Source of the DNA: Octopus vulgaris
Lineage: Eukaryota
Reading direction: 5' to 3'
Assembly (NCBI GenBank): GCA_951406725.2
Contig: OX597834.1
Location: 5,456,001-5,520,000 of the forward strand
Length of the DNA stretch: 64,000 bases
Both the position numbers and the translations under genes were made by a program. Positions 1 to 64,000 of this stretch are shown piece by piece (position 1 is the first letter of the stretch; each line of letters starts with the position of its first letter). The notes under the pieces are model-generated. The model saw only the letters and a program-made list of their open reading frames with translations. It was not told the origin of the DNA and did not search any database.

Positions 1-573
1 ACCATATGTTTCTCACAATCCCTCTGCATTATGCCCACCTCTCCTTCATACGTAATCTTGCAAACGACCCAACCATGAAAGTAGGTATCTCTATAAATGC
101 ACCATTGAAATATAGTAAATACAACACTTATCACACATTCAAATGCTTCACAAATACATCTGGTTTAGGAGAGATTTCAAACAAACAGTTTTAAATGAAT
201 TTATAATGGAAACTATCAGTTCTTTTGATTAATTAGTTTTTCTAAGCAGTTTAGCCATTACTCTAGTTTTTTTAAGAACTGGACACGCACCTTTAAAGTT
301 TTTTTTTTTATTGTTAGAATGGCTTTCATTCAAAACATTAATGGTATTCAAATTATGTGACTGCGTGATTGTTTGTAAGTAAGTCCTGTGTGTGCATGTA
401 TGTGCTTAACTATGTGTATGTGTCTATGTGTGTGAAACTATTCTTTTACTTCAGGGAAATTGTCATTTAGATGAAAAACTATCACGAAAATAAAAGATAA
501 TACAAAATCTGTTGAGATCAGATATATTCAGAAGGGGGAAAATACACTTGATAAATTGTATTCGCTAAAAGTG

Positions 574-965
574 GATGGCTGTGTGGTAAGTAGCTTGCTA
601 ACCAACCACATGGTTCCGGCTTCAGTCCCACTGCGTGGCATCTTGGGCGAGTGTCTTCTGCTATAGCCCCGGGCCGACCAATGCCTTGTGAGTGGATTTG
701 GTAGACGGAAACTGAAAGAAGCCTGTCGTATATATGTATAAAGATATATATATGTGTGTCTGTATTTGTCCCCCTAGCATTGCTTGACAACCGATGCTGG
801 TGTGTTTACGTCCCCGTCACTTAGTGGTTCGGCAAAAGAGACCGATAGAATAAGTACTGGGCTTACAAAGAATAAGTCCCGGGGTCGATTTGCCCGACTA
901 AAGGCGGTGCTCCAGCATGGCCGCAGTCAAATGACTGAAACAAGTAAATGAGTAAAGAGTAAGAG

Positions 966-966
<1 letters not shown>
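574..966 (+). mobile_element. SINE family A (tRNA-derived head, CORE-like segment, internal TA/TG run, GAGTAAA tail)
   Basis: A-box-like TGGCTGTGTGG, B-box-like GGCTTCAGTCCC, CORE-like TCTTGGGCGAGTG, 3' hairpin CAGTCAAATGACTG; near-identical to many other copies in the window. Confidence 0.85.
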
Positions 967-1041
<75 letters not shown>

Positions 1042-1092
1042 CCTTTCTTTCTCTCTCTCTCTCTCTCTCTGTATATATATATATATATATAT
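966..1092. repeat. (TATC)n/(CT)n/(TA)n microsatellite
   Basis: Visible directly. Confidence 0.95.
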
Positions 1093-1929
1093 CTACCTTC
1101 TGTCTGTCTGATTGTCTGTCGTTCGTTTCTGCGTAAGTCTAAACAATTTCTAGTAGTTATTTATGTTTATTTATATTGAATTTTTGTCAGCAGTTGGTTA
1201 ACGACATCAGCTTTCGTGTAATTGAATTTCGTCATCCGAAAATTCACCGAAGCATTTGAAATTTCATTGAAAAAAAAATAATTTTCGATCTGTCCTGAAA
1301 ATGGATAACCTGTCTCACGCTGCTAGCGTTCCACCGTCCTACATTTCCCTGAACTGCCGAACGGTACAGGGAAGAGATAAAGCATTGACTCACATTCGCA
1401 CACACACACACACACACGCACGCACACACACACGCACACACACACTTACACACACACACTTACACACAAACACACACACAGACTCTCTCACACACACTCA
1501 AACACACCCATACACACACACTCACACGCAGTTAACAACGTCAACATCAAGCAAGAGGGAAAGGAAAGCAAGAAGAATGAGCAGATGTCTAATGCCACCA
1601 CCGCTGCCAACACCACTGTCTCCACAACTGCCACCACCACCGCCACCGCCACCGCCACCGTCACCGCCACCACCACCACCACCAACAACAACAACAGTAA
1701 CAACACCAACACGAACAGGCAAAGTAACTTTGCTTCAGTTCTGAGGCAAAGAAAACGAGTTGTTTCATTTACGCCACAACAACTAATGGAAAGAAGGCCC
1801 CTTTTATCTAAGTCAGGTAATATAATAAAACTAAACACATTTAAAAAAAAAATATTAACAAGACACAACTATATGGCGGTGCCCCAGCATGGCCACAGCT
1901 CGTGAGCTGAAACTAGATAAAATAAAAAA

Positions 1930-2470
1930 AAAATTAAAAATATACAAGACAATAAATTTAAAAGCGAGAAAGCCCGAAAATCAACAAACAATTGAAAAAT
2001 GTTTAAGGCTCATAGAGGCACATAAAAACACATCACAAAGGGCAAAAGATTTGCCACAGTTGAAGTCAGGTTTGACTCAGAGGAACCAACCAAAGCCTCA
2101 TCTACATAAACACTAGAGTCTGATGAAATAGTAATGATCCCCATGTTCCTAGGTCGTAGGGTCACAAATATAAAAATTAAAGATGCTCCCCCTGAAATTG
2201 AAGGACGACGGTTGGTGTCAGCCATCTGCTACAATTTCGAAGAAGTTATTAACATCTTGGAAATTGCCGTCCTCGAACAACAGAACTGGATAGGCCAGGC
2301 GTTCGAACTCTTGGTTCAAGCCGATCAAGAGACAATAGAAAATATACCAGATCTTATAAAACTGCCGGACGGTATCAGCTTACATGTCGCCGTTGAAGGC
2401 AGATGACTAAGCTGTCACCATTGTGGCAGCAAACACCACTTAAAAATTGACTGCACAATATTGAAGGAGT
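1930..2470 (+). pseudogene. Degenerate non-LTR retrotransposon ORF1 (gag-like) with CCHC zinc knuckle
   Basis: ORF 2134-2406 continues past a TGA into CHHCGSKHHLKIDC (2413-2454, CX2CX4HX4C); lies upstream of an APE domain. Confidence 0.7.
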
Positions 2471-2729
2471 GACAGCAGCAGCAGCAGCAGTAACAACAAC
2501 AACAACAACAACAAAAAAAGCAGCAAAAGCAGTAACAACAGATAGAAGACACTACCCGCAAACCAGCACTGTTACCCAACCCACCATCAAGACAAGAATT
2601 TAAAGAACACCACAAACGGAGGAAACAACTCGACAGAACAACAGACCAAACCAACTAATCAACACAAGCAACAGCAGAAGCAACACCATCACAACTAACA
2701 ACAACAACAACAACAACAACACCGCCATC

Positions 2730-2761
<32 letters not shown>

Positions 2762-3399
2762 CAACAACAACAAAAGCTACAGAAGTACCAAAGCCTGAAA
2801 AGGAAAAAAATGACTAACCCCAAATCCCCAATAACCCATACATCACATCCCAACAGTTACAAACTAAAACTAATCACAGCAACAACATCAACACCCCCAC
2901 CAATAGACTCCAATACCATTCCATCTTCTGATACCTCCGACATGTCGTCCGATGAAAGCGACACGGGAGGAATGGTAAACGTCCACAGGAGGAAAAAGGA
3001 AAAAAGAGGGGAGAACAAAAAGTAGGGAAATATAGCACTCCTGACAACAAAACCCCCACACATAACAACAACACCAGCACCAACAACACAAACAAACAAA
3101 CACCTACAATGCTAACCGCAATCGACACAAAAAATTTGGGCCTGATGCAATACATCAAGTCGCACACCAACAAAACTGAAAACAATTATAAAAAGCAATC
3201 ACCCACGCACAACACCACCACAACACATTAAAATACTGCACACCGCACAAAAGACATAAATTAATGAAATCTTTCGACCCCAATGCAGTAGGGAGATTTC
3301 AAAAACATTCGTCGAAAAAACTATACAAAAATCTCCTCGCGGAAACTGAGGGTGAAAATCCTCAACTTTCGAAGCAGTGACTCTCTTTCTCTCTTACCC

Positions 3400-4130
3400 A
3401 CCTTCTATTTTCGCTTTGTGTCTGAAACACAACTTTCGTCAGATTCATGCACAAGATAGGTAGCAGAAATGTGCCTGGCTCCGTTAAACGACATCAAGTC
3501 ACAAAGTGCAGATATAATAGCCATCAGCGAAACCAGATTCTCCAACCCGCGGACTCTCCAGCCCATGTTCGGCAGACAATTCGATATTTATTTTTCCTCG
3601 TGTCTGCCGAGAATGGGCGGTGGTGGTACTGCGGTGCATTTTCGAAAGAATCTGGATCTGAAAGCAAGGGCAGTATTCCTAGACCCGCTGGTCAGGCTTG
3701 TGGTTTTGGATGTCAATGGGGGTAACGGCCGTGCTTTCCGACTAGTAACAGTGTATGCACCGTCCTTAACAGGTCGGCCGGATTTCTTTCGACGTCTAGA
3801 GGTTTTCCTGGGAACCTCTCGACCTTTACTTTTAGTGGGAGATTGAAACGCTACCTTGGACATGCATTTAGACTATGTGGGTAGAGATAGGAAGGGAAGG
3901 GGATGCACGTGTCTCATAGACCTGCTCAGACGTTTCCAACTGTCTGACAGGTACCGACTGGACTACCCGAATGTGCCAATGTGGACATGGACCAACTGCA
4001 TCGGGTCGTCCAGATCTTATTTAGACAGAGTATTCTGTAGGACAATGGATAGGGATAGTGTAAGTTGTTCACTATTTCACATAGTCAGTCACACAGATTA
4101 CAAGCTCGTGGCTTGTACGCTCGACGTTAA
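3400..4130 (+). pseudogene. Degenerate L1/Tx1-like LINE ORF2, APE endonuclease domain, truncated at (ATG)n
   Basis: DIIAISET, LVTVYAP, LLVGD*N, WTW...SRSYLDR and HTDY(SDH-like) motifs across ORFs 3469-3846 and 3856-4134. Confidence 0.85.
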
Positions 4131-4135
4131 ATGAC

Positions 4136-4166
<31 letters not shown>

Positions 4167-5492
4167 TATTATATGTATATGTGTATTAATGTATGTGTAT
4201 CTCAAGAAATATTTATAAATGAATATAATCATTTATCCAATGGAAACGAGTGTGAAAAAATAGTTTCACAAAGTATCTCCTGCTGGATTCTTTGGTTTTT
4301 CTTTTCACTTCTCTACTCTCATATTCATCCAATTTTGTGATTTGTAAATAATTCATAACTTAAAAGAAAAGAAGAAAAAAATCCACATAACTTTTTGTCA
4401 TATTCAAAGCTACTCTAGTTTCTTTTGGTACAATTGAAAAACCGAAAAGATAAATGAATATAAAATTAAAGTAAAATCTTGAAAATCGATTGTGAGGAGC
4501 AGGTTATTTCTTCTTATAAGAAAATATTTTCATTTTGACTTTATTTAGTTTTCTTAACGTTCCTACCTTTAAGTGAACTTCATTTAATTTAGTTAATGTA
4601 CTTTTGTGCACTTAGACAAAAAAATTCCTTAAGGAAAACAAGATATTTGATAAAAAGAAAATAGTTAAATGTAAGAACAGTGTATTTTGAAGTCTTGCAA
4701 CAATACACTGAGATTTCTGTCTGTCTGTCTGTCTGTCTCTCTTTCTCTTTCTGCCTCTGTCTCTCTTGCTCTCTTTCTCTGTCTTTCACCTTTTGTCAAT
4801 TTGTGTCTTTATATTTGTTTCTATATCTCCCTTATCTCTTTCTAACTATCTATCTGATACTAAAATTGTCTAGTGGATTAATGGAATAAGAATGACAGAT
4901 TTTCAAGTTCAGTGCAACTACTGCTTGTTTCAATTCCTCCTTTTTACATACAACTAAATATAAAAGAGCTGAATGTTTAGTATTACAGAAGATGCGAATA
5001 GAGAGTTGACTTCATTTATCCATTCTTTTACTTACCTGCTTTCAAAATTCTTCCTTCACACACACATACACAAACACATACACAAACACACACACACACA
5101 CACACACACGCATAAACACACACACATACACACACACACAGAGGCTCTGAAGAATTTAAATACACACTCAACTTACATATTGCTCTTCATTAATTCCGTT
5201 TTTGTTTTAGCTTGAACGTTTCAGTACTTGCATTGCCTACGGTGACCAAACGAATTCTTTGAGACAAATTTCCTAGGTGTGGAAGCTCTTCCTTTCATCA
5301 TTTCTCATCCGTTTCCAAACAAAATAATATCTTTGGCCAGACATGTTTTCACGGAAAATTAGAAACATTTAACATTGCTACTCTCTTTTACCACTGCCCA
5401 CGATGTCGAGGCAAGGGAACATAAACACACATACAAATCTAGCTTCTATGCTCCTATGTCGACATATGCATACAGATATACATGCTTACATG

Positions 5493-5574
<82 letters not shown>

Positions 5575-5624
5575 AGTATGAGAAACTGACGTTAAATGAC
5601 AACGATAATGATATATACAGACGC

Positions 5625-5920
5625 AAATGCTGTGGGGCAAGAAGCTTGCTTCCCAACAACATGGTTCCGAGCTCTGTTCCACTGTGTGGCACATTGGGCA
5701 AGTGTCTTCAACTATCGCCAACCAAAGCCTTGAGTGAATTTGGTAGGCGGAAACTGAAAGAAGCCCGTCGTATAGATATATGAGTGTTTTCCCCCGCCAC
5801 AACTGGACAACTGGTATTTGACAACCGGTGTGTTTACGTCCATGTAACTTAGCAGTTGCGCAAGAGAGATCTTAGAATAAGTTCTGTGCTTAAGAAATAA
5901 ATAAGAGACTGGGGTCAATA
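5625..5920 (+). mobile_element. Diverged SINE family A copy
   Basis: Recognisable ...GGGCAAGTGTCTTC...GGAAACTGAAAGAAGCCCGTCG... Confidence 0.7.
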
Positions 5921-6063
5921 CATCCTAGGGGTTGAGGCTACACTCATGAAGTATCGAAGAGAGTTCTATAAAAAGCAAATTTAGATTGTAAGCAGACTTC
6001 CAAAGTTCTCTAATGATGCATAGTTTTATAAAAGGTTTTATATATATATAAATTAGAAAAAAT

Positions 6064-6289
6064 CCATCTTATATCAATTCAATAATGAAAAATTAAATTA
6101 TACCATTTAGAAAAATTACATATTATAGAAAGGTGATTAAGTATGAGCAAAATAGTAAATTAAACGTATATATATTACCAAATATATACGTTTCATTTAC
6201 TTTTTGCACATTACTTAATCACCTTTCTATAATATGTAATTTTTCTAAATGGTATAATTTAATTTTTCATTATTGAATTGATAAAAGGT

Positions 6290-6291
<2 letters not shown>
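6064..6291. repeat. Long imperfect inverted repeat (~110-bp arms) between (TA)n runs
   Basis: TATCAATTCAATAATGAAAAATTAAATTATACCATTTAGAAAAATTAC... is mirrored by ...GTAATTTTTCTAAATGGTATAATTTAATTTTTCATTATTGAATTGATA; centre near 6178. Confidence 0.9.
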
Positions 6292-6351
<60 letters not shown>

Positions 6352-8436
6352 TTTGTGAAATTTGATTTTAAGTTTGGAATAATATTCCCTCATATTATAT
6401 ATATATTTCATTTTTGTATTTGGTTTGTCAGATTCTTGATGTGCACATGTGTGCTGAAAAAGATTTTGTTGTATCTCAGGAAGTTCATTATACACTCGTA
6501 CTTGTTTTATTTCGCTGCTTTTGTTATTAACCACCCAGTTAATCATTTAACCAATTTACAAATCAATTACTTCGTTAATCGTTCAGTCACTCGCTTACTC
6601 AGGTAGGTTTGTCAGATTCTTTTCGTTGCCATTTGTGACCTCCTCAATGATTTTCCCTTGACAACATATTTACTTCACCACAGTTTCGAATCCTACTTAC
6701 AAGTTACTGGAAAATCCAAGGCTCCTACCGAGAACAATATCTCAGAATGTATTTTGGTAGGGTCAACTATTTGGTTATTACACAATCTTCTCATTAACAC
6801 GGGCTGTAGATGTGCCATTATCTAATATTTTGAATTTACTATCATTAATATTTTTTTACCTGATAACTGCTATATATTAATGGTTAGTTATGTCTGCAGA
6901 TTGTGAAAATGAATATGCAATGTTTGAGGATTTCTCCGTTCCTTATACCCATGGCAACTGATAAAACTGAGCAATAATCACGAGCGCTCTATTTGAGACC
7001 ATTCCTTTCTAAAAAGTCTTTATTGCTTCATCTAGTTTTCTTTGTGCAAAATTGCAAGGTATGATCTGAAGGAAATTCGGCTGCTATTTCTTGCATGTCG
7101 AGTAACCATATTGAGGTTCTTTTATTGTTTTGACATGTGATGTCTATGTGTTACGTAAAATAAAATAGTTACAACCAGGAAATTAAATTGAATCATCGGC
7201 ACAGCTTGTCAAAATCTTATTTTCGTCAAATAAATATGAAAGAAAAAAAAAAAAAAATAAAAACGTAAAGTTTATTTTTGAAATGTCAGCAAATAAATAA
7301 TAATCTATTTTGAAGTCAAATAATCTATATTCTGATATTTGAAGCACAGAGAGTTTGGACTTAATTTCCTTCGAATAAAAAAATAATGGAATAAATCAAA
7401 TATATTGAATTGAAAAAGAACAAAGAAACATATAGAATAGGAAAAAAAAACGAAAACAAAATATGTTTGTTTTCTTGCTCTTTCATTTAAATGACTGTCC
7501 TTTTCTTGTCTCTTTTGCTACAATGGCGTTGGATGTTTCTGAATTTTTATATTAATTATTGGAGCTCTTTTCGGGTTTCTTATTTCTCTCCTCATATATG
7601 GCTAAGTGCTCAAACAAACATGTTCATTCGATACAAATGCTATTACTCTTCAACCATAGGTAGAAGTAAGTCACTTGCACTCAGCCATACTTCTAGAAGC
7701 CGTAATGGTTGTCTTATAGATAGTCTTGTGGCAAAATCTTCTGGTCTATGCGCCAATCCTGCTAAAATGTATAAAACAGTTGGTATTTTTAGTCTTGCAA
7801 CAATGAATGAAGATCTTTAGTTCTTGTGGAACAAAGAGAAGATCCATGAACATTCTGCAAACATCGTCTGCATCTAAAAAGAAAGGAAATCCGGCCGTGT
7901 GACAACTATAAAGTGAATTCCATTGTGCTCATCTTGAGTATATTTTTGGCACATGTATTACTTGACCGTCTTTGGTGATAAATTTTAGATCAGTTGACGC
8001 GTTCCTTAAGATCCAGAATCGGTCCGTACCAGGCATGGGTCAGTGGAATATGATATTCGCAACATCCCAAATCTGAAGCAGTAAGGCTATGGCCTAAGAA
8101 CATGATTAAAGTAAGTAGTTACCGATCCAGACATATGGTCCCGAGTTCAGTCTCACTGCACAGTAATTTGGGAAAGTGCCTTCTACTACAGCCTCGCAAA
8201 GCATTTTGAATGGATTCGGTAGATGGAAACTAAAAGATGGTCGTCGAAAACATACATGCATACATATAAATATAAATAAATGTGTGTATTTTTCCCTTGT
8301 TAAAAATTAACACGGACAAAATAGATGAATAATTACCAGAGTAGCAAAAAAATCACACAAGTAAAGAGGTTGTTACTCCTTGTTTTTAAAGGTAGAGACT
8401 TCAGGTTTACGTGAAATTTTTTGTATAATATATATA

Positions 8437-9145
8437 TAAATAAATGGAGTAATTCAAATACTTTTACTTCCGACACATGTTTCGAAGATATCACTAATAT
8501 TATTCCAAACGAATAAAATGGTATCAAACAATGTAATCTATTCTTCAGGGAATGAAATTCGTCAATAAGACATTTTAACTATACATAAATGATGGATATG
8601 TATAGTGATTAACTGAACGCTATTAATATTGTCTGAAAAAGCGTTGTATGATATAACGTCGGAGGTAGCCTATAGAAAGAGGAGGGATAAATTAAAGAAA
8701 AGTTAAATTAATGAGAAGTATATAATGATATATATATTAAATAAAACCTTATATACTAGGAAAATATATATTTCTTGTGAATGTTAAATATAAAAAGAAA
8801 ATTAATGTTTAAATTATATATAATGATAGAGATTACTTATATGAACTAAAGGTGTGTTTTTGCCAATGTTTACATCGGTATGCACGCTCTATAACCGTGT
8901 TTACTAGGGGATTTTTAGAAAAACATAATGAAAAATAGTTCAGAATTACAGAGAAAACAGAATCCCTTGCCTTTATCATAAGGTATTGAGATTGAGAGAA
9001 TCAACCATTCTAAATAAAACTGTCTATTGTAGTCTTTTAGATCCCAAATTAATTTACTGAGACCTGTACTGTTACGTTTAGTCCTATCCCTAAATCTCGA
9101 GTAATGGTTAGAAATTCTTTTAGATAACTGCTTCCAATTAAATCT
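8437..9145 (-). mobile_element. Penelope-like element 3' portion: GIY-YIG C-terminus, 3' UTR and pLTR
   Basis: Minus strand translates as KRISNHYSRFRDRTKRNSTGLSKLIWDLK...WLIL...PY...CFLCNSE...RCKH, followed by a hammerhead motif. Confidence 0.8.
8468..8552 (-). ncRNA. Type I hammerhead ribozyme motif in PLE pLTR
   Basis: Minus strand: UUCC-CUGAAGA-(AGAU...AUCU stem II)-GAAAC-AUGU-GUC-GGAA. Confidence 0.75.
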
Positions 9146-9154
9146 AATCTCCCA

Positions 9155-9605
9155 TTGCAGTTTCGTGAAGTTATTATTAAGAATTTTCCAAAGAATTCTA
9201 GGTATTACTCTATTATCAACTCACATATGGCTAGGATTGGTTTTTCCAGCACAAAACATCTCTTACAAATTATCTCTTCACATAATAACAACCTGTTAAA
9301 TATTAATACATTTACTAATACTAATATTAATTCAGCTAATACCATCAATCCCTCTAGAAATATTAATAACAAGGTTATTGTATCTGAAGTCAATTCCAAC
9401 AGAATCAAGTTTATGTCAAGTAACTCTAAAATTAAAAATTCTATATACCAGTGTAAAATTATCACTCATAATCAAGTACAATTTTTCATTGGAAGCACGT
9501 CTTTACAGTTATCTAAACTAATTTCTAATCATTACTTGACATTTAGGGGTAGGAATAAACGTAACAGTACAGGTCTCAATAAATTAATTTGGGATCTAAA
9601 ACACA
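9155..9605 (+). pseudogene. Penelope-like element linker and GIY-YIG endonuclease fragment
   Basis: KNFPKNSRYYSIINSH...IGFS...IISSHN; SIYQC...FFIGST...NH...NSTGL..LIWDLK. Confidence 0.8.
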
Positions 9606-10085
9606 TATTCACCATGCCATAGCTTTACTGCACGCCGCCAATGTCCAGGATCGATAAAGATCACTTAGTTCAAGTATTTCAAGGATTTCCGTCCCGCATT
9701 GAAGCAATCATCAATGTTGGTATGTGTGTGTGTGTGTGTGTGTGTGTGTAGACGTGCATGCACGCTCACACACATGCAGCTTTTCTATAAATCTATTTTT
9801 CCATAGATCTGCGTAAAATGCTGTTGCTTGATGATATGAAGAACAAGCAACCAAAAAAAAAAAGAAAAGAAAAGAAAATGGTATGACAAACCAAAGTTTA
9901 TTTGTTTATTTATTTATTTATTTGGTCTTGGATTAAATAGTAATACAATGGAAATTACGTTGGAAGTTGGGTGGATTTGGTAAATAAATAGATATTATTT
10001 AGAATGTGGTTCTTACTTCAAAAGCGTATACCTTAGAACACCTTCTTAGACCAACTGTCAAACGCAAACATTGTGGTCTAGAATT

Positions 10086-10250
10086 TATGTAGTCCCTGTC
10101 ACTTAGCGGTTCGGCAAAAGAGACCGATAGAATAAGTACTGGGCTTACAAAAAGAATAAGTCCCGGGGTCGATTTGATCGACTAAAGGCGGTGCTCCAGC
10201 ATGGCCGCAGTCAAATGACTGAAACAAGTAAAAGAATAAAAGAAAAGAAT
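10086..10250 (+). mobile_element. 5'-truncated SINE family A
   Basis: Matches the 3' half of family A including the tail. Confidence 0.8.
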
Positions 10251-10716
10251 AATCAAAATGACGTCGCTAGAATATTCCTTTTATAAAATAACCCAAAGAA
10301 AGAATTGAAGGGTACTATGAAAATATTCCGTCTTTACGCTTGCTTTTCTAGAGTCTTTCAAAGACTTATAATACTTAAGCGCTGATTGTGGACCAGAGTT
10401 TTTAAATCTACCATTATTCAACCGATATCATGACGATAACATGATCTCACTTTAGCTGTTGGTGCATTTGTATTTCACAATATAATCGGTAAACCTATTT
10501 AGCTCATTCCTTTTCCGTTTATGGGAGAATAGCCTGATGAAATATTTCGTCTCTTTAGTTTCTTTTTTTTTTATTTCTCTCAAAATTTCCAATATAGATA
10601 TAAGACCCAGAATGATATATTGTATATACATTTAATATAAAATATTTCCATTGTAGTTCCCTATCAGTGAACTGATCTATTGCCATGGATTGTACATCTT
10701 CATCGTAGTGTGATCG

Positions 10717-10784
10717 AGCAGTAAATAACCAATCGTTATGTCATCCATGTAGCAGTAAATAACTATTCGTTATATCATCCATGT
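10717..10784. repeat. 34-bp tandem duplication
   Basis: AGCAGTAAATAAC..TCGTTAT.TCATCCATGT twice. Confidence 0.85.
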
Positions 10785-11174
10785 AACTGATTTCATTTAA
10801 ATCAGAAAGAGAGAAAGAGAGAACGAAGGAAGAATATGAGAAAAACCAGAATAACTCACAGTTTTAAACATGCATCGAAACAATTCTAAATAAAATCAAT
10901 CCATCTCCTTTTTTTCTGCTAAGGCAAAAACAGTTCGAGTTCTAATAGAAATGTGTAGCGGAAAATTTTCAGCATTAGCCTCGTCCTTCCAGTGCCAACC
11001 ATACTTTGTATGTATATAAGTTATATAATTATATTTCAAAAGTTTAACAAAATTTTAACAAACAGAAAATTCGTAGCTAATTTCTCATCAGTCAAAAGGT
11101 CCTTACAAATTCGTGCTTTTAACGTTGATATTGTTCACTTTTGGTGGTGTTACGCAGTCATTTTTATACCAATT

Positions 11175-11512
11175 TGTACCAGTGCGTAACTGGTACTTAT
11201 TTAATCGATCCCGAAAGGATGAAAGGCAAAGTCGACCTCGGCGGAATTTGAACTCAGAACGTAAAGGCAGACAAAATACTTATTTCTTTATTACCCACAA
11301 GGGGCTAAACACAGAGGGGACAAACAAAGACAGACAAACGGATTAAGTCGATTATATCGACCCCAGTGCGTAACTGGTACTATTTAATCGATCCCGAAAG
11401 GATGAAAGGCAAAGACGACCTCGGCGGAAATTGAACTCAGAACGTAGCGGCAGACAAAATACCGCTAAGCATTTCGCCCCTCGTTCTAACGTTTCTGCCA
11501 GCTCGCCGCCTT
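11175..11512 (-). mobile_element. SINE family B (Meta-domain-like), partial dimer
   Basis: One head GGCGGCGAGCTGGCAG and two bodies containing GCCTTTCATCCTTTCGGG.TCGAT on the minus strand. Confidence 0.85.
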
Positions 11513-12126
11513 AACCTTAGGCTTTCTTACTCGCTACGTTTTATTGCATCTGAATTTTACATGACCAGAGTAATACAACTGGGTTGAACAGGGTAAGTGA
11601 GAGAAGAGAAATGAAATCGAAATTTGCCTTAAAGATTAAACAACAGCAAAAGCCTCGTTCAAACATAAAAGGAATGAGGCCCAAGCATTAGACCTTACGG
11701 AGTCTATGACAATGAAGTCTTTGTTTCCTGTTATTCCGTTATACAAATTCCTCTAATGGTGCTTTAATCGATTCAAAATGCTAAGTTTAGCAGTTGCTCT
11801 TGAATTGTGTTTCTGCTGTGCAATTATCTGGCATTTGATTAATATTTACTTTGCATTGTCAACACTAACATCGACTCATTCGTATGGAAATGTTAACATT
11901 GTCTTTACCTCAGCTGCTGAAAAACGCCTACACGTTATTTTTATTGTCTGAAATAGTCACAAACACACTACCGTGATTTGTTTAAAGTACATTGAAAAGA
12001 GCCAATGCCTCTTATTTCAACGCCCTCCGTGGAATTAATGGTTCTAAACCGTACAGCCATTACTTCCTCAGCTTAATCTACAATATTTGAACGATTATCA
12101 TCTTTATTAAGCTACTACTGCATCTC

Positions 12127-12537
12127 TCTTTATTCTCTTTTACTTGTTTCAGTCATTTGACTGGGGCCATGCTGGAGCACCACCTTTAGTCGAGCAAATC
12201 GACCCCGGGACTTATTCTTTTGTAAGCCCAGTACTTATTCTATCGCTTCTCTTTTGCCGAGCCGCTGAGTGACGGGGACGTAAACACACCAGCGTCGGTT
12301 GTCAAGCAATGCTAGGGGGACAAACACAGACACACAAACACACACACGCACACATATACATATATATACATATATACAACAGGCTTCTTTCAGTTTCCGT
12401 CTACCAAATCCACTCACAAGGCATTGGTCGGCCCGCGGCTACAGCAGAAGACACCTGTCCAAGATGCCACGCAGTGGGACTGAACCCGGAACCATGTGGT
12501 TGGTTAGCAAGCTACTTACCACATAGCCACTCCTGCA
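12127..12537 (-). mobile_element. SINE family A, full length
   Basis: Reverse complement of family A. Confidence 0.9.
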
Positions 12538-12569
12538 TCCAAAAAGATTTTTTATTATTGTATTTTGCT

Positions 12570-13190
12570 TAGGGGTGACGACCTGACAGAATCCTTTGTG
12601 CGTTGGATAGATTTCTTAGCGGCATTTCTTCTGGTTCTTTAAGTACTGATTTCAAATCCCACTGAGGTCAGCTTTGCTTTTCATCCTTTCCGGGTTGATT
12701 AAATAAAGCACCAGATATGCACTGGGGTTGATGTCATCGACCTGCCCTCCTCAAAACCGCTGCTTTTATTCCAAAATTAGAAGGCTTTAAAGACGGTGCG
12801 CTGGCAAAATCGTTGGTTTCTTCAGGCTATCTATCTAAGGCTATATTAAGGCTTTGAGGTGGCAGAATCGTTAGCACACCGAGCAAAATGCTTAGTGATA
12901 TGTCATCCGTCCGCACCTTCTGAGTTCAAATTGCTGAAATCGACTTTGCCTTTCAAAATGCTGTCGATAGAATAGGTACCAGTTGAGTATTGGGGTCGAT
13001 GTAATCGCCTTACCTCTCCTCAGTAACATTTTTTTCCTGCTCTTTATGTTCTGGGCTAAAATCTCACTAAGGTCAAATTCCCTTTTCGTCCTTTCGGGGT
13101 CGATAAGATAAATACCAGTTAAGCAGTGGGGCTGCTGTAATCGATTTACTCTCTTCCCCTAAAATTGCTGGCTTGTACCAAGATTAGAAA
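12570..13190 (+). mobile_element. Cluster of old family-B-like SINEs
   Basis: Three diverged TTTCATCCTTTC.GGGT.GAT/GTCGAT modules. Confidence 0.65.
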
Positions 13191-13589
13191 GAGTTATTGC
13201 CTTTTGATTATCGTCTCTTTATAACAATCAACAAAACAATGTCATTGCCTCCTCAACAAATATTGATTTCTAGTATAAACACAAGAAAGATTTTGGAATG
13301 AGAATAACCTATAATAGTTGATAAGTACTTTATTTTTATTTACCATTCGTTCTCCAGAAGGATGAGTCATAAATGTTTTTGATCATAAGCCAGCCAATCA
13401 GATATGACTTGAAGCTAAACAACAACATCACAGTCAGAAAACAATCAGCAAAAGTGTGAACCTCTATAGAGCTAAACTATCCGATAGATATAGCAGTCGA
13501 ATTATTCTCAAATGACAACACAGCTTGCGATAAAAAAAAAGTAGTCTTGAGAATATATCCTTAGATATATTGGTTTCAAATATGGCTAG

Positions 13590-14160
13590 TAATTTCGGAG
13601 GAGAGGTGAGGCGATTACATCGACCTCAATACTCAACTGGTACCTATTCGATCGACAGCGAAAGGGATGAAAGGCAAAGTCGATTTCAGCAATTTGAACT
13701 CAGAAGGTGCAGACAGATGAAATATCACTAAGCACTTTGCCCGGTGTGCTAACGACTCTTATTTCTTTACTGCCCACAAGGGGCTACACACAGAGGGGAC
13801 AAACAAGAACAGATAAATGGATTAAGTCGATTATATCGACTCCAGTGCGTAACTGGTACTTATTTAATCGACCCCGAAAGGATGAAAGGCAAAGTCGACC
13901 TCGGCGGAATTTGAACTCAGAACGTAGCGGCAGACGAAATACCTATTTCTTTACTACCCACAGAGGGGCAAACAATGAGAGACAGACGGATTAAGTCTAT
14001 TACATCGACCCTAGTACGTAACTGGTACTTAATTTATCGACCCCGAAAGGATGAAGGGCAAAGTCAACCTCGGTGGATGTGAACTCAGAACGTAACGGCA
14101 GACGAAATACGGCTAAGCATTTCGCCCGACGCGCTAACGTTTATGCCAGCTCGCCGCTTT
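13590..14160 (-). mobile_element. SINE family B dimer adjoining an older family-B-like copy
   Basis: Junction GACGAAATACCTATTTC at about 13933-13949; head at about 14110-14158. Confidence 0.85.
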
Positions 14161-14453
14161 AATATAACCTTAGATCGCCTGAAGAAAAATGGTATGGTCA
14201 GTGCTGCGATACTGCTAATCTTGCTTAAGCATCATGAGAGGAGATGCAAGTAGTAAGTGGGAGCGAATAAAGCAGTCAAACGATGGTGGGAAGCCTAAAG
14301 AATCGCAGACAAAAAGTCGATGAGATACAAATAGACATTCTGGTTTCCTCAAACATGAAACACAAGGAATTAATATTTATATTCATCTCTTGCGATCGTG
14401 TGATACCTCGAAGCCATTTCTTTGTTCTTTTAGATATATTAAATATATTAAAT

Positions 14454-15100
14454 AGGCACAGGCATGGCTGGGTGGTTAAAAGTTCGATTTGCAACCAAGT
14501 AGTATCAGGTTCGTTCCCACTGCACGACACCTTCGGCAAGTGCCTTCTACTATAGCCCCGGGCCGACCAATACCTAGTGAGTGAATTAAATTAATGGAGA
14601 CTGCGTAAGTCCAAAACACACACACGCATACGTATATGTGCGTCATTGTTTTTGTCTGACTCTTCTACATCGCTGGACAACCGGTGTAGGCTTATTTACA
14701 TCCTCGCTATTTAGCGGTTCGGCAAAAGAGACCAAAAGAAGCAGTACCTATTTCTTTACTACCCACAAGGGGCTAAACACAGAGTGAACAAACAAGGACA
14801 GACAAACGGATTAAGTCGATTACATCGACCTCAGTGCATAACTGGTACTTATTTAATCGACCCCGAAAGGATGAAAGGCAAAGTCGACCGCGGCGGAATT
14901 TGAACTCAGAACGTAGCGGCAGACGAAATACTGCTAAGCATTTCGCCCTGCGTGCTAACGTTTCTGCCAGCTGGCCGCCTTATACCAGCTTGAAGAAGTA
15001 CTAGAAGAAGTACCACGCTCAAAACATAATTTCTGAGGTCGATTTGTCCGATGAAACCCTTGAAGGCAGTCTAATGAGAGAAACAAGTAAAATATAAAAG
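14454..15100 (+). mobile_element. Old family A SINE interrupted by a family B copy (14748-14981, minus strand)
   Basis: Family A head and body flank a complete reverse-complement family B monomer. Confidence 0.75.
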
Positions 15101-15190
15101 ATATTGGCGGTTGTCTGCTCTTTCTTTTAATAGTTTTTAGTTATTGAGCTACGACCATGCCTCAGCAATGCATACAACGGTTTCTGCTTA

Positions 15191-15427
15191 TAAGGCGGCG
15201 AGCTGGCAGAAACGTTAGCACGCCGGGTGAAATGCGTAGCCGTATTTCATCTGCCGTTACGTTCTGAGTTCAAATTCCGCCGAGGTCGACTTTGCTTTTC
15301 ATCCTTTCGGGGTCGATAAATTAAGTACCAGTTACGCACTGGGGTCGATATAATCGACTTAATCCGTTTGTCTGTCCTTGTTTGTCCCTTCTGTGTTTGG
15401 CCCCTTGTGGGTAGTAAAGAAATAGGT
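15191..15427 (+). mobile_element. SINE family B monomer
   Basis: GGCGGCGAGCTGGCAG...GAGTTCAAATTCC (B box)...GTAAAGAAATAGG. Confidence 0.9.
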
Positions 15428-15760
15428 TTCTGTTTAGTTCTACTAAGCTCAGTACTTCCTTTACACTGTTCATTATGTAGTCAATCTCTATTGAATTATT
15501 CAGTAAATTTAACATAAATGTAAGCAAATCTACGCCATTCATTGTATTATATATTGGATATTTCTGCAGAGATTCCATCACATGTTCAGCAACTGTACTA
15601 AACGTATGATTACTAAATCTAAGGTTGCAATAAAAGTTACCGTGCGGAGAGGTTAAATTCAGAACCACATAAGTAGGAAGCAAGCTTTTAGCCACTTGGT
15701 TATGTCAACAAACCTGTTTGTCTTAATTTCTAACGTTTTATTTTGTTGTATAACTTATAA

Positions 15761-16154
15761 TCTTTATATATAAAAGTGAAGTTGTGTGTCTGACTCCTAC
15801 GATTTAGATTCCTAACTACTCCCACATTTTGCGGTGCAGTTTAACCAAAACCGGGTATCTTATAGTCGTGATTCATATCGAGCCCTTCTGGGTATTAGCG
15901 CGCGTCTACCATGAGTCTACGATTTAAAAAAAAATTTACCATTAATTTTTCCCATTTTTAATGCATCTTATTGCTATTATATAAGGGAAGTAACTCTCTA
16001 AAAATGTATTATTAAATCTCAGAACCTAAAAAGCTACAGTAACACCCCCTTTGTGGTTATCCATATTGAGATGGCTATTATACTTTACATCTCTAAAAAT
16101 GCTTATATAGTTATTTCCCTTACTAACCCGAGCAACGCCGGACGATACTGCTAG
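15761..16154 (+). mobile_element. Non-autonomous Helitron
   Basis: 5' A|TCTTTATATATAAAAG; 3' CCCGAGCAACGCCGG hairpin followed by CTGCTAG; no TSD. Confidence 0.75.
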
Positions 16155-16490
16155 CTCTAAATAAATAAATTCAATCTGAATTAGAAACAGCGCTGGCGCT
16201 GTAACTGTTATCGAACACACGTGCTGAATGCATAATTTGCTTGTTCATGGGTAGGCTGCGAAGTAGCGCGTTGGAGATGACTCCCTCAAACCGTCGGGTG
16301 TTAAAACACCTAGAAGCCATAGACAAGCGAGACTATTCAACCCCAAATCACATTCAGCAGTGATGGACATAGATATTTCGCCATTTTGTGGCATATCAGC
16401 ATCACTTACCTGAACCGTATCGGAGGTGAACTGAGTCGCCACTTCCTCACTATATACAAATTACATAACAAACCATTTGCTAGTATACCA

Positions 16491-16882
16491 GGCGCAGGAG
16501 TGGCTGTGTGGTAAGTAGCTTGCTAACCAACCACATGGCTCCGGGTTCAGTCCCACTGCGTGGCATCTTGGGCAAGTGTCTTCTGCTATAGCCCCGGGCC
16601 GACCAGTGCCTTGTGAGTGGATTTGGTAGACGGAAACTGAAAGAAGCCTGTCGTATATATGTATATATATGTATATATATGTGTGTGTCTATGTTTGTCT
16701 GTATATGGTGGTGTGTTTACGTCCCCGTCACTTAGCGGTTCGGCAAAAGAGACCGATAGAATAAGTACTGGGCTTACAAAGAATAAGTCCCGGGGTCGAT
16801 TTGCTCGACTAAAAAAGGCGGTGCCCCAGCATGGCCGCAGTCAAATGACTGAAACAAGTAAAAAGAGTAAAAAGAGTAAAGA
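16491..16882 (+). mobile_element. SINE family A
   Basis: Full head GGCGCAGGAGTGGCTGTGTGG through AAAAGAGT tail. Confidence 0.9.
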
Positions 16883-17506
16883 ATACCCCCGACGATTTGA
16901 ACGTTAAAATGAATTCAAATATGAATTCGAAGAAACACTAGTGTCGTAACCATTATTGAACACATAAATAAATATAAATCATATCTTATAATTCTAAAAT
17001 ACAAACATTTGAAGAGAATTTGATTGTTGAACAGAAATGAAACTGGTTCTTTAGAGGAAATCCATAAATTCAACATTGTAGATTGCAAATAAATTACGAA
17101 AAGTTTTTGGTATTTTTAAATAAATGTTTAATCGATCAGATTTCTAGTAAAAGTCAGAACGGAGAAATAAAAATAAAAAAATACAAAAAACAGGTAAATT
17201 TTTAGTTGGAAATAATTTCTACAAAAACAGATTTTAAAAAATCTTTTATCTTTTACTTGCCTCACACATTGGGCTGCGGCCATGTTGGGGCGCAACCTTG
17301 AAGGGTATACTGGAAAAAAAATGAGCCCAGGACTTGTGCCATAGCTCTCCTTTGGCAAACTGTTATGGTCCGGGGACATAAACAAACCAACACCGGCTCT
17401 CATTGATGCCGTGGGGTAGACCAAATACAAACTCAAAGACCTCATCCCCTCTCTGTCTGTTTGTCTGTTTGATTGTCTGTCTGTCTGTCTCTCTCTCTAT
17501 ATATAT

Positions 17507-17540
17507 ATTGGGTCATCCCATAAATAATGCGGTTTTTTCA
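17507..17540 (+). mobile_element. Possible Tc1/mariner TIR remnant
   Basis: TA-TTGGGTCATCCCATAAATAATGCGG resembles mariner termini; no second TIR seen. Confidence 0.35.
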
Positions 17541-17621
17541 TGCAGTGAATTTTAGGGCTTATAAATCTAATATTTTTCTATCCTTCCTATAAGCCCTAAA
17601 ATTCACTCCATAATTGCCCAC

Positions 17622-17750
17622 GGGCATATGGTGTAGTGGTTAAGAGCGCGGGCAACTAACCCCAAGATTCCGAGTTCGATTCCAAGCAGTGACGTGAATA
17701 ATAATAATAATAAGAAGAAGAAGAAGAAGAATAACATCGAAAAATGCCTT
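17622..17750 (+). mobile_element. tRNA-derived SINE 5' fragment of a fourth family
   Basis: A box TGGTGTAGTGG, B box GAGTTCGATTCC, then (AAT)n(AAG)n. Confidence 0.65.
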
Positions 17751-17753
17751 ATT

Positions 17754-17795
17754 CACCTGATGAAGGCTGGAGGGTATACCAGCCGAAACGTTGTG
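17754..17795 (+). ncRNA. Minimal type I hammerhead motif
   Basis: CAC-CUGAUGA-A-GGCUGG...CCAGCC-GAAAC-GUU-GUG; palindromic AACGUU in place of stem III. Confidence 0.8.
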
Positions 17796-19199
17796 TTAAC
17801 AACAAACAAGATGAGGACAAATATCCGTCAAATGTAAATAATGTAAAACAAAGATCTCTTTTAATCTAAAATATATTCTGCCAGCTCACTGCCTTGTGAT
17901 CTTAGAATATTGACGCGTTCTTTTTTTAACCAGCACATCATTTTCATCATTCTATTATTTATGTTAGGGATTTCGTGTCGCTCTGCACACACGTGAATCT
18001 CGAACCATCCAGTGGGGAAGCTATTCTGTGTGCGTTTCGCTTGCGATTTGTGCTGAATTCATTTTATTTGTGTTCTTTTACTGTTTTGCTTTCCACTTCG
18101 CTCTCTCATCTCTTCCCATTGCCAGTTTACTTCCCACCGTTATTAGAAGATATTTTGTTACTACGATTTGAAAACCTTCATCATTAACATCTGTAACCAG
18201 GGATAAGGTAATTTTGAGGAGCCATTCTTGGAAATGCAGCTGTGGTGAGTTCTAAAATGCAATCACTGGAACCTGCTCTTTTTAACGCTGTCTCTCCTGT
18301 TCTCTCCTTTTCCGTTTTTCGATTTCTTTAATTAAAATGCTTTCTCATGTTTACCATCGCCTATTTAACATAGGCGATAGATCAAGACTACCACCTCCAC
18401 AATGCTGTGCTAGGACACATTTGATCGCAGTATCATGAAGCAGAACTGAACCCAAAGCTACGCAGTTCCAGTTATTCAACTTTAAATGTAACTGTTCATA
18501 GCAATGTTTGTGATTAGTTATATTTAAAGTTAGATGAGGAGTGGACCATTTCTTGTGTACAAGCAGTTCGCACTGCAACTGACAAGACACAAACTATTGG
18601 CCCCAGGCACTTCGCTATTTGCTATGTTATCTTAGAGTTTTAGTCATACACAAGAAATTTCTTAGAATCTTAGAATATCCGTATGCAGTAAGAAAATATG
18701 TATACGAGCACTGCAGTGGATAAGAACGGATGCAGGCATCACTATGTTTTTAAAGATTGGCGCAGGAATGATTTAGTGGTTAGAAGAAATGCTTTTCTTT
18801 TCATCTCTGCCGTTTCGAGTTCGATCTCACTGAGGGACACCTGTTGCGAATGCCATCTACCAAAACCTTGTAAGTCACATTTAATATACAGCAAAAGATG
18901 TGCAAGATTGTTTCTCTTCTTGCCTCTACCAGGTTTAATCAGTTTCCCTGGTTGGCGCCAACACCTGAACATAAATTACCTTTTGTGGATACACTCTGTT
19001 GCAAGCAATCAATCAAGTTATCCTGTAAGAAAACAAGTTGTTACATTTCTCCCACTGTTTTCAAAAGACTGCCATGTGTGTGTCTGTATGTGTGGGTGTG
19101 GTCGAGGGATGAGACCTGACCATCCCGCTTTAAATTATTTGTAAAACTAAAAAAAATATAATAAATCTCTGAACGAGATATAAACAGTAACCGCTCGAC

Positions 19200-19529
19200 A
19201 ACGTAAGGTGTATTAGCCATCTGAATATGGCTAGCTACTGGGGGTGGGGTGTTACTGATGCTTTTAGCTCCAGGCGATCAACGTCACCAGATGGACTTTA
19301 GACACAATCTCAGTGCCCTTGTGTTATTTGCAAAGGGAGGTCATCCTCCCTCGAAAACCTAAGTACTACATACGGACTATAGTTTCAAGGTAATTGCCTC
19401 TCGTCAACAAGGGCACTGAGATTGTGTCTAAAGTCCATCTGGTGACGTTGATCGCCTGGGGCTAAAAGCATCAGTAACACCCCACCCCCAGTGGCTAGCC
19501 ACATTCAGATGGCTAGTACACCTTACGTT
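19200..19529. repeat. Foldback with 123-bp arms and 84-bp spacer
   Basis: 19200-19322 is the reverse complement of 19407-19529 with 4 substitutions seen. Confidence 0.95.
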
Positions 19530-19654
19530 AAAAAAAATTCTTTTGCGGAAAGAGGAATATACGTTCTCAACTGAATAGGATTAATTAAAAAAATAAATTG
19601 ATATTTATAACTAGTAACATCACTCGAACTTGTTGCGTTTATACTCTGAAGACA

Positions 19655-19960
19655 AGGCACGTGGTTTAGTGGTTAGGGCATTCGGCTCACGATCATAAGG
19701 TTGCGAGATAGATTCTCGGCGGCGCGTTGTGTCCTTGAGCAAGACACTTTATTTCACATCGCTGCAGTCCACTCAACAAGCAAAAATGAATAGTATACAA
19801 TATTTTAAAGGACCAGCCTTGTCACATATTGTGTCACGCTGAATCTCCCTGAGAACCACGTTAAGGGGAGTGCTCAGCCACTTGCGCCGTAATTTCAGGA
19901 TCAATTTGTTCTCTTGATCGAATCACCAAAATCCCTACTCGTCGTAACCGACGGAGTGCT
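19655..19960 (+). mobile_element. Old tRNA/CORE-like SINE sharing its tail with family C
   Basis: GTCCTTGAGCAAGACAC core; tail CTCGTCGTAACCGACGGAGTGC. Confidence 0.7.
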
Positions 19961-20124
19961 AGTATACAGAGTATTAGAAAATATCATATAGCCCATGGCC
20001 TTCTTAAAATGTTGTGCCTTTTGCACAAAGTCAGTTATCAACTCGGGAAACTGTGACATAGAGCATGAAGCATAAATACATTATATTTTCGCACAGTAAA
20101 AAAAAAACAAGATAAATACAGGAC

Positions 20125-20434
20125 GTGGAGGCACATGACCTAGTGGTTAGAGCTGCAGACTCATGGTCGAGGGATCGCGGGTTCAAATCTCGGACCGGGT
20201 GATGTGTGGGTGTTTATGAGCAAAGCACCTAAGCACCACGCGGCTCTGGCACAAGGTAATGGCGAACTTCTGCTGACGTTTTCGCCATAAATTTCTCTCA
20301 CTCTTTCCTCCTGCATCTAGCAGCTCACCTACGATGGACCGCCGTCCCGTCCAGGTGAGGAACCTATACGCCAATGGAACCGGGAAACCGGCCCTTCGGA
20401 GGCAGGCATAGCTTGAGAAGGAACAAACAACAAC
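20125..20434 (+). mobile_element. SINE family C, tail type 2 (CAA-rich)
   Basis: tRNA-like head GGAGGCACATGACCTAGTGG; TSD AAATACAGG at 20114-20122 and 20435-20443. Confidence 0.85.
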
Positions 20435-20631
20435 AAATACAGGGCAGAATGAATATATTAAAATAGATTTTGTTCATTTTATTTTAATCAGATAAATAAT
20501 TACCCTATGAATAATTTTTGTGTGTGCGTGTGTATGTAGTTATGTACCCAATACCTACAATATATTTTTTTTAGATCATTTCTACTGAATTCGTAGCCCT
20601 ACGGAAATAGTTTTCGTTATACTAGCAATGC

Positions 20632-21003
20632 AGGCGCAGGCTTGGTTGTGTAGTAAGAAGCTTGCTTCCCAAACACGTGGTTCAAGGTTCAGTACTAAAC
20701 CTCGTACCGACCAAAGACTTGGGAGTTGATACAGTGGACGGAAACTGAAAGAAGCTTGTCCTATATGTATTTGTATATATCTATATCTATGTGTCTTGGT
20801 GTCTGTGTTTTCCATCACCGCCATGTGACAACGATTGCCGGTGTGTTTACATCCTCGTAACCTAGCAGTTCGGCAAAAGATACAGATAGAATAAATACCA
20901 GGCTTAAAACAATATATATACTGGTGTTGATACTTTCGACTAAAAATTCTTGAAGAAATTCTTAGCAGCAGACTAATGGGTGAAACACGTAAAAGATAAA
21001 AGA
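20632..21003 (+). mobile_element. Diverged SINE family A
   Basis: Recognisable head, GGAAACTGAAAGAAGC segment and tail. Confidence 0.7.
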
Positions 21004-21788
21004 TCCACACTGACTTAGCAATGAAAATTCATTTATTAATAGATAAAGGAAAAAGTTTGGCAGCTGTTAGTGGGAATCTGGCTAAATAGAACTCTTCATC
21101 TCGAACACACCATCATGAGAAACACAGTCCAGTTTGTTACAACTTTACACACAAAACGTATCCAAGATTTGTTCTAGCCTGAGCCCTTACAGTTAGTCTG
21201 CTCGGGTTTCTCCTGTCGTCAAGGGGCTGCAACTTGCATGTCGTAGCTTCCGACACCACCACTGACTAAAATATTTCTTTAAAAACTGAAATTATTTGTT
21301 GTCCTCCATAACCAAAATTGTGTGACTGAAAAAAATCTATATCAATTTAGAAAATATTTTCTTGCCTGGTTATAGCACAAACACCTATTCTATAGATTAT
21401 GAATAAGAGTAAGATTATTTTCAGCTATTTTCATTTCTGTAGGCAAATTTTTTTCTTTGGGAACCAAACTATGACAACAATCTCACGCTACCAAACAGCC
21501 AACGGCACATAAACAAGGAAATGCTATTTCAATGTCTTTTATTGACGTCTAATTTTCTAAATTCATTTGTACTGCTGACTTGGTGTGATTTAGTAAGGTC
21601 AGTATTAGCACTAATGAATATCATGTTCCATATTCTATATACCAATTTTTATGCTAATAAATTAATGCGTATTAGCTGGAATTAATTCTGAAACATGCAA
21701 TGGAAGTCAATCTATTCATTTTGAAAATTGACAATTAATATATTTGTTTGCGTGTATGCGTTTGGGATGTGTGTATGTGCACACGTAT

Positions 21789-22168
21789 TATGGCCCAATG
21801 GTTAGGGCAGCGGACTCGCGGTCATAGGATCGCGGTTTCGATTCCCAGACCGGGCGTTGTTAGTGTTTATTGAGCGAAAACACCTAAAGCTCCACGAGGC
21901 TCCGGCAGGGGATGGTGGTGATCCCTGCTGTACTCTTTCACCACAACTTTCTCTCACTCTTACTTCCTGTTTCTGTTGTACCTGTGTTTCAAAGGGCTGG
22001 CCTTGTCACTCTCTGTGTCACGCTGAATATCCCCGAGAACTACGTTAAGGGTACACGTGTCTGTGGAGTGCTCAGCCACTTACACGTTAATTTCACGAGC
22101 AGGCTGTTCCGTTGATTCGGATCAACCGGAACCCTCGTCGTCGTAACCGACTGAGTGCTTCCATTCCA
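21789..22168 (+). mobile_element. SINE family C, tail type 1
   Basis: Matches the reverse complement of 30411-30797. Confidence 0.85.
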
Positions 22169-22361
22169 TATGTACATATACAACACACGCGGTCATGCAC
22201 ACCTATAAAGCTACATAACGATCAATATGTATCTGTGTGTGCTTTTGCATACATATGTATATTTACAAACACATTTTTGTCACGCATTGCATTTTAACAT
22301 TTTGATTATGCACATACACAATAAAGACAAAAACAAAGTTCTATAGATTTGTGGGTTCTAG

Positions 22362-22368
<7 letters not shown>

Positions 22369-22460
<92 letters not shown>

Positions 22461-22462
22461 TC

Positions 22463-22517
<55 letters not shown>
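22369..22517. repeat. (TA)n/(GATA)n microsatellite
   Basis: Visible directly. Confidence 0.95.
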
Positions 22518-22518
<1 letters not shown>

Positions 22519-22528
22519 TTAAGACAGT

Positions 22529-22930
22529 GAGTTGGCAGGATCCTTAGCACGCCGGGTTAAATGCTTAGCGGTATTTCGTCTGCCGCTACGTTCTGAGTTC
22601 AAATTCCGCCGAGGTCCACTTTGCCTGTCATCCTTTCGGGGTCGATTAAATAAGTACCAGTTACGCACTGGGGTCGATATAATCGACTTAATCCGTTTGT
22701 CTGTCCTTGTTTGTCCTCTATGTGTTTAGCCCCTTGTGGGTAGTAAAGAAATAGGTTCGTTAGCACGCTGGGCAAAATACCTGGCAACATTTTTCTATCT
22801 TTACGTTCTGAACTCCAATTCCGCGGCGGTCGATGTTGCCTTCAATCCTTTCGGGGTCGATAAGATAACTACCAGGTGAATACTGGGATCGCTGTAATCA
22901 ACTTTCTCCGCCTCTGAATTTGCTGGCTTT
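22529..22930 (+). mobile_element. Family B monomer followed by an older family-B-like copy
   Basis: Body matches 15191-15427. Confidence 0.8.
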
Positions 22931-23724
22931 GCATCAACATTAATTTGTATGTGTGTGTGTCTCTGTGTGTGCGTTCGTGTGTATGACTAAATTTAATGCG
23001 GTTAAATTCGTTGAAAATGAGAAGTGCTCCGCTGCGATCCCGCTTTTCAACTGATCGTTCATTGCGCAGTATTATATTAATAATGTTACCATCACCCCAT
23101 GGTATTATAATATCAGCTTTATTAAACTAATCTATATTGCTAGCTGCAACATATGCCGAATAATCTTTATTGGTCCTCTACTTCCTCACCCACTAGTTAA
23201 CATCCAGAACTTTGCTTGCGTCCAACACGTGGAACATGAAAGAACTTAGCTTCACTGGTACCATTATGTCGCGCTTGCAGATGGTCATTTAATTGCCCAA
23301 ACGCTAAGCCCTAGATCACGGATTAATCCATGTTATAGTATGATTGCGTTTATGAGGAAATGAATGTTGGAATATGTACCATATTGTTCACAAAGATCTA
23401 AAACCAAGACCTGTTGCTACTTGTTTGGAATTTCCGTCCCCCAGTAAAACTATCCAATCGGATATGTAAATTTTTCCTGGATACAGCACTGAACTGAACA
23501 CAGAAAGGCTTTCTTTGTCTTCGTGGAGACCGGTCAAAGTAGAAGCAGAGGCACCTAGAGGACCGTCAAGTCTACATCCGCGTGCAGAGTTTTAAATTTT
23601 AAAGGACCGGAAAACCAACACTATCTATGTAGTGCATGTTTCAGGCCTACATTATGGTTGTCCACTTTTGACCAAGGCAGACCAACTCTGACCATTGCGC
23701 ACTCAAATGAATTTATACTTTATT

Positions 23725-23957
23725 TATTTCTTTAGTACCCACAAGGGGCTAAACACAGAGGGGACAAACAAGGACAGACAAACGGATTAAGTCGATTACA
23801 TCGACCCCAGTGCGTAACTGGTACTTAATTTATCGACCCCGAAAGGATGAAAAGCAAAGTCGACCTCGGCAGAATTTGAACTCAGAACGTAACGGCAGAC
23901 GAAATACGGCTACGCATTTCGCCCGGCGTGCTAACGATTCTGCCAGCTCGCCGCCTT
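23725..23957 (-). mobile_element. SINE family B monomer with 13-bp TSD
   Basis: TTTATACTTTATT at 23712-23724 and 23958-23970. Confidence 0.9.
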
Positions 23958-24581
23958 TTTATACTTTATTCTTGTGGCTTCGCTGGTGTCTAATGATCCG
24001 AGTTCTTCACAAACGTTCAGGTCCACCGATATTGCAGACCAGGTACCTTCCTCCATTTACTACACAAGTGATTCATTGTGGGGAATCTTGTTTAAAATCT
24101 GCATAAAAAATTCGTGTTTTGTCGAAAATATCCTCCCCTGCTTTTACTTGTTTCATCCACTGATGGTGATGACAAGCATTGACTTCACATGCCATATTTT
24201 AAAGGCCTTCCACAAGGACTTTACACTTTTGTGCATCAGAATTATTTCCCATTGTTAATTTTAACGTAATTTATGCAAATTACGTGTGTCATAATCTTTC
24301 ACGTGAATTGCAGGTTTAGATAAACTACCCTAACCGTATGATGACTAACAGACAAAACCGTGTTGCTCCCCGATTCTAACAAAGACCAGGCATTAGGTTA
24401 AGTAACGTGAGACATTTTGTTGCAATTTCTTGATATTATACCATCTTTTTATTAAAAGTCACTAATAATTATCACCATATATTTGTTTCATTTCTTCAAC
24501 TAAGAAAGAAAATCGAATTAAGACTATTTTTGCCGTACAGCTTTCTGTAAATTCCCATTTACCCTGCGTATGCATATAATC

Positions 24582-24651
<70 letters not shown>

Positions 24652-24818
24652 ATGTATACACACACATATATAGCTAGAGAGATAATTATAATTGTGTGTG
24701 TGTGCGTATATGTGTAGACATATACATGTATGTTTTTATCTTTCTATATATGCAGTATAGTATATGTGTGGATGTGTGCATGTATGTGAATGATTATGCG
24801 TTATTATATGTGTATATG

Positions 24819-24850
<32 letters not shown>

Positions 24851-25435
24851 GACGTATATACATGCATATCATATAAATGCATGCGTGCATACATACCAAC
24901 ATATATACATCTAGAGTCAGACATCCAGAGACAGAGTTAAACATATGCAAATATGTGTTTGTATGATTCGGTCTTTTCCTGTGAGACATATTTTCATTGT
25001 ATTTTATGGTCATAAATACATGAGAAATAAATGAGTTGCTACATAAAAGAAGTCTTAACGGCACTAATACTGCCCACCTAAACAACATTAAGTTTGCTAA
25101 CAGAGCCATGACTTTTCAACAAATTCTAAAACATTGTATAAATCGAAGCAATTAGATTTTTTTTCTTCCAAGCCTACATTTGTTGCTATATTCACAACTA
25201 GGTATTTACACAGACACGCATTCGTTCCCACAGACACACTCCTGGACACATCTAGAGACATACGCATCATACCCATAAAGAGACAAACATTTATTTTCAG
25301 ATATTGTCTTCTTGTTACGTTTTGTTATGACGTCTGATTCTTACTTTGGGTTTATTGACTGGAACAATTTTGTTAACTTCCTATAACATTTTGATATAGA
25401 AACTGCATTAAATTACACCAACTCTGTCAATTATC

Positions 25436-25495
25436 AATCTATCTATCTATCTATGTATCTATCTATCTATTTATATGTATGTATATATTCGTATA

Positions 25496-25543
<48 letters not shown>

Positions 25544-25579
25544 AGCATGTATATATATATATATATGTATGTGTATATT

Positions 25580-25610
<31 letters not shown>

Positions 25611-25653
25611 ATATATATATATACATATATGTATATATATATATATACATACA

Positions 25654-25698
<45 letters not shown>

Positions 25699-25925
25699 AT
25701 ACATATATGTATATATATATATATATAGTATATATATATATATATATATATACACTTATATACATATATATATATATATGTACATACATACATACACATA
25801 CATATATACATGTATATATGCGTATACACACACATACACAAACACACACACACACGCACATATATATATATATATATTTACATACTTTTATGCGTGTGTG
25901 TGTGTGTGTTTGTGTTTGTATATAT
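25436..25925. repeat. Compound (TA)n/(TACA)n/(CA)n microsatellite
   Basis: Visible directly. Confidence 0.95.
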
Positions 25926-26258
25926 ACGATATATGTAGAGAGCTAAATATATGTAGAGAGCTAAATAGATGGAGAGATATGTGCATAAGGTGGCGGGGGG
26001 TGTAGGTCTGAATTCGCAGACGAGGTGAACAGAGCCAATCTATTCTGTAGAATGTAATAATTTATTGTAATGCTGAGATTCCTCTCTGTTACTATTCAAA
26101 GCTGTGCCAGTGACGCTGTTCGTGTAGAGACTAGCGTTTAACCGTTAAATCTCTATTTTTCTGACTATACACACACGCATGCATGCATGCATATATATAT
26201 ATATATTTTTTCACACATTTTATTCTCTCCTTTTTTGTCTCCTTGTTTTTTCTGTGTC

Positions 26259-26296
26259 TCTTTCTGTAGAAGAGCGTAGGCTCGAAACGTAAAAGA
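26259..26296 (+). ncRNA. Minimal hammerhead-like motif with variant core CUGUAGA, within a ~180-bp module (26207-26387)
   Basis: UCUUU-CUGUAGA-A-GAGC-GUAG-GCUC-GAAAC-GUA-AAAGA. Confidence 0.6.
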
Positions 26297-26386
26297 CCTT
26301 TTCTATTCCTGAGCGTTATACTAATACATCTGTTTGTTTTGTACACCACCTGTCTTCGTCTTTTGTTTTTTTCGTAAACTCTCCCC

Positions 26387-26440
<54 letters not shown>

Positions 26441-26748
26441 GAAAATAATTTTTTCACTTGAAAATAATTTTTTTCTCTTATGAGGTTTTTCACGCTAACT
26501 ACCTGATAATTTCTTGTTAAGATTCCTTATTAAGAATTTATCCTTAATTGTTAAATTTATATATATATATAAATATACATGCATGTGGGTACATGTATAT
26601 GGCGTGGCTATGTGGGTAAGAAACTTACTTCACAACCACATAATTCGGAGTTCAATCCTACTGTGTGACGCTTTGGTCAAGTGTCTTCTACTATAGCCTT
26701 GGGCCATCCAAAACCTCGTCAGAGGATTTAGTTGACGGTAACAGAAAG

Positions 26749-27382
26749 AATTATGCAGATGACACTAGAGTTTCCATTGCTGCAATGACAATTGAGTGCA
26801 TACATTGTAAAGCAAGGAAATGGCCTGGAGAGACACCTGCACTGTGCTGCAGTGGTGGAAAGGTTAAACACCTTGCAGGCCCCAAACCTCCAGAGCCATT
26901 GAAGAAACTGCAGTCATCAACTGACCAAGATTCTAAGCACTTCCAAAACAAAATTAGACAATACAACGCTGCACTGCAGATGACATCATTTGGAGCCACA
27001 AGAGATTTAACTGAGCCAGGATTCATGCAAAATTTCAAGATCCAAAGTCAGATTTATCATCGGATTAGTTCTCTATTACCTCTGTCAAATAAATCCCCAA
27101 AATCGGCCTTCCATTGTTTATAATCTGAACCTGCTTTTTGGTTACTAAATAAGCTACACAAAACGTGTTTTTGAATTACGTGTATTTACTTGATATATGA
27201 GTTGAAAACTTTCTTTTAATGTTTCACTTAACGTCTATGTTCCATGCTTGCATGAGTTGGAGAGTTATTAATGTAGAAAGTTGGTATCTCAGCTACTAGC
27301 AGTTGAGACGTGCGTAATCTAGACGGAGATTTTAAATTTCATTTTTCTCTTTAATCCGAGCAACGCCGGGTATATCTGCTAA
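26749..27382 (+). mobile_element. Internally deleted Helitron with RepHel N-terminal coding fragment
   Basis: CIHCKA.KW.GE...CCSGGKV...HF...IRQYNAALQMTSFGA...FKIQ.QIYHRI.SLLP; 3' CCGAGCAACGCCGG...CTGCTAA. Confidence 0.85.
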
Positions 27383-27571
27383 TATATATATATATATATA
27401 TATATATTTGGGTAGTTGAATGAATTATCTTATTAAGGATAATTCGAAAGATAACCGATACCTGGGTAGCAAATTCACATCAGAAAGAACACGGTTGAAG
27501 TTACGTCCCTAGGGCATAGACTACGTGCTTTCGTGCGGAAATTTGTATGTGCATTTTGATGTCGACATAAG

Positions 27572-27670
27572 TTCCTTGCCTTTCCTGATGAGAAATCTGC
27601 ATAATGTACTCCTTATTCCTTCGGAATTAGGAATATGCAGCCTTCGAAACATATGTCGAAAATAAAGGAA
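27572..27670 (+). ncRNA. Type I hammerhead ribozyme with extended stems I and II
   Basis: UUCCUUGCCUUUC-CUGAUGA-G..CUGCAUA...UAUGCAG..C-GAAAC-AUAU-GUC-GAAAAUAAAGGAA. Confidence 0.85.
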
Positions 27671-27708
27671 ATTTGTTAACAAGTCGTTCAGCTCCATTAT
27701 TTCATAAA

Positions 27709-27786
<78 letters not shown>

Positions 27787-28094
27787 GAGAGAGAGAGAGA
27801 GAGAAGCAGATAGAAAGTTAGATCGATAAATATGCATATATCTGTATGTAAGTTTTTATACATGATGACAAACTTGAATGTACAGTTAGTTACAATGTAA
27901 TCTATACAAGAAGAGTTAATATGGAATAAAACTGAACCATTTCTAGTGTCATATTTTAGTGCAATTTTTTCATTCACAATTAATCATAAATAAATGTTAA
28001 CTAAATTTGCCAGTGAATAGACTGTGTACAAAATAATTTATGTCTGGATTAGAGTAATACAATAAGCCGTTATTAAAAGAAGAAGAAATTTAGT

Positions 28095-28504
28095 TACTCT
28101 TTACTCTTTTACTCTTTTACTTGTTTCAGTCATTTGACTGCGGCCATGCTGGAGCACCGCCTTTAATCGAGCAACTCGACCCCGGGACTTATTCTTTTGT
28201 AAGCCCAGTACTTATTCTATCGGTCTCATTTTGCCGAACCGCTAAGTGACGGGGACGTAAACACACCAGCATCGGTTATCAAGCAATGCTAGGGGGACAA
28301 ACACAACACACACGCGTATATATATATATATACATATATATACGACGGGCTTCTTTCAGTTTCCGTCTACCAAATCTACTCACAAGGCTTTGGTCGGCCC
28401 GAGGCTATAGTAGAAGACACTTACCCAAGGTGCCACGCAGTGGGACTGAACCCGGAACCATGCGGTTGGTAGACAAGCTACTTACCACACACCCACTCCT
28501 GCGC
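28095..28504 (-). mobile_element. SINE family A
   Basis: Full-length reverse complement. Confidence 0.9.
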
Positions 28505-28672
28505 GAATCTATGATTTTGTATTGCGTTGCACAAATGGATAAAACATTTCAAATGTGACAATGGATGCAGATGTAAATAACTGAACTAAGATTGTGGAAC
28601 AGATTTGACATACACAAAGCATGGATGTATTTAGTAGTCATTTCTAGGCTGACTGTAGTTGAGTCGGTGTGT

Positions 28673-29083
28673 AGGCGCAGGAGTGGCTGTGTGGTAAGTA
28701 GCTTGTTTACCAACCACATGGTTCCGGGTTCAGTCCCTCTCCGTGGCACCTTGGGCAAGTGTCTTCTGCTATAGCTTCGGGCCGACCAGAGCCTTGTGAG
28801 TGGATTTGGTTGACGGAAACTGAAAGAAGCCCGTCGTATATATGTACATATATATATATGCGTGTGTGTGTTTGTGTGTCTGTGTTTGTCCCCCTAGCAT
28901 TGCTTGACAACCGATGCTGGTGTGTTTATGTCCCCGTCACTTAGCGGTTCGGCAAAAGAGACCGATAGAATAAGTACTAGGCTTACAAAAGAATAAGTCC
29001 CGGGGTCGAGTTGCTCGATTAAAGGTGGTGCTCCAGCATGGCCGCAGTCAAATGACTGAAACAAGTAAAAGAGTAAAAGAGTA
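28673..29083 (+). mobile_element. SINE family A
   Basis: Full length. Confidence 0.9.
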
Positions 29084-29259
29084 TTATCTAAGTAAAATGC
29101 TATAGACATGCGCTGGTTGAAAAAAAAAAACAACCTCGTGTTTAAAATAAATATCAACTCCAGTACTAGATACATTTAAAGAAGATTGTTTTAATATTGC
29201 ATCATATGTCTACTGAAGCTTCTAACCTTTAATTATGGGGTGGGGGGATTATCACAGTA

Positions 29260-29404
29260 AACAAGAAAATTGCTTCCTAGCCATTGGAATCCAGGTTCAG
29301 TCCCACTGCGTGACGTCTTGGACTAATTAACGTCTTCTAGTTTCGCTTCCGGCCAACCAAAGCCTTGTGAGTAGATTTGGTAGATGGAAACTGAAAGAAA
29401 CCTA

Positions 29405-29446
<42 letters not shown>

Positions 29447-29630
29447 GTGTCTGTATTTGTCCTCAACACTGCTTGACAACCGGTGTTGGTGTTTACTCTC
29501 CCGTAACTAAGCGGTGCAGCAAAAGTAACTGATAGAATAAGTACCAGGCTGAAAAGAAAAAATAAAGTACTGGGTTCAATTCATTTGACTAAAAATTCTT
29601 CAAGGCGGTGCCCCAGCATGGACGCAATCT
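29260..29630 (+). mobile_element. Diverged SINE family A
   Basis: Recognisable body with (TG)n. Confidence 0.7.
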
Positions 29631-29872
29631 AAGGAATATAATAAGAGAACTAAAGGAATATAAAACTAAAGGAATATAAAAGAGAACTAAATTTAAATAT
29701 CTAAAACAGGATAGTCATGTTGGGAACGTATTTAACCATTGGTAAAAACGAGGTTAAACAACTACAACATAAAAATTCTGTCAGGACAAGCTCTGCCACT
29801 TTTCCACAATCTAGAGATGGCAGACATCTTGACACTGTAATATTTCCCTTTCGAAAACATATATAATATACC

Positions 29873-30831
29873 TCATGCTTTCTTTGACTTGTAGGCTAAT
29901 GAAGGTTTAGACATTTGAAAGACAACAACACTAACGCTGTTTGTAAATTATGTGGCAAGATATAATAAATCCCACGAGTTTAACCTTTTGGTAAATTAAG
30001 GCTTAAACTTCAACGGACATATTTAAATTATGGCTGTTCTCAAGTGTTATTACTTAAGGGATGAGCCAATACATATTGTTCAAATTTGATGAGATTTTCA
30101 AACGAGGAGTAGAATAGTGATTAAATAATAATCATATGATTAGATCAGTTCATAGAGCCAGATCAGGTTCAATAAGCAAGGATAATTTATATTTAATGTT
30201 GCCAATGGCTGATACACCACATCTCATTATTTAACACTTGTTGACAGAAGTAGAATATGTTTCATTGTCATGGATGATACGGTCTAAAATATAGATGTAC
30301 AGTCTTAATTTGCCAAAGGTTAAACTCCTGGGATTTATTATATCTTGCCACATAATTTACAAACAGCGTTAGTGTTGTTGTCTTTCAAATGTCTAAACCT
30401 TCATTAGCCTGGATGGAAGCACTCAGTCGGTTCCGACGACGAGGGTTCCGGTTGATCCGATCAACGGAACAGCCTGCTCGTGGAATTAACGTGCAAGTGG
30501 CTGAGCACTCTACAGACACGTGTACCCTTAACGTAGTTCTCGGGGATATTCAGCATGACACAGAGAGTGACAAGGCCGGCCCTTTGAAATACAGGTACAA
30601 CAGGAACAGGAAGTAAGAGAGAGAGAGAGAGTTGTGGTGAAAAAGTACAGCAGGGATCACCACCATCCCCTGCCGGAGCCTCGTGGAGCTTTAGGTGTTT
30701 TCGCTCAATAAACACTCACAACGCCCGGTCTGGGAATCGAAACCGCGATCCTACGACCGCGAGTCCGCTGCCCTAACCACTGGGCCATTGCGCCTCCACC
30801 TTCATTAGTCTACAAGTCAAAGAAATCATGA
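29873..30831. mobile_element. Foldback/MITE-like element with ~130-bp inverted arms, right arm split by a SINE
   Basis: 29873-30003 is the reverse complement of 30301-30410 plus 30812-30831. Confidence 0.75.
30411..30797 (-). mobile_element. SINE family C, tail type 1, with 14-bp TSD
   Basis: ACCTTCATTAG(C/T)CT at 30397-30410 and 30798-30811. Confidence 0.92.
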
Positions 30832-32002
30832 TATGTTTGAGGAATTATTTTAACTGGAAAAGAACCAAAGCAAAGATTTTGAGAGTGTCACATTTGGTTC
30901 TTGAATATAGGCATTAAATATATACCCCCCAAGACCAAAGTGCAATGTAAAAAGCATTGCTGTTGGTGCCGGTGTTACGACAAGAGAACTAGTGATGGTG
31001 CTACGTAAAAATACCACCAACTGCACTCTGTAAAGTTGTTGGCGCATTCAACTGTAAATATTAAGCCAAAACAGATGTAATCTAGTGCGGTTCCTGGTCT
31101 CACCGGCTCCTGCCAAGCCGTCCCAACCATGCCAGAATAGGAAACTGGTGTTAAATGATAGTGATGATCTATTATTCATTAATTTTTCTGTCAAGTGTAT
31201 AATGTTGAAGTGACGAATTAGGCACTGCATTTTGAACAATTTACTTATATACAGAAGTCCATAAAAATTTACTAAATCTGTCATTAAGTTTATGAATTAA
31301 CTCCATGATAACGGTGTTTTATCAGGCAACTAGGTTGTACCGACGGTAATCATCTCGGCTGAGATCAGCAATTAGCGCACGACAACGGTTCGGCATATAT
31401 TTACATCAACCACTTTAAAGAATGCACTGTTTATTTATGTAAACTGCCATCACTGAACAGAACACTCCAGCGGTATTAGTGCGGCAATAAGATCACTCGA
31501 CAGCGTCAGACAGACAAATAGATAGCGAATACTGACTTAACAAAACATCAAACATAAAAAAGTAGCTGTGTTATGGTAAATCTAAAAACCGGCTGTAATA
31601 CATATGATAATCTGTGCGTATGTATCTTGTTTCCTTGCAGCGACTGCGCTGCGCACAAGGCACATAATTTTGACGCGTTCTTCTATTTTTTCAGTTGCAG
31701 GAACTGAAATGAGGAAATGTCCAAGTCCCTAGATGGTCCGGTATGGGGAAAGCCCGGTGTGTGGATGGCCCCTGATCGGCATGGTGTAAAATCCGCAACT
31801 TCTACTGTATTTTGGTGTAGATGGACGTGACGAGAAACGCGACGAGGACCGTAAATTCAACGAAGCTGGTGCACAAGGACGCGATGAGCTTGGTGTCAAA
31901 AGGGCTGAGAGTTTCAAACGCTGACGCTTATTAAATGCAAGAAACTCTCATCCCTTGAGTCACACTGTTGCTTCTGCTGAATATTAATAAATATATATAT
32001 AA

Positions 32003-32312
32003 GTGGAGGCGCAATGGACCAGTAGTTAGGGCAGCGGACTCGCGGTCGAAGGATCGCGGTTTCGATTCCCAGACTGGGTGTTGTGAGTGTTTATTGAGCG
32101 AAAATACTTAAAAGCTCCACGAGACTCCGGCAGGGGGTGGTGGTGATCCCTGCTGTACTCTTTCACCACTCTTTCACCCAATCTTTCTTCTGTTGGCTTG
32201 CTCGCTTAGCCAGCGGGGTGGCGTCATTCGAAGGCTAAAACAATGCGAACGCATTGTGACCAGCGATGTGTAACAACATTTGATGGTCTGGTCGGTCACG
32301 TGATCACACGAT
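32003..32312 (+). mobile_element. SINE family C, tail type 3
   Basis: Same head as 30411-30797 but an unrelated 3' half ending GGTCACGTGATCACACGAT. Confidence 0.8.
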
Positions 32313-32365
32313 ATATATGCACAAATTTTGAATTCTATTTCTCATAATTGTATCACGTCCATACC

Positions 32366-32425
<60 letters not shown>

Positions 32426-32485
32426 TAAAAACGGTAAGATAACAAAAGAAAGAAAGAGACCTCGATATTATGAATAGAGGAAATT

Positions 32486-32697
32486 TATCTGCAAATGTAA
32501 TATGTGACAATTATTCGGTAGCCAAGATAAAACTCCGAGTTTTGGATGCCGAGGTGGAAATCCACACCACCATCTCTTCAGTTATCTGATGGCCGGATAA
32601 CTGAAGAGATGGTGGTGTGGATTTCCATCCTCAGCATCCGAAACTCAGAGTTTTATCTTGGCTACCGAATAATTGTCACATATTACATTTGCAGATA
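32486..32697. repeat. Inverted duplication (~100-bp arms, 9-bp spacer) of a hammerhead-bearing pLTR-like module
   Basis: 32486-32586 is the reverse complement of 32596-32697; flanked by (TA)n. Confidence 0.9.
32596..32662 (+). ncRNA. Type I hammerhead motif
   Basis: GAUAA-CUGAAGA-GAUG...CAUC-C-GAAAC-UCAGA-GUU-UUAUC. Confidence 0.8.
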
Positions 32698-33589
32698 TAT
32701 ATATATATACAAACATATATATATACATATATATACATATATACATATATATGTATATGTATATATAAATATATATATATATATTTATATACAAAATTAA
32801 GGGGAGTGACCACCACAGGGGATAAAAGAACCAAATGGGATTTTAAAATCCAGGCAGATATCAATAAACACTCAGTTTTAAATGAATTTGGTCAATGACA
32901 TGAAACAATCAGACTTCAATAAATGCAAGTAAAATAAAACATCGAAGGTAATTCCTCGTGTATGACAACTAGATCTAAACATCACTTAGATGAATTTTGA
33001 GAAATTCGGAGTATTCGACAACAAAAATACATATAGAGACAATCACATTTTTAATTGTAGAATTCATTATACAGAGCTGTTGATCATTTCTGTTGTATGA
33101 ACATATTTAGATACAGATAATACCATGGAAATTAATATTTCTGAAAATACATTTTAACACAATGTTTTCTGGATGATCCAAAATTAGTTGAATTGGAAGC
33201 AAACCTAGAAAATATTTCCAATACACTAATGCATACGAAAGAATATTAAGAAGCAATATAACCTAAGAAAAGCTATTTCTGTGTTCAGCTGGTGGTGACG
33301 TCAGTGGATAAGGAAAAAATAAAACGCAAAGATATGAATTTTATTTTATGACAATTAGAAACATAAAGGTTCTATGTCATGACAAATAGTTAACTGTGTA
33401 TTAAATATAGTAAACGTTTTCGAAAAAAAATTATGCTTATTATGTAATATAAGTAAAGCAACTTTAATAAAGAAGAGAAATATTTAAATGCTTTGCACAT
33501 TTCGTTCTAAACTTACCTTTAAAATTTAATAACATTCATTTATATTTTTCCCTAAATCACTCATTTACACTTTCATGAAGCCAATTCTT

Positions 33590-34960
33590 AACTTTCCCAC
33601 TAAATTCCTTGTCATCTCAATCACTGGCTCATCCATTGACTCACCAAGTGATTCTCTCCCACTGACTCTCAATCTCACTCAGTCACATACTTACTAACTC
33701 CCACACTCACTCAGTAACTCAGAAAATCTCTTACACATACACCCACTAACTCTATCTCTTTCTCTCTAATTCACCGACTCACTCACTAAATCATTCACTA
33801 ACACTTTTACAAACTCTCACTAATTCTTTCAAAAAATATCTCACTATAGGCGTAGGAGTGGCTGTGTGGTAAGTAGCTTGCTTACGAACCACATGGTTCC
33901 GGGTTCAGTCCCACTGCGTGGTATCTTGTGCAAGTGTCTTCTACTATAGACTAGGGCCGACCAAAGCTTTGTGGGTGGGTTTGGTAGACGGAAACTGAAA
34001 GAAGCCCGTCGTGTATATGTATATATTTATATATATGTATGTGTATGTGTATATGTTTGTGTGTCTGTGTTTGCTCCCCCAACATCGCTTGGCAACCGAT
34101 GCTGGTGTGTTTACGTCCCCGTAACCTAGCGGTACGGCAAAAGAGACCGACAGAATAAGTACTAGGCTTAAAAAGAATAAGTCCTGGGGTCGATTTGCTC
34201 GACTAAAAAAGGTGGTGCTCCAGCATGGCCACAGTCAAATGACTGAAACAAGTAAAAGAGTAAAAGAGTACCTCAATCAAAAATCTCCCGCAAAATCACT
34301 CACAAACTTTTTCACTATCATACTCACCATTTCCCTCACTAAACCTCTCACCTACTCATTCACTAAATCTTTAACTAAGTCACTCACCGACTCTCTCACC
34401 AACTCTCTCACTAAATCACTTATGTAACCTGATGTTAACACACTAATTCTCTTACTGGTTTTATCAATACCGCTCTCAATAACTCACTCGTTAAATTTCT
34501 CACTAATTCTCTCACTAACTAACTCACTAAATCATTCACTAATTCTATCACTAACTCTATCAGTAAATCTCTCAATAACTGACTCACTCACTAATTCACT
34601 CACTAAATTACATACTAACTTACTCCCTAAATCCCTCACACAAAATCTCTTACCAACTCACGCACTAGCTCTCTCAATAACTCACTAAATCTCTCACTAA
34701 CTTATTCAGTAACTTTTAATTAACTCACTCAATAACTCACAATTAATCACCCACACATCTCTCACTTAATCACTCACAAGATCTATCACTAGTGCCCTCA
34801 CTAATTCCTTCATTAACTCTTTCATTGACTCACTCATTAAATCTCTAAGTACCTCAAATACCAATTCTCTCAGACTGCTTACTAACTGACTCATTACATC
34901 TCTCACAAACTCACTGAATCGCAAACTCTCTCACTCACTCACTAACCTCACTAACTCGCA
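33590..34960. repeat. Degenerate CTCACTAA/CACT low-complexity satellite, interrupted by a family A SINE
   Basis: Strongly G-depleted plus strand with recurring CTCACTAA(C/A/T)T. Confidence 0.8.
33848..34270 (+). mobile_element. SINE family A
   Basis: Full length. Confidence 0.9.
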
Positions 34961-35190
34961 CTATTTCTTTACTACCCACAAGGGGCTAAACACAGAGGAG
35001 ACAAACAAGGACAGACAGACGGATTAAGTCGATTATATCGACCCAGTGCGTAACTGGTTCTTAATTTATCGACCCCGAATGGATGAAAGGCAAAGTCGCC
35101 CTCGGCGGAATTTGAACTCAGAACGTAGCGGCAGACGAAATACTGCTAAGCATTTCGCCCGGCGTACTAACGATTCTGCCAGCTCGCCTT
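34960..35190 (-). mobile_element. SINE family B monomer
   Basis: Reverse complement of family B. Confidence 0.88.
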
Positions 35191-35553
35191 ATCTAACTAA
35201 ATGCCTGCCTGAGTAACTTTCTGCTAGTACCGTGGCGTAAACGATACAGTAACTATGCATGGGTGGTCTTTTAGGTTTGCCTCACGATTTATTCAACCTG
35301 TTGGCATAATTGCCTTCTGCCTGATTGTTTAGAGACCATTACTACTTGCAAAACTGTTAGCACGCAGGGCAAAATGCTTTGAGGCATTTCGTCCGTTTTT
35401 ACGTTCTGAGTTCAAATTCTACCGAGGTCGACTTTGCCTTCCATCCTTTCGAGGTGGATAAAATAAGTACCAGTGGAGCACTGGGGGCGATGTAATTGTC
35501 TTAGCCCCTTCTCAAAACTGCTGGCTTGTGCCAAAAGTTAAAACCATTATTAT

Positions 35554-35961
35554 CAGGAGTGGCTGTGTGGTAAGTAGCTTGTTTACCAACCACATGGTTC
35601 CGGGTTCAGTCCAACTGCGTGGCACTTTGGGCAAGTGTCTTCTACTATAGCCTCGGGCCAACCAAAGCCTTGTGAGTGGATTTGGTAGACGGAAACTGAA
35701 AGAAGCCCGTCGTATATATGTATATATATATATGCGTGTGTGTGTTTGTGTGTCTGTGTTTGTCCCCCTAGCATTGCTTGACAACCGATGCTGCTGTGTT
35801 TATGTCCCCGTCTCTTAGTGGTTCGGCAAAAAGAGACCGATAGAATAAGTACTGGGCTTACAAAAAGAATAAGTACCGGGGTCGATTTGCTCGACTAAAG
35901 GCGGTGCTCCAGCATGGCCACAGTCAAATGACTGAAACAAGTAAAAGAGAGTAAAAGAGTA
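35554..35961 (+). mobile_element. SINE family A, preceded by an old family-B-like copy at about 35350-35550
   Basis: Full body and tail. Confidence 0.9.
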
Positions 35962-36910
35962 TGTTCATATGACTTGTCGAGATTAAAAACAAAATGGAGA
36001 ATATAAAACCACGTGAATTTCGTTTAGATTTCCTGTAGTATACTTTTATGATTCTATGTGCAGGTGTGTCTTTCGTTATTCGATTGAGTGTTCAGTTCTT
36101 ACGTTGCTATGTATTCGTGTTTCTGTGCATCGTGTCTCTACATGTGTGAATGGGACGGTGTGGGTATGAGAGTGTGCGTGGAGGGGAGGCATCGTTATTA
36201 AGTTATTTGTTGAAATTTCCAAAAACAACGTCGAGTGTTAATAAAATAGATTAAATAAAGCTTCATATAAAGACCTGTGTTTAAAATTTCTCACGAGATA
36301 TATTTTATGTGTTGTTGATAATTGTATTAAGCCTATTTTATATGTTTTTTATATGCATATATAAACATATATATATATATATACACACATATATATATAT
36401 ATATACATGTGTGTGCGTGTGTGTTTGTGTGTGTACGTATCTTTGCAAGTAGCATTTTGTGTATGAAGGTGTGTATGAAGGCGTGCGCGTGTGTGCACGT
36501 ATGTATCTGTGGATGTTAGTGTATTTAATAATTTAGAATCTGGGATTTTGGATTTTTTAAAAGTATAAGAGAAAATTGAAGAAAAATTATTTTCAATAGA
36601 ATTTTAAAGTTTCTTCAAATATTTAGATTATATAGTATATCTGTGTAATTCTATTTAATATATACACCAGCCTAGTTTTGATGAGTTAGTGTTTGATTGA
36701 ATCTATACGTTCCTTAGAGTATGAGTTGTGTGTTTGTACAAGTGTCGGTATGTGGGCATTTGTGCTTTTGCATGCAGGGGCAAATGATTATGTAAGTGTA
36801 TAAATGTGAAAGTATAGATGCGTATGTTTTGTGTCTGAATGTGTGATGCGTGTACCTCATTATCTATGTTTGGATTTCTGGTTCGTCAGAAAATATAGGA
36901 CATGTAGTGA

Positions 36911-36995
36911 CGCCATTTTGGGAGTCTTCAGCGCACACGTGCAGAGTTGAATTTCTTCCGGTAGGCTGCCGGAAGTTCCCTCATGCGCATGCGCA
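36911..36995. promoter_or_regulatory. Cluster of YY1, E-box, paired ETS and NRF1/Ewg motifs
   Basis: CGCCATTTT 36911, CACGTG 36936, CTTCCGG 36955, CCGGAAGT 36969, TGCGCATGCGCA 36984. Confidence 0.5.
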
Positions 36996-37272
36996 GAAAA
37001 CTACCAACACCAGCCGTCCAAGAATTTGGACCTGGAGATCTCCATTTACAACGACTTCAAGGGCCACCTCCCAGTGGTGTCGGGTCAACGAAGACTACAA
37101 GACGACCAAAGTTTTTTTTTCCAAGGTCTGGTGTCTCCTGCCCCTAAGTCCTAGACCATCACCTAATCACCCTTACCCGTCTTGTTGCTTAACAACAATA
37201 ACAACAGCCCAAGGGTTAAACTTCAACAGACATTTTCCTTACTTGTCATACTATTTACAGTTTTACTCTTTC

Positions 37273-37695
37273 GGATCTTTTCGGTTTGAAAGGCAGTTTT
37301 TTCTAGCGGTGTCATATGAAATTGTCACCCATAAATATGACCCTAGTATCGATCTATTGCATTTCAATCTGTTTAGGGTTAGGGTTAGTTAGGGTTAGGG
37401 TTAGGGAAGTGTATATTTTTTTCTTCACAAATGTAAATAAACCCAATCTGTTTCTTAAACGAGGGACATATTCATACGGCACATAATGTTTTAACCTCAA
37501 TAGACGTCATTGATTGGTTGAAATTGCAGAAATTGAAGAAAGAAAGCAACAAATATCTTACAAACTATAGAATTTTCCCAATAAAGCAAAGAGAAAAAGA
37601 TGTTTTATAAACACATTCCACCACTATACGAAGTTTAAATTTTTTTAGTTACATAGAAATTATGTTAAAAACTGCCGTTCAAACCGAAAAGATCC
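37273..37695. mobile_element. MITE with ~28-bp TIRs, 8-bp TSD and internal TTAGGG repeats
   Basis: GGATCTTTTCGGTTTGAAAGGCAGTTTT / AAAACTGCCGTTCAAACCGAAAAGATCC; TSD ACTCTTTC at 37265-37272 and 37696-37703. Confidence 0.92.
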
Positions 37696-38058
37696 ACTCT
37701 TTCTATTAATCGAACATCTTTTCATATTAATGCCACACAATAAACTATGTTCAAATGCTTATGCAGTGTTGTGAAATTACTAGACGAAATTTTCTGTTAA
37801 CTAGGTTTTACATGTGAACAACACGCAGCCTAAACAATATCCACATACCCATCAGTCACAGTGACAGCAAATGATAGCAGTACAAAGTTTTAGATTTATG
37901 GTTCAATGGCGAATTTTTACGGAAATTTTTGAAGCCATGTAAATTGCAAAGAATTTAAAGAGATAACGTACATGATCGTCTTATTTATTAGACTGTGTGC
38001 GTGTTTTGTAGATATGTCTGTAAGTGTATGTGAGCGTGTGTGTTATATCTTTATACCC

Positions 38059-38469
38059 TTTACTCTTTTACTCTTCTACTTGTTTCAGTCATTTGACTGC
38101 GGCCATGCTGGAGCACCGCCTTTAATCGAGCAACTCGACCCCGGGACTTATTCTTTGTAAGCCCAGTACTTATTCTATCGGTCCATTTTGCCCAACCGCT
38201 AAGTAACGGGGACATAAACACACCAGCATCGGTTGTCAATCAATGCTAGGGGGACAAACACAGACACACAAGCACACACACGCATATATATATATATACA
38301 TATATACGACGGGCTTCTTTCAGTTTCCGTCTACCAGATCCACTCACAAGGCCTTGATCGGCCCGGGGCTATAGTAGATGACACTTGCTCAAGGTGCCAG
38401 GCAGTGGGACTGAACCCGGAACCATGTGGTTGGTAAACAAGCTACTTACCACACAGCCGCTCCTGCGCC
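38059..38469 (-). mobile_element. SINE family A
   Basis: Full-length reverse complement. Confidence 0.9.
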
Positions 38470-38829
38470 GGTGGAGTGTTTTGTGGAGTTTTAGAAAATA
38501 TGATGGATACCAAATTAGCGATTCACATATAATAGTGGTTTTTTTTTTAGGGATGTAGGGAGCAGGTAAATAAAATAATGAATAAATTTGCTTGAAACAT
38601 TTGGTTTCGTGTAATACACATAGCTGAAATGCATTACGCTGTCACGGGATTAGTTAAAGAGAAAGGCGAAGAGCGAGAGAGGAGTTTTAAGGAGACCGTA
38701 ATAGTTTTTACGGGGTTAAAAACTCAGTTGAAGGAAGTGATATAGAGCAAGTGGCTCAGAAATAGAATGCTTAAAGAGGGGCGATGTTCTGGTGGGGTTT
38801 TTTAAAATCTGTTATTCGAACTTTGTATT

Positions 38830-39193
38830 AAGACGGCGAGCTGGCAGAATCGTTAGCACGTCGGGCGAAATACGTAGCATTATTTCGTCAGCCGTTATGT
38901 TCTGAGTTCAAATTCCGCCGAGGTCGACTTTGCCTTTCATCCTTTCGGAGTCGATAAATAAAGTACCAGTTACGTACTGGGTCGATGTATTCGACTTAAT
39001 CCCTTTGTCTGTCCTTTTCTCTTAACTAGGTTTTACATGTGAACAACACGCAACCTAAATAATATCCACATACCCATCAGTTACAGTGATAGCAAATGAT
39101 GGCAGTACAAATTTTAATATTTATGGTTGAAGGGCGAATTTTGTCCTTGTTTGTCCCCTCTGTGTTTAGTCCCTTGTGGGTAGTAAAGAAATA
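38830..39193 (+). mobile_element. SINE family B with 17-bp TSD and a 125-bp internal insert
   Basis: TSD TATTCGAACTTTGTATT at 38813-38829 and 39194-39210. Confidence 0.9.
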
Positions 39194-39604
39194 TATTCGA
39201 ACTTTGTATTGACAGCAACAGTTACAAAAAAAAACCCATAATGATGGTGGTGGTGGTGGTGGATAGTGAAATGTGTAGTTTTTCTGTAAACTGAATTTTT
39301 TACATTACCTGTCACTTAGCACATGCGCATAAGTGCAATTATTTATCGTCTGCTCGCTTGAAAATTGATATTTGTTTATATACTGGGCTGGTGCTTAATA
39401 ATTGCGGCTGTTTTGTCAACAAATTATCCCAATCAGCAGAAGTTATCGACTAATATACTTGGACTTGTATCTGGCACGATTACAGACACATTAAGTATCT
39501 TGCTTCTGTTTAATGACCTAAGTTTACCATCAGTAAGTGTATCACCGTTCTTCGTTGAGATGTTGTTTAGGATTTTGGAAGAGTCACTCATATTACTTCC
39601 TCTC

Positions 39605-41136
39605 GCTGGACATCAACACCTCCACTTTTACCATATTTGAACTAACAGCAGCCACCAAGCAACAAAAAGCCTCGAAAGCATTTGGTCCCGACAACATCCC
39701 AGCTGTAATTTGGAAAGATGATAGATTTCACACACTTTTGCTCAACCTCTGCAACCACACACTTTCCACCTTTGTCGCTCCAAAGATTTGGCACCAATCT
39801 CAAATAATTCCAATACCCCAAAAAGGCGATTTATCCCTCGTCACCAACTACAGGGGTATATCTCTAATGTCAATTGCTGCAAAACTGTACAACAAACTGA
39901 TCCTAAATCGTCTTGTCCTTTTTGTTGAACCTTTGCTCCGAAAGAACCAAAATGGATTCAGACATGGGCGCTCAACGCTGAGCCAGATACTATGCCTACG
40001 CAGACTTATTGAAGAATCAAAAGCATTTAATCGCGATCTTGCAATGGTATTTGTAGACTTTTCTAAAGCGTTCGATTCTGTAGATAGGTACAAGATGTTT
40101 GAAATCCTTAAGCTCTATGGGATACCAGACAAAATCATTTCTGCCATCAAGGGCCTCTACACAGATACGTCTTCAACCATCTTAACCCCTGATGGAGAAA
40201 CATCATCTTTCTCAATCAAAGCCGTAATACTGCAGGGAGACACACTCGCCCCATTTCTATTCATCATTGTTGTTGATTATGTGCTACGTATGTCAGTTGA
40301 TACCATCTCTGGCAAGGGCTTTGAAATAAAACCAAGAAGAAGTTCCAGACACCCAGCTGAGTACTTGACAGACACTAACTTTGCTGACGACATCGCTCTT
40401 ATCAGTGATTCTCTCTCCAATGCCCAGTCTCTTTTACAATCTCTTCAACAAGCATCAAATTGTGTAGGTCTTTACCTCAATGAGGCCAAAACTGAATACA
40501 TAAACAAGTGCCTGTCCAACAGTGATTGGATCATCCATACTCTCAACAACGCGCCCTTAAATATGGTTTCTGATTATAAATATCTTGGGTCATACATATC
40601 ATCATCTGGAAAATACTTTCTATCTAGAAAGGGTATGGCCTGGTCAGCCTGTAATGACATGCTTAAGATCTGGTCATCAAATCTAAGTAGAGACTTCAAA
40701 CTTGAAATATTCAAAGTCACAGTCGAATCAATTCTACTATATGGCTCAGAAACCTGGAAATTATCAAAGAAGCTTGAGAGGCGGTTGGATGGAACCTACA
40801 CTCGCCTCCTTATGAGAGCTCAAAATCTTTCGTGGAAGCGTCATCCAACCAAAATGCAAATATATGGGAAACTACCACCTGTATCATCTCTTGTGAAAGG
40901 TAGGAGAGTCCAGTTTGCTGGACATTGTTGTAGAGCTGAAAAAGAAGTAATTTCTACTCTTCTCCTCTGGAAGCCATCTACTCGCAATACCAGAGGGCGC
41001 ACACTCTCCTGATGTAATCTCCAGGGATACAGGCATCCAGCAACAGGACCTCTGTAATGCCATGATGGACCGTGAAGTCTGGCGTAGCATGGTAAATTCC
41101 ATTGTCTCGACCACGGTCGAGACAATGATGATGATG
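39605..41136 (+). mobile_element. 5'-truncated RTE-clade LINE with reverse transcriptase ORF (to 41012)
   Basis: NYRGISL, QNGFR.GRST, FVDFSKAFDSV, QGDTLAP.LF, FADD, YKYLGS motifs; (ATG)n tail; TSD ACTTCCTCTC at 39595-39604 and 41137-41146. Confidence 0.93.
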
Positions 41137-42199
41137 ACTTCCTCTCATAGGTTTGTTAGTGCATGTCGACTTGGATACCTGACGACTGTGTCTAAGAAAC
41201 AAGAAAGATGAATCACGAAGTCGATCCAGACGTGATTCAAGCTCATGGTGTCTGCCACTCTGGGTATTCTACCAGTCTACTGTCCTTTTCAGCTCACACC
41301 TCCTCTACTTGACAATTAAATAATTATTTTTTCAAAAATTGTTATATTTTATACTTCTTTTAGGAAAATCTTAATGTGTGATTGTTTAGTTGATCAGGAG
41401 ACATCACACTTAAAACTGACAATCTCTACTTGATTTCGACAGGGGTAAGTTTCACAATCTCTTTCATTTGTCATTTATTTTTATTCAAATTCAGACAGCT
41501 CTGCGGGGAATATCGTTGTTAAGTGTTTGTAGAATATAGAAAAAAAAAAAAAAGAAGAAACTTCTGATCAGATACCAGATATAAGTAAACTTTTCTGCCT
41601 AAGTAATCGTATATCAGGTTTAAAACAAACACATACATAAACACAGAGATATACAAACGCACACTCAACAACACATGTATTATATTCGTGCCTGTTTTTG
41701 TTTCTTAAAAAAAAATAATTCTGATACTTTTTTAAAAATGTTACTTCATTTCAACACATTTAGAAGTGTTGCTTTATTTCAGTAAATTTTATTTTTAGGC
41801 TAGTTTAAAGATTTAAAATTCTGTATTTTTCTTTAAAATAAACAAATAGTTACAATTCAGATGTTTCAATTACTTTCTTAGAGAAATCCTTACAAATGTG
41901 TTATTTTTTATTCGTCATATTATAATCTCCAGGCAACAGTTTTGGTAATTATTTATAAATTATACTGTCTTAGTAAATTTAAAAGACAGGTTTCATGATA
42001 AACAACAAACACATCCGTACATAAACACACACACAAATGATATAATTACACATTCACACACACACACACTCACACACATACGCACAAATTATAGGTACAG
42101 ACGTATATACATACAAACCATGCAGGCACATGCGCGTACGTACTTAGTATGTACATGTCATATATAGCAAATAAATAAGTAAAAAATATTTATACACAC

Positions 42200-42425
42200 T
42201 TGTTTGTGTGTCTGTGTTTGTCACCCCAACATCGCTTGACAACCGATGCTGGTGTGTTTACGTCCCCGTAAATTAACGGTTCGGCAAAAGAGACCAATAG
42301 AATAAGTACTAGACTTACAAAGAATAAGTCAGTCCTGGGGTCTATTTGTTAGACTAAAGGCGGTGCTCCAGCATGGCCACAGTCAAATGACTGAAACAAG
42401 TACAAGAGTAAAGAGTAAAGAGTAC
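42200..42425 (+). mobile_element. 5'-truncated SINE family A
   Basis: 3' half and tail. Confidence 0.8.
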
Positions 42426-42490
42426 ACATAATCATATGTTTATAGAAATTGAGAAACTGTACAATTTTGTTATAGGAAATTGTGATGTGA

Positions 42491-43131
42491 AATTATGCAG
42501 ATGACGCTAGAGTGTCCATTGCTGCAATGACAATTGAGTGCATACCTTGTAAAGCAAGGAGGTGGCCTGGAGAGACACCTGCACTGTGCTGCAGTGGTGG
42601 AAAGGTTAAACACCTTGCATGCCCCAAACCTCCAGAGCCATTGAAGAAACTGTAGTCATCAACTGACCAAGATTTCAAGCACTTCCAGAACAAAATTAGA
42701 CAATACAAAGCGGCACTACAGATGACATCATTTGGATCCACAAGAGATTTAACTGAGCCGGGATTCATGCAAAATTTCAAGATCCAAAGTCAGATTTATC
42801 ATCGGATTAGTTCTCTATTACCTCTGTCAAATAAATCCCCAAAATCGGCCTTTCATTGTTTATAATCTGAACCTGCTTTCTGGTTACGAGCTAAGTTACA
42901 CAAGACGCGTTTTTGAATTACGTGTATTTACTTGATATACATATATGAGTTGAAAACTTTCTTTTAATGTTTCACTTAACGTCTATGTTCCATGCTTGCA
43001 TGAGTTGGAGAGTTATTAATGTAGAAAGTTGGTATCTCAGCTACTAGCAGTTGAGACGTGCGTAATCTTGACGGCGTTTTTTTAATTTCATTATTTTCTT
43101 TAACCAGGGCGACGCCGGGTATATCTGCTAG
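42491..43131 (+). mobile_element. Second copy of the deleted Helitron
   Basis: Highly similar to 26749-27382; ends in hairpin plus CTAG|T. Confidence 0.88.
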
Positions 43132-43272
43132 TGTTTTTATATGGAAACATTCTAGAAAGCCATATTCAGTAAATTTCAGTTGCAAAAACTGATAAATTAA
43201 TTCATTCGTATCATTTAGCATGTTGAAAATATCCTTTTGCTGGTATTGAAAGTAAACCATTTCCGCCCAAAT

Positions 43273-43595
43273 TGTTTGTTGTTTGTTTGTCGTTTTGTTC
43301 CTTCTCGAGCCATGCCTGGCTCATAAGGGCCGGTTTCCCGATTTCCTTGGCGTATAAGTTCCCCACCTGGACGGAACGCCGGCCCGTCGTAGGTGAGCTG
43401 CAAGATGCAGTAGGAAAGAGTGAGAGAAAGTTATGGCGAAAGAGTCAGCAGAAGTTTCGCCATTACCTTCTGCCGGAGTCGCGTGGAGCATAGGTGTTTC
43501 GCTCATAAACACACACATCGCCCGGTCTGAGATTCGAACCCGCGATCCCTCGACCGCGAGTCCGCTGCTCTAACCACTAGGCCATGTGCCTCCAC
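43273..43595 (-). mobile_element. SINE family C, tail type 2, with 12-bp TSD
   Basis: TTCCGCCCAAAT at 43261-43272 and 43596-43607. Confidence 0.9.
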
Positions 43596-44439
43596 TTCCG
43601 CCCAAATACACACTTCAAAGAATGTCTCTAATTTTCATTCTGCCAATTGTATATTGTCGAGACTTGTGCTTTGGCATTTGGATGCTACCTGATACAACCC
43701 TTCTCAAGTAGGTTAGAGAAGTGCTGTACCTATCTTTTATTTCAGGCTTCAGGAAGATTCGCCAATAGTTTCCCTCTTACGTTCCACCCGAGACAGCATT
43801 GTTGCTTTCTATAGGATTTAGGATTATAGATAAGTTTTATGCTCCTGCTACACAGGTTTCATTGCGTCTTTTTATCTTTGTCGTTTTCCATTGCTGCATT
43901 GTTAGCTCTCGTGATTCTACATTTTTACATATTTCCCTTCAGTTTTCTTTCCTTAATTGTCTTTCTTGATTTTCTTTTGCTGCTGCTGCAGTTTCTTATG
44001 CATTTATAATGTTATTGCAAATGGAGTTGGCATTTTTGACATCATCTAAAGTATGTAATATTACGAGGTGAGGTTTGACATGACGTTCATGAAATATGCT
44101 TGCATCGGTAGTAAATTTCAGCCAGTCATAAAATAGTCTATAATTATTTTCCAAGTTCCTCTTTACTTTTTAGTTCTCCTTCAGCTTTCTTGTCAAAAAT
44201 AGACGGTTCAGAACTGACAGCAAAAACAAAATAGTTTCAGGCTTTGCAGTCTATATTCCAATTTTTATTTATTAAAAACAAATTATTTGTTGTTACTAGG
44301 ATGTGATCCAGTAAGGTGTTACCATCATTTGGCTATGTAAAAGTTCACAGCTTACAATTTCTCTTTGTCTATTGTACTCTCAAATACCTACAGGATGCAC
44401 ACTCTAACACATACGCGGAATATGTATATATATATTTTA

Positions 44440-44667
44440 AGGGCGGCGAGCTGGCAGAATCGTTAGCACGCCGGGCGAAATAATTAGCGGTATTTCGTTT
44501 ACCGCTACGTTCTGAGTTCAAATTCCGCCGAGGTCAACTTTGCCTTTCATCCTTTCGGGTCGATTAAATAAGTACCAGTTACGCACTGGGGTCGATGTAA
44601 TCGACTTAATCTCTTTGCCTGTCCTTTTCTGTCCTCTGTGTTTAGTCCCTTGTGGGCAATAAAAAAT
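44440..44667 (+). mobile_element. SINE family B monomer
   Basis: Matches 15191-15427. Confidence 0.88.
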
Positions 44668-45564
44668 ATATATGTATATATATTTTCAAGAAAATGTTTG
44701 ACAATAACATCGCGTTTTGCTTGGACACCAGCTAGCTTAGACAATCCGAGAAAGCTGAGTCACGGCAAAACTTCGAAGTTACTGCCAGCTGACCGTTTGC
44801 TTGTAAGAAGCATTTGATAATCTACTTTAATTTAGTGTTTGTCTTCTATCTATGGCTGTACATTATAGCATGCCTTCATATCATATTATTGCCATTTAGC
44901 CTCACGGTAAATCTAATTTAACAAACCAGTGATAAGTATTGCTCCAGCTGACCTTTCCATTTATTCAGGAATACCCAGAATTGCATTATTTAACGCCCTT
45001 TTATTAGTTTTAAGACGCAAAGATCTTATTTGTGATATTTTTTTGGTAGCTATTTCTAGCACATTAAATGAGTATGTAGGGGCTTCCGGTTATGTAATTG
45101 TTACAAGAGAATTCTTTGCAGCCAGCAAACTATTTTGACGAACAGAATTTAATTATAGTTTTTAAAAGAAGTAGCTATTTCAATTGTTTAATCCAATTTA
45201 ATATTCATATATCTAAAGGGCAGTGAATTTCAAAATCAGTAGAGCGCTAAAGAAAATGCCTGGTGGCACTGAGTTGTATCCTTTTATATTGTTAGTTTAA
45301 ATCTCACCATAGCCTAGGGGGTCTATAAAATAAATTTTGTCAATTATTGAAGGTTATTTAAGTTAATCTCGAATCCCATTTCTCCCTTTAAAATGCAGGG
45401 GTTTGCCAGTGGTTCTAAACAATATTTTTATTTCTGTAAAAGCAAATTTATCGTGATGCTTAAATGTTACAATAATATTTTATTGCAATGATCCCTGTAA
45501 TATAAAGCTGACTATTATAAAATAGCATAATGATATAGCAAACTACAACAGCGTAAGTGTATAT

Positions 45565-45961
45565 TCTTTTCTACTTTAGGCACAGGGCCTGAAATTTTGG
45601 GGGAAGGGGTTAGTCAATTAGTTCGGGCCCAGTACACAACTGGTACTTAATTTATCGATTCCGAGAGGATGAAAGGTAAAGCTGACCACGGCGGAATTTG
45701 AACTCAGAACACCAAGACAGATGAAATGCATATTTTTTTACTACCCACAAGGAGCTAAAGATAGAGAGGACAAAGAAGGACAGACAAACGGATTAAGTCG
45801 ATTATATCGACCCCAGTGCGTGACTGGTACTTATTTCATCGACCCCGAAAGGATAAAAGGCAAAGTCGACCTCGGCGGAATTTGAACTCAGAACGTAGCG
45901 GCAGACAAAATACTGCTAAGCATTTCGCCCAGCGTGCTAACATTTCTGCCAGCTCGCTGCC
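45565..45961 (-). mobile_element. Family B monomer joined to an older family-B-like body
   Basis: Two Meta-like modules and one head. Confidence 0.8.
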
Positions 45962-46761
45962 GTAGAGTAAGCGTATATTATCAAGTCTATATAATGTAAA
46001 TGAATTCAATTATAGCCGATATAAAGGCGGTGAGTTGCAGAATCGGACAAAATGTTTAGCGGCATTTCGCCCTTCTTTACGATCTGAGTTCAAATTCTGC
46101 CAAGCTCAACTTTTCCTCTCATCCTTTCGGGGTCGACAAAAACAATACAAATTGAGCGCTGGGATCGATGTAATCGAATTACTCCTTTCCTACAATTTCA
46201 GGTCTTTCGCCTACAGCTGAAAGGATAATAGCTGAAATATTTCTTAAATGTAGAAGCTCAGTTAAATAAATTTTAAAATAATAATATTTATAAACTCACA
46301 TATTTTCTAAACCTGCTGGTTACACACTTTACACGCAGAAATGGCAGTAATGAAGTTCACTTTACGATTATGTAATTTCAGATTCGATTCTGTTATATGT
46401 TTCCCTGGGGCTTGTTTCATTTACCAAAGCCGGTACCACCATGCCTTGCGTTGTACCTCACCATTTACACTTTACTGTGCAGTCTGTCTGGCTATTTACA
46501 CATTAACGTGCCCTCTAACCCTAACTGTGAAGCCACAACAGGTCATTTCACAGCGCTGACCACGAAACTTCGGAAGCTACGTAGCCAAGTGCATCAGCTG
46601 TAATTGGTACGAATGCAAATTCATAACCTGAATGTAGAATATGCAAGTTTCGAATCATTTATCCATTGTTATCTTCTTTGGTTTTCAAAGAGATTTCCAC
46701 ATCAGCTTCTGCAGGAGAGCTGACCTTTATGACCGCTACATACTTTTTCTTGTTTGATGAA

Positions 46762-47152
46762 ACAGGAGCGGCTGTGTGGTAAGTAGCTTCCTAACCAGCC
46801 ACATGGTTCCGGGTTCAGTCCCACTGCGTGGCATCTTGGGCAAGTGTCTTCTGCTATAGCCCCAGGCCGACCAATGCCTTGTGAGTGGATTTGGTAGACG
46901 GACACTGAAAGAAGCATGTCGTATATATGTATATATGTATGTGTCTGTGTTTGTCTCCCTAGCATTGCTTGACAACCGATGCTGGTGTGTTTACGTCCCC
47001 GTCACTTAGCGGTTCGGCAAAAGAGACCGCTAGAATAAGTACTGGGCTTACAAAGAATAAGTCCCGGGGTCAATTTGCTCGACTAAAGGCGCTGTTCCAG
47101 CATGGCCGCAGTCAAATGACTGAAACAAATAAAGGAGTAAAGAGAAAGAGAG
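46762..47152 (+). mobile_element. SINE family A
   Basis: Near full length. Confidence 0.9.
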
Positions 47153-47186
47153 AAAGAACACCCACACACATACACACACACACAGA

Positions 47187-47244
<58 letters not shown>

Positions 47245-48025
47245 TATCACTGCATCTCTATATGCAGATTTATATTCATGTCCCCTAACATCGAACAGGT
47301 GTGAATATTTATATTTTTGTCGGATATCAACGAACAGGTGTGAGTGAGATAAGTACCAGACTTCGGAAAGTAAGCGATGATGAACTTAAACGGAGAAGGA
47401 GATGTATGGCCGTGGCCCGAGGGCCGAGTCCAGTAAAAGACTACAGAAGCAGATTCAAAATCTTATGATTTCAACATGTTTTCATTTTCAGAAATATTTT
47501 CTCATGAAATTCTTTTTATTTTTTCAACACTATGTAACACTACGCTCTCACATATATAAACGTACACATTCAATCATCACACACACACACATGTATATTG
47601 GCATTTATTCATGTATACATATACACAAATACATATATACACGCATATATACATGTACTCACGCATGTACTCACGCATACATATATATATATATAAGTAA
47701 ATATAAGAGAGTGGTCACTATGTGGCTCACTCTAGCACTAGAAATAGATCCAATAGGTTTCAACCACAAAATATATGTTTCCCATGAAAGCCAACACGAC
47801 TGTTAGCTCAAACGAACAGGACAAATAAAATAACAAAAATACAGATTATTTTGGGACAATTGTTTCGCTGTTATTGAATTAAATGTAATTTTACTCACAT
47901 CAAATTCACTTGCAGCTCATCAGCCAAAACTTATCCGAATATAATCAACTCGATCGCACGCCAGATTTTTACCATAACGATAAATACACATGCGGTCCAG
48001 CCGATTACACTCACCGTTATAATTA

Positions 48026-48056
<31 letters not shown>

Positions 48057-48429
48057 TACTTGTTTCAGTCATTTGACTGCGGCCATGCTGGAGCACCGCC
48101 TTTAGTCGAGCAAATCGACCACAGGAATATTCTTTGTAAGCCTAGGAATTATTCTATCGGTCTCTTTTGCCAAACCTCTAAGTTACGGGGATGTAAACAC
48201 GCCGGCATCGGTTGTCAAGCGATGTTGGGGGGGACAAACTCAGCCACACAAACATATATACATACATACGACAGGCTTCTTTCAGTTTCCGTCTACCAAA
48301 TCCACTCACAAGGCATTGGTCGGCCCCGGGCTATAGCAGAAGACACTTGCCCAAGATGCCACGCAGTTGGACTGAACCCGGAACCTTGTGGCTGGTTAGC
48401 AAGCTACTTACCACACAGCCACTCCTACG

Positions 48430-48432
<3 letters not shown>
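48057..48432 (-). mobile_element. SINE family A
   Basis: Reverse complement, between (TA)n runs. Confidence 0.88.
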
Positions 48433-48474
<42 letters not shown>

Positions 48475-48894
48475 GCATACAGGGACACCATGTACATATA
48501 TATTTGGGTTATTTAATTCGTATGATCATTAAATAGAAAATTACGTTATAGTCTTAAATATTAACTTTCATATATATTCATGGTAACACACACATTAACA
48601 TTCATATTTGATATATAATAATATAACAGAGCATTCTATGATTTCTTATGCTATGTTGGTTACGAGCCGTATTTCCTTTGAACTTCTTGTGTCATCAAAA
48701 CAAATGATCTATATTAAGGAACGTCGTTTGCACAGCCAGATGTACAGGAAGTGGCGTATTAATGAGATTTCCAAAGTAAAGTCCTTTGAAAAATTTTAAT
48801 CCAACAACTATTTTATTCCTAATATCAATTTCACTGACTGATTGCCCATTTACTCACCATTAGCCCTCCATCAAGCAATATATAAACCTATTTA

Positions 48895-48929
48895 AATATA
48901 TAAAACTATATATATATATACACATATAC

Positions 48930-48964
<35 letters not shown>

Positions 48965-49041
48965 AATATATATATATATACATATATATATTTTATATAT
49001 ACATATATATATACATACATACATATATATATAAATATATA

Positions 49042-49122
<81 letters not shown>

Positions 49123-49213
49123 AATTGGATTAACACAGTTACAAGCAGACATCAAACGATTATTTTAAAAGTTGAAAACTTTTGATTTTTACTGATAACA
49201 TGACACACATACA

Positions 49214-49247
<34 letters not shown>

Positions 49248-49325
49248 CATACATACGTACACACGTACATACACACTCACGCACACACACATATGTATCT
49301 ATATATATGTATGTATACATATAAA
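48895..49325. repeat. (TA)n/(TACA)n microsatellites
   Basis: Visible directly. Confidence 0.9.
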
Positions 49326-49722
49326 CGCACGTGCGGGTCGCACCCCTACGCGCATATATGTTTGAACGAATGATATACGATGCGTTTATAAAAATCTATT
49401 AATAAGCAACTTTGTGTAAACTTTAAACAATCAAATTAAAACTTATATTAAGAAATACAAAGGCAAGTCAAAGCGTGAAATACCTTGTTCTCATACAACC
49501 ATGAAATCTTGATGCAAATAATAAAAACTATCCGATGAATCGTAAAAATATATTCACAAAGGCTTCAAAAAGCTAAATTGTTTCTTTTATTAGCGAAAAG
49601 CGGGGGCAGTCTTTAATAGTAAGGTCAGACATCTTACAATAGTGCATTGGTGGAAAATTAGCATGCTCATACTATACTATTAGTATGTTACTTGACAAAC
49701 ATAAAAAGCCATGTGATATCTC

Positions 49723-50131
49723 CCTCTTTTACTCTTTTACTTGTTTCAGTCATTTGACTGCGGCCATGCTGGAACAGCGCCTTTAATCGAGCAACTCGAA
49801 TCCGGGACTTATTCTTTGTAAGCCCAGTACTTATTCTATCGGTCTCTTATGCCGAACCGCTAAGTGACGGGGACGTAAACACACCAGCATCGGTTGTCAA
49901 GCAATGCTAGGGGGACAAACACAGACACACAAACACACACACGCATATATATATATATACATATATACGACAGGCTTCTTTCAGTTTCCGTCTACCAAAT
50001 CCACTCACAAGGCATTGGTCGGCCAGGGGCTATAGCAGAAGACACTTGCCCAAGATGCCACGCAGTGGGACTGAACCCGGAACCATGTGGTTGGTTACCA
50101 AGCTACTTAGCACACAGCCACTCCTGCGCCT
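49723..50131 (-). mobile_element. SINE family A
   Basis: Full-length reverse complement. Confidence 0.9.
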
Positions 50132-50678
50132 ATATACTGAACTAACAACGGAATGTGTGCACGGCCGTTTGACCTGCTGGAAGCAGTATCCAAATCTCCC
50201 TCAAATTAGAACCGATGGTCTTGAAAGGAAAAAAGTAAAAAAATACATTGCATAGTCCCGATCACACTAAAAGTCATAATCACCCCCATAAAGTGAGAGC
50301 CTCTTATTAAAACGATCCAATGAAAAAGTCCCAACTTAACTGCTCGGCCTGCTAGAAATAATAGTCATATCTCGCAGATAATAGTCCTTACAGTATTCAA
50401 GAAGGGACACGTTCGGGTGTATAGTTTTAGATACCTTTAAAATTATTAAAAGTCATCGCTAGAATAATTTCGGGCTTGGTTTTGCTCAATTAAGGTTGCT
50501 TGAATCTAATCAAGGTCATCAAAAACGAATTTGATGTATTTTCATAGGTCTGCTCTTTATCCGTCTGTTTCAAGGTCTTTTTTACGAAAATTGAAAATGT
50601 CAAAATTCTGCATGTTGCCCTCATAACCAACAAATAAAAAAAACAATTGAATCTAAAATGTAAATATAGTTTCTAATA

Positions 50679-50854
50679 TAGGCACATGCATGGCTGTGTG
50701 GTAAAAATGTTGCTTCCGAACCATGTGGTGCAGGGTTCAGCCTCACAGAGTGGCACCTTGGGCAAGTGTCTTCTATTATAGCATCGGGTCGACAAAGGCC
50801 TTGCGAGATTGGTAGGCGGAAATTTAAAGGATCCCGTTATGTATATATATATAT

Positions 50855-50886
<32 letters not shown>

Positions 50887-51440
50887 GTATAGCAGTTGTT
50901 GAAGCTGACGGTGGCTTTATTGAATAACATTATAGAAAAGTAATAGTTATCGCCATACTAATATGGCAGTCTTATAAATATAAGACTAAAGCTGTCGCTG
51001 GTTAGCTCCATGGCGATAACTATTAATTTCCAGTAACGCTGCCGTAATCTCCTTTAGAGAGACTTAGTAATTTTAATATTTCTATTATTATAGAAAAGGT
51101 TTATCATTAACCTCATAGTAATTTTTGATAAATCAAGTTGTCTTTTATTATATATCTGTTTTTATAAGCATAAAACTGATCTCAAATATCCTACGCCCCT
51201 TGTGTGTGTGTGCGTGTGTGTGTGCGTGTGCGTGTGTGTGATACCATCGCTTGATAAGTGTTCGTGTTTATATGTCTCTGTAACATTAGTGGTTCGGCAA
51301 AAGTGAACGATGGAATAAGTACCAGACTTTAAAAAAATTAAGTACTGGAGTTAATTCGAGCAACTAAAAATCTTAGAAGGCGGTGTCCCAGCATGGCCGC
51401 AATCTAATGACTGAAAAATGTAAAAAAGTAAACGATTGAA
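50679..51440 (+). mobile_element. Old family A SINE with a ~300-bp insert in its internal microsatellite
   Basis: Head 50679-50840, tail half 51200-51440. Confidence 0.7.
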
Positions 51441-52272
51441 AAGGTATGTTTGACGCAGTATAAGGATTTAACAGTTTTATATTCTTCTAAAAGTATTCGG
51501 TCTTGCCCTAGTTGATTGACACCTTTAATGAACACACTTGAAAATATGCTGTATAAACGCTTTTAAAAGATCAATCTTCTTCAAGTCGAGAAATGTTAAT
51601 TCACTCAGCATTGTTGCACCTGAGCTATTTAGGCAATGGCTTGCGTTGAACATAAAAGAAAGCACAAAAATAAATCAAATATAAAACATGAAGTAAATTT
51701 TTGCTCATAGATTAAAAAAATCCTGGAAAACATATTAAACATATTAAATGATGTACTAATTTATATATGTACTAAATGAATTATTCTTAAATCAAGTTTT
51801 TCCTATGCTTATTGCTGTGCTTAGGCGTATTCTACGTAATATAATTAATAAATTTGCAAGGAGCGAGCGGGCGACATAGACGAAATCCATCTCTTTAAAA
51901 TGATGTGCATTTACGCAAAACAAAACTACCCAAGGAAAAATATTTATAGGTCACACGTGGAACATAGGTTCATAGAAGAATGATCACAAAAGCAATAAGC
52001 TAAGGCAGGGTATGATACAAATACTGGCATCAACATATCCAAATCACCACAGATACACAATTACAGGTACATACCACACACACGAAACTGCGTGCGCGCA
52101 CACAGATACACACACACACACATATACAAGTTTGGTGATGCAAACAGGAACAACAGAACACAAAATATGAGTGTATGTATACTTTTATTAAAATTTAACA
52201 GAAGCAACAAAGTGACTCGAGGGCCGAGAGTTACGTGCGTTGGCACTTATCAAGCTCTGTTGCTTCTGCTAT

Positions 52273-52337
<65 letters not shown>

Positions 52338-52714
52338 TGACACATTGGCCAACCCAACCAAAGCCTTGTGAGTGGATATGGTAGAAGGAAACTGAAAGAG
52401 GACCATCGTATATATATATATATATATATATATTATCAATAATAAAAGGGTAGAATCAATTAATTAATTAATTTTACCAAGTAGTGCTCAGTATGTAAGA
52501 GGACCATTTGAGGTATATTTAAAACGTTACGTTATATAATTAGGGTTCAGTAAAATAATTTACTTTACCACAGACGGTACTTTCAGAAATAGCAGCCAAA
52601 AAATCTTAGCTATTTCTTCTACTATAAGAAACATCTCCCAGACAATGTATACTAAAAAATAATTCACGTAGGTATGTTCGATTTTTAGCACTCTCAAATC
52701 CACATCTAAGAAAT

Positions 52715-52778
52715 CTCTGAGCTGACGAAGGAAATGTTGAGTTTTAATTCAACTAATCCAGAAACGTGCGTTCTCGAG
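52715..52778 (+). ncRNA. Type I hammerhead motif
   Basis: CUCUGAG-CUGACGA-A-GGA..GUUGA...UCAAC..UCC-A-GAAAC-GUGC-GUU-CUCGAG. Confidence 0.7.
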
Positions 52779-52861
52779 TAATCTTAATGTACATGTGATC
52801 TTTTGTTATTTTCCCCTCCATACCGTCCATAAAGATGGACGATATGCCGTTAAACATTTTG

Positions 52862-53433
52862 CTCGGCGCGGTAACGATTCTTATTTCTTTATTGCCCACA
52901 AGGGGCTAATCATAGAAGGGACAAACAAGAACAGACAAAGGGATTAAGTCGATTACATCGACCCCAGTGCGTAACTGGTACTTAATTTATCGACCCCGAA
53001 AGGATGAAAGGCAAAGGCGACCTCGGCGCGGTAACGATTCTTATTTCTTTATTACCCACAAGGGGCTAAACATAGAAAGTACAAACAAGGACAGACAAAG
53101 GGATTAAGTCGATTACATCGACCCCAGTGCGTAACTGGTACTTAATTTATCGACCCCGAAAGGATGAAAGGCAAAGGCGACCTCGGCGCGGTAACGATTC
53201 TTATTTCTTTATTACCCACAAGGGGCTAAACATAGAAAGTACAAACAAGGACAGACAAAGGGATTAAGTCGATTACATCGACCCCAGTGCGTAACTGGTA
53301 CTTAATTTATCGACCCTGAAAGGATGAAAGGCAAAGTCGACCTCGGCGGAATTTGAACTCAGAACGTAAAGGCAGATGAAATACCGCTAAGAATTCCGCC
53401 CGGCGTGCTAACGCTTCTGCCAGCTCGCCGCCT
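52862..53433 (-). mobile_element. Family B SINE with three 160-bp tandem units
   Basis: CTCGGCG recurs at 52862, 53022, 53182 and 53342. Confidence 0.92.
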
Positions 53434-54225
53434 TATCCACTTTCTATATTAAGACGCATATATCTAGGCACGGAATAGGGAAATCAATTTGTTAAAGTCA
53501 TTGCATAAAGGGATTGCGAGAAATTATATTGCCCAACGTAAACATTATCCCGCAATGTTTAAATAGAAGAAAATAATATTAATCAGCTTTGGTTGTATTC
53601 TAAATGTCGAATGCATAAGGAACGAAAAAACATTTAAACATCGTTAGGCCAAGACGAATCGTAATGGGTAACGCCTGGAAGAAATTTTGAAAGTATATGG
53701 AATAAATAGAAAAGAAGAAAATAGTAGAAGATAAAAAATGTCAGGAGGCGAGAGAAAGACTTCTTTCGTGCACTATTTTAACTGTACCTCACTGTGAAAC
53801 AATGAGTCATATAGGCACCGTAGAAAACTTTTAGAATTTGTTAAGGAAAAAGTTACTTTCAAAATATTGATAAGGAATGTGTCGAAGTTATCAAAACATT
53901 TTTAGCGAACAAACGGGAAGATAATTCGGAAATAAAATTGTCTGTCACCAATCCTGCCAAAAGTCTAAGATATGCAAATTTGACTTGGCAGAGAATTTAT
54001 TTTGAAGCAAATTTAGGAAATTTTAAAGGAAGAGCAAGGTTTACTCACTACACTACATATTGCCTGAAGAATTTCAAATGATATGGTAATATAGAGCGTC
54101 TATAATCTATGAATGAATCAGAACCATTTGCCAACATCATCATAAGATATGAGGGTGATAAAAGCCCCGAAGTATTCAGAGGAAAACCATTTATCGAAGC
54201 CAGTAATTTATTTTGAATCTAAACT

Positions 54226-54266
<41 letters not shown>

Positions 54267-54376
54267 TAGATAGATAAAGTTAATCCGAACAAGAAAGCAC
54301 AAAAAAACACAGCAACGCGAGGACGTGGAACAAATAAAGTATTATTGGACGCTCAGGAAAGAAGGAAAGAAGGAGG

Positions 54377-54411
54377 GTTTAACGTTTCGAGCGGAGCTTT
54401 TCGTCGGAAAC
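54377..54411 (-). ncRNA. Minimal hammerhead-like motif with variant core CCGACGA
   Basis: Minus strand: GUUU-CCGACGA-A-AAGC-UCC-GCUC-GAAAC-GUU-AAAC. Confidence 0.6.
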
Positions 54412-54693
54412 ATAGGAGAAGGAAAGATCCAGAGAAGGGAAGACAGAGGAAAAAATTCGCCAACGGTACACACGAGGTCACATTTAGATACATACATACA
54501 TACATACATACATACATACCTTGGAAATATAGCCTGTCTATATCTCCGTTGATGTTGAAGCTTCCTGTAACACAGCATCTATCACACTGAGTTCTTGTAC
54601 TGGCCAATTCAGGTTAAGTGGAGGTGTGAGGACGGCACAGTGAAGTTGTGAACGATATTATTGTTGTAAGCTGATAGTTTTGAAGACCTTATT

Positions 54694-55132
<439 letters not shown>

Positions 55133-55300
55133 TATATATATATATAAATTTAATAAAAGAAAATGAAGAAGAAAATATATAGTGGATACTTGGTTAAATT
55201 TATTAGTATCGCAATGAAAAAGTAATAGAAATAACATTCAGGATAGGGGACCTGATCAACAAAAGAAATAAACAGGTTAAGAAGTAACCAAAAGAAAAAA

Positions 55301-55404
55301 AATCCTACATATGTTTCAATCCGGCTTTAATTTTGAATTATCAACATTCAAATTATTTTAGAAGTAAAAATAGGGCCGTATTTATTCGGATATTTTCAGG
55401 GATT
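55301..55404 (-). ncRNA. Degenerate type I hammerhead motif (G8A)
   Basis: Minus strand: AAUCC-CUGAAAA-U-AUCCG...CGGAU-U-GAAAC-AUAU-GUA-GGAUU. Confidence 0.6.
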
Positions 55405-55779
55405 GATGTGTACCTTCAGGTGTTGAAAACGAAATAAACTAAATTAAGGACCGTATTTTCAAATATTCAAACGTAAACGATAATTTTATTAGGACACGGA
55501 GTTCATGTGAGGAGATATTATACATTGAAATTTTGCTAAAATACGATTTTTACATATACATAAATATAATCATAGAAATGTTTTAATCATTATTTTCATA
55601 TAGAGCCAAATTAATGCAAGTTATGGGAAGTAATAAAAGTCGATGAAATATCAAAATACAAGGTAAAATTACAAACTATCGACCTGTATTGTTTTTATAT
55701 CCAGCTTTCATTAACTTTATACGAAAAACATTTTAAAAAATACATATTAGAAAATGCTTTAACCAGACTACCTTTATAA

Positions 55780-55830
55780 ATGTGTGTGTGTGTTTGTGTG
55801 CTGAATATATATATGTATATATATACATAC

Positions 55831-55883
<53 letters not shown>

Positions 55884-55926
55884 TATATATATGTATATAT
55901 ATATGTGTGTATATATATGTATGTAC

Positions 55927-55970
<44 letters not shown>
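55780..55970. repeat. (TA)n-rich microsatellite
   Basis: Visible directly. Confidence 0.95.
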
Positions 55971-55975
<5 letters not shown>

Positions 55976-56874
55976 CTATATTTGTGTCATTTAGTATGAT
56001 TGTAAAGTCAGATAAAATAAGTTTTTGACAGATGGAGAAGACAGAGAAAACGAGAGAAATACGCAAAAATTATAAAGACATTTCGGTTCTGATGAAGAAT
56101 AAATGAAAATACTTCAGATGTTACAATTATGATATTATCTTTACTTTCTACAATAATCATTAAAACAATTGGGCGAGAGAAGCAGGTGTCATTTCATAAA
56201 ACAAATAAGATACTTCAATTAAAATAATGATTGGACACATATTGATATCATTCGCCAAAGTAGAAAATAAAATGTCTCAATATTTGTGAAAACATCTATA
56301 TAATTATATTTCTCTTCACTTTAAAGATTATAGTTTCGTCTGATGCACTTGCAGCTATTGTTTGTTTGGTTGTTTTTTCATAACATTTAAGTTAGCGTTT
56401 TTGGCTGCATCTTTCCAGGGACCTATCGCCGGTTTTCTATTATTTCATAAAGCGTGAGCGAAAAGAGAGTGCCCTGGGGTCGATTTGTTCGACTAAAACC
56501 CTTCAAGGCGGTGCTCCAGCATGGCCACAATCAAATGACTGAAACAAATAAAAGAATAAAAGAATGTTTATTCCATCCACCGATATAAATTTGGTAAGGT
56601 TAGTCACACTTTCACATACACTCAAGCGTATTGTTTCTACTTTAAGCACAAAGGCTGCAATTTTGAATGGGGAAGGCTAGCTGTGATCATCGACACCTGG
56701 ACTTGTCAGATAATCTAGTGTATCAACCCTGGAATATGAGGTGCAAAATTTGATCTCGATGGGTTTTGAAATTAGAAAATAAAGAAACGGAAGACATACT
56801 ACAAGAGTTTTTGGCAGGTGCTCAAACAATTCTACCAACCCACGATTCTTTATAAACACACCCATACATACACT

Positions 56875-57292
56875 TTTTACTCTTTTACTCTTTCACTTGT
56901 TTCAATCATTTGACTGCGGCCATGCTGGAGCACCGCCTTTAGACGAGCAAATCGACCTCGGCACTTATTCTTTGTAAGCCCAGTACTTATTCTATCGGTC
57001 TCTTTTACCGAACTGCTAAGTTACGGGGACGTAAACACACCAGCATCCGTTGTCAAGCAATGCTAGGGGGACAAACACAGACACACAAACATATACACAC
57101 ACATACATATATATACATACATATATACGACAGGCTTCTTTCAGTTTCCGTCTACCAAATCCACTCACAAGGCATTGGTCGGCCCGATGCTATAGTAGAA
57201 GACACTTGCCCAAGATGCCACGCAGTGGGACTGAACCCGGAACCATGTGGTTGGTAAGCAAGCTACTTACCACACAGCCACTCCTGCGCCTA
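56875..57292 (-). mobile_element. SINE family A
   Basis: Full-length reverse complement. Confidence 0.9.
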
Positions 57293-57949
57293 TAGTTATG
57301 TATAGATATGTATACTTGTATGAATGTACGCTCATACCGAATTTCATTCACAAGGCCATGGTGGAAGACATTTGTACAAGTCGCCAAAGAGAGGACCAAA
57401 TCTGGAATAACAGGCTAAGAAAATTGTATCGTGTGTTCTTGAGCAAGGTACTTTATTTCACGTTACTCCAATTCACTCAGCTGTAGAAATGAGTTGCGAC
57501 GTCACTGGTGCCAAGCTGTATCGGCCCCCTTTGCCTTTCCTTTGGACATCAAGAGTGGCGTGGTGAGGGGATACTGCTGACCTTCTACAAACAGCCTTGC
57601 CCAGACTTGTGCCTCGGAGAGGAACTGTCTTGGTGCAATCCCATGGTCATTCATGACCGAAAGGGGTCTTAACCCTATCCAAATGTCAAATTTAGAATTT
57701 TAATTTACAATTAGAAAACAGATTCGTTGCAGCAATGAACGAAATACATTCTGGTATTTCATTATTTTTCATTAGGGTCTGTGTTAAATTAAATTATCCA
57801 TGAAACTCTGCAGTCAATATAATTTATAATTGACCATTCCTTTCCACAAAATATGAGAACTCGTGCTTGTGTTAGAAATTAATTTTACACTTCAGTCACT
57901 GTGGAGAATTATACTAGTTTTGTGTCTCTACTTAGAGGTTGTTGGATTG

Positions 57950-58700
57950 CTGCGTATGAAAACTAAAAGTTCTTATTGACAGACAACACTTGGCAATAAC
58001 TGAATATAAACTGTCATTCTATTCATGGCACCTATTGTATCATTCACCTCAGACGTGCTCTCTCTGTGTTTGGAAAATTGGTAATTCGAAATGTAACTTA
58101 TAAAGTTCTTGGAGATAACTTAACAATGCGTAGCATGACAGATGTACTTGTAAGGTTTAGGTGTGCCAACATTGCAAATGATTTGAAAAACGCTAAATTT
58201 TACTATGATGCCATTATTTCATCATTCCAATTGTTGAAGATATCCAATAGACGATTTAATTTCACCATTCACTTGGACAAGACTTTGTGTGTTGGGAAAG
58301 CTAAATCTAATCTGTAGTTTTAAGTTCACCTCACAATTAGTTTCAAAAGAAGAAGGCAATTAGACATTAAAAAAGCACAACTGCATTCTCCAATCCTCGA
58401 AGAAGTTAAAGACAATATTTACCATGGTGCCCGTCTTTAGACATATTCATCCAAAATACTTCACTGACAGCAGTATCGATCTGTTTTCATATGTTTAAAA
58501 AAATATAAGAAGCTACTGAAGAAAACTATAAGAACATAATTCTGGACCAATGCACACGATTCAAGGAGGACAAGGAGTTATACTTTAGAATTCCCTAATT
58601 TATCAGAACCATAATGGAAATAAATACCGGGTAGCAGCCTTTGTTGCTTTGATCTGAGAAAGCAATGACCTGGCAGTGAAATGAAATGGAATGTTATTGC
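57950..58700 (+). pseudogene. Possible highly decayed hAT-like transposase fragment
   Basis: FNFTIHLDKT resembles the F(S/A)IQLDES(T) hAT motif; multiple stops; weak. Confidence 0.25.
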
Positions 58701-59075
58701 AGGCAAATAAAATATTCAACTGATTATAGTGTTTATCAACTTTGGTAGAAGCCTCTTACTTTTGTTATTAATTTTTCAAAGCATAATCTTCTAAGATCTT
58801 TTATGTTGGTACTTAGAGAACGAGACGGCGAAGGGAGGGCAGAGAGAGATAAGGAGTAAACGAGAGAGAGAGAGAGGGATGGAAGGGGTTAAGAGCATGA
58901 GGAGGAAAAGAGAGGGGGTAAAAGGAGAGTAGAGAGATAGATAAAAACATTTTGCCCCCTTCTCCAAACAAGGAGGTTGAAAAAGTAATTCATGATAAAC
59001 TTCACTTAATCCTGAAAGCCTAATTTAGAAGTTTACCATTATACTACTTCTTTCATCATTTCCCGACCTCCACTC

Positions 59076-59208
59076 TCTTCTTCTTCTTCTTCTTCTTCTT
59101 CTTCTTCTTCTTCTTCTTCTTCTTCTTCTCCTTCTCCTTCTCCTTCTTCTCCTTCTCCTTCTTCTCCTTCTCCTTCTCCTTCTCATTATTATTATTATTA
59201 TTATTATC

Positions 59209-59266
<58 letters not shown>

Positions 59267-59386
59267 GTAGTAGTAGTAGTAGTAGTAGTATAATCATCAT
59301 CATCCTCATCTTCAAGTTCGCTATTATTATTGTTGTTGTTGTTATTATTATTATTATTATCATCATCATCATTATTATTATTATTA

Positions 59387-59450
<64 letters not shown>

Positions 59451-59488
59451 CATCATTATTGTTGTTGTTGTTGTTGATATTATTATCA
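59076..59488. repeat. Compound trinucleotide microsatellite (CTT, CTTCTC, ATT, AGT, ATC, GTT)
   Basis: Visible directly. Confidence 0.95.
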
Positions 59489-60643
59489 TGTCTTTCCATT
59501 TCTAATACGTCTTCCGGATCATGGTTTATTTAATTCTTTCCCGGCATTTTGTTCTTTTCGTGAGCAACAATAACATTTGATCTCATCAAGAAACAACATA
59601 AATAACTAAATGAATGGATGAATAATTAGAAAATAAAATGTAAACATGCACAAAAATAATCAGGAAAAAATTCCTGTTTGGAGCATAAGACTAAGAATAT
59701 CGTTGATGGCTGATTCGACTGGATATTGGAGCAGTAAGCAAAGATTTCATGCCTTCTAACTAGTTGCATCTGCTTTTCTTCTTTGTGTCTTTCACAAAGC
59801 CGCTAAACCTTTAAACAGCTCACTAGTATAACTGTAAACATCTACATGGCACGAGGACAAACCTCCCTAGCAATCAATTTATAAACGCTTGCCAGCTTGA
59901 AAATTTAAATTGAAATGTTTTCATACACGTGTCGCATTGATTGATGTCTTGTAAACGACTTGCACATGCAAGTGCTACCAGTCAAAAGCTCCGTATACCG
60001 GAAGCCAATAAGTGTATGGGGTCATCAGGCGAGAATGCGCGCCGTTTCGGGGCCTACCTCTCGACAGCATCAATGCTCACCTGTCCCCCTCACTGATATG
60101 AAGCCCCGCTGGCTAGATCAGCTGGTTATTAAGTTAAGCTCAATATCCTTCTAGCCATCGCTCATCGTCTCTTTTTCACCAAATCCAGTGGCTAGCCTTC
60201 TCCACTGTAGATTGGATATCGGTCATGGTGGTATTGTCTTTAAGATGAGTTAGGCCTAGCGAAAACAACAGTCGTCTCACACTGTGTCCAACGAACCCTC
60301 GATTGGAAAATGTTCCGCTTTCCAGCCTACGTCTTCATATTCCTCGAGGAGGTTTATATAACGGTTCAATTTTCATACTAAGTGGGCAACTGAATAAGTT
60401 GAATTCAGTGGGGCCATACATGTATAAACATTGCTGAAAGCGTTTAATGATGTCAAATAAAAACAAAAGGCATCAGCTCAGATTATTGGACGTTATTTCT
60501 TTAGTAGAGTAAATGAGCCGACAAATACGAGAACCAAGTAAACTGACAACCGAAATAGGCAAAGCGATGAGAGAGCGAATAGTCTAACACAGTAAATTCC
60601 GCGAACATGCTTCACATCTATTAGAATTCCTCAGCATGGTACC

Positions 60644-61426
60644 GATTTCTTTATTATCCACAAGGGGCTAAACACAGAGGGGACAAACAAGGACAGACAA
60701 ACGGATTAAGTCGATTATATCGACCACAGTTCGTAACTGGTACTTATTTAATCGACCCCCCGAGAGGATGAAAGGCAAAGTCGACCTCGGCGGAATTTGA
60801 ACTCAGAACGTAAAGGCAGACGAAATACCTATTTCTTTACTACCCACATGGGGCTAAACACAGAGAGGACAAACAAGGACAGACAAACGGATTAAGTCGA
60901 TTATATAGACCCCAGTGCGTAACTGGTACTTAGTTAATCGACCCCCAAATGATGAAAGGCAAAGTCGACCTCGGCGGAATTTGAACTCAGAACGTAGCGG
61001 CAGACGAAATACCTATTTCTTTACTACCCACAAGGGGCTAAACACAGAGAGGACAAACAAGGACAGGCAAACGGATTAAGTTGATTATATCGACCCCTGT
61101 GCGTAACTGGTACTTATTTAATCGACCCCCGAGTGGATGAAAGGCAAAGTCGACCTTGGCGGAATTTGAACTCAGAACGTAGCAGCAGACGAAATACCTA
61201 TTTCTTTACTACCCACAAGGGCTAAACACAGAGGGGACAAACAAGGACAGACAAACGGATTAAGTCGATTACATCGACTCCTGTGCGTAACTGGTACTTA
61301 ATTTATCGACCCCGAAAGGATGAAAGGCAAAGTCGACCTCGGCGGAATTTGAACTCAGAACGTAACGGCAGACGAAATACCGCTAAGCGTTCCGCCCGGT
61401 GTGCTAACGTTTCTGCCAGCTCACCG
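60644..61426 (-). mobile_element. Family B SINE tetramer (one head, four ~185-bp bodies) with 15-bp TSD
   Basis: Unit starts at 60645, 60831, 61015 and 61200; TSD CCTCAGCATG(G/T)TACC at 60629-60643 and 61427-61441. Confidence 0.93.
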
Positions 61427-61499
61427 CCTCAGCATGTTACCAGGGGAGAACGAGCTATATCAGAATGGTTTTCAGCGATACATTACAATGCATATATTC

Positions 61500-61925
61500 T
61501 TTTATCCCTTTATTCTTTTACTTGTTTCAGCCATTAGCCTGCGGCCATGCTGGGGTACCACTTTGCTGAATTTTAGTTCAGTAAATCTATCCCAGTTTTT
61601 ATTCTTTTTACAACTTGGTACTGATTCTATCAATCCCTTTTGCTGATCCGCTAAGTTACGAGGACGGAAACGCACCAATACCAGCTGTTAAGTGGCGAGA
61701 TTCATACACACATAAAGACGCACAAAGACACACAGACACACAGACACACAGACACACACATATATACACATACATAGGACGGGCTTCTTTCAGTTTCCGT
61801 CTACCGAATCCATTCACGAGACTTTGGAGGCTATACTAGAAAACACTTACCCAAGGTGGTGTGCTGTGGGACTGAACTCGTAACCATGTGGTTGGGAAGT
61901 AAACTTCTTACTACACAGTTACGCC
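61500..61925 (-). mobile_element. Diverged SINE family A
   Basis: Recognisable reverse complement. Confidence 0.75.
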
Positions 61926-62040
61926 GGATCATTTACTTGTTTCAGTCACTAGACTGCGGCCATACCGGAGCACCACCTTGAAGAATTTTAGTCTAATAAA
62001 TCGACTCCCAGTATCTATTTCTTAAGGCCAAGTCTATCAG

Positions 62041-62094
<54 letters not shown>

Positions 62095-62183
62095 GGAAAG
62101 TTTACGAAAATAAACAAAAGACGAAGGCAGGTGGAGTACAAACAAACAAATGTATTAGTATAGCACTCAGGAATAGAAAAAGT

Positions 62184-62219
62184 CTTTTACGTTTCGAGCC
62201 TACGCTCTTCTACAGAAAG
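62184..62219 (-). ncRNA. Second copy of the CUGUAGA hammerhead-like motif, within module 62092-62378
   Basis: Minus strand: CUUU-CUGUAGA-A-GAGC-GUAG-GCUC-GAAAC-GUA-AAAG. Confidence 0.6.
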
Positions 62220-62409
62220 GGACACAGAATAAAACAAGGAGAGAAAAAAAGGAGAGAAAAAAATGCGTGTAGGAGCTAACGATCTATCATGACGTCCTGA
62301 CTTCGGACAGTGGTCAGACGCGAGAGGGACAGTAGGGGAGATAACAGGGTCAAGTGACTTCCAATACGAAGGTGCTCCCATATATACGTGTGTGTGTGTA
62401 TGTTTGTGT

Positions 62410-62454
<45 letters not shown>

Positions 62455-62459
<5 letters not shown>

Positions 62460-62620
62460 GTGTGTTTACGTCCCCGTAACTTAGCGGCTCGCAAAAGCAA
62501 CCGATAGAATAAGTACCAAGCTTAAGAAAATTAACTACTAGGGTCGATTCATTCGATTAAATAATTCTTTAAGACGGTACCCCAGCATGGCCGCAATCTA
62601 AAGACTGACATACATTAAAG
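62455..62620 (+). mobile_element. 3' half of a diverged family A SINE
   Basis: GTGTTTACGTCCCCGTAACTTAGCGG...CCAGCATGGCCGC. Confidence 0.75.
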
Positions 62621-63265
62621 AAAAATGAATATCTCAGTCGATCGCAGCAGAATCAACGAAGATAGAGCAGAATTTGCTTCTGTGGAATGTCCACCATATA
62701 TCTGCACCATTATGAATAATATTGCGTTCTTCGATCATAGTCTATGAATGAAAAAGCAGCTCCATCCGGTTTGGCACAAGAATTCAAGACTTTGGGATTA
62801 CGTCTAAACTTTGAAGGGGAAAAGTCTTCGTCAACATCCTGTTGGTTACTAATGAGAGACTACGTTTTCAGACGCTAGTGTAGTAGGTCTTCCTGGGAGA
62901 ATTCTATAGCAAACGGCATTTTAGCATTTCTAGCTCTCTGTATTTTTCTGAGTGTTTTCTCTAAGTCAGTATTTATTTTAATTTGTTTGACGTGATGGGT
63001 TGTTGTTTGCCCATACGTCCGTAACGGGGTTCTTACATAACTGTCAAGGCATCCTTATATAGAGTAAAAGAATGAGTCAGCGTGTGATTGATAGGTTGTA
63101 CTTAATTGCAACCCATTTCATTTCATGTAGATCCACGTTGTGAAATTGTTGCGCTGGAATCAAAGTTCCGGATCAGGTTCTGACAAATAGCGCTAGCCGG
63201 AATATGTGTGTGTGTGTTTTCGTAATCAGAACAGTGAATATCGAATAATAGCATCTAAATAACAC

Positions 63266-63324
<59 letters not shown>

Positions 63325-63650
63325 CACAATACACAAACACTCACACACGCAAACACATGTATGTATATGTATATGTCATTTTTATAATTTTGCTCGCTTC
63401 ACTCATTGGACTGCAGTCATGTTGTGTAAACCGTTCATTGGTTGAAGCGATCTTTTTGACCCAAGTTATCATTTTCATATTTGTTACATATTTGAACCTT
63501 CTCTACTTATCGAAGCACAATAAACAACGAAACACACGCATATACGGACAGGTACTGACGCACAACTACCGTATCCATACACACGTACCCAGTACTCGTA
63601 CAAGAAAACAAACACATATGCGTGTATTTATATTACTATATATATGTCTG

Positions 63651-63776
<126 letters not shown>

Positions 63777-64000
63777 GGGCATATCTTAATAAAATAAATC
63801 GGTGCTTAAGAAAATATCACTTCATTTATTAACGGTATCTATAGCGCAGCTTAAAAATATATATTACTAATATAAGAGAAATGTTTGCTTTCTTTAGTAT
63901 AAGTGTCATTTTGGTAGAAGGGGAAAGAATACAAACACAAACACTTGAGTGTTTTCAAAGACTAAAGAAAATTTTTAAATAACAACATTTTCTGATTAGT

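Follow-up and report, generated by a model that had tools for sequence, protein, structure and literature searches.

Tandem arrays of an octopus SINE and their probable origin by repeated insertion into the heads of existing copies

The tetrameric SINE array at 60629..61441 of the window (the whole stretch of 64,000 nucleotides analysed here) belongs to the tens of thousands of genomic places where head-less copies sit inside older copies at one exact spot. Such arrays have probably been built by sequential self-insertion with a 5' join made by homology, followed in places by secondary tandem amplification. Site specificity, nested insertions with their own TSDs, mismatches of age and head within arrays, and coupling between tail and site were all directly observed. 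The original prediction had derived the concatemer from a single insertion event, a reading that fits poorly with units of different age within one array and with TSD-flanked nests at the same site; self-insertion was not among its mechanisms.

The repeat family

Positions refer to the 233-bp majority consensus of 290 copies, called family B, and genome-wide counts to an assembly of 2.8 Gb in 227 contigs. The repeat is short, non-coding and interspersed, and far exceeds 100 copies (its tail 21-mer has 70,072 exact matches genome-wide). As expected of a tRNA-derived SINE, a TSD of 10–24 bp is detectable in 80 of the 133 headed elements that end in flank. ARAGORN gave no match on the repeat, and Rfam gave none up to E 10, so there is no ribozyme match. 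Motif searches of searchable paper supplements, meant to place the family among the octopus OR1/OR2/OK SINEs or a named core superfamily, yielded nothing. Two older families, A1 and A2, have head and core in common with B and carry different tails.

Several other classifications were considered and rejected. A complex (dimeric) SINE like Alu would be a fixed multimer acting as one unit, and here the number of units and their partners vary. The label of SINE-derived satellite (sSat) suits the internal units of long arrays and fails for the dimers and the tetramer. A non-LTR retrozyme or rolling-circle element was set aside on the lack of Rfam ribozyme matches and on the 6–7% that separates the tetramer units.

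Three SINE copies (L349, L351 and L353) lack the tail hairpin (CCCCTTGTGGG) and still lie at the position-50 site, suggesting that the hairpin is dispensable or was later lost.

Structure of the tetramer

The tetramer lies on the minus strand. It has a single head and four bodies of 183, 185, 184 and 186 bp, separated by three identical junctions:

61427..61441, minus strand: outer TSD, 5' copy, overlapping the AGG start of the head (from sequence)
61382..61429, minus strand: single SINE head, consensus positions 2–49, A-box half, 4 differences from the consensus
61199..61381, minus strand: unit 1, positions 50–233, fewest private changes (load 2/135, not significant), presumed latest insertion
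61014..61198, minus strand: unit 2, positions 50–233
60830..61013, minus strand: unit 3, positions 50–233
60644..60829, minus strand: unit 4, positions 50–233, adjoining the TSD, presumed body of the original host monomer
60629..60643, minus strand: outer TSD, 3' copy, starting GGTAC in element sense, in line with the family's GGT target bias

One head, four bodies, a 15-bp TSD and three like junctions had been described, and all were seen again, the TSD with one mismatch (CCTCAGCATGGTACC at 60629–60643, CCTCAGCATGTTACC at 61427–61441). TRF on the tetramer gave a period of 184, 4.0 copies and 92%. Exact copies of the junction GACGAAATACCTATTTC stand at 60819, 61003, 61188 and 13933, and a copy with 2 substitutions at 11270, which confirms that it recurs elsewhere in the window. 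Its placement had been described correctly as fixed and recurrent; the cut before CTATTTC was misplaced, the true join lying one base further (GACGAAATACC/TATTTC on the plus strand), with the tail AAAGAAATA followed by GGTATTTCG. Monomers had likewise been said to end GAAATAG(G). They end AAAGAAATA, and the following GG is target DNA, because 62 of the 80 detected TSDs begin exactly at the tail end; the G(G) thus reflects target bias.

The single promoter head needs a similar correction: there is one head, but it carries only the A-box half, while the B-box-like GAGTTCAAATTC is present in every body (both by the usual box consensus). The mini-palindrome described at the junction folds no better than shuffles (z -1.24), and RNA folding of a unit plus junction revealed no special structure (z -1.68). 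The head hairpin folds better (z -2.70).

The units are heteromeric, as described. They are 6.0–7.1% apart pairwise, and for each unit some dispersed copies are nearer than its siblings. One rare variant is common to each of the pairs 1–2 and 2–4, and a block of private changes shared among the units is absent. Three separate insertions fit the tetramer best, with exchange among units possible; their order is inferred from the family pattern only. Contigs from runs X1, X2, X5, X6 and X9 end within the repeat, and contigs of organisms B, C and D enter the last tail by only 25 bases. Among the public runs listed as carrying the repeat, none is of RNA.

Frequency of the junction at position 50

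The junction 24-mer has 24,098 exact matches genome-wide, against 0 for its reversed control, a recurrence well above chance. RNA-seq reads across the junction, suggested as a test for back-splicing, were rejected for this purpose, because a junction already genomic that many times makes the test unworkable. A contiguous sample of 1.064 Mb surrounding the window, taken without selection for junctions and perhaps richer than the genome average, contains 206 tails. SINE sequence follows 97 of them: 80 continue at position 50, 7 at 17–18 and 10 elsewhere, and the remaining 109 enter flank. The junction position is therefore recurrent and not random, as predicted. Counted by locus, the position-50 junction occurs in 49 of 133 (about 37%), above the 20% of copies at one target repeat that defines the SINEU type (threshold from PMC4494074); the 11 of 28 unselected Y loci described below exceed it too.

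Two related arrays lie in the window:

13598..14160, minus strand: head, B unit, position-50 junction (13933–13949), B unit, position-17 junction and older A1-type body
11179..11511, minus strand: dimer with variant junction (11270–11286), second unit 3'-truncated

An A1 element at 12817–13021 and its inverted paralogue at 13598–14187 have their upstream flank in common, and their bodies are 89.5% identical. The paralogue alone has acquired two B units, at site 17, so that the elements form a natural before/after pair.

Other sites and locations were also noted. A trimer at 52862–53433 of the window occupies the second site (AGAATCG, position 17), and its internal deletion is repeated in two near-identical 160-bp units; this is local duplication after self-insertion. 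In the C21:5,710,498 region (L049–L050), a B copy with a perfect TSD of 16 bp lies antisense within the core of another SINE, at GGTACTTATTTAATCG, and this core site is a third, minor self-target. In the first 8 Mb of C1, the matches listed put junction density at about 18 per Mb up to 5 Mb and at about 3 per Mb beyond that point. The fall hints that junctions are enriched toward the contig end, a pattern reported for reptile sSats.

Age and head differences within arrays

Among 92 seamless arrays the last unit is B in 56, A1 or A2 in 24 and unclassified in 12. A-type last units diverge about as A monomers do (0.101 vs 0.117 and 0.063 vs 0.074), and the first units of A-ending arrays stand at 0.047 and 0.029 vs 0.033 for B monomers. 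Heads in the B+A arrays are young (0.02–0.08 vs 0.08–0.19); the head therefore comes from the incomer and has replaced that of the host. Head–body linkage at position 45 in old arrays gave no signal.

Arrays made of B units only show no such gradient, and this counts against self-insertion: first and last units do not differ (0.030 vs 0.031, p=0.72, n=53), and a second test of the gradient agreed (0.043 vs 0.047, p=0.25, n=48). The flat profile may reflect one burst of activity. TSD mismatch was rejected as a clock (B monomers 0.045, B arrays 0.059, A monomers 0.051, B+A arrays 0.063), detection bias being too strong.

Further evidence comes from a young subfamily, Y, with 137 exact matches, found among copies selected for a junction after the tail. 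In 20 arrays the Y body is 0.4–1.3% from the Y consensus, while the next unit is 4–9% away and of mixed types and the head 4–10% away. Y head markers are present in 14/14 headed monomers vs 7/23 headed copies at SINE sites (p=2e-5), so that 16/23 of the latter, and 0/14 monomers, bear a foreign head. Unselected Y loci continue with GGT in 27 of 28 cases, and with position 50 in 11 of the 28, one script assignment, L288, having been taken out by eye. Three exceptions occur: at L288 a non-Y unit precedes Y, and L299 and L310 are Y–Y homo-arrays. Homology makes the 5' join in Y arrays, and the crossovers are spread across about positions 1–73.

These data bear on two mechanisms of the original prediction, both of which they exclude at these loci. 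Multimeric master RNAs retrotransposed whole are extremely unlikely as the general source of arrays. Pol III would likely read through the junction, which holds T3 runs at most, and L288 is a duplicated dimer; against such masters, near-identical young copies of one subfamily precede many different next units, and a recurring unit order is absent by eye among the arrays listed. The other mechanism is a template jump, in which reverse transcriptase copies RNA to position 50, stopped by the hairpin or by cleavage, and resumes on another SINE RNA at its 3' end. Position 50 does lie at the loop of the real head hairpin, units are heteromeric, the bulk age gradient is absent and heads in B+A arrays are young, all of which suit a jump. 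It is nevertheless quite improbable overall: arrays should carry the head of whichever RNA was copied last, yet 16/23 Y arrays have a foreign one, it needs old A-family loci as templates, and it gives no reason for the nests or for the GGT bias that unique flanks have as well.

Nested, double-headed insertions

The pattern of head, site and second head has 45 exact matches, with 8 further matches to an A1-type site. Among 48 double-head loci counted by hand, 39 resume at position 50 past a full-length insert, 5 do not and 4 have no B tail. A host-specific variant stands on both sides of the insert in at least 10 nests (e.g. L112, L125, L234, L269, L275 and L281), and many hosts belong to the A families. 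The nests are ordinary insertions with flanking TSDs, and they enter at the very base where the seamless junction lies. In some of them (L116/L117, L120, L136/L137, L139/L140 and L277) a 65-bp head-plus-TSD unit is tandemly repeated, giving at least 3 heads in a row.

Double heads are rare: none in 124 sampled arrays, and 3 clear cases (the script flagged four) among 23 Y copies. The difference hints at some later collapse of the second head, which may have been either avoided at insertion or lost afterwards.

The nests weigh against homing at the DNA level, in which gene conversion or repair from dimer loci would copy the junction and one unit into monomers with no reverse transcription. Scattered crossovers through head and core, B-type bases after the junction in 14/32 A bodies and a join near position 160 at L294 all accord with it, and gene conversion among Alu copies is on record, one study putting it at about 2% (PMC554112). 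DNA-level homing nonetheless leaves the TSD-flanked nests, the GGT bias at unique TSDs and the host-type sequence directly after Y tails without explanation, and 37% of loci would have to have been converted. It is an improbable alternative.

Local duplication in long arrays

Dimers and long arrays behave differently. In dimers the distance between first and last unit is 0.097, vs 0.101 for a background of random pairs, and only 1/28 falls below the 1st percentile. Units are thus not always nearer each other than dispersed copies, and dimers are as distant as random pairs, in agreement with the judgement of the original prediction that later local duplication fits less well. In longer arrays local duplication does operate: 26/32 internal–internal pairs are near-identical, closer than the 1st percentile of background. 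Local duplication lengthens some arrays as a secondary process.

Amplification in tandem is very improbable as the main origin of the arrays, whether it acts locally by unequal crossing-over or by rolling-circle copying of a single unit; SINE-derived satellites and retrozymes are the models for such a process. The internal pairs just described, the Y–Y homo-arrays and the tetramer distances (0.06–0.07, under the background mean of 0.10) speak for it. The dimer units, however, are unrelated, and this also tells against the predicted rolling-circle copying of a circularised body; no block of private changes is common to the tetramer units, Rfam finds no ribozyme, and random duplication would leave no single fixed boundary. 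Where neighbouring units belong to different subfamilies, amplification fails as the origin and acts only secondarily.

Target preference and tail subtype

TSDs start NNTAT. In unique DNA, GG stands at the TSD start in 35/59 T-tail copies vs 2/20 C-tail copies (p=1.7e-4; one other row left out), with a GGT background of 1.1%. Exact genome-wide counts show the same dependence within SINEs. The TAG-tail occurs 14,804 times at site 50 and 143 times at site 17, the CAA-tail 319 and 1,308 times, an odds ratio of 424 between tail subtype and site used. Since hosts offer both sites to both subtypes, the choice of site must travel with the incoming element. SINE heads make up only 57 of the region's 1,515 GGTAT sites, yet they received 11 of the 18 insertions of GGTAT type that the young subfamily made (hand count), so more than five bases must matter.

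Coupling of tail and site is what would be expected if a read-through RNA paired with its target; different helper LINEs would explain it too. B-type bases at 63–65, found in 14/32 A bodies in arrays vs 3/49, fit RNA read-through and could equally come from later contraction. Sequence after the tail in nests is mostly host-type, so it gives no direct sign of RNA read-through.

Candidate LINE partners

A young full-length APE-RT LINE lies at L174:1127–7230 (C21 about 6,051,100–6,057,200, minus strand), with intact 1159-aa frames, the Pfam domains Exo_endo_phos, RVT_1 and zf-RVT, and at least 150 near-identical matches in the genome. By its motifs it is presumably L1/Tx1-like. Its 3' end matches the SINE tail in 43/55 columns (hand count), and 28/30 copies are followed by GT(TATC)n, so that the TAT core is common to both and the site is not. 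This is the sole tail-sharing LINE found, and its residence in (TATC)n rather than in SINE heads counts against self-insertion. The SINE-tail motif GCCCCTTGTGGGCAA is also carried in its 5' UTR.

A second, unclassified family (L103:4219–4640, L109, L315–L334) has a 3' end matching the SINE tail in 46/58 columns (hand count). It stands before position 50 in three near-identical C1 copies only; 19/20 fetched relatives do not. Narrow searches for LINE tails at the SINE site returned SINE variants or nothing, and 9/9 picked candidates were SINE variants. A LINE family aimed at the SINE site, if there is one, would add weight to site choice by the protein. Another reverse-transcriptase family, RTE-like by eye, is represented in the window by a 491-aa open frame at 39512–41010 (approximate; C21 about 5,495,500 onward).

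Proposed mechanism

Under self-insertion, a tRNA-type SINE would repeatedly enter an existing copy in its head, at GGTATTT (position 50), adding one head-less unit each time. A LINE enzyme would nick the site and reverse-transcribe the SINE RNA starting at the tail end AAAGAAATA. The site might be favoured by a preference for a TAT core, common to related families, together with a GG preference tied to tail subtype. Pairing of the nicked strand with a read-through RNA (the tail plus GGUAUUU, made from masters that already occupy such sites) seems a slightly better account than specificity of the helper protein alone. The 5' part of the cDNA would then anneal to the homologous host head and cross over anywhere from about position 1 to 73, leaving one head. 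Rarely, annealing would fail and a double-headed nest with a 13–19 bp TSD would result, and some double heads may collapse later. The site would be regenerated each time, new units would likely stack behind the head, and the outer TSD and last unit would be the oldest parts. Unequal exchange would later amplify units in some long arrays.

Relation to known systems

The closest systems compare as follows. Crocodilian SINEU-3 also combines a strong SINE preference for a repeat target with tandem copies formed by sequential insertion; a Tx1-type helper (Tx1-Mar LINEs) is proposed, and co-transcription with the target is discussed as sharpening specificity. There, however, the target is Mariner-N4 and a TSD separates tandem copies, whereas here the target is the element's own head, units are head-less and the join is seamless (PMC4494074). 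Pairing between RNA and target in TPRT is described for the I factor, R1Bm, R2Ol and RTE-related SINEs. In family B, as in these systems, the TSD start correlates with the RNA 3' sequence; their guide is a 3' microsatellite or rDNA, whereas in family B head sequence of the element itself would serve, gained by self-insertion and dependent on subfamily (PMC6007223).

Squamate SINE-derived satellites resemble the B arrays in their tandem partial units, longer terminal unit and homogenisation in long loci. They are ascribed to duplication and have varied boundaries, unlike the one boundary, heteromeric short arrays and nested TSD intermediates found here; the jerboa Dip element, with multimers in nearly half of its copies, has full-length rather than head-less units (both from PMC10702118). 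In another mollusc, the clam S. broughtonii, TSD1-(SINE)n-TSD1 arrays likewise consist of one complete head, head-truncated repeats and one outer TSD, and are attributed to unequal recombination. They make up about 3% of copies and their internal units are tail-truncated too, against about 37% of loci and full tails here (PMC11481361). Alu gene conversion or replacement is similar in that young SINE sequence takes over an older copy inside the old TSD; unlike the B arrays, it is rare (about 2%), adds no unit and has no fixed site (PMC554112).

Biological implications

Self-insertion of this kind would be a new form of target-specific SINE retroposition. Searches of the open full-text literature brought up no account of a SINE that targets its own head, and an earlier account is possible. 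Self-targeting would let an element's own sequence steer its landing place. Tentatively, and with somewhat less than even confidence, target preference could even be heritable and RNA-encoded, the RNA of a subfamily carrying past its tail the sequence of its last landing site. If so, masters once located in SINE heads would send daughters to SINE heads in a self-reinforcing homing loop, and subfamily-specific addresses (position 50 vs 17) would override the microsatellite specificity of the helper LINE.

With self-insertion as the origin of the arrays, more than a third of the loci sampled for this abundant SINE would have arisen by insertion into its own kind. Such insertion would provide a harmless landing site, re-use old promoters, recombine heads and bodies between families and seed satellite-like arrays. 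It would explain how SINE modules are shuffled and how SINEs turn into satellites, both usually put down to template switching or unequal recombination. Assumptions in dating and in SINE-marker phylogeny would be broken, as several events of different age may lie within a single TSD. Natural events number in the tens of thousands and fall on two subfamily-specific sites, which would make it directly testable whether RNA–DNA pairing or the endonuclease chooses the insertion sites of non-LTR elements.
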